Sequence record: MZ375239.1
DNA from: Escherichia phage T7
Reading direction: 5' to 3' (one strand)
Length of the DNA: 39,105 nt
This document shows positions 1 through 39,105 of the stretch, in pieces; position 1 is the stretch's first letter, and each line of letters opens with the position of its first letter. The position numbers and the translations under genes were made by a program. Under the pieces are notes generated by a model, which saw only the letters and a list, made by a program, of their open reading frames with translations, had not been told where the DNA came from and searched no databases.

Positions 1-160
1 TCTCACAGTGTACGGACCTAAAGTTCCCCCATAGGGGGTACCTAAAGCCCAGCCAATCACCTAAAGTCAACCTTCGGTTGACCTTGAGGGTTCCCTAAGG
101 GTTGGGGATGACCCTTGGGTTTGTCTTTGGGTGTTACCTTGAGTGTCTCTCTGTGTCCCT
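1..160. repeat. Left direct terminal repeat (TR) of T7 genome
   Basis: Bases 1-160 (tctcacagtgtacgg...ctgtgtccct) recur identically at 38946-39105; 160 bp matches the T7 terminal redundancy. Confidence 0.95.
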
Positions 161-345
161 ACCTGTTACAGTCTCCTAAAGTATCCTCCTAAAGTCACCT
201 CCTAACGTCCATCCTAAAGCCAACACCTAAAGCCTACACCTAAAGACCCATCAAGTCAACGCCTATCTTAAAGTTTAAACATAAAGACCAGACCTAAAGA
301 CCAGACCTAAAGACACTACATAAAGACCAGACCTAAAGACGCCTT
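161..345. repeat. Array of short CCTAAAG-type repeats adjacent to left TR (concatemer junction/packaging region)
   Basis: Repeated motifs cctaaag / cataaag / agaccagacctaaagac visible by eye roughly every 10-20 bp. Confidence 0.6.
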
Positions 346-387
346 GTTGTTAGCCATAAAGTGATAACCTTTAATCATTGTCTTTAT

Positions 388-410
388 TAATACAACTCAC
401 TATAAGGAGA
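388..410 (+). promoter_or_regulatory. T7 RNAP promoter phiOL
   Basis: taatacaactcactataaggaga, one mismatch to the class III consensus; +1 at 405 as in the T7 map. Confidence 0.85.
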
Positions 411-461
411 GACAACTTAAAGAGACTTAAAAGATTAATTTAAAATTTATCAAAAAGAGTA

Positions 462-498
462 TTGACTTAAAGTCTAACCTATAGGATACTTACAGCCA
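462..498 (+). promoter_or_regulatory. E. coli sigma70 early promoter A1
   Basis: -35 ttgact (462-467), 17-bp spacer, -10 gatact (485-490), start about 498. Confidence 0.85.
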
Positions 499-588
499 TC
501 GAGAGGGACACGGCGAATAGCCATCCCAATCGACACCGGGGTCAACCGGATAAGTAGACAGCCTGATAAGTCGCACGAAAAACAGGTA

Positions 589-626
589 TTGACAACATGA
601 AGTAACATGCAGTAAGATACAAATCG
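589..626 (+). promoter_or_regulatory. E. coli sigma70 early promoter A2
   Basis: -35 ttgaca (589-594), -10 taagat region, start about 626. Confidence 0.8.
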
Positions 627-703
627 CTAGGTAACACTAGCAGCGTCAACCGGGCGCACAGTGCCTTCTAGGTGACTTAAGCGCACCACGGCACATAAGG
701 TGA

Positions 704-750
704 AACAAAACGGTTGACAACATGAAGTAAACACGGTACGATGTACCACA
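704..750 (+). promoter_or_regulatory. E. coli sigma70 early promoter A3
   Basis: -35 ttgaca (704-709), 17-bp spacer, -10 tacgat (727-732). Confidence 0.8.
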
Positions 751-859
751 TGAAACGACAGTGAGTCACCACACTGAAAGGTGATGCGGTCTAACGAAAC
801 CTGACCTAAGACGCTCTTTAACAATCTGGTAAATAGCTCTTGAGTGCATGACTAGCGGA

Positions 860-895
860 TAACTCAAGGGTATCGCAAGGTGCCCTTTATGATAT
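860..895 (+). promoter_or_regulatory. RNase III processing hairpin R0.3
   Basis: Imperfect hairpin actcaagggtatcgcaaggtgcccttta just upstream of gene 0.3; position matches T7 R0.3. Confidence 0.55.
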
Positions 896-924
896 TCACT
901 AATAACTGCACGAGGTAACACAAG

Positions 925-1278
925 ATGGCTATGTCTAACATGACTTACAACAACGTTTTCGACCACGCTTACGAAATGCTGAAAGAAAACATCCGTTATG
1001 ATGACATCCGTGACACTGATGACCTGCACGATGCTATTCACATGGCTGCCGATAATGCAGTTCCGCACTACTACGCTGACATCTTTAGCGTAATGGCAAG
1101 TGAGGGCATTGACCTTGAGTTCGAAGACTCTGGTCTGATGCCTGACACCAAGGACGTAATCCGCATCCTGCAAGCGCGTATCTATGAGCAATTAACGATT
1201 GACCTCTGGGAAGACGCAGAAGACTTGCTCAATGAATACTTGGAGGAAGTCGAGGAGTACGAGGAGGATGAAGAGTAA
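925..1278 (+). CDS. 0.3: Ocr, DNA-mimic anti-restriction protein (gp0.3)
   Basis: 117-aa ORF, very acidic, sequence [22 protein letters not shown]... recognised as T7 Ocr; same coordinates as T7 reference. Confidence 0.97.
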
Positions 1279-1322
1279 TGTCTACTACCAACGTGCAATA
1301 CGGTCTGAACGCTATCTCATAA
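1278..1322 (+). pseudogene. 0.4: Truncated remnant of gene 0.4 (14 codons; first 10 match gp0.4 [10 protein letters not shown], then out-of-context NAIS-stop)
   Basis: ATG overlapping the 0.3 stop (TAATG); reading frame diverges from gp0.4 after codon 10 at a deletion junction near 1308/1309. Confidence 0.75.
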
Positions 1323-1344
1323 CGAACATAAAGGACACAATGCA

Positions 1345-2424
1345 ATGAACATTACCGACATCATGAACGCTATCGACGCAATCAAAGCACTGCCAATCTG
1401 TGAACTTGACAAGCGTCAAGGTATGCTTATCGACTTACTGGTCGAGATGGTCAACAGCGAGACGTGTGATGGCGAGCTAACCGAACTAAATCAGGCACTT
1501 GAGCATCAAGATTGGTGGACTACCTTGAAGTGTCTCACGGCTGACGCAGGGTTCAAGATGCTCGGTAATGGTCACTTCTCGGCTGCTTATAGTCACCCGC
1601 TGCTACCTAACAGAGTGATTAAGGTGGGCTTTAAGAAAGAGGATTCAGGCGCAGCCTATACCGCATTCTGCCGCATGTATCAGGGTCGTCCTGGTATCCC
1701 TAACGTCTACGATGTACAGCGCCACGCTGGATGCTATACGGTGGTACTTGACGCACTTAAGGATTGCGAGCGTTTCAACAATGATGCCCATTATAAATAC
1801 GCTGAGATTGCAAGCGACATCATTGATTGCAATTCGGATGAGCATGATGAGTTAACTGGATGGGATGGTGAGTTTGTTGAAACTTGTAAACTAATCCGCA
1901 AGTTCTTTGAGGGCATCGCCTCATTCGACATGCATAGCGGGAACATCATGTTCTCAAATGGAGACGTACCATACATCACCGACCCGGTATCATTCTCGCA
2001 GAAGAAAGACGGTGGCGCATTCAGCATCGACCCTGAGGAACTCATCAAGGAAGTCGAGGAAGTCGCACGACAGAAAGAAATTGACCGCGCTAAGGCCCGT
2101 AAAGAACGTCACGAGGGGCGCTTAGAGGCACGCAGATTCAAACGTCGCAACCGCAAGGCACGTAAAGCACACAAAGCTAAGCGCGAAAGAATGCTTGCTG
2201 CGTGGCGATGGGCTGAACGTCAAGAACGGCGTAACCATGAGGTAGCTGTAGATGTACTAGGAAGAACCAATAACGCTATGCTCTGGGTCAACATGTTCTC
2301 TGGGGACTTTAAGGCGCTTGAGGAACGAATCGCGCTGCACTGGCGTAATGCTGACCGGATGGCTATCGCTAATGGTCTTACGCTCAACATTGATAAGCAA
2401 CTTGACGCAATGTTAATGGGCTGA
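1345..2424 (+). CDS. 0.7: Ser/Thr protein kinase and host transcription shutoff protein (gp0.7)
   Basis: 359-aa ORF; length and sequence match T7 gp0.7; basic Arg/Lys-rich C-terminal region. Confidence 0.95.
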
Positions 2425-2429
2425 TAGTC

Positions 2430-2465
2430 TTATCTTACAGGTCATCTGCGGGTGGCCTGAATAGG
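2430..2465 (+). promoter_or_regulatory. RNase III processing hairpin R1
   Basis: Hairpin acaggtcatctgcgggtggcctga between genes 0.7 and 1. Confidence 0.55.
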
Positions 2466-2494
2466 TACGATTTACTAACTGGAAGAGGCACTAA

Positions 2495-5146
2495 ATGAAC
2501 ACGATTAACATCGCTAAGAACGACTTCTCTGACATCGAACTGGCTGCTATCCCGTTCAACACTCTGGCTGACCATTACGGTGAGCGTTTAGCTCGCGAAC
2601 AGTTGGCCCTTGAGCATGAGTCTTACGAGATGGGTGAAGCACGCTTCCGCAAGATGTTTGAGCGTCAACTTAAAGCTGGTGAGGTTGCGGATAACGCTGC
2701 CGCCAAGCCTCTCATCACTACCCTACTCCCTAAGATGATTGCACGCATCAACGACTGGTTTGAGGAAGTGAAAGCTAAGCGCGGCAAGCGCCCGACAGCC
2801 TTCCAGTTCCTGCAAGAAATCAAGCCGGAAGCCGTAGCGTACATCACCATTAAGACCACTCTGGCTTGCCTAACCAGTGCTGACAATACAACCGTTCAGG
2901 CTGTAGCAAGCGCAATCGGTCGGGCCATTGAGGACGAGGCTCGCTTCGGTCGTATCCGTGACCTTGAAGCTAAGCACTTCAAGAAAAACGTTGAGGAACA
3001 ACTCAACAAGCGCGTAGGGCACGTCTACAAGAAAGCATTTATGCGAGTTGTCGAGGCTGACATGCTCTCTAAGGGTCTACTCGGTGGCGAGGCGTGGTCT
3101 TCGTGGCATAAGGAAGACTCTATTCATGTAGGAGTACGCTGCATCGAGATGCTCATTGAGTCAACCGGAATGGTTAGCTTACACCGCCAAAATGCTGGCG
3201 TAGTAGGTCAAGACTCTGAGACTATCGAACTCGCACCTGAATACGCTGAGGCTATCGCAACCCGTGCAGGTGCGCTGGCTGGCATCTCTCCGATGTTCCA
3301 ACCTTGCGTAGTTCCTCCTAAGCCGTGGACTGGCATTACTGGTGGTGGCTATTGGGCTAACGGTCGTCGTCCTCTGGCGCTGGTGCGTACTCACAGTAAG
3401 AAAGCACTGATGCGCTACGAAGACGTTTACATGCCTGAGGTGTACAAAGCGATTAACATTGCGCAAAACACCGCATGGAAAATCAACAAGAAAGTCCTAG
3501 CGGTCGCCAACGTAATCACCAAGTGGAAGCATTGTCCGGTCGAGGACATCCCTGCGATTGAGCGTGAAGAACTCCCGATGAAACCGGAAGACATCGACAT
3601 GAATCCTGAGGCTCTCACCGCGTGGAAACGTGCTGCCGCTGCTGTGTACCGCAAGGACAAGGCTCGCAAGTCTCGCCGTATCAGCCTTGAGTTCATGCTT
3701 GAGCAAGCCAATAAGTTTGCTAACCATAAGGCCATCTGGTTCCCTTACAACATGGACTGGCGCGGTCGTGTTTACGCTGTGTCAATGTTCAACCCGCAAG
3801 GTAACGATATGACCAAAGGACTGCTTACGCTGGCGAAAGGTAAACCAATCGGTAAGGAAGGTTACTACTGGCTGAAAATCCACGGTGCAAACTGTGCGGG
3901 TGTCGATAAGGTTCCGTTCCCTGAGCGCATCAAGTTCATTGAGGAAAACCACGAGAACATCATGGCTTGCGCTAAGTCTCCACTGGAGAACACTTGGTGG
4001 GCTGAGCAAGATTCTCCGTTCTGCTTCCTTGCGTTCTGCTTTGAGTACGCTGGGGTACAGCACCACGGCCTGAGCTATAACTGCTCCCTTCCGCTGGCGT
4101 TTGACGGGTCTTGCTCTGGCATCCAGCACTTCTCCGCGATGCTCCGAGATGAGGTAGGTGGTCGCGCGGTTAACTTGCTTCCTAGTGAAACCGTTCAGGA
4201 CATCTACGGGATTGTTGCTAAGAAAGTCAACGAGATTCTACAAGCAGACGCAATCAATGGGACCGATAACGAAGTAGTTACCGTGACCGATGAGAACACT
4301 GGTGAAATCTCTGAGAAAGTCAAGCTGGGCACTAAGGCACTGGCTGGTCAATGGCTGGCTTACGGTGTTACTCGCAGTGTGACTAAGCGTTCAGTCATGA
4401 CGCTGGCTTACGGGTCCAAAGAGTTCGGCTTCCGTCAACAAGTGCTGGAAGATACCATTCAGCCAGCTATTGATTCCGGCAAGGGTCTGATGTTCACTCA
4501 GCCGAATCAGGCTGCTGGATACATGGCTAAGCTGATTTGGGAATCTGTGAGCGTGACGGTGGTAGCTGCGGTTGAAGCAATGAACTGGCTTAAGTCTGCT
4601 GCTAAGCTGCTGGCTGCTGAGGTCAAAGATAAGAAGACTGGAGAGATTCTTCGCAAGCGTTGCGCTGTGCATTGGGTAACTCCTGATGGTTTCCCTGTGT
4701 GGCAGGAATACAAGAAGCCTATTCAGACGCGCTTGAACCTGATGTTCCTCGGTCAGTTCCGCTTACAGCCTACCATTAACACCAACAAAGATAGCGAGAT
4801 TGATGCACACAAACAGGAGTCTGGTATCGCTCCTAACTTTGTACACAGCCAAGACGGTAGCCACCTTCGTAAGACTGTAGTGTGGGCACACGAGAAGTAC
4901 GGAATCGAATCTTTTGCACTGATTCACGACTCCTTCGGTACCATTCCGGCTGACGCTGCGAACCTGTTCAAAGCAGTGCGCGAAACTATGGTTGACACAT
5001 ATGAGTCTTGTGATGTACTGGCTGATTTCTACGACCAGTTCGCTGACCAGTTGCACGAGTCTCAATTGGACAAAATGCCAGCACTTCCGGCTAAAGGTAA
5101 CTTGAACCTCCGTGACATCTTAGAGTCGGACTTCGCGTTCGCGTAA
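2495..5146 (+). CDS. 1: T7 DNA-directed RNA polymerase (single-subunit)
   Basis: 883-aa ORF beginning MNTINIAKNDFSDIELAAIPFNTLADHYGERLAREQLALEHESYEMGEARF, the canonical T7 RNAP. Confidence 0.99.
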   Translation: MNTINIAKNDFSDIELAAIPFNTLADHYGERLAREQLALEHESYEMGEARFRKMFERQLKAGEVADNAAAKPLITTLLPKMIARINDWFEEVKAKRGKRPTAFQFLQEIKPEAVAYITIKTTLACLTSADNTTVQAVASAIGRAIEDEARFGRIRDLEAKHFKKNVEEQLNKRVGHVYKKAFMRVVEADMLSKGLLGGEAWSSWHKEDSIHVGVRCIEMLIESTGMVSLHRQNAGVVGQDSETIELAPEYAEAIATRAGALAGISPMFQPCVVPPKPWTGITGGGYWANGRRPLALVRTHSKKALMRYEDVYMPEVYKAINIAQNTAWKINKKVLAVANVITKWKHCPVEDIPAIEREELPMKPEDIDMNPEALTAWKRAAAAVYRKDKARKSRRISLEFMLEQANKFANHKAIWFPYNMDWRGRVYAVSMFNPQGNDMTKGLLTLAKGKPIGKEGYYWLKIHGANCAGVDKVPFPERIKFIEENHENIMACAKSPLENTWWAEQDSPFCFLAFCFEYAGVQHHGLSYNCSLPLAFDGSCSGIQHFSAMLRDEVGGRAVNLLPSETVQDIYGIVAKKVNEILQADAINGTDNEVVTVTDENTGEISEKVKLGTKALAGQWLAYGVTRSVTKRSVMTLAYGSKEFGFRQQVLEDTIQPAIDSGKGLMFTQPNQAAGYMAKLIWESVSVTVVAAVEAMNWLKSAAKLLAAEVKDKKTGEILRKRCAVHWVTPDGFPVWQEYKKPIQTRLNLMFLGQFRLQPTINTNKDSEIDAHKQESGIAPNFVHSQDGSHLRKTVVWAHEKYGIESFALIHDSFGTIPADAANLFKAVRETMVDTYESCDVLADFYDQFADQLHESQLDKMPALPAKGNLNLRDILESDFAFA

Positions 5147-5154
5147 CGCCAAAT

Positions 5155-5177
5155 CAATACGACTCACTATAGAGGGA
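5155..5177 (+). promoter_or_regulatory. T7 RNAP promoter phi1.1A
   Basis: caatacgactcactatagaggga; +1 at 5172. Confidence 0.85.
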
Positions 5178-5179
5178 CA

Positions 5180-5215
5180 AACTCAAGGTCATTCGCAAGA
5201 GTGGCCTTTATGATT
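5180..5215 (+). promoter_or_regulatory. RNase III processing hairpin R1.1
   Basis: actcaaggtcattcgcaagagtggccttta, the aaggtc...ggcctt hairpin family. Confidence 0.6.
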
Positions 5216-5229
5216 GACCTTCTTCCGGT

Positions 5230-5252
5230 TAATACGACTCACTATAGGAGAA
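5230..5252 (+). promoter_or_regulatory. T7 RNAP promoter phi1.1B
   Basis: taatacgactcactataggagaa; +1 at 5247. Confidence 0.9.
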
Positions 5253-5330
5253 CCTTAAGGTTTAACTTTAAGACCCTTAAGTGTTAATTAGAGATTTAAA
5301 TTAAAGAATTACTAAGAGAGGACTTTAAGT

Positions 5331-5459
5331 ATGCGTAACTTCGAAAAGATGACCAAACGTTCTAACCGTAATGCTCGTGACTTCGAGGCAACCAAAGGTC
5401 GCAAGTTGAATAAGACTAAGCGTGACCGCTCTCACAAGCGTAGCTGGGAGGGTCAGTAA
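5331..5459 (+). CDS. 1.1: gp1.1, small basic protein of unknown function
   Basis: 42-codon ORF MRNFEKMTKRSNRNARDFEATKGRKLNKTKRDRSHKRSWEGQ; position matches T7 gene 1.1. Confidence 0.8.
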   Translation: MRNFEKMTKRSNRNARDFEATKGRKLNKTKRDRSHKRSWEGQ

Positions 5460-5460
5460 G

Positions 5461-5718
5461 ATGGGACGTTTATATAGTGGTAATCTGGCAGCATTCAAGG
5501 CAGCAACAAACAAGCTGTTCCAGTTAGACTTAGCGGTCATTTATGATGACTGGTATGATGCCTATACAAGAAAAGATTGCATACGGTTACGTATTGAGGA
5601 CAGGAGTGGAAACCTGATTGATACTAGCACCTTCTACCACCACGACGAGGACGTTCTGTTCAATATGTGTACTGATTGGTTGAACCATATGTATGACCAG
5701 TTGAAGGACTGGAAGTAA
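5461..5718 (+). CDS. 1.2: gp1.2, inhibitor of host dGTP triphosphohydrolase
   Basis: 85-aa ORF starting MGRLYSGNLAAFKAATNKLF; matches T7 gp1.2. Confidence 0.88.
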   Translation: MGRLYSGNLAAFKAATNKLFQLDLAVIYDDWYDAYTRKDCIRLRIEDRSGNLIDTSTFYHHDEDVLFNMCTDWLNHMYDQLKDWK

Positions 5719-5738
5719 TACGACTCAGTATAGGGACA
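5716..5738 (+). promoter_or_regulatory. T7 RNAP promoter phi1.3
   Basis: taatacgactcagtatagggaca; +1 at 5733. Confidence 0.85.
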
Positions 5739-5739
5739 A

Positions 5740-5778
5740 TGCTTAAGGTCGCTCTCTAGGAGTGGCCTTAGTCATTTA
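5740..5778 (+). promoter_or_regulatory. RNase III processing hairpin R1.3
   Basis: gcttaaggtcgctctctaggagtggcctta hairpin. Confidence 0.6.
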
Positions 5779-5798
5779 ACCAATAGGAGATAAACATT

Positions 5799-6878
5799 AT
5801 GATGAACATTAAGACTAACCCGTTTAAAGCCGTGTCTTTCGTAGAGTCTGCCATTAAGAAGGCTCTGGATAACGCTGGGTATCTTATCGCTGAAATCAAG
5901 TACGATGGTGTACGCGGGAACATCTGCGTAGACAATACTGCTAACAGTTACTGGCTCTCTCGTGTATCTAAAACGATTCCGGCACTGGAGCACTTAAACG
6001 GGTTTGATGTTCGCTGGAAGCGTCTACTGAACGATGACCGTTGCTTCTACAAAGATGGCTTTATGCTTGATGGGGAACTCATGGTCAAGGGCGTAGACTT
6101 TAACACAGGGTCCGGCCTACTGCGTACCAAATGGACTGACACGAAGAACCAAGAGTTCCATGAAGAGTTATTCGTTGAACCAATCCGTAAGAAAGATAAA
6201 GTTCCCTTTAAGCTGCACACTGGACACCTTCACATAAAACTGTACGCTATCCTCCCGCTGCACATCGTGGAGTCTGGAGAAGACTGTGATGTCATGACGT
6301 TGCTCATGCAGGAACACGTTAAGAACATGCTGCCTCTGCTACAGGAATACTTCCCTGAAATCGAATGGCAAGCGGCTGAATCTTACGAGGTCTACGATAT
6401 GGTAGAACTACAGCAACTGTACGAGCAGAAGCGAGCAGAAGGCCATGAGGGTCTCATTGTGAAAGACCCGATGTGTATCTATAAGCGCGGTAAGAAATCT
6501 GGCTGGTGGAAAATGAAACCTGAGAACGAAGCTGACGGTATCATTCAGGGTCTGGTATGGGGTACAAAAGGTCTGGCTAATGAAGGTAAAGTGATTGGTT
6601 TTGAGGTGCTTCTTGAGAGTGGTCGTTTAGTTAACGCCACGAATATCTCTCGCGCCTTAATGGATGAGTTCACTGAGACAGTAAAAGAGGCCACCCTAAG
6701 TCAATGGGGATTCTTTAGCCCATACGGTATTGGCGACAACGATGCTTGTACTATTAACCCTTACGATGGCTGGGCGTGTCAAATTAGCTACATGGAGGAA
6801 ACACCTGATGGCTCTTTGCGGCACCCATCGTTCGTAATGTTCCGTGGCACCGAGGACAACCCTCAAGAGAAAATGTAA
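5799..6878 (+). CDS. 1.3: ATP-dependent DNA ligase
   Basis: 359-aa ORF with the ligase adenylation motif region AEIKYDGVRG (KxDG); matches T7 gp1.3. Confidence 0.95.
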   Translation: MMNIKTNPFKAVSFVESAIKKALDNAGYLIAEIKYDGVRGNICVDNTANSYWLSRVSKTIPALEHLNGFDVRWKRLLNDDRCFYKDGFMLDGELMVKGVDFNTGSGLLRTKWTDTKNQEFHEELFVEPIRKKDKVPFKLHTGHLHIKLYAILPLHIVESGEDCDVMTLLMQEHVKNMLPLLQEYFPEIEWQAAESYEVYDMVELQQLYEQKRAEGHEGLIVKDPMCIYKRGKKSGWWKMKPENEADGIIQGLVWGTKGLANEGKVIGFEVLLESGRLVNATNISRALMDEFTETVKEATLSQWGFFSPYGIGDNDACTINPYDGWACQISYMEETPDGSLRHPSFVMFRGTEDNPQEKM

Positions 6879-6883
6879 TCACA

Positions 6884-6916
6884 CTGGCTCACCTTCGGGT
6901 GGGCCTTTCTGCGTTT
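6884..6916 (+). terminator. Early terminator TE (rho-independent, E. coli RNAP)
   Basis: GC-rich hairpin ggctcaccttcgggtgggcc followed by tttctgcgttt immediately after the ligase gene. Confidence 0.85.
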
Positions 6917-6928
6917 ATAAGGAGACAC

Positions 6929-6951
6929 TTTTACGACTCACTAAAGGAGGT
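6929..6951 (+). promoter_or_regulatory. T7 RNAP promoter phi1.5 with altered upstream edge (positions -16 and -15 read TT instead of AA)
   Basis: ttttacgactcactaaaggaggt; -14 to +6 intact, upstream AT-rich recognition element changed by the gene 1.4 deletion junction. Confidence 0.6.
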
Positions 6952-6958
6952 ACACACC

Positions 6959-7048
6959 ATGATGTACTTAATGCCATTACTCATCGTCATTGTAGGATGC
7001 CTTGCGCTCCACTGTAGCGATGATGATATGCCAGATGGTCACGCTTAA
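6959..7048 (+). CDS. 1.5: gp1.5, small hydrophobic protein of unknown function
   Basis: 29-codon ORF MMYLMPLLIVIVGCLALHCSDDDMPDGHA; position matches T7 gene 1.5. Confidence 0.7.
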   Translation: MMYLMPLLIVIVGCLALHCSDDDMPDGHA

Positions 7049-7068
7049 TACGACTCACTAAAGGAGAC
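7046..7068 (+). promoter_or_regulatory. T7 RNAP promoter phi1.6
   Basis: taatacgactcactaaaggagac; +1 at 7063. Confidence 0.9.
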
Positions 7069-7073
7069 ACTAT

Positions 7074-7334
7074 ATGTTTCGACTTCATTACAACAAAAGC
7101 GTTAAGAATTTCACGGTTCGCCGTGCTGACCGTTCAATCGTATGTGCGAGCGAGCGCCGAGCTAAGATACCTCTTATTGGTAACACAGTTCCTTTGGCAC
7201 CGAGCGTCCACATCATTATCACCCGTGGTGACTTTGAGAAAGCAATAGACAAGAAACGTCCGGTTCTTAGTGTGGCAGTGACCCGCTTCCCGTTCGTCCG
7301 TCTGTTACTCAAACGAATCAAGGAGGTGTTCTGA
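7074..7334 (+). CDS. 1.6: gp1.6, unknown function
   Basis: 86-aa ORF; matches T7 gene 1.6 length and position. Confidence 0.85.
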
Positions 7335-7916
7335 TGGGACTGTTAGATGGTGAAGCCTGGGAAAAAGAAAACCCGCCAGTACAAGCAACTGGGTGTATAG
7401 CTTGCTTAGAGAAAGATGACCGTTATCCACACACCTGTAACAAAGGAGCTAACGATATGACCGAACGTGAACAAGAGATGATCATTAAGTTGATAGACAA
7501 TAATGAAGGTCGCCCAGATGATTTGAATGGCTGCGGTATTCTCTGCTCCAATGTCCCTTGCCACCTCTGCCCCGCAAATAACGATCAAAAGATAACCTTA
7601 GGTGAAATCCGAGCGATGGACCCACGTAAACCACATCTGAATAAACCTGAGGTAACTCCTACAGATGACCAGCCTTCCGCTGAGACAATCGAAGGTGTCA
7701 CTAAGCCTTCCCACTACATGCTGTTTGACGACATTGAGGCTATCGAAGTGATTGCTCGTTCAATGACCGTTGAGCAGTTCAAGGGATACTGCTTCGGTAA
7801 CATCTTAAAGTACAGACTACGTGCTGGTAAGAAGTCAGAGTTAGCGTACTTAGAGAAAGACCTAGCGAAAGCAGACTTCTATAAAGAACTCTTTGAGAAA
7901 CATAAGGATAAATGTT

Positions 7917-7924
<8 letters not shown>
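7334..7924 (+). CDS. 1.7: gp1.7, nucleoside monophosphate (dGMP/dTMP) kinase
   Basis: 196-aa ORF; start overlaps the 1.6 stop (TGATG); matches T7 gp1.7. Confidence 0.88.
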
Positions 7925-8257
<333 letters not shown>

Positions 8258-8260
<3 letters not shown>

Positions 8261-8280
8261 TACGACTCACTATTAGGGAA
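8258..8280 (+). promoter_or_regulatory. T7 RNAP promoter phi2.5
   Basis: taatacgactcactattagggaa. Confidence 0.85.
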
Positions 8281-8325
8281 GACTCCCTCTGAGAAACCAA
8301 ACGAAACCTAAAGGAGATTAACATT

Positions 8326-19408: not shown

Positions 19409-21018
19409 TGGCTGAGAAACGAACAGGACTTGCGGAGGATGGCGCAAAGTCTGTCTATGAGCGTTTAAAGAACGACCGTGCTCCCTATGAGACACGCGCT
19501 CAGAATTGCGCTCAATATACCATCCCATCATTGTTCCCTAAGGACTCCGATAACGCCTCTACAGATTATCAAACTCCGTGGCAAGCCGTGGGCGCTCGTG
19601 GTCTGAACAATCTAGCCTCTAAGCTCATGCTGGCTCTATTCCCTATGCAGACTTGGATGCGACTTACTATATCTGAATATGAAGCAAAGCAGTTACTGAG
19701 CGACCCCGATGGACTCGCTAAGGTCGATGAGGGCCTCTCGATGGTAGAGCGTATCATCATGAACTACATTGAGTCTAACAGTTACCGCGTGACTCTCTTT
19801 GAGGCTCTCAAACAGTTAGTCGTAGCTGGTAACGTCCTGCTGTACCTACCGGAACCGGAAGGGTCAAACTATAATCCCATGAAGCTGTACCGATTGTCTT
19901 CTTATGTGGTCCAACGAGACGCATTCGGCAACGTTCTGCAAATGGTGACTCGTGACCAGATAGCTTTTGGTGCTCTCCCTGAGGACATCCGTAAGGCTGT
20001 AGAAGGTCAAGGTGGTGAGAAGAAAGCTGATGAGACAATCGACGTGTACACTCACATCTATCTGGATGAGGACTCAGGTGAATACCTCCGATACGAAGAG
20101 GTCGAGGGTATGGAAGTCCAAGGCTCCGATGGGACTTATCCTAAAGAGGCTTGCCCATACATCCCGATTCGGATGGTCAGACTAGATGGTGAATCCTACG
20201 GTCGTTCGTACATTGAGGAATACTTAGGTGACTTACGGTCCCTTGAAAATCTCCAAGAGGCTATCGTCAAGATGTCCATGATTAGCTCTAAGGTTATCGG
20301 CTTAGTGAATCCTGCTGGTATCACCCAGCCACGCCGACTGACCAAAGCTCAGACTGGTGACTTCGTTACTGGTCGTCCAGAAGACATCTCGTTCCTCCAA
20401 CTGGAGAAGCAAGCAGACTTTACTGTAGCTAAAGCCGTAAGTGACGCTATCGAGGCTCGCCTTTCGTTTGCCTTTATGTTGAACTCTGCGGTTCAGCGTA
20501 CAGGTGAACGTGTGACCGCCGAAGAGATTCGGTATGTAGCTTCTGAACTTGAAGATACTTTAGGTGGTGTCTACTCTATCCTTTCTCAAGAATTACAATT
20601 GCCTCTGGTACGAGTGCTCTTGAAGCAACTACAAGCCACGCAACAGATTCCTGAGTTACCTAAGGAAGCCGTAGAGCCAACCATTAGTACAGGTCTGGAA
20701 GCAATTGGTCGAGGACAAGACCTTGATAAGCTGGAGCGGTGTGTCACTGCGTGGGCTGCACTGGCACCTATGCGGGACGACCCTGATATTAACCTTGCGA
20801 TGATTAAGTTACGTATTGCCAACGCTATCGGTATTGACACTTCTGGTATTCTACTCACCGAAGAACAGAAGCAACAGAAGATGGCCCAACAGTCTATGCA
20901 AATGGGTATGGATAATGGTGCTGCTGCGCTGGCTCAAGGTATGGCTGCACAAGCTACAGCTTCACCTGAGGCTATGGCTGCTGCCGCTGATTCCGTAGGT
21001 TTACAGCCGGGAATTTAA
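19408..21018 (+). CDS. 8: Portal (head-tail connector) protein
   Basis: 536-aa ORF from ATG 19408 (MAEKRTGLAEDGAKSVYERLKNDRAPYETRAQNCAQYTIPSLFPKD...). Confidence 0.96.
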   Translation: MAEKRTGLAEDGAKSVYERLKNDRAPYETRAQNCAQYTIPSLFPKDSDNASTDYQTPWQAVGARGLNNLASKLMLALFPMQTWMRLTISEYEAKQLLSDPDGLAKVDEGLSMVERIIMNYIESNSYRVTLFEALKQLVVAGNVLLYLPEPEGSNYNPMKLYRLSSYVVQRDAFGNVLQMVTRDQIAFGALPEDIRKAVEGQGGEKKADETIDVYTHIYLDEDSGEYLRYEEVEGMEVQGSDGTYPKEACPYIPIRMVRLDGESYGRSYIEEYLGDLRSLENLQEAIVKMSMISSKVIGLVNPAGITQPRRLTKAQTGDFVTGRPEDISFLQLEKQADFTVAKAVSDAIEARLSFAFMLNSAVQRTGERVTAEEIRYVASELEDTLGGVYSILSQELQLPLVRVLLKQLQATQQIPELPKEAVEPTISTGLEAIGRGQDLDKLERCVTAWAALAPMRDDPDINLAMIKLRIANAIGIDTSGILLTEEQKQQKMAQQSMQMGMDNGAAALAQGMAAQATASPEAMAAAADSVGLQPGI

Positions 21019-21038
21019 TACGACTCACTATAGGGAGA
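21016..21038 (+). promoter_or_regulatory. T7 RNAP promoter phi9 (class III)
   Basis: taatacgactcactatagggaga; +1 at 21033. Confidence 0.95.
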
Positions 21039-21117
21039 CCTCATCTTTGAAATGAGCGATGACAAGAGGTTGGAGTCCTCGGTCTTCCTGTAGTTCAACT
21101 TTAAGGAGACAATAATA

Positions 21118-22041
21118 ATGGCTGAATCTAATGCAGACGTATATGCATCTTTTGGCGTGAACTCCGCTGTGATGTCTGGTGGTTCCGTTGAGGAACATGA
21201 GCAGAACATGCTGGCTCTTGATGTTGCTGCCCGTGATGGCGATGATGCAATCGAGTTAGCGTCAGACGAAGTGGAAACAGAACGTGACCTGTATGACAAC
21301 TCTGACCCGTTCGGTCAAGAGGATGACGAAGGCCGCATTCAGGTTCGTATCGGTGATGGCTCTGAGCCGACCGATGTGGACACTGGAGAAGAAGGCGTTG
21401 AGGGCACCGAAGGTTCCGAAGAGTTTACCCCACTGGGCGAGACTCCAGAAGAACTGGTAGCTGCCTCTGAGCAACTTGGTGAGCACGAAGAGGGCTTCCA
21501 AGAGATGATTAACATTGCTGCTGAGCGTGGCATGAGTGTCGAGACCATTGAGGCTATCCAGCGTGAGTACGAGGAGAACGAAGAGTTGTCCGCCGAGTCC
21601 TACGCTAAGCTGGCTGAAATTGGCTACACGAAGGCTTTCATTGACTCGTATATCCGTGGTCAAGAAGCTCTGGTGGAGCAGTACGTAAACAGTGTCATTG
21701 AGTACGCTGGTGGTCGTGAACGTTTTGATGCACTGTATAACCACCTTGAGACGCACAACCCTGAGGCTGCACAGTCGCTGGATAATGCGTTGACCAATCG
21801 TGACTTAGCGACCGTTAAGGCTATCATCAACTTGGCTGGTGAGTCTCGCGCTAAGGCGTTCGGTCGTAAGCCAACTCGTAGTGTGACTAATCGTGCTATT
21901 CCGGCTAAACCTCAGGCTACCAAGCGTGAAGGCTTTGCGGACCGTAGCGAGATGATTAAAGCTATGAGTGACCCTCGGTATCGCACAGATGCCAACTATC
22001 GTCGTCAAGTCGAACAGAAAGTAATCGATTCGAACTTCTGA
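21118..22041 (+). CDS. 9: Capsid assembly (scaffolding) protein
   Basis: 307-aa highly acidic ORF; matches T7 gp9. Confidence 0.95.
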   Translation: MAESNADVYASFGVNSAVMSGGSVEEHEQNMLALDVAARDGDDAIELASDEVETERDLYDNSDPFGQEDDEGRIQVRIGDGSEPTDVDTGEEGVEGTEGSEEFTPLGETPEELVAASEQLGEHEEGFQEMINIAAERGMSVETIEAIQREYEENEELSAESYAKLAEIGYTKAFIDSYIRGQEALVEQYVNSVIEYAGGRERFDALYNHLETHNPEAAQSLDNALTNRDLATVKAIINLAGESRAKAFGRKPTRSVTNRAIPAKPQATKREGFADRSEMIKAMSDPRYRTDANYRRQVEQKVIDSNF

Positions 22042-22054
22042 TAGACTTCGAAAT

Positions 22055-22077
22055 TAATACGACTCACTATAGGGAGA
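22055..22077 (+). promoter_or_regulatory. T7 RNAP promoter phi10 (class III) with gene 10 leader and strong RBS
   Basis: taatacgactcactatagggagaccacaacggtttccctctagaaataattttgtttaactttaagaaggagatatacat ATG. Confidence 0.97.
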
Positions 22078-22134
22078 CCACAACGGTTTCCCTCTAGAAA
22101 TAATTTTGTTTAACTTTAAGAAGGAGATATACAT

Positions 22135-23172
22135 ATGGCTAGCATGACTGGTGGACAGCAAATGGGTACTAACCAAGGTAAAGGTGTAGTTGCTGCTGGA
22201 GATAAACTGGCGTTGTTCTTGAAGGTATTTGGCGGTGAAGTCCTGACTGCGTTCGCTCGTACCTCCGTGACCACTTCTCGCCACATGGTACGTTCCATCT
22301 CCAGCGGTAAATCCGCTCAGTTCCCTGTTCTGGGTCGCACTCAGGCAGCGTATCTGGCTCCGGGCGAGAACCTCGACGATAAACGTAAGGACATCAAACA
22401 CACCGAGAAGGTAATCACCATTGACGGTCTCCTGACGGCTGACGTTCTGATTTATGATATTGAGGACGCGATGAACCACTACGACGTTCGCTCTGAGTAT
22501 ACCTCTCAGTTGGGTGAATCTCTGGCGATGGCTGCGGATGGTGCGGTTCTGGCTGAGATTGCCGGTCTGTGTAACGTGGAAAGCAAATATAATGAGAACA
22601 TCGAGGGCTTAGGTACTGCTACCGTAATTGAGACCACTCAGAACAAGGCCGCACTTACCGACCAAGTTGCGCTGGGTAAGGAGATTATTGCGGCTCTGAC
22701 TAAGGCTCGTGCGGCTCTGACCAAGAACTATGTTCCGGCTGCTGACCGTGTGTTCTACTGTGACCCAGATAGCTACTCTGCGATTCTGGCAGCACTGATG
22801 CCGAACGCAGCAAACTACGCTGCTCTGATTGACCCTGAGAAGGGTTCTATCCGCAACGTTATGGGCTTTGAGGTTGTAGAAGTTCCGCACCTCACCGCTG
22901 GTGGTGCTGGTACCGCTCGTGAGGGCACTACTGGTCAGAAGCACGTCTTCCCTGCCAATAAAGGTGAGGGTAATGTCAAGGTTGCTAAGGACAACGTTAT
23001 CGGCCTGTTCATGCACCGCTCTGCGGTAGGTACTGTTAAGCTGCGTGACTTGGCTCTGGAGCGCGCTCGCCGTGCTAACTTCCAAGCGGACCAGATTATC
23101 GCTAAGTACGCAATGGGCCACGGTGGTCTTCGCCCAGAAGCTGCTGGTGCAGTGGTTTTCAAAGTGGAGTAA
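22135..23172 (+). CDS. 10A: Major capsid protein 10A
   Basis: 345-aa ORF beginning MASMTGGQQMG... Confidence 0.98.
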   Translation: MASMTGGQQMGTNQGKGVVAAGDKLALFLKVFGGEVLTAFARTSVTTSRHMVRSISSGKSAQFPVLGRTQAAYLAPGENLDDKRKDIKHTEKVITIDGLLTADVLIYDIEDAMNHYDVRSEYTSQLGESLAMAADGAVLAEIAGLCNVESKYNENIEGLGTATVIETTQNKAALTDQVALGKEIIAALTKARAALTKNYVPAADRVFYCDPDSYSAILAALMPNAANYAALIDPEKGSIRNVMGFEVVEVPHLTAGGAGTAREGTTGQKHVFPANKGEGNVKVAKDNVIGLFMHRSAVGTVKLRDLALERARRANFQADQIIAKYAMGHGGLRPEAAGAVVFKVE

Positions 23173-23330
23173 TGCTGGGGGTGGCCTCAACGGTCGCTGC
23201 TAGTCCCGAAGAGGCGAGTGTTACTTCAACAGAAGAAACCTTAACGCCAGCACAGGAGGCCGCACGCACCCGCGCTGCTAACAAAGCCCGAAAGGAAGCT
23301 GAGTTGGCTGCTGCCACCGCTGAGCAATAA
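22135..23330 (+). CDS. 10B: Minor capsid protein 10B, made by -1 ribosomal frameshift near the end of 10A
   Basis: Slippery heptamer G GTT TTC at 23154-23160 in the 10A frame; the -1 frame stays open to TAA at 23328-23330. Confidence 0.8.
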
Positions 23331-23336
23331 CTAGCA

Positions 23337-23378
23337 TAACCCCTTGGGGCCTCTAAACGGGTCTTGAGGGGTTTTTTG
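23337..23378 (+). terminator. T7 RNAP terminator Tphi
   Basis: aaccccttggggcctctaaacgggtcttgaggggttttttg hairpin plus U-run. Confidence 0.97.
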
Positions 23379-23395
23379 CTGAAAGGAGGAACTAT

Positions 23396-23986
23396 ATGCG
23401 CTCATACGATATGAACGTTGAGACTGCCGCTGAGTTATCAGCTGTGAACGACATTCTGGCGTCTATCGGTGAACCTCCGGTATCAACGCTGGAAGGTGAC
23501 GCTAACGCAGATGCAGCGAACGCTCGGCGTATTCTCAACAAGATTAACCGACAGATTCAATCTCGTGGATGGACGTTCAACATTGAGGAAGGCATAACGC
23601 TACTACCTGATGTTTACTCCAACCTGATTGTATACAGTGACGACTATTTATCCCTAATGTCTACTTCCGGTCAATCCATCTACGTTAACCGAGGTGGCTA
23701 TGTGTATGACCGAACGAGTCAATCAGACCGCTTTGACTCTGGTATTACTGTGAACATTATTCGTCTCCGCGACTACGATGAGATGCCTGAGTGCTTCCGT
23801 TACTGGATTGTCACCAAGGCTTCCCGTCAGTTCAACAACCGATTCTTTGGGGAACCGGAAGTAGAGGGTGTACTCCAAGAAGAGGAAGATGAGGCTAGAC
23901 GTCTCTGCATGGAGTATGAGATGGACTACGGTGGGTACAATATGCTGGATGGAGATGCGTTCACTTCTGGTCTACTGACTCGCTAA
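23396..23986 (+). CDS. 11: Tail tubular protein A (gp11, adaptor/gatekeeper)
   Basis: 196-aa ORF; matches T7 gp11. Confidence 0.95.
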
Positions 23987-24009
23987 CATTAATAAATAAG
24001 GAGGCTCTA

Positions 24010-26394
24010 ATGGCACTCATTAGCCAATCAATCAAGAACTTGAAGGGTGGTATCAGCCAACAGCCTGACATCCTTCGTTATCCAGACCAAGGGTCACGCC
24101 AAGTTAACGGTTGGTCTTCGGAGACCGAGGGCCTCCAAAAGCGTCCACCTCTTGTTTTCTTAAATACACTTGGAGACAACGGTGCGTTAGGTCAAGCTCC
24201 GTACATCCACCTGATTAACCGAGATGAGCACGAACAGTATTACGCTGTGTTCACTGGTAGCGGAATCCGAGTGTTCGACCTTTCTGGTAACGAGAAGCAA
24301 GTTAGGTATCCTAACGGTTCCAACTACATCAAGACCGCTAATCCACGTAACGACCTGCGAATGGTTACTGTAGCAGACTATACGTTCATCGTTAACCGTA
24401 ACGTTGTTGCACAGAAGAACACAAAGTCTGTCAACTTACCGAATTACAACCCTAATCAAGACGGATTGATTAACGTTCGTGGTGGTCAGTATGGTAGGGA
24501 ACTAATTGTACACATTAACGGTAAAGACGTTGCGAAGTATAAGATACCAGATGGTAGTCAACCTGAACACGTAAACAATACGGATGCCCAATGGTTAGCT
24601 GAAGAGTTAGCCAAGCAGATGCGCACTAACTTGTCTGATTGGACTGTAAATGTAGGGCAAGGGTTCATCCATGTGACCGCACCTAGTGGTCAACAGATTG
24701 ACTCCTTCACGACTAAAGATGGCTACGCAGACCAGTTGATTAACCCTGTGACCCACTACGCTCAGTCGTTCTCTAAGCTGCCACCTAATGCTCCTAACGG
24801 CTACATGGTGAAAATCGTAGGGGACGCCTCTAAGTCTGCCGACCAGTATTACGTTCGGTATGACGCTGAGCGGAAAGTTTGGACTGAGACTTTAGGTTGG
24901 AACACTGAGGACCAAGTTCTATGGGAAACCATGCCACACGCTCTTGTGCGAGCCGCTGACGGTAATTTCGACTTCAAGTGGCTTGAGTGGTCTCCTAAGT
25001 CTTGTGGTGACGTTGACACCAACCCTTGGCCTTCTTTTGTTGGTTCAAGTATTAACGATGTGTTCTTCTTCCGTAACCGCTTAGGATTCCTTAGTGGGGA
25101 GAACATCATATTGAGTCGTACAGCCAAATACTTCAACTTCTACCCTGCGTCCATTGCGAACCTTAGTGATGACGACCCTATAGACGTAGCTGTGAGTACC
25201 AACCGAATAGCAATCCTTAAGTACGCCGTTCCGTTCTCAGAAGAGTTACTCATCTGGTCCGATGAAGCACAATTCGTCCTGACTGCCTCGGGTACTCTCA
25301 CATCTAAGTCGGTTGAGTTGAACCTAACGACCCAGTTTGACGTACAGGACCGAGCGAGACCTTTTGGGATTGGGCGTAATGTCTACTTTGCTAGTCCGAG
25401 GTCCAGCTTCGCGTCCATCCACAGGTACTACGCTGTGCAGGATGTCAGTTCCGTTAAGAATGCTGAGGACATTACATCACACGTTCCTAACTACATCCCT
25501 AATGGTGTGTTCAGTATTTGCGGAAGTGGTACGGAAAACTTCTGTTCGGTACTATCTCACGGGGACCCTAGTAAAATCTTCATGTACAAATTCCTGTACC
25601 TGAACGAAGAGTTAAGGCAACAGTCGTGGTCTCATTGGGACTTTGGGGAAAACGTACAGGTTCTAGCTTGTCAGAGTATCAGCTCAGATATGTATGTGAT
25701 TCTTCGCAATGAGTTCAATACGTTCCTAGCTAGAATCTCTTTCACTAAGAACGCCATTGACTTACAGGGAGAACCCTATCGTGCCTTTATGGACATGAAG
25801 ATTCGATACACGATTCCTAGTGGAACATACAACGATGACACATTCACTACCTCTATTCATATTCCAACAATTTATGGTGCAAACTTCGGGAGGGGCAAAA
25901 TCACTGTATTGGAGCCTGATGGTAAGATAACCGTGTTTGAGCAACCTACGGCTGGGTGGAATAGCGACCCTTGGCTGAGACTCAGCGGTAACTTGGAGGG
26001 ACGCATGGTGTACATTGGGTTCAACATTAACTTCGTATATGAGTTCTCTAAGTTCCTCATCAAGCAGACTGCCGACGACGGGTCTACCTCCACGGAAGAC
26101 ATTGGGCGCTTACAGTTACGCCGAGCGTGGGTTAACTACGAGAACTCTGGTACGTTTGACATTTATGTTGAGAACCAATCGTCTAACTGGAAGTACACAA
26201 TGGCTGGTGCCCGATTAGGCTCTAACACTCTGAGGGCTGGGAGACTGAACTTAGGGACCGGACAATATCGATTCCCTGTGGTTGGTAACGCCAAGTTCAA
26301 CACTGTATACATCTTGTCAGATGAGACTACCCCTCTGAACATCATTGGGTGTGGCTGGGAAGGTAACTACTTACGGAGAAGTTCCGGTATTTAA
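24010..26394 (+). CDS. 12: Tail tubular protein B (gp12, nozzle)
   Basis: 794-aa ORF; matches T7 gp12. Confidence 0.95.
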   Translation: MALISQSIKNLKGGISQQPDILRYPDQGSRQVNGWSSETEGLQKRPPLVFLNTLGDNGALGQAPYIHLINRDEHEQYYAVFTGSGIRVFDLSGNEKQVRYPNGSNYIKTANPRNDLRMVTVADYTFIVNRNVVAQKNTKSVNLPNYNPNQDGLINVRGGQYGRELIVHINGKDVAKYKIPDGSQPEHVNNTDAQWLAEELAKQMRTNLSDWTVNVGQGFIHVTAPSGQQIDSFTTKDGYADQLINPVTHYAQSFSKLPPNAPNGYMVKIVGDASKSADQYYVRYDAERKVWTETLGWNTEDQVLWETMPHALVRAADGNFDFKWLEWSPKSCGDVDTNPWPSFVGSSINDVFFFRNRLGFLSGENIILSRTAKYFNFYPASIANLSDDDPIDVAVSTNRIAILKYAVPFSEELLIWSDEAQFVLTASGTLTSKSVELNLTTQFDVQDRARPFGIGRNVYFASPRSSFASIHRYYAVQDVSSVKNAEDITSHVPNYIPNGVFSICGSGTENFCSVLSHGDPSKIFMYKFLYLNEELRQQSWSHWDFGENVQVLACQSISSDMYVILRNEFNTFLARISFTKNAIDLQGEPYRAFMDMKIRYTIPSGTYNDDTFTTSIHIPTIYGANFGRGKITVLEPDGKITVFEQPTAGWNSDPWLRLSGNLEGRMVYIGFNINFVYEFSKFLIKQTADDGSTSTEDIGRLQLRRAWVNYENSGTFDIYVENQSSNWKYTMAGARLGSNTLRAGRLNLGTGQYRFPVVGNAKFNTVYILSDETTPLNIIGCGWEGNYLRRSSGI

Positions 26395-26424
26395 TTAAAT
26401 ATTCTCCCTGTGGTGGCTCGAAAT

Positions 26425-26447
26425 TAATACGACTCACTATAGGGAGA
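26425..26447 (+). promoter_or_regulatory. T7 RNAP promoter phi13 (class III)
   Basis: taatacgactcactatagggaga; +1 at 26442. Confidence 0.95.
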
Positions 26448-26474
26448 ACAATACGACTACGGGAGGGTTTTCTT

Positions 26475-26891
26475 ATGATGACTATAAGACCTACTAAAAG
26501 TACAGACTTTGAGGTATTCACTCCGGCTCACCATGACATTCTTGAAGCTAAGGCTGCTGGTATTGAGCCGAGTTTCCCTGATGCTTCCGAGTGTGTCACG
26601 TTGAGCCTCTATGGGTTCCCTCTAGCTATCGGTGGTAACTGCGGGGACCAGTGCTGGTTCGTTACGAGCGACCAAGTGTGGCGACTTAGTGGAAAGGCTA
26701 AGCGAAAGTTCCGTAAGTTAATCATGGAGTATCGCGATAAGATGCTTGAGAAGTATGATACTCTTTGGAATTACGTATGGGTAGGCAATACGTCCCACAT
26801 TCGTTTCCTCAAGACTATCGGTGCGGTATTCCATGAAGAGTACACACGAGATGGTCAATTTCAGTTATTTACAATCACGAAAGGAGGATAA
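26475..26891 (+). CDS. 13: Internal virion protein gp13 (core assembly)
   Basis: 138-aa ORF; matches T7 gp13. Confidence 0.9.
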   Translation: MMTIRPTKSTDFEVFTPAHHDILEAKAAGIEPSFPDASECVTLSLYGFPLAIGGNCGDQCWFVTSDQVWRLSGKAKRKFRKLIMEYRDKMLEKYDTLWNYVWVGNTSHIRFLKTIGAVFHEEYTRDGQFQLFTITKGG

Positions 26892-26895
26892 CCAT

Positions 26896-27486
26896 ATGTG
26901 TTGGGCAGCCGCAATACCTATCGCTATATCTGGCGCTCAGGCTATCAGTGGTCAGAACGCTCAGGCCAAAATGATTGCCGCTCAGACCGCTGCTGGTCGT
27001 CGTCAAGCTATGGAAATCATGAGGCAGACGAACATCCAGAATGCTGACCTATCGTTGCAAGCTCGAAGTAAACTTGAGGAAGCGTCCGCCGAGTTGACCT
27101 CACAGAACATGCAGAAGGTCCAAGCTATTGGGTCTATCCGAGCGGCTATCGGAGAGAGTATGCTTGAAGGTTCCTCAATGGACCGCATTAAGCGAGTCAC
27201 AGAAGGACAGTTCATTCGGGAAGCCAATATGGTAACTGAGAACTATCGCCGTGACTACCAAGCAATCTTCGCACAGCAACTTGGTGGTACTCAAAGTGCT
27301 GCAAGTCAGATTGACGAAATCTATAAGAGCGAACAGAAACAGAAGAGTAAGCTACAGATGGTTCTGGACCCACTGGCTATCATGGGGTCTTCCGCTGCGA
27401 GTGCTTACGCATCCGGTGCGTTCGACTCTAAGTCCACAACTAAGGCACCTATTGTTGCCGCTAAAGGAACCAAGACGGGGAGGTAA
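26896..27486 (+). CDS. 14: Internal core protein gp14
   Basis: 196-aa ORF from ATG 26896 (MCWAAAIPIAISGAQ...). Confidence 0.9.
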   Translation: MCWAAAIPIAISGAQAISGQNAQAKMIAAQTAAGRRQAMEIMRQTNIQNADLSLQARSKLEEASAELTSQNMQKVQAIGSIRAAIGESMLEGSSMDRIKRVTEGQFIREANMVTENYRRDYQAIFAQQLGGTQSAASQIDEIYKSEQKQKSKLQMVLDPLAIMGSSAASAYASGAFDSKSTTKAPIVAAKGTKTGR

Positions 27487-27492
27487 TGAGCT

Positions 27493-29736
27493 ATGAGTAA
27501 AATTGAATCTGCCCTTCAAGCGGCACAACCGGGACTCTCTCGGTTACGTGGTGGTGCTGGAGGTATGGGCTATCGTGCAGCAACCACTCAGGCCGAACAG
27601 CCAAGGTCAAGCCTATTGGACACCATTGGTCGGTTCGCTAAGGCTGGTGCCGATATGTATACCGCTAAGGAACAACGAGCACGAGACCTAGCTGATGAAC
27701 GCTCTAACGAGATTATCCGTAAGCTGACCCCTGAGCAACGTCGAGAAGCTCTCAACAACGGGACCCTTCTGTATCAGGATGACCCATACGCTATGGAAGC
27801 ACTCCGAGTCAAGACTGGTCGTAACGCTGCGTATCTTGTGGACGATGACGTTATGCAGAAGATAAAAGAGGGTGTCTTCCGTACTCGCGAAGAGATGGAA
27901 GAGTATCGCCATAGTCGCCTTCAAGAGGGCGCTAAGGTATACGCTGAGCAGTTCGGCATCGACCCTGAGGACGTTGATTATCAGCGTGGTTTCAACGGGG
28001 ACATTACCGAGCGTAACATCTCGCTGTATGGTGCGCATGATAACTTCTTGAGCCAGCAAGCTCAGAAGGGCGCTATCATGAACAGCCGAGTGGAACTCAA
28101 CGGTGTCCTTCAAGACCCTGATATGCTGCGTCGTCCAGACTCTGCTGACTTCTTTGAGAAGTATATCGACAACGGTCTGGTTACTGGCGCAATCCCATCT
28201 GATGCTCAAGCCACACAGCTTATAAGCCAAGCGTTCAGTGACGCTTCTAGCCGTGCTGGTGGTGCTGACTTCCTGATGCGAGTCGGTGACAAGAAGGTAA
28301 CACTTAACGGAGCCACTACGACTTACCGAGAGTTGATTGGTGAGGAACAGTGGAACGCTCTCATGGTCACAGCACAACGTTCTCAGTTTGAGACTGACGC
28401 GAAGCTGAACGAGCAGTATCGCTTGAAGATTAACTCTGCGCTGAACCAAGAGGACCCAAGGACAGCTTGGGAGATGCTTCAAGGTATCAAGGCTGAACTA
28501 GATAAGGTCCAACCTGATGAGCAGATGACACCACAACGTGAGTGGCTAATCTCCGCACAGGAACAAGTTCAGAATCAGATGAACGCATGGACGAAAGCTC
28601 AGGCCAAGGCTCTGGACGATTCCATGAAGTCAATGAACAAACTTGACGTAATCGACAAGCAATTCCAGAAGCGAATCAACGGTGAGTGGGTCTCAACGGA
28701 TTTTAAGGATATGCCAGTCAACGAGAACACTGGTGAGTTCAAGCATAGCGATATGGTTAACTACGCCAATAAGAAGCTCGCTGAGATTGACAGTATGGAC
28801 ATTCCAGACGGTGCCAAGGATGCTATGAAGTTGAAGTACCTTCAAGCGGACTCTAAGGACGGAGCATTCCGTACAGCCATCGGAACCATGGTCACTGACG
28901 CTGGTCAAGAGTGGTCTGCCGCTGTGATTAACGGTAAGTTACCAGAACGAACCCCAGCTATGGATGCTCTGCGCAGAATCCGCAATGCTGACCCTCAGTT
29001 GATTGCTGCGCTATACCCAGACCAAGCTGAGCTATTCCTGACGATGGACATGATGGACAAGCAGGGTATTGACCCTCAGGTTATTCTTGATGCCGACCGA
29101 CTGACTGTTAAGCGGTCCAAAGAGCAACGCTTTGAGGATGATAAAGCATTCGAGTCTGCACTGAATGCATCTAAGGCTCCTGAGATTGCCCGTATGCCAG
29201 CGTCACTGCGCGAATCTGCACGTAAGATTTATGACTCCGTTAAGTATCGCTCGGGGAACGAAAGCATGGCTATGGAGCAGATGACCAAGTTCCTTAAGGA
29301 ATCTACCTACACGTTCACTGGTGATGATGTTGACGGTGATACCGTTGGTGTGATTCCTAAGAATATGATGCAGGTTAACTCTGACCCGAAATCATGGGAG
29401 CAAGGTCGGGATATTCTGGAGGAAGCACGTAAGGGAATCATTGCGAGCAACCCTTGGATAACCAATAAGCAACTGACCATGTATTCTCAAGGTGACTCCA
29501 TTTACCTTATGGACACCACAGGTCAAGTCAGAGTCCGATACGACAAAGAGTTACTCTCGAAGGTCTGGAGTGAGAACCAGAAGAAACTCGAAGAGAAAGC
29601 TCGTGAGAAGGCTCTGGCTGATGTGAACAAGCGAGCACCTATAGTTGCCGCTACGAAGGCCCGTGAAGCTGCTGCTAAACGAGTCCGAGAGAAACGTAAA
29701 CAGACTCCTAAGTTCATCTACGGACGTAAGGAGTAA
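27493..29736 (+). CDS. 15: Internal core protein gp15
   Basis: 747-aa ORF; matches T7 gp15. Confidence 0.95.
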   Translation: MSKIESALQAAQPGLSRLRGGAGGMGYRAATTQAEQPRSSLLDTIGRFAKAGADMYTAKEQRARDLADERSNEIIRKLTPEQRREALNNGTLLYQDDPYAMEALRVKTGRNAAYLVDDDVMQKIKEGVFRTREEMEEYRHSRLQEGAKVYAEQFGIDPEDVDYQRGFNGDITERNISLYGAHDNFLSQQAQKGAIMNSRVELNGVLQDPDMLRRPDSADFFEKYIDNGLVTGAIPSDAQATQLISQAFSDASSRAGGADFLMRVGDKKVTLNGATTTYRELIGEEQWNALMVTAQRSQFETDAKLNEQYRLKINSALNQEDPRTAWEMLQGIKAELDKVQPDEQMTPQREWLISAQEQVQNQMNAWTKAQAKALDDSMKSMNKLDVIDKQFQKRINGEWVSTDFKDMPVNENTGEFKHSDMVNYANKKLAEIDSMDIPDGAKDAMKLKYLQADSKDGAFRTAIGTMVTDAGQEWSAAVINGKLPERTPAMDALRRIRNADPQLIAALYPDQAELFLTMDMMDKQGIDPQVILDADRLTVKRSKEQRFEDDKAFESALNASKAPEIARMPASLRESARKIYDSVKYRSGNESMAMEQMTKFLKESTYTFTGDDVDGDTVGVIPKNMMQVNSDPKSWEQGRDILEEARKGIIASNPWITNKQLTMYSQGDSIYLMDTTGQVRVRYDKELLSKVWSENQKKLEEKAREKALADVNKRAPIVAATKAREAAAKRVREKRKQTPKFIYGRKE

Positions 29737-29762
29737 CTAAAGGCTACATAAGGAGGCCCTAA

Positions 29763-32700
29763 ATGGATAAGTACGATAAGAACGTACCAAGTGATTATGA
29801 TGGTCTGTTCCAAAAGGCTGCTGATGCCAACGGGGTCTCTTATGACCTTTTACGTAAAGTCGCTTGGACAGAATCACGATTTGTGCCTACAGCAAAATCT
29901 AAGACTGGACCATTAGGCATGATGCAATTTACCAAGGCAACCGCTAAGGCCCTCGGTCTGCGAGTTACCGATGGTCCAGACGACGACCGACTGAACCCTG
30001 AGTTAGCTATTAATGCTGCCGCTAAGCAACTTGCAGGTCTGGTAGGGAAGTTTGATGGCGATGAACTCAAAGCTGCCCTTGCGTACAACCAAGGCGAGGG
30101 ACGCTTGGGTAATCCACAACTTGAGGCGTACTCTAAGGGAGACTTCGCATCAATCTCTGAGGAGGGACGTAACTACATGCGTAACCTTCTGGATGTTGCT
30201 AAGTCACCTATGGCTGGACAGTTGGAAACTTTTGGTGGCATAACCCCAAAGGGTAAAGGCATTCCGGCTGAGGTAGGATTGGCTGGAATTGGTCACAAGC
30301 AGAAAGTAACACAGGAACTTCCTGAGTCCACAAGTTTTGACGTTAAGGGTATCGAACAGGAGGCTACGGCGAAACCATTCGCCAAGGACTTTTGGGAGAC
30401 CCACGGAGAAACACTTGACGAGTACAACAGTCGTTCAACCTTCTTCGGATTCAAAAATGCTGCCGAAGCTGAACTCTCCAACTCAGTCGCTGGGATGGCT
30501 TTCCGTGCTGGTCGTCTCGATAATGGTTTTGATGTGTTTAAAGACACCATTACGCCGACTCGCTGGAACTCTCACATCTGGACTCCAGAGGAGTTAGAGA
30601 AGATTCGAACAGAGGTTAAGAACCCTGCGTACATCAACGTTGTAACTGGTGGTTCCCCTGAGAACCTCGATGACCTCATTAAATTGGCTAACGAGAACTT
30701 TGAGAATGACTCCCGCGCTGCCGAGGCTGGCCTAGGTGCCAAACTGAGTGCTGGTATTATTGGTGCTGGTGTGGACCCGCTTAGCTATGTTCCTATGGTC
30801 GGTGTCACTGGTAAGGGCTTTAAGTTAATCAATAAGGCTCTTGTAGTTGGTGCCGAAAGTGCTGCTCTGAACGTTGCATCCGAAGGTCTCCGTACCTCCG
30901 TAGCTGGTGGTGACGCAGACTATGCGGGTGCTGCCTTAGGTGGCTTTGTGTTTGGCGCAGGCATGTCTGCAATCAGTGACGCTGTAGCTGCTGGACTGAA
31001 ACGCAGTAAACCAGAAGCTGAGTTCGACAATGAGTTCATCGGTCCTATGATGCGATTGGAAGCCCGTGAGACAGCACGAAACGCCAACTCTGCGGACCTC
31101 TCTCGGATGAACACTGAGAACATGAAGTTTGAAGGTGAACATAATGGTGTCCCTTATGAGGACTTACCAACAGAGAGAGGTGCCGTGGTGTTACATGATG
31201 GCTCCGTTCTAAGTGCAAGCAACCCAATCAACCCTAAGACTCTAAAAGAGTTCTCCGAGGTTGACCCTGAGAAGGCTGCGCGAGGAATCAAACTGGCTGG
31301 GTTCACCGAGATTGGCTTGAAGACCTTGGGGTCTGACGATGCTGACATCCGTAGAGTGGCTATCGACCTCGTTCGCTCTCCTACTGGTATGCAGTCTGGT
31401 GCCTCAGGTAAGTTCGGTGCAACAGCTTCTGACATCCATGAGAGACTTCATGGTACTGACCAGCGTACTTATAATGACTTGTACAAAGCAATGTCTGACG
31501 CTATGAAAGACCCTGAGTTCTCTACTGGCGGCGCTAAGATGTCCCGTGAAGAAACTCGATACACTATCTACCGTAGAGCGGCACTAGCTATTGAGCGTCC
31601 AGAACTACAGAAGGCACTCACTCCGTCTGAGAGAATCGTTATGGACATCATTAAGCGTCACTTTGACACCAAGCGTGAACTTATGGAAAACCCAGCAATA
31701 TTCGGTAACACAAAGGCTGTGAGTATCTTCCCTGAGAGTCGCCACAAAGGTACTTACGTTCCTCACGTATATGACCGTCATGCCAAGGCGCTGATGATTC
31801 AACGCTACGGTGCCGAAGGTTTGCAGGAAGGGATTGCCCGCTCATGGATGAACAGCTACGTCTCCAGACCTGAGGTCAAGGCCAGAGTCGATGAGATGCT
31901 TAAGGAATTACACGGGGTGAAGGAAGTAACACCAGAGATGGTAGAGAAGTACGCTATGGATAAGGCTTATGGTATCTCCCACTCAGACCAGTTCACCAAC
32001 AGTTCCATAATAGAAGAGAACATTGAGGGCTTAGTAGGTATCGAGAATAACTCATTCCTTGAGGCACGTAACTTGTTTGATTCGGACCTATCCATCACTA
32101 TGCCAGACGGACAGCAATTCTCAGTGAATGACCTAAGGGACTTCGATATGTTCCGCATCATGCCAGCGTATGACCGCCGTGTCAATAGTGACATCGCCAT
32201 CATGGGGTCTACTGGTAAAACCACTAAGGAACTTAAGGATGAGATTTTGGCTCTCAAAGCGAAAGCTGAGGGAGACGGTAAGAAGACTGGCGAGGTACAT
32301 GCTTTAATGGATACCGTTAAGATTCTTACTGGTCGTGCTAGACGCAATCAGGACACTGTGTGGGAAACCTCACTGCGTGCCATCAATGACCTAGGGTTCT
32401 TCGCTAAGAACGCCTACATGGGTGCTCAGAACATTACGGAGATTGCTGGGATGATTGTCACTGGTAACGTTCGTGCTCTAGGGCATGGTATCCCAATTCT
32501 GCGTGATACACTCTACAAGTCTAAACCAGTTTCAGCTAAGGAACTCAAGGAACTCCATGCGTCTCTGTTCGGGAAGGAGGTGGACCAGTTGATTCGGCCT
32601 AAACGTGCTGACATTGTGCAGCGCCTAAGGGAAGCAACTGATACCGGACCTGCCGTGGCGAACATCGTAGGGACCTTGAAGTATTCAACACAGGAACTGG

Positions 32701-33719
32701 CTGCTCGCTCTCCGTGGACTAAGCTACTGAACGGAACCACTAACTACCTTCTGGATGCTGCGCGTCAAGGTATGCTTGGGGATGTTATTAGTGCCACCCT
32801 AACAGGTAAGACTACCCGCTGGGAGAAAGAAGGCTTCCTTCGTGGTGCCTCCGTAACTCCTGAGCAGATGGCTGGCATCAAGTCTCTCATCAAGGAACAT
32901 ATGGTACGCGGTGAGGACGGGAAGTTTACCGTTAAGGACAAGCAAGCGTTCTCTATGGACCCACGGGCTATGGACTTATGGAGACTGGCTGACAAGGTAG
33001 CTGATGAGGCAATGCTGCGTCCACATAAGGTGTCCTTACAGGATTCCCATGCGTTCGGAGCACTAGGTAAGATGGTTATGCAGTTTAAGTCTTTCACTAT
33101 CAAGTCCCTTAACTCTAAGTTCCTGCGAACCTTCTATGATGGATACAAGAACAACCGAGCGATTGACGCTGCGCTGAGCATCATCACCTCTATGGGTCTC
33201 GCTGGTGGTTTCTATGCTATGGCTGCACACGTCAGAGCATACGCTCTGCCTAAGGAGAAACGTAAGGAGTACTTGGAGCGTGCACTGGACCCAACCATGA
33301 TTGCCCACGCTGCGTTATCTCGTAGTTCTCAATTGGGTGTTCCTTTGGCTATGGTTGACCTAGTTGGTGGTGTTTTAGGGTTCGAGTCCTCCAAGATGGC
33401 TCGCTCTACGATTCTACCTAAGGACACCGTGAAGGAACGTGACCCAAACAAACCGTACACCTCTAGAGAGGTAATGGGCGCTATGGGTTCAAACCTTCTG
33501 GAACAGATGCCTTCGGCTGGCTTTGTGGCTAACGTAGGGGCTACCTTAATGAATGCTGCTGGCGTGGTCAACTCACCTAATAAAGCAACCGAGCAGGACT
33601 TCATGACTGGTCTTATGAACTCCACAAAAGAGTTAGTACCGAACGACCCATTGACTCAACAGCTTGTGTTGAAGATTTATGAGGCGAACGGTGTTAACTT
33701 GAGGGAGCGTAGGAAATAA
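29763..33719 (+). CDS. 16: Internal core protein gp16 with N-terminal lytic transglycosylase domain
   Basis: 1318-aa ORF; N-terminal SLT-like region (...LLRKVAWTESRF...GPLGMMQFTKATAKALGL...); matches T7 gp16. Confidence 0.96.
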   Translation: MDKYDKNVPSDYDGLFQKAADANGVSYDLLRKVAWTESRFVPTAKSKTGPLGMMQFTKATAKALGLRVTDGPDDDRLNPELAINAAAKQLAGLVGKFDGDELKAALAYNQGEGRLGNPQLEAYSKGDFASISEEGRNYMRNLLDVAKSPMAGQLETFGGITPKGKGIPAEVGLAGIGHKQKVTQELPESTSFDVKGIEQEATAKPFAKDFWETHGETLDEYNSRSTFFGFKNAAEAELSNSVAGMAFRAGRLDNGFDVFKDTITPTRWNSHIWTPEELEKIRTEVKNPAYINVVTGGSPENLDDLIKLANENFENDSRAAEAGLGAKLSAGIIGAGVDPLSYVPMVGVTGKGFKLINKALVVGAESAALNVASEGLRTSVAGGDADYAGAALGGFVFGAGMSAISDAVAAGLKRSKPEAEFDNEFIGPMMRLEARETARNANSADLSRMNTENMKFEGEHNGVPYEDLPTERGAVVLHDGSVLSASNPINPKTLKEFSEVDPEKAARGIKLAGFTEIGLKTLGSDDADIRRVAIDLVRSPTGMQSGASGKFGATASDIHERLHGTDQRTYNDLYKAMSDAMKDPEFSTGGAKMSREETRYTIYRRAALAIERPELQKALTPSERIVMDIIKRHFDTKRELMENPAIFGNTKAVSIFPESRHKGTYVPHVYDRHAKALMIQRYGAEGLQEGIARSWMNSYVSRPEVKARVDEMLKELHGVKEVTPEMVEKYAMDKAYGISHSDQFTNSSIIEENIEGLVGIENNSFLEARNLFDSDLSITMPDGQQFSVNDLRDFDMFRIMPAYDRRVNSDIAIMGSTGKTTKELKDEILALKAKAEGDGKKTGEVHALMDTVKILTGRARRNQDTVWETSLRAINDLGFFAKNAYMGAQNITEIAGMIVTGNVRALGHGIPILRDTLYKSKPVSAKELKELHASLFGKEVDQLIRPKRADIVQRLREATDTGPAVANIVGTLKYSTQELAARSPWTKLLNGTTNYLLDAARQGMLGDVISATLTGKTTRWEKEGFLRGASVTPEQMAGIKSLIKEHMVRGEDGKFTVKDKQAFSMDPRAMDLWRLADKVADEAMLRPHKVSLQDSHAFGALGKMVMQFKSFTIKSLNSKFLRTFYDGYKNNRAIDAALSIITSMGLAGGFYAMAAHVRAYALPKEKRKEYLERALDPTMIAHAALSRSSQLGVPLAMVDLVGGVLGFESSKMARSTILPKDTVKERDPNKPYTSREVMGAMGSNLLEQMPSAGFVANVGATLMNAAGVVNSPNKATEQDFMTGLMNSTKELVPNDPLTQQLVLKIYEANGVNLRERRK

Positions 33720-33739
33720 TACGACTCACTATAGGGAGA
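33717..33739 (+). promoter_or_regulatory. T7 RNAP promoter phi17 (class III)
   Basis: taatacgactcactatagggaga; +1 at 33734. Confidence 0.95.
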
Positions 33740-33791
33740 GGCGAAATAATCTTCTCCCTGTAGTCTCTTAGATTTACTTTAAGGAGGTCAA

Positions 33792-35453
33792 ATGGCTAAC
33801 GTAATTAAAACCGTTTTGACTTACCAGTTAGATGGCTCCAATCGTGATTTTAATATCCCGTTTGAGTATCTAGCCCGTAAGTTCGTAGTGGTAACTCTTA
33901 TTGGTGTAGACCGAAAGGTCCTTACGATTAATACAGACTATCGCTTTGCTACACGTACTACTATCTCTCTGACAAAGGCTTGGGGTCCAGCCGATGGCTA
34001 CACGACCATCGAGTTACGTCGAGTAACCTCCACTACCGACCGATTGGTTGACTTTACGGATGGTTCAATCCTCCGCGCGTATGACCTTAACGTCGCTCAG
34101 ATTCAAACGATGCACGTAGCGGAAGAGGCCCGTGACCTCACTACGGATACTATCGGTGTCAATAACGATGGTCACTTGGATGCTCGTGGTCGTCGAATTG
34201 TGAACCTAGCGAACGCCGTGGATGACCGCGATGCTGTTCCGTTTGGTCAACTAAAGACCATGAACCAGAACTCATGGCAAGCACGTAATGAAGCCTTACA
34301 GTTCCGTAATGAGGCTGAGACTTTCAGAAACCAAGCGGAGGGCTTTAAGAACGAGTCCAGTACCAACGCTACGAACACAAAGCAGTGGCGCGATGAGACC
34401 AAGGGTTTCCGAGACGAAGCCAAGCGGTTCGAGAATACGGCTGGTCAATACGCTACATCTGCTGGGAACTCTGCTTCCGCTGCGCATCAATCTGAGGTAA
34501 ACGCTGAGAACTCTGCCACAGCATCCGCTAACTCTGCTCATTTGGCAGAACAGCAAGCAGACCGTGCGGAACGTGAGGCAGACAAGCTGGAAAATTACAA
34601 TGGATTGGCTGGTGCAATTGATAAGGTAGATGGAACCAATGTGTACTGGAAAGGAAATATTCACGCTAACGGGCGCCTTTACATGACCACAAACGGTTTT
34701 GACTGTGGCCAGTATCAACAGTTCTTTGGTGGTGTCACTAATCGTTACTCTGTCATGGAGTGGGGAGATGAGAACGGATGGCTGATGTATGTTCAACGTA
34801 GAGAGTGGACAACAGCGATAGGCGGTAACATCCAGTTAGTAGTAAACGGACAGATCATCACCCAAGGTGGAGCCATGACCGGTCAGCTAAAATTGCAGAA
34901 TGGGCATGTTCTTCAATTAGAGTCCGCATCCGACAAGGCGCACTATATTCTATCTAAAGATGGTAACAGGAATAACTGGTACATTGGTAGAGGGTCAGAT
35001 AACAACAATGACTGTACCTTCCACTCCTATGTACATGGTACGACCTTAACACTCAAGCAGGACTATGCAGTAGTTAACAAACACTTCCACGTAGGTCAGG
35101 CCGTTGTGGCCACTGATGGTAATATTCAAGGTACTAAGTGGGGAGGTAAATGGCTGGATGCTTACCTACGTGACAGCTTCGTTGCGAAGTCCAAGGCGTG
35201 GACTCAGGTGTGGTCTGGTAGTGCTGGCGGTGGGGTAAGTGTGACTGTTTCACAGGATCTCCGCTTCCGCAATATCTGGATTAAGTGTGCCAACAACTCT
35301 TGGAACTTCTTCCGTACTGGCCCCGATGGAATCTACTTCATAGCCTCTGATGGTGGATGGTTACGATTCCAAATACACTCCAACGGTCTCGGATTCAAGA
35401 ATATTGCAGACAGTCGTTCAGTACCTAATGCAATCATGGTGGAGAACGAGTAA
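33792..35453 (+). CDS. 17: Tail fiber protein gp17
   Basis: 553-aa ORF; coiled-coil repeat region (QARNEALQFRNEAETFRNQAEGFKNESSTNATNTKQWRDETKGFRDEAKRFENTA); matches T7 gp17. Confidence 0.96.
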   Translation: MANVIKTVLTYQLDGSNRDFNIPFEYLARKFVVVTLIGVDRKVLTINTDYRFATRTTISLTKAWGPADGYTTIELRRVTSTTDRLVDFTDGSILRAYDLNVAQIQTMHVAEEARDLTTDTIGVNNDGHLDARGRRIVNLANAVDDRDAVPFGQLKTMNQNSWQARNEALQFRNEAETFRNQAEGFKNESSTNATNTKQWRDETKGFRDEAKRFENTAGQYATSAGNSASAAHQSEVNAENSATASANSAHLAEQQADRAEREADKLENYNGLAGAIDKVDGTNVYWKGNIHANGRLYMTTNGFDCGQYQQFFGGVTNRYSVMEWGDENGWLMYVQRREWTTAIGGNIQLVVNGQIITQGGAMTGQLKLQNGHVLQLESASDKAHYILSKDGNRNNWYIGRGSDNNNDCTFHSYVHGTTLTLKQDYAVVNKHFHVGQAVVATDGNIQGTKWGGKWLDAYLRDSFVAKSKAWTQVWSGSAGGGVSVTVSQDLRFRNIWIKCANNSWNFFRTGPDGIYFIASDGGWLRFQIHSNGLGFKNIADSRSVPNAIMVENE

Positions 35454-35511
35454 TTGGTAAATCACAAGGAAAGACGTGTAGTCCACGGATGGACTCTCAA
35501 GGAGGTACAAG

Positions 35512-35715
35512 GTGCTATCATTAGACTTTAACAACGAATTGATTAAGGCTGCTCCAATTGTTGGGACGGGTGTAGCAGATGTTAGTGCTCGACTGTTCTT
35601 TGGGTTAAGCCTTAACGAATGGTTCTACGTTGCTGCTATCGCCTACACAGTGGTTCAGATTGGTGCCAAGGTAGTCGATAAGATGATTGACTGGAAGAAA
35701 GCCAATAAGGAGTGA
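35512..35715 (+). CDS. 17.5: Holin (class II) gp17.5
   Basis: 67-aa ORF, GTG start, hydrophobic segment then charged C-terminus. Confidence 0.88.
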   Translation: MLSLDFNNELIKAAPIVGTGVADVSARLFFGLSLNEWFYVAAIAYTVVQIGAKVVDKMIDWKKANKE

Positions 35716-35720
35716 TATGT

Positions 35721-35990
35721 ATGGAAAAGGATAAGAGCCTTATTACATTCTTAGAGATGTTGGACACTGCGATGGCTCAGCGTATGCTTGCGGACCTTTC
35801 GGACCATGAGCGTCGCTCTCCGCAACTCTATAATGCTATTAACAAACTGTTAGACCGCCACAAGTTCCAGATTGGTAAGTTGCAGCCGGATGTTCACATC
35901 TTAGGTGGCCTTGCTGGTGCTCTTGAAGAGTACAAAGAGAAAGTCGGTGATAACGGTCTTACGGATGATGATATTTACACATTACAGTGA
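35721..35990 (+). CDS. 18: Terminase small subunit (DNA maturation protein A) gp18
   Basis: 89-aa ORF from ATG 35721 (MEKDKSLITFLEMLDTAMAQ...). Confidence 0.9.
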   Translation: MEKDKSLITFLEMLDTAMAQRMLADLSDHERRSPQLYNAINKLLDRHKFQIGKLQPDVHILGGLAGALEEYKEKVGDNGLTDDDIYTLQ

Positions 35991-35991
35991 T

Positions 35992-36028
35992 ATACTCAAG
36001 GCCACTACAGATAGTGGTCTTTATGGAT
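35992..36028 (+). promoter_or_regulatory. RNase III processing hairpin R18.5
   Basis: tactcaaggccactacagatagtggtctttatgg hairpin. Confidence 0.55.
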
Positions 36029-36084
36029 GTCATTGTCTATACGAGATGCTCCTACGTGAAATCTGAAAGTTAACGGGAGGCATT

Positions 36085-36516
36085 ATGCTAGAATTTTTAC
36101 GTAAGCTAATCCCTTGGGTTCTCGCTGGGATGCTATTCGGGTTAGGATGGCATCTAGGGTCAGACTCAATGGACGCTAAATGGAAACAGGAGGTACACAA
36201 TGAGTACGTTAAGAGAGTTGAGGCTGCGAAGAGCACTCAAAGAGCAATCGATGCGGTATCTGCTAAGTATCAAGAAGACCTTGCCGCGCTGGAAGGGAGC
36301 ACTGATAGGATTATTTCTGATTTGCGTAGCGACAATAAGCGGTTGCGCGTCAGAGTCAAAACTACCGGAACCTCCGATGGTCAGTGTGGATTCGAGCCTG
36401 ATGGTCGAGCCGAACTTGACGACCGAGATGCTAAACGTATTCTCGCAGTGACCCAGAAGGGTGACGCATGGATTCGTGCGTTACAGGATACTATTCGTGA
36501 ACTGCAACGTAAGTAG
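36085..36516 (+). CDS. 18.5: i-spanin (Rz-like) gp18.5
   Basis: 143-aa ORF with N-terminal transmembrane segment and coiled-coil periplasmic domain. Confidence 0.9.
   Translation: MLEFLRKLIPWVLAGMLFGLGWHLGSDSMDAKWKQEVHNEYVKRVEAAKSTQRAIDAVSAKYQEDLAALEGSTDRIISDLRSDNKRLRVRVKTTGTSDGQCGFEPDGRAELDDRDAKRILAVTQKGDAWIRALQDTIRELQRK
36200..36451 (+). CDS. 18.7: o-spanin (Rz1-like lipoprotein) gp18.7, nested in +1 frame within 18.5
   Basis: 83-aa embedded ORF with signal-like region and lipobox-like ISGCAS (Cys in TISGCASESK). Confidence 0.8.
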   Translation: MSTLRELRLRRALKEQSMRYLLSIKKTLPRWKGALIGLFLICVATISGCASESKLPEPPMVSVDSSLMVEPNLTTEMLNVFSQ

Positions 36517-36537
36517 GAAATCAAGTAAGGAGGCAAT

Positions 36538-38298
36538 GTGTCTACTCAATCCAATCGTAATGCGCTCGTAGTGGCGCAACTGAAAGGAGACTTCGTGGCG
36601 TTCCTATTCGTCTTATGGAAGGCGCTAAACCTACCGGTGCCCACTAAGTGTCAGATTGACATGGCTAAGGTGCTGGCGAATGGAGACAACAAGAAGTTCA
36701 TCTTACAGGCTTTCCGTGGTATCGGTAAGTCGTTCATCACATGTGCGTTCGTTGTGTGGTCCTTATGGAGAGACCCTCAGTTGAAGATACTTATCGTATC
36801 AGCCTCTAAGGAGCGTGCAGACGCTAACTCCATCTTTATTAAGAACATCATTGACCTGCTGCCATTCCTATCTGAGTTAAAGCCAAGACCCGGACAGCGT
36901 GACTCGGTAATCAGCTTTGATGTAGGCCCAGCCAATCCTGACCACTCTCCTAGTGTGAAATCAGTAGGTATCACTGGTCAGTTAACTGGTAGCCGTGCTG
37001 ACATTATCATTGCGGATGACGTTGAGATTCCGTCTAACAGCGCAACTATGGGTGCCCGTGAGAAGCTATGGACTCTGGTTCAGGAGTTCGCTGCGTTACT
37101 TAAACCGCTGCCTTCCTCTCGCGTTATCTACCTTGGTACACCTCAGACAGAGATGACTCTCTATAAGGAACTTGAGGATAACCGTGGGTACACAACCATT
37201 ATCTGGCCTGCTCTGTACCCAAGGACACGTGAAGAGAACCTCTATTACTCACAGCGTCTTGCTCCTATGTTACGCGCTGAGTACGATGAGAACCCTGAGG
37301 CACTTGCTGGGACTCCAACAGACCCAGTGCGCTTTGACCGTGATGACCTGCGCGAGCGTGAGTTGGAATACGGTAAGGCTGGCTTTACGCTACAGTTCAT
37401 GCTTAACCCTAACCTTAGTGATGCCGAGAAGTACCCGCTGAGGCTTCGTGACGCTATCGTAGCGGCCTTAGACTTAGAGAAGGCCCCAATGCATTACCAG
37501 TGGCTTCCGAACCGTCAGAACATCATTGAGGACCTTCCTAACGTTGGCCTTAAGGGTGATGACCTGCATACGTACCACGATTGTTCCAACAACTCAGGTC
37601 AGTACCAACAGAAGATTCTGGTCATTGACCCTAGTGGTCGCGGTAAGGACGAAACAGGTTACGCTGTGCTGTACACACTGAACGGTTACATCTACCTTAT
37701 GGAAGCTGGAGGTTTCCGTGATGGCTACTCCGATAAGACCCTTGAGTTACTCGCTAAGAAGGCAAAGCAATGGGGAGTCCAGACGGTTGTCTACGAGAGT
37801 AACTTCGGTGACGGTATGTTCGGTAAGGTATTCAGTCCTATCCTTCTTAAACACCACAACTGTGCGATGGAAGAGATTCGTGCCCGTGGTATGAAAGAGA
37901 TGCGTATTTGCGATACCCTTGAGCCAGTCATGCAGACTCACCGCCTTGTAATTCGTGATGAGGTCATTAGGGCCGACTACCAGTCCGCTCGTGACGTAGA
38001 CGGTAAGCATGACGTTAAGTACTCGTTGTTCTACCAGATGACCCGTATCACTCGTGAGAAAGGCGCTCTGGCTCATGATGACCGATTGGATGCCCTTGCG
38101 TTAGGCATTGAGTATCTCCGTGAGTCCATGCAGTTGGATTCCGTTAAGGTCGAGGGTGAAGTACTTGCTGACTTCCTTGAGGAACACATGATGCGTCCTA
38201 CGGTTGCTGCTACGCATATCATTGAGATGTCTGTGGGAGGAGTTGATGTGTACTCTGAGGACGATGAGGGTTACGGTACGTCTTTCATTGAGTGGTGA
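36538..38298 (+). CDS. 19: Terminase large subunit (DNA maturation protein B) gp19
   Basis: 586-aa ORF, GTG start; matches T7 gp19. Confidence 0.96.
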
Positions 38299-38379
38299 TT
38301 TATGCATTAGGACTGCATAGGGATGCACTATAGACCACGGATGGTCAGTTCTTTAAGTTACTGAAAAGACACGATAAAT

Positions 38380-38402
38380 TAATACGACTCACTATAGGGA
38401 GA
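38380..38402 (+). promoter_or_regulatory. T7 RNAP promoter phiOR
   Basis: taatacgactcactatagggaga; +1 at 38397. Confidence 0.93.
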
Positions 38403-38556
38403 GGAGGGACGAAAGGTTACTATATAGATACTGAATGAATACTTATAGAGTGCATAAAGTATGCATAATGGTGTACCTAGAGTGACCTCTAAGAATGGTG
38501 ATTATATTGTATTAGTATCACCTTAACTTAAGGACCAACATAAAGGGAGGAGACTC

Positions 38557-38706
38557 ATGTTCCGCTTATTGTTGAACCTACTGCGGCATAGAGTCACCTA
38601 CCGATTTCTTGTGGTACTTTGTGCTGCCCTTGGGTACGCATCTCTTACTGGAGACCTCAGTTCACTGGAGTCTGTCGTTTGCTCTATACTCACTTGTAGC
38701 GATTAG
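38557..38706 (+). CDS. 19.5: gp19.5, small hydrophobic protein
   Basis: 49-codon ORF MFRLLLNLLRHRVTYRFLVVLCAALGYASLTGDLSSLESVVCSILTCSD preceded by aagggaggagactc SD. Confidence 0.75.
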   Translation: MFRLLLNLLRHRVTYRFLVVLCAALGYASLTGDLSSLESVVCSILTCSD

Positions 38707-38759
38707 GGTCTTCCTGACCGACTGATGGCTCACCGAGGGGTTCAGCGGTATGATTGCTT

Positions 38760-38945
38760 GACACCACTTCATCCCTATAGAGTCAAGTCCTAAGGTATAC
38801 CCATAAAGAGCCTCTAATGGTCTATCCTAAGGTCTATACCTAAAGATAGGCCATCCTATCAGTGTCACCTAAAGAGGGTCTTAGAGAGGGCCTATGGAGT
38901 TCCTATAGGGTCCTTTAAAATATACCATAAAAATCTGAGTGACTA
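38760..38945. repeat. Right-end array of short CCTAAAG-like repeats adjacent to right TR
   Basis: cctaaggtctatacctaaagataggccatcctatcagtgtcacctaaagagggtc; counterpart of the left-end array. Confidence 0.5.
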
Positions 38946-39105
38946 TCTCACAGTGTACGGACCTAAAGTTCCCCCATAGGGGGTACCTAAAGCCCAGCCA
39001 ATCACCTAAAGTCAACCTTCGGTTGACCTTGAGGGTTCCCTAAGGGTTGGGGATGACCCTTGGGTTTGTCTTTGGGTGTTACCTTGAGTGTCTCTCTGTG
39101 TCCCT
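38946..39105. repeat. Right direct terminal repeat (TR) of T7 genome
   Basis: Identical to bases 1-160. Confidence 0.95.

Follow-up and report, generated by a model that had tools for sequence, protein, structure and literature searches.

Sequence record MZ375239.1, assigned to Escherichia phage T7 (39,105 nucleotides; this whole stretch of DNA is referred to below as the window), presents gene 0.3 and gene 0.7 separated by a single ORF of 14 codons. The question raised by this locus is how the genes that occupy the interval in T7, from 0.4 to 0.6, came to be missing, which other elements disappeared with them, and what the loss would mean for the early genes that were kept.

The deletion junction and what it removed

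Base-by-base comparison with V01146/NC_001604 shows that T7 1309–1984 (equivalently 1305–1980), a segment of 676 bp, is absent from MZ375239.1. Read from the left, the window is identical to the reference through position 1308 and first differs at base 1309, and read from the right, identity extends back to window 1305, which corresponds to T7 1981; in this walk from both sides, no mismatch to T7 was found between 700 and 2600 apart from the gap itself. The BLAST blocks flanking the gap overlap by the four bases CTGA, and no filler or inserted bases are present at the junction, so that the arrangement is that of a microhomology deletion, with a short direct repeat at both parental end points and one copy left (Table 1). 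The CTGA repeat is suggestive rather than overwhelming, since microhomology of at least 4 bp is expected at ~1.6% of random junctions by chance and is found at 2.6% of the possible junction pairs in the interval. The left end point lies 27-31 nt inside gene 0.4, at codon 10/11, and the right end point lies 14-18 nt 5′ of the stop of the 0.6B-frame ORF and 36 nt upstream of the gene 0.7 start.

These results bear out most of what the first-pass annotation had proposed for the region. The alignment to V01146/NC_001604 that it had suggested as a check gave the one gap expected for an early-region deletion of 676 bp, the junction that it had placed at about 1308/1309 and the divergence at base 1309 both proved exact, and the short microhomology that it had predicted was found. 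Its claim that every landmark from gene 0.7 to the ligase is displaced by -676 relative to the T7 map also holds, with gene 0.7 at 1345 versus 2021, gene 1 at 2495 (window 2495-5146) versus 3171, and the ligase at 5799-6878 versus 6475-7554. Likewise, gene 0.3 ends at 1278 as described and is followed by an overlapping ORF that runs for 14 codons from the ATG at 1278 to a stop at 1322. The description of the junction as a fusion of the gene 0.4 start to the gene 0.7 leader needs refining in its 3′ half: the 3′ partner is the tail of the 0.6B-frame ORF and not simply leader sequence. In the parental genome this partner is T710L_4, which ends in ...ANTLNAIS* and has its stop, once the sequence is corrected, at T7 1998, and the remnant ORF is therefore an in-frame fusion of the first 10 codons of 0.4 to the last 4 of the 0.6B-frame ORF.

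Table 1. Coordinates of features around the junction, of the sibling deletions and of the base substitutions (window positions unless T7 is named)
Feature	Position	Strand	Details
R0.3-type RNase III hairpin upstream of gene 0.3, unaltered; 5′ end predicted for the fused mRNA	853..901	+	wild-type shape kept: lower stem, internal loop, upper stem of 9 bp
Gene 0.3 (Ocr anti-restriction protein), intact	925..1278	+	117-aa ORF; identical to T7 925-1278
14-codon remnant ORF	1278..1322	+	gp0.4 codons 1-10 joined in frame to the final 4 codons plus stop of the corrected 0.6B-frame ORF
Deletion junction	1305..1308		one copy of CTGA kept; 4-bp direct repeat at T7 1305-1308 and 1981-1984
Gene 0.7 Shine-Dalgarno AAGGA, kept	1331..1335	+	9 nt before ATG; identical to T7 2007-2011
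Gene 0.7 (seryl-threonyl protein kinase / host shut-off), intact	1345..2424	+	359-aa ORF; 0 mismatches to T7 2021-3100
R1-type RNase III hairpin between 0.7 and 1, unaltered; 3′ end predicted for the fused mRNA	2426..2472	+	fold identical to T7 3102-3148
Type A deletion, 676 bp	T7 1305/9-1980/4		CTGA (4 bp); window and 16 records
Type B deletion, 563 bp	T7 1341/2-1903/4		1 bp; T7_30L (MZ375237), T7_50L (MZ375241), about 40 records
Type C deletion, 1480 bp	T7 1244/57-2723/36		13-bp repeat AGGAAGTCGAGGA; T7_20L (MZ375235), T7_30S (MZ375238)
RNAP Q184R	3045		T7 A3721G
gp11 A153E	23853
gp12 T468A	25411
gp16 G809S	32187		T7 33019
gp16 K1158R	33235		T7 34067
gp16 A1193V	33340		T7 34172
gp17 K214E	34431
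Non-coding T162C	162		just past the left terminal repeat
Non-coding, right end	38740		T7 39572; downstream of 19.5
Non-coding, right end	38758		T7 39590; downstream of 19.5
Non-coding, right end	38760		T7 39592; downstream of 19.5

The genes on either side of the junction were left undisturbed. The TAATG stop/start overlap of gene 0.3 with the ORF that follows it is preserved, and 22 nt, including AAGGA, separate the remnant ORF from the start of gene 0.7; judged by their sequences, Ocr and the gp0.7 kinase are intact, ribosome-binding sites included. A two-codon ORF (ATG CAA TGA) at window 1340-1348 overlaps the gene 0.7 start codon; wild type has it as well, and it probably has no bearing here.

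The size of the deletion depends slightly on the reference that is chosen. Within the deleted interval, at T7 1896/1897, one A more than in the reference is present both in AY264774, a resequenced wild type, and in T7_10L (MZ375233), the earliest clone of the lineage to which the window belongs (see below), each of 39,938 bp, so that the parent in fact lost 677 bp. In the resequenced wild-type T7, compared with V01146/NC_001604, this extra A alters the 0.6B frame, which ends at T7 1998 and not at 1972, and the missing A may be the reason why NC_001604 annotates 0.6B as made by frameshifting, with its end at 1972. The T7_10L record also has an indel at 578 and begins one base later.

According to the annotation of NC_001604, the lost interval contains gene 0.4 (1278-1433), gene 0.5 (1496-1639), promoter B (1514), gene 0.6A (1636-1797), and gene 0.6B (to 1972). 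Together with a predicted fold for the RNase III site R0.5, this annotation agrees with the losses listed in the first-pass annotation, namely the distal part of 0.4, 0.5, 0.6A/B, E. coli promoter B, and R0.5. Residues 11–51 of gp0.4 are removed and a 14-residue peptide is left. This protein is an FtsZ inhibitor whose FtsZ-contact residues fall within V15-Y39, W28 and L35 among them (PMC13423816), and because all of these lie past residue 10, its function is not retained by the remnant. In addition, gp0.4 triggers the CapRel(Ebc) defence (PMC13423816), and a clone without gp0.4 would be predicted to escape from it.

Predicted processing of the early mRNA

In a sliding RNA fold of the wild-type sequence, the same hairpin shape appears at 853-901 (R0.3), 1428-1479 (R0.5), and 3102-3148 (R1), and in the window the R0.3- and R1-type hairpins remain, along with structures in coding regions that are found in both genomes. 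The hairpin at 853-901 is presumably R0.3 itself, with the role in RNase III cleavage that belongs to established T7 knowledge from Dunn and Studier in 1983, and we take the hairpin at 2426-2472 likewise to be cleaved by RNase III, from established knowledge. R0.5, an early-region RNase III site of T7 (PMC3643576), has no annotation in the T7 records, and a typical bipartite hairpin with a predicted energy of -25.9 kcal/mol folds at T7 1428-1479, between 0.4 and 0.5. A further candidate site, 'R0.7', which would lie near T7 1986 and might be cut in two by the deletion, was rejected, as T7 1925-2035 contains no hairpin and the sliding fold gives the R0.3, R0.5, and R1 shapes only.

At the junction itself no hairpin was found, and the region folds more weakly than shuffled controls. 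A scan of window 850-2550 found neither a sigma-70-like promoter nor a terminator-like site on the + strand, that of the early transcript, so that the junction creates neither. The proposal of the first-pass annotation that no RNase III site is left between 0.3 and 0.7 is consistent with the fold scan, in which the R0.5 hairpin is gone and no substitute hairpin takes its place. Since the R0.3 and R1 hairpins alone remain, the junction is unstructured, and no new promoter or terminator was found, it is reasonable to infer that 0.3, the mini-ORF, and 0.7 would be carried on one RNase III-processed early mRNA of ~1.57 kb, extending from R0.3 to R1. Gene 1 would, in addition, be expected to enter the cell and to be transcribed ~0.68 kb earlier.

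A more specific benefit can be imagined, in which this particular junction was favoured because it keeps the 0.3/0.4 overlap and the in-frame mini-ORF, so that ribosomes leaving the highly translated 0.3 would be coupled to 0.7 on the uncleaved mRNA and expression of the kinase would be raised or advanced. We regard this as quite improbable; if it were true, 0.3-0.7 coupling would account for the persistence of the 676-bp allele beside a 563-bp allele (type B, Table 1) for hundreds of transfers.

Lineage of the genome and its designed edit

Aligned to NC_001604, the window falls into three collinear blocks; its 39,105 bp contain 11 substitutions, and its first and last 160 bases are identical to each other, representing both 160-bp terminal repeats. 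A 76-nt query spanning the junction, searched with BLAST against a phage collection, matched in one piece 16 records of the MZ3752xx series, each named 'Mutant Escherichia phage T7 clone', 10 of the 16 at 100%. These records come from CiPGr, an experiment that took T7 through 300 serial transfers on E. coli hosts equipped with Cas9 and with spacers supplied as a plasmid library (Yuan, Shi, Jiang & Ma, Nucleic Acids Res 2022; PMC9825161). The repair templates supplied in CiPGr have two 50-bp arms and were designed to remove either non-essential genes in full ('cassette-gene') or stretches of 100 bp ('cassette-100'), and large- and small-plaque clones, designated T7_nnL/S, were sequenced every 10 transfers (PMC9825161). 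The resulting genomes were deposited as MZ375233-MZ375294, in which 233 is 10L, 234 is 10S, 237 is 30L, 238 is 30S, 241 is 50L, and 242 is 50S; on this numbering MZ375239 would be T7_40L.

On the strength of these matches and of its own sequence, MZ375239.1 is a complete 39,105-bp T7 genome of the CiPGr lineage. Its junction is identical base for base in T7_50S (MZ375242) and T7_70L (MZ375245), which also share its exact deletion of the 1.4 ORF; later clones differ from MZ375239.1 in carrying additional deletions (4.7, 3.8, and others), and none of the CiPGr genomes in the phage collection has exactly the same set of changes. Among T7 records in that collection from outside CiPGr, including the passage-adapted AY264775 and AY264776, the 676-bp junction was not found. 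A junction 28-mer likewise gave 0 matches in viral, metagenome, and genome contig collections, and thus no sign of independent recurrence elsewhere.

The same comparisons bear on whether anything was lost at all. That the gap reflects an assembly or sequencing artefact, or that the record represents a natural T7-like phage which never had 0.4-0.6, is scarcely credible, given that the junction occurs in sixteen separately assembled genomes, that its flanks are 100% identical to T7, and that both terminal repeats are present. That part of gene 0.4 and the end of the 0.6B-frame ORF survive indicates loss rather than primary absence.

The second deletion in the window removes T7 7608-7763 (156 bp, at window 6931/6932). 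These bases make up the gene 1.4 ORF precisely, ATG and TAA included, and the two ends share 0 bp of microhomology. Because of these exact ORF ends and the absence of microhomology, the loss of 1.4 is the signature of a designed CiPGr edit from a 'cassette-gene' template, and sibling clones carry the same deletion plus an exact deletion of gene 4.7 at 13927-14334. The 1.4 deletion also sets the phi1.5 promoter beside the TE terminator region.

As for the substitutions relative to NC_001604 (Table 1), all seven of those in coding regions are nonsynonymous. The changes in gp11, gp12, and gp17 are present already in T7_10L and hence belong to the laboratory background, while T162C, A3721G (Q184R), and the changes at T7 33019, 34067, and 34172 are common to the window, T7_50L, and T7_70L, and those at 39590/39592 are shared by the window and T7_50L only. 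The presence of Q184R and the gp16 changes in later clones too suggests adaptive sweeps during passage.

Could the early-region deletion also have been designed, as the product of homologous recombination between the phage and one of the CiPGr templates? The genome does carry one designed deletion, and templates for 0.4, 0.5, and 0.6 were supplied in the experiment. However, the designed deletions of 1.4 and 4.7 run exactly from start to stop codon without microhomology and cassette-100 removes 100 bp, whereas here 676/677 bp are gone, the end points lie inside ORFs, three to four genes are spanned, and a 4-bp repeat marks the junction. Multi-gene fragment losses are, moreover, described as undesigned in the source paper (PMC9825161), and a designed origin is accordingly most improbable.

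It follows from these deposits that the 676-bp junction is already known: it stands in 16 records, and the loss at the level of genes is mentioned in the source paper. The discovery value is therefore small, in that the deletion, though genuine, comes from an engineered lineage that has been published, with the junction many times in GenBank. For annotation, the genome should be labelled as CiPGr-derived T7 without 0.4 (functionally), 0.5, 0.6A/B, and 1.4, and the 14-codon ORF should not be called 0.4.

Origin of the deletion and comparison with known escape deletions

Non-essential genes were the targets in CiPGr, with 0.4-0.6 among those removed, and loss of a 0.3–0.6 fragment was reported there as undesigned and probably due to escape from CRISPR (PMC9825161). 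Within this one experiment, three independent junctions take out 0.4-0.6 (Table 1). Types B and C resemble type A, the deletion in the window, in that 0.4-0.6, promoter B, and R0.5 are gone in one event, in being undesigned, and in coming from the same passage series; they differ from it in their end points and in the extent of homology, which is 1 bp in type B and 13 bp in type C versus 4 bp in type A. The single base of exact homology in type B sits within an imperfect similarity of 12 bp, and the repeats of type C lie at T7 1244-1256 and 2724-2736. Type B is commoner than type A among the deposited clones (about 41 versus 16), and both coexist from transfer 30-50 onward. In type C, as seen at T7_20L 925-1620, residues 1 to ~110 of Ocr are fused in frame to the C-terminal, non-kinase part of gp0.7, so that the kinase domain is lost, whereas the window keeps 0.3 and 0.7 whole. 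The 0.3::0.7 fusion of type C was deposited as 'protein kinase'.

Considering this evidence together, the loss in this CiPGr-lineage clone was very probably an undesigned, microhomology-mediated deletion of 676 bp that was selected under Cas9 targeting. Repeated loss of these targeted genes through different joins, in passage on a Cas9 library, is in keeping with selection for escape. The course of events would begin with a Cas9 cut somewhere in 0.4-0.6, after which the flanks may have been joined by T7 resection and annealing at the CTGA microhomology, or by copy-choice during replication; the product would then have been selected, since a single event would rid the phage of every protospacer in 0.4, 0.5, and 0.6 and leave its essential functions unharmed. 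Deletions joined at microhomologies in non-essential regions are a documented route by which phages escape from Cas nucleases, as in lambda under Cas12a, where escape deletions pre-exist in the stock and are then selected (PMC10132644). For this reason the Cas9 cut may have been either the inducer of the deletion or the selector of a pre-existing one.

A related possibility is that the deletion arose spontaneously, by slippage or recombination at short direct repeats, and rose because a short early region was advantageous or neutral, with Cas9 having no role. In its favour, the phage can do without 0.4-0.6, the 1480-bp deletion of the siblings was joined at a 13-bp direct repeat of the kind typical of spontaneous T7 deletions, microhomology deletions are known to pre-exist in phage stocks (PMC10132644), and the two main deletion types coexist from transfer 30-50 without obvious linkage to plaque size. 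Such an origin is nevertheless unlikely, in that the first 20-50 transfers on the Cas9 library already yielded three different junctions, each removing the targeted 0.4-0.6 genes, the authors of the experiment ascribe such losses to CRISPR escape (PMC9825161), and the junction occurs in no T7 record from another laboratory, AY264775 and AY264776 included. With selection under Cas9 as the preferred reading, the three junctions over one interval illustrate how T7 can escape from multiplexed Cas9 targeting via microhomology deletions.

T7 readily deletes between short direct repeats: Studier and co-workers in 1979 and Dunn and Studier in 1983 reportedly described classical mutants in which early-region DNA had been lost between such repeats, and Kong and Masker in 1994 reportedly found that double-strand breaks stimulate deletion between direct repeats in T7. 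The classical mutants lost class I non-essential genes, kept one copy of the repeat, and had fused early mRNAs when an RNase III site was removed; the present deletion differs from them in having arisen, very probably, under Cas9 selection and in using 4 bp only. Closer parallels are provided by other phages exposed to Cas nucleases. Survivors of lambda under Cas12a carry large deletions joined at microhomologies, as here, although both phage and nuclease differ (PMC10132644), and the 'CEMs' of T4 under Cas9, as cited by Yuan et al., are likewise large microhomology-joined deletions in a non-essential targeted region. What would set the CiPGr case apart from those of lambda and T4 is that the library hits several adjacent genes, so that one deletion would allow escape from several spacers.

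What the first reader, a model, noticed from the sequence alone, without database searches (positions are those of the whole stretch)
6917..6958. ORF-precise 156-bp deletion of gene 1.4 with an orphaned Shine-Dalgarno and an altered phi1.5 promoter
Seen in sequence: after terminator TE there is a strong SD (taaggagacacttt, 6918-6931) with no start codon behind it; it runs directly into acgactcactaaaggagg, i.e. the phi1.5 promoter with positions -16/-15 reading TT instead of AA. From phi1.6 (+1 at 7063) onward all landmarks are offset by -832, i.e. a further 156 bp. In T7 as I remember it, the 51-codon gene 1.4 (156 bp with its stop) lies here and its TAA overlaps the TAA at the 5' end of phi1.5; removing exactly ATG through TAA reproduces the observed junction. 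Inference: a deletion this exact looks engineered rather than spontaneous, and phi1.5 is probably weakened but not abolished.
Basis: partly seen in the sequence, partly recalled or inferred. Interest (0 to 1): 0.5.

Follow-up and report, generated by a model that had tools for sequence, protein, structure and literature searches.

The report
Engineered gene 1.4 deletion in T7
The window is a laboratory phage T7 genome from which the small non-essential gene 1.4 was cut out exactly from start to stop codon by a published CRISPR genome-reduction method, leaving an unused ribosome-binding site and a slightly altered phage promoter; it is real but already known.

Summary
The window equals the T7 reference minus two deletions. 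One removes reference bases 7608-7763, exactly the gene 1.4 coding sequence from ATG to TAA (156 bp), with no microhomology at the junction (window 6931|6932). Its ribosome-binding site (6918-6931) is left with no start codon. Promoter phi1.5 (+1 at 6946) now reads TTT instead of TAA at -17..-15.

The "engineered" reading is supported. The identical junction occurs in 63 GenBank records, all lab "Mutant Escherichia phage T7 clone T7_nnL/S". It is absent from environmental collections. The clone names match Yuan et al. 2022 (NAR, CiPGr), whose "cassette-gene" library deletes whole genes using Cas9 and 50-bp homology arms. Other deletions in that lineage also begin exactly at start codons. Natural T7 relatives that lack gene 1.4 have a different junction: no ribosome-binding-site remnant and an intact TAATACG.

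Published single-substitution data give about 68% activity for each of -16 A>T and -15 A>T. So phi1.5 is probably modestly weakened, not abolished. That is inferred, not measured.

Novelty: already known. Interest: low.

The parts
5799..6878 (+). Gene 1.3 (DNA ligase), intact; the last gene before the junction
   Evidence: Reference 6475-7554 minus 676. The coordinates are the same as those annotated in sibling clone T7_50S.
6886..6917 (+). Early terminator TE: hairpin GGCTCACC-TTCG-GGTGGGCC (6886-6905) plus the tail TTTCTGCGTTT; unchanged
   Evidence: Identical to the reference. The reference annotates TE at 7588, which is window 6912. The RNA fold shows the 8-bp hairpin.
6918..6931 (+). Orphaned ribosome-binding site of the deleted gene 1.4 (TAAGGAGACACTTT; core AAGGAG at 6919-6924), with no start codon behind it
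   Evidence: In the reference these bases directly precede the gene 1.4 ATG at 7608. The next start-like codon in the window is 34 nt away, at 6959.
6931..6932 (.). Deletion junction: reference 7607 joined to 7764, removing 156 bp (gene 1.4, ATG through TAA) with 0-bp microhomology
   Evidence: The exact 40-nt junction is present in 63 lab T7 mutant records only. It is absent from environmental collections.
6929..6951 (+). Class II T7 promoter phi1.5, -17..+6, now TTTTACGACTCACTAAAGGAGGT (-16/-15 AA>TT); +1 G at 6946
   Evidence: One search gives the -17..+6 comparison with the reference. One search gives phi1.5 +1 at reference 7778.
6959..7048 (+). Gene 1.5 (29 codons) with its own Shine-Dalgarno sequence AAGGAGG; intact
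   Evidence: Reference 7791-7880 minus 832; sequence read.
7046..7068 (+). Promoter phi1.6 (TAATACGACTCACTAAAGGAGAC), +1 at 7063; intact
1305..1313 (+). Junction of the window's other deletion (reference about 1310-1985; genes 0.4 (most), 0.5, 0.6A/B; 676 bp versus the reference). It lies at an imperfect 9-bp direct repeat, CTGA(C/A)CGCT. It serves as an internal contrast showing what an unplanned deletion looks like.
   Evidence: The paper reports unplanned "large fragment" losses in gp0.3-0.6.

Best explanation
The window is a laboratory derivative of phage T7. It is most likely clone T7_40L (GenBank MZ375239) from the CRISPR/Cas9 iterative phage genome reduction (CiPGr) experiment of Yuan, Shi, Jiang and Ma (NAR 2022).

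Gene 1.4 encodes a 51-aa, very hydrophobic protein of unknown function. It was removed by template-directed homologous recombination: a plasmid supplied two 50-bp arms flanking the coding sequence, and Cas9 cut phages that still carried the gene. Because the design deletes from the first base of the start codon, the gene 1.4 ribosome-binding site remains as an orphan.

The gene 1.4 TAA stop codon is also positions -17..-15 of promoter phi1.5, so the deletion replaced TAA with the TTT that preceded the ATG. The changed positions lie in the AT-rich upstream element, and both changes swap A for T. The specificity and initiation regions (-12..+6) are intact. phi1.5 is therefore expected to keep roughly half of its activity (inferred).

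Any loss should be buffered. T7 RNA polymerase transcripts from phi1.1A, phi1.1B and phi1.3 are known to read through TE (established T7 biology, not tested here), and phi1.6 lies 117 bp downstream.

Shown here: the deletion itself, its exactness, its restriction to this lab lineage, and the design signature. Inferred: the identity of the exact clone, and the quantitative effect on phi1.5.
For: The window equals NC_001604 minus exactly CDS 7608-7763, with 0-bp microhomology.

The rough chance that a random deletion coincides with one annotated CDS is about 7.5e-8.

The identical 40-nt junction is in 63 records, all "Mutant Escherichia phage T7 clone ..." MZ3752xx/OL9647xx, and on several different upstream backgrounds. 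It has 0 hits in IMG/VR and 0 in JGI metagenomes.

Clone names follow transfer number plus L/S: T7_10S, 30L, 30S, 40S, 50S, 290S, 300L, 300S. The paper picked large and small plaques every 10 transfers up to 300, sequenced 60 T7 mutants from the cassette-gene library, and names T7_300L. MZ375239, the slot for T7_40L, is the one accession missing from the collection.

Eleven SpCas9 protospacers lie inside gene 1.4.

Other deletions in clone T7_300S start exactly at the ATG or GTG of genes 5.3 and 7.7, and consistently with the ATG of gene 4.3. All leave orphan ribosome-binding sites.

The window shares lab-parent SNPs with T7_10S and lineage SNPs (RNAP Q184R, gp16 G809S) with T7_30L and T7_50S.

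For the promoter, Komura 2018 gives a consensus promoter RNA/DNA ratio of 142-188 (mean 169). It gives 114.5 for -16 A>T, 115.7 for -15 A>T and 7.2 for -15 A>C. The -17..-13 stretch is the AT-rich element. T7's own phi4.7 has T at -16.

The junction is unchanged from transfer 30 to transfer 300. In T7_290S the TTT-bearing promoter, fused to phi1.6, is the only local promoter before gene 1.6 in a viable phage.
Against: The paper's accession list (Supplementary Table S10) and its cassette sequences could not be read. The main text never mentions gp1.4. The link between the GenBank series and the paper therefore rests on clone names and the sampling scheme.

The paper gives T7_300L as 36,937 bp, while GenBank MZ375291 (clone T7_300L) is 37,262 bp.

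The paper says regulatory elements were not targeted, yet three promoter bases were removed. This fits an oversight caused by the stop-codon/promoter overlap, but I cannot confirm that.

The right-hand ends of sibling deletions are not uniform: they keep 23-34 nt before the next gene. The exact design rule is therefore not established.

No activity measurement exists for the -16T/-15T double variant in the phi1.5 context.
Confidence: 0.93

Rival explanations
1. Spontaneous deletion by illegitimate or short-repeat recombination during T7 replication, which happened to remove gene 1.4.
For: T7 does lose DNA spontaneously. The window itself carries such a deletion at an imperfect 9-bp repeat. Sibling T7_50S lost 189 bp between 9-bp repeats ATAGAGTCA. 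T7_290S lost gene 1.5 between the phi1.5 and phi1.6 repeats.
Against: The gene 1.4 junction has 0 bp of microhomology, and both ends fall exactly on the first base of the ATG and the last base of the TAA. The chance estimate is about 7.5e-8. The same left-end rule recurs at genes 5.3, 7.7 and 4.3. The identical junction sits on several different backgrounds.
Confidence: 0.02
2. A natural gene-1.4-less allele, inherited or acquired by recombination with a T7 relative that lacks the gene.
For: Gene 1.4 is an accessory gene in the genus. Only 46 phage records encode a gp1.4-like protein. Yersinia phage Y, Cedecea phage Yanou, E. coli phage C5 and Salmonella phage 3A_8767 go straight from TE to phi1.5.
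Against: The natural allele reads GCGTTTA|ATACGACTC, with no ribosome-binding-site remnant and an intact TAATACG. The window keeps the 13-14 nt remnant and has TTT. The flanks are 100% T7, whereas those relatives are 85-88% identical. The junction is absent from natural isolates and metagenomes.
Confidence: 0.01
3. Engineered, but by a different route or laboratory than CiPGr (for example recombineering, synthesis and rebooting, or a later derivative of the CiPGr phages), so the provenance assigned here is wrong although the nature of the lesion is right.
For: PV223880 and PV223883 ("recombinant T7-B") carry the same junction plus a -14 T>A change. This shows the allele circulates in later constructs. 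The accession-to-paper link was not read directly.
Against: The window has exactly the MZ3752xx junction without the -14 change. It shares the 677-bp gene 0.4-0.6 deletion with T7_50S and lineage SNPs with T7_30L, T7_50S and T7_300S. Its length and content fit the only missing accession of the series.
Confidence: 0.03
4. An assembly or sequencing artefact: a collapsed or mis-joined region.
For: phi1.5 and phi1.6 are near-identical repeats 117 bp apart and could confuse assemblers.
Against: The deleted segment is not bounded by repeats. The junction was recovered in 63 separately deposited genomes.
Confidence: 0.01

Closest known systems
CiPGr cassette-gene genome-reduced T7 mutants (Yuan et al., Nucleic Acids Res 2022, PMC9825161; GenBank MZ375233-MZ375294 and OL9647xx)
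   Same: Identical gene 1.4 junction. Same lab-parent and lineage SNPs. The same type of unplanned early-region deletion. Deletions start at the start codon. The clone naming scheme fits.
   Different: No material difference. The window appears to be one of these genomes (probably T7_40L). It has only two deletions plus a few private SNPs, whereas late clones have lost up to about 3 kb.
Natural Teseptimaviruses lacking gene 1.4 (Yersinia phage Y JQ957925, Cedecea phage Yanou, Escherichia phage C5, Salmonella phage 3A_8767)
   Same: TE is followed almost immediately by phi1.5 and gene 1.5. This shows that the 1.4-less architecture is viable in nature.
   Different: In these phages TE runs directly into an intact TAATACGACTC, with no leftover ribosome-binding site. 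The window retains TAAGGAGACACTTT and has TTT at -17..-15.
Spontaneous T7 deletions between short direct repeats (classical early-region deletion mutants; cited from memory: Studier et al. 1979)
   Same: Loss of non-essential early or class II DNA with retention of viability.
   Different: Those deletions have repeat or microhomology junctions and arbitrary endpoints within genes, as does the window's own gene 0.4-0.6 deletion. The gene 1.4 deletion has neither feature.
T7 promoter variants with substitutions in the -17..-13 AT-rich element (Komura et al. 2018, PMC5937735; Imburgio et al. 2000, cited there)
   Same: The same positions and base changes (-16 A>T, -15 A>T).
   Different: The published values are for single substitutions in the consensus class III promoter in vitro. 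Here both occur together in the weaker class II phi1.5 context (A at -2, GGAGG start) and in vivo.

Membership tests
CiPGr cassette-gene T7 mutant series (Yuan et al. 2022) | T7 backbone derived from that laboratory's wild type | tested here: met
   The window shares gp11 A153E, gp12 T468A and gp17 K214E with clone T7_10S. The parent's extra A at 1896 falls inside the first deletion, so 39938 - 677 - 156 = 39105.
CiPGr cassette-gene T7 mutant series (Yuan et al. 2022) | Template-designed whole-gene deletion: endpoints at gene boundaries and no microhomology | tested here: met
   Reference 7608-7763 is removed exactly, with 0-bp microhomology. Sibling deletions begin at start codons. The method is described.
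CiPGr cassette-gene T7 mutant series (Yuan et al. 2022) | Identical junction in named clones of the series | tested here: met
   63 records carry the exact 40-nt junction, including T7_30L, 30S, 40S, 50S, 290S, 300L and 300S.
CiPGr cassette-gene T7 mutant series (Yuan et al. 2022) | SpCas9-targetable sites inside the deleted gene | tested here: met
   11 protospacers with NGG lie fully inside gene 1.4.
CiPGr cassette-gene T7 mutant series (Yuan et al. 2022) | Accession and cassette sequence listed in the paper's Supplementary Tables S1 and S10 | not testable with these tools
   No supplementary files are held. MZ375239 is absent from the collection.
Functional T7 RNA polymerase promoter (class II, phi1.5) | Specificity region -12..-5 (CGACTCAC) and initiation region -4..+6 unchanged | tested here: met
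   Window 6934-6951 is identical to the reference.
Functional T7 RNA polymerase promoter (class II, phi1.5) | AT-rich upstream element -17..-13 (TAATA) | tested here: inconclusive
   It now reads TTTTA. It is still 5/5 A or T, but 2 of 5 bases differ. Each single change gives about 68% activity in vitro in the consensus promoter. The double change was not found.
Functional T7 RNA polymerase promoter (class II, phi1.5) | Measured transcription initiation at +1 | not testable with these tools
   This needs in vitro transcription or 5'-end mapping.
Spontaneous short-repeat deletion | Direct repeat or microhomology at the junction | tested here: not met
   0 bp at 6931|6932. By contrast, the junction at 1305-1313 lies in an imperfect 9-bp repeat.
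Natural gene-1.4-less allele of Teseptimavirus | TE abutting an intact TAATACGACTC, with no gene 1.4 ribosome-binding site | tested here: not met
   Alignment A1.

The most novel reading that the evidence does not exclude
The clipped promoter and the loss of gp1.4 may not be neutral by-products. Under this reading, loss of the small hydrophobic gp1.4, or reduced or retimed transcription from the TTT form of phi1.5, was itself advantageous in E. coli MG1655. That would help explain why every sequenced isolate from transfer 30 to 300 carries the allele unchanged. It would also help explain why a phi1.5/phi1.6 hybrid carrying the TTT end can serve as the only local promoter for gene 1.6. If so, the -17..-15 triplet of a class II promoter would be dispensable in vivo.
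Probability: 0.07. Interest if true: 0.25.

Novelty: already known. Interest (0 to 1): 0.08.

Why it matters
The finding matters mainly for bookkeeping. It identifies the window as an engineered, published T7 genome-reduction mutant rather than a natural variant. Features near 6917-6958 should therefore not be read as biology that evolved.

It also illustrates a practical design pitfall. In compact phage genomes, a "clean" ORF deletion can clip an overlapping regulatory element; here the gene 1.4 stop codon is also phi1.5 positions -17..-15. Such a deletion also leaves an orphan ribosome-binding site.

The allele persisted unchanged through about 260 further transfers. That is indirect evidence that both gene 1.4 and the upstream-most bases of phi1.5 are dispensable under laboratory conditions.

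Tried and rejected
- Searching the paper library for the accession numbers (MZ375234, MZ375237, MZ375293, OL964739, PV223880, PV223883) found nothing relevant. A full-text search for "bacteriophage T7" + "gene 1.4" + "deletion" found nothing.
- The CiPGr paper's supplementary tables are not held, and its main text does not mention gp1.4 or gp1.5.
- The PhageMaP preprint does not discuss g1.4.
- The 2026 T7 Promoter Calculator preprint measured all double mutants, but its data files are not held. The -16T/-15T double variant is also not in the stored part of Komura's table.
- The simple terminator scan does not detect TE. Folding and identity to the reference were used instead.
- Several fetched loci (L002, L004, L005, L011) were not available to the Python sandbox. 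Sibling deletions were therefore checked with DNA alignment and the DNA search.
- Rejected as a real gene: a new fusion ORF across the junction. A mechanical 49-aa ORF (6899-7048) starts at a GTG inside the TE hairpin and runs into the gene 1.5 frame, but it has no ribosome-binding site.
- Rejected: translation from the orphan ribosome-binding site. No start-like codon lies within 34 nt of it.

Full report
**What is in the sequence**

The region reads ...GGCTCACCTTCGGGTGGGCCTTTCTGCGTTTATAAGGAGACACTTTTACGACTCACTAAAGGAGGTACACACCATGATG.... BLAST against the T7 reference NC_001604 shows that the window (39,105 bp) is collinear with it in three blocks. Window 1-1313 equals reference 1-1313. Window 1305-6931 equals reference 1981-7607. 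Window 6932-39105 equals reference 7764-39937. There are 12 mismatches and no other gaps.

The second break removes reference bases 7608-7763. The reference record annotates exactly this stretch as the gene 1.4 CDS. The four flanks (AGGAGACACTTT | ATGTTTAAG...AACTGGTAA | TACGACTCACTA) share no microhomology, so the endpoints are unambiguous.

The gene 1.4 ribosome-binding site (TAAGGAGACACTTT, 6918-6931) remains. The next ATG/GTG/TTG is the gene 1.5 start at 6959.

The gene 1.4 TAA is also positions -17..-15 of phi1.5. The promoter therefore now reads TTTTACGACTCACTAAAGGAGGT instead of TAATACGACTCACTAAAGGAGGT, with +1 at 6946. The phi1.6 +1 base is at 7063, which is 7895 minus 832. TE, gene 1.5, phi1.6 and gene 1.6 are all intact. 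No gp1.4-like coding sequence exists elsewhere in the window.

**Where it comes from**

A 1.1-kb query across the junction matches dozens of GenBank records at 100% in a single piece. All of them are titled "Mutant Escherichia phage T7 clone T7_nnL/S".

A 40-nt probe centred on the junction cannot seed on wild-type T7. It hits 63 records, all from the MZ3752xx and OL9647xx lab series. The 30-nt junction has no exact match in IMG/VR viral contigs or JGI metagenome contigs.

The clone names are:
- MZ375234: T7_10S
- MZ375237: T7_30L
- MZ375238: T7_30S
- MZ375240: T7_40S
- MZ375242: T7_50S
- MZ375290: T7_290S
- MZ375291: T7_300L
- MZ375292: T7_300S

They follow transfer number plus plaque size.

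This is the sampling scheme of Yuan et al. 2022 (PMC9825161). That study picked large and small plaques every 10 transfers up to 300 from the T7 cassette-gene library. It sequenced 60 of them, and it names T7_300L. The method supplies a 100-bp repair template (two 50-bp arms) together with a Cas9 spacer. [quoted passage not shown]

MZ375239, the slot for T7_40L, is the only accession in that stretch absent from the searchable collection. The window shares the series' lab-parent SNPs and lineage SNPs. I therefore infer that the window is T7_40L.

Three caveats apply. The accession table of the paper could not be read. The main text does not mention gp1.4. The paper's length for T7_300L (36,937 bp) differs from the GenBank record (37,262 bp).

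**Tests that separate engineered from spontaneous or natural**

(a) Design signature. In late clone T7_300S, the deletions of genes 5.3 and 7.7 begin exactly at the ATG and GTG respectively. The deletion of gene 4.3 is consistent with starting at the ATG. Each leaves an orphan ribosome-binding site and keeps 23-34 nt in front of the next gene. For gene 1.4, the next gene starts 27 nt after its stop codon, so the whole CDS could be removed.

(b) Internal contrast. The window's other deletion (genes 0.4-0.6) sits at an imperfect 9-bp direct repeat and cuts inside gene 0.4. The 189-bp loss in T7_50S lies between 9-bp repeats. The gene 1.5 loss in T7_290S lies between the phi1.5 and phi1.6 repeats. 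These are what unplanned T7 deletions look like. The paper reports such unplanned "large fragment" losses.

(c) Natural alleles. Gene 1.4 is an accessory gene: a gp1.4-like protein is encoded in only 46 phage records. Several Teseptimaviruses go directly from TE to phi1.5. But their sequence is GCGTTTA|ATACGACTC, with no ribosome-binding-site remnant and an intact TAATACG. The window's junction is therefore not a natural allele.

(d) Feasibility and chance. Eleven SpCas9 protospacers lie inside gene 1.4. The rough chance that a random deletion equals one annotated CDS is about 7.5e-8.

**Consequences for expression (inferred)**

The -17..-13 stretch is the AT-rich upstream element of the T7 promoter. 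The specificity and initiation regions are unchanged here.

In Komura et al. 2018 the consensus promoter gave RNA/DNA ratios of 142-188 (mean about 169). The -16 A>T variant gave 114.5 and -15 A>T gave 115.7, each about 68% of consensus. The -15 A>C variant gave 7.2, about 4%. Swapping A for T is therefore far better tolerated than introducing G or C.

T7's own phi4.7 has T at -16. If the two effects multiply, about 45% activity is expected. The double variant itself was not in any data I could read.

Functionally the change should be buffered. Upstream class II promoters produce transcripts that read through TE (established T7 biology, not tested here), and phi1.6 lies 117 bp downstream.

The lineage gives indirect support. 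The junction stays identical from transfer 30 to transfer 300. In T7_283, T7_286 and T7_290S-type clones, recombination between phi1.5 and phi1.6 leaves a single hybrid promoter, TTTTACGACTCACTAAAGGAGACAC, in front of gene 1.6 in viable phage. A later construct (PV223880, "recombinant T7-B") carries an additional -14 T>A change.

**Verdict**

The feature is a published, engineered lesion, so novelty is "already known" and interest is low.

The only open point is the size of the effect on phi1.5, which needs a transcription assay.

Noticed in passing
window 1305-1313 (reference about 1310-1985): A second deletion of 676 bp (677 bp relative to the lab parent, which has an extra A at 1896). It removes most of gene 0.4 plus genes 0.5 and 0.6A/B. 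The junction lies in an imperfect 9-bp direct repeat, CTGACCGCT / CTGAACGCT. gp0.4 is truncated to 14 aa ([14 protein letters not shown]). It looks like an unplanned loss or CRISPR escape, as the paper reports for gp0.3-0.6. A 564-bp variant occurs in T7_30L, T7_40S and T7_300S.
   Followed up: partly
window 3045 (reference 3721, gene 1): T7 RNA polymerase Q184R (CAA>CGA). It is present in T7_30L, T7_50S and T7_300S but not in T7_10S or the reference. It apparently became fixed in the same lineage as the gene 1.4 deletion. Significance unknown.
   Followed up: partly
window 32187, 33235, 33340 (gene 16): Three missense changes in the internal virion protein gp16: G809S, K1158R and A1193V. G809S is shared with T7_30L and T7_50S but not T7_300S.
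   Followed up: partly
window 38740, 38758, 38760 (reference 39572, 39590, 39592; downstream of gene 19.5): A private cluster of three SNPs. Two of them turn GCATCACACC into GCTTGACACC, creating a perfect TTGACA hexamer. T7_30L has a different private SNP 14 bp away. T7_50S has deleted 189 bp spanning the site, between 9-bp repeats ATAGAGTCA. This pattern suggests a Cas9-escape hot spot. The spacer design was not available.
   Followed up: partly
window 162: A T>C change two bases past the 160-bp left terminal repeat, shared with T7_30L and T7_30S. The PhageMaP preprint flags insertions at positions 142 and 162 as deleterious.
   Followed up: partly
L006-L009 (Yersinia phage Y, Cedecea phage Yanou, E. 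coli phage C5, Salmonella phage 3A_8767), about position 440-470 of each locus: Natural relatives lack gene 1.4. TE runs straight into an intact phi1.5 (GCGTTTAATACGACTC). Relative to them, T7 carries a 169-bp insert made of a ribosome-binding site plus gene 1.4, so gene 1.4 behaves like a small accessory gene (moron-like) cassette. Phage C5 also lacks phi1.6 at the usual place.
   Followed up: partly
L010 (PV223880, recombinant T7-B) 350-365: The same gene 1.4 junction with an extra T>A at promoter position -14 (TTTAACGACTC). It may be a later mutation in a derivative of the CiPGr phage. No source paper was found.
   Followed up: partly
L015 (MZ375290, T7_290S) about 165-195; also MZ375283 and MZ375286: Gene 1.5 was lost by recombination between the 19-nt repeat shared by phi1.5 and phi1.6. 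This leaves one hybrid promoter carrying the TTT 5' end directly in front of gene 1.6.
   Followed up: yes
window 6899-7048, + strand: A mechanical 49-aa ORF starts at a GTG inside the TE hairpin and reads across the junction into the gene 1.5 frame. It has no ribosome-binding site and there is no evidence it is used.
   Followed up: yes
window 23853, 25411, 34431: Differences from NC_001604 that are shared with clone T7_10S, and so belong to the laboratory's parental T7: gp11 A153E, gp12 T468A and gp17 K214E.
   Followed up: yes
MZ375291 (L012): The GenBank clone T7_300L is 37,262 bp, whereas the paper states 36,937 bp for T7_300L. Clone T7_300S (36,844 bp) is shorter than the clone the paper calls the smallest.
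   Followed up: no
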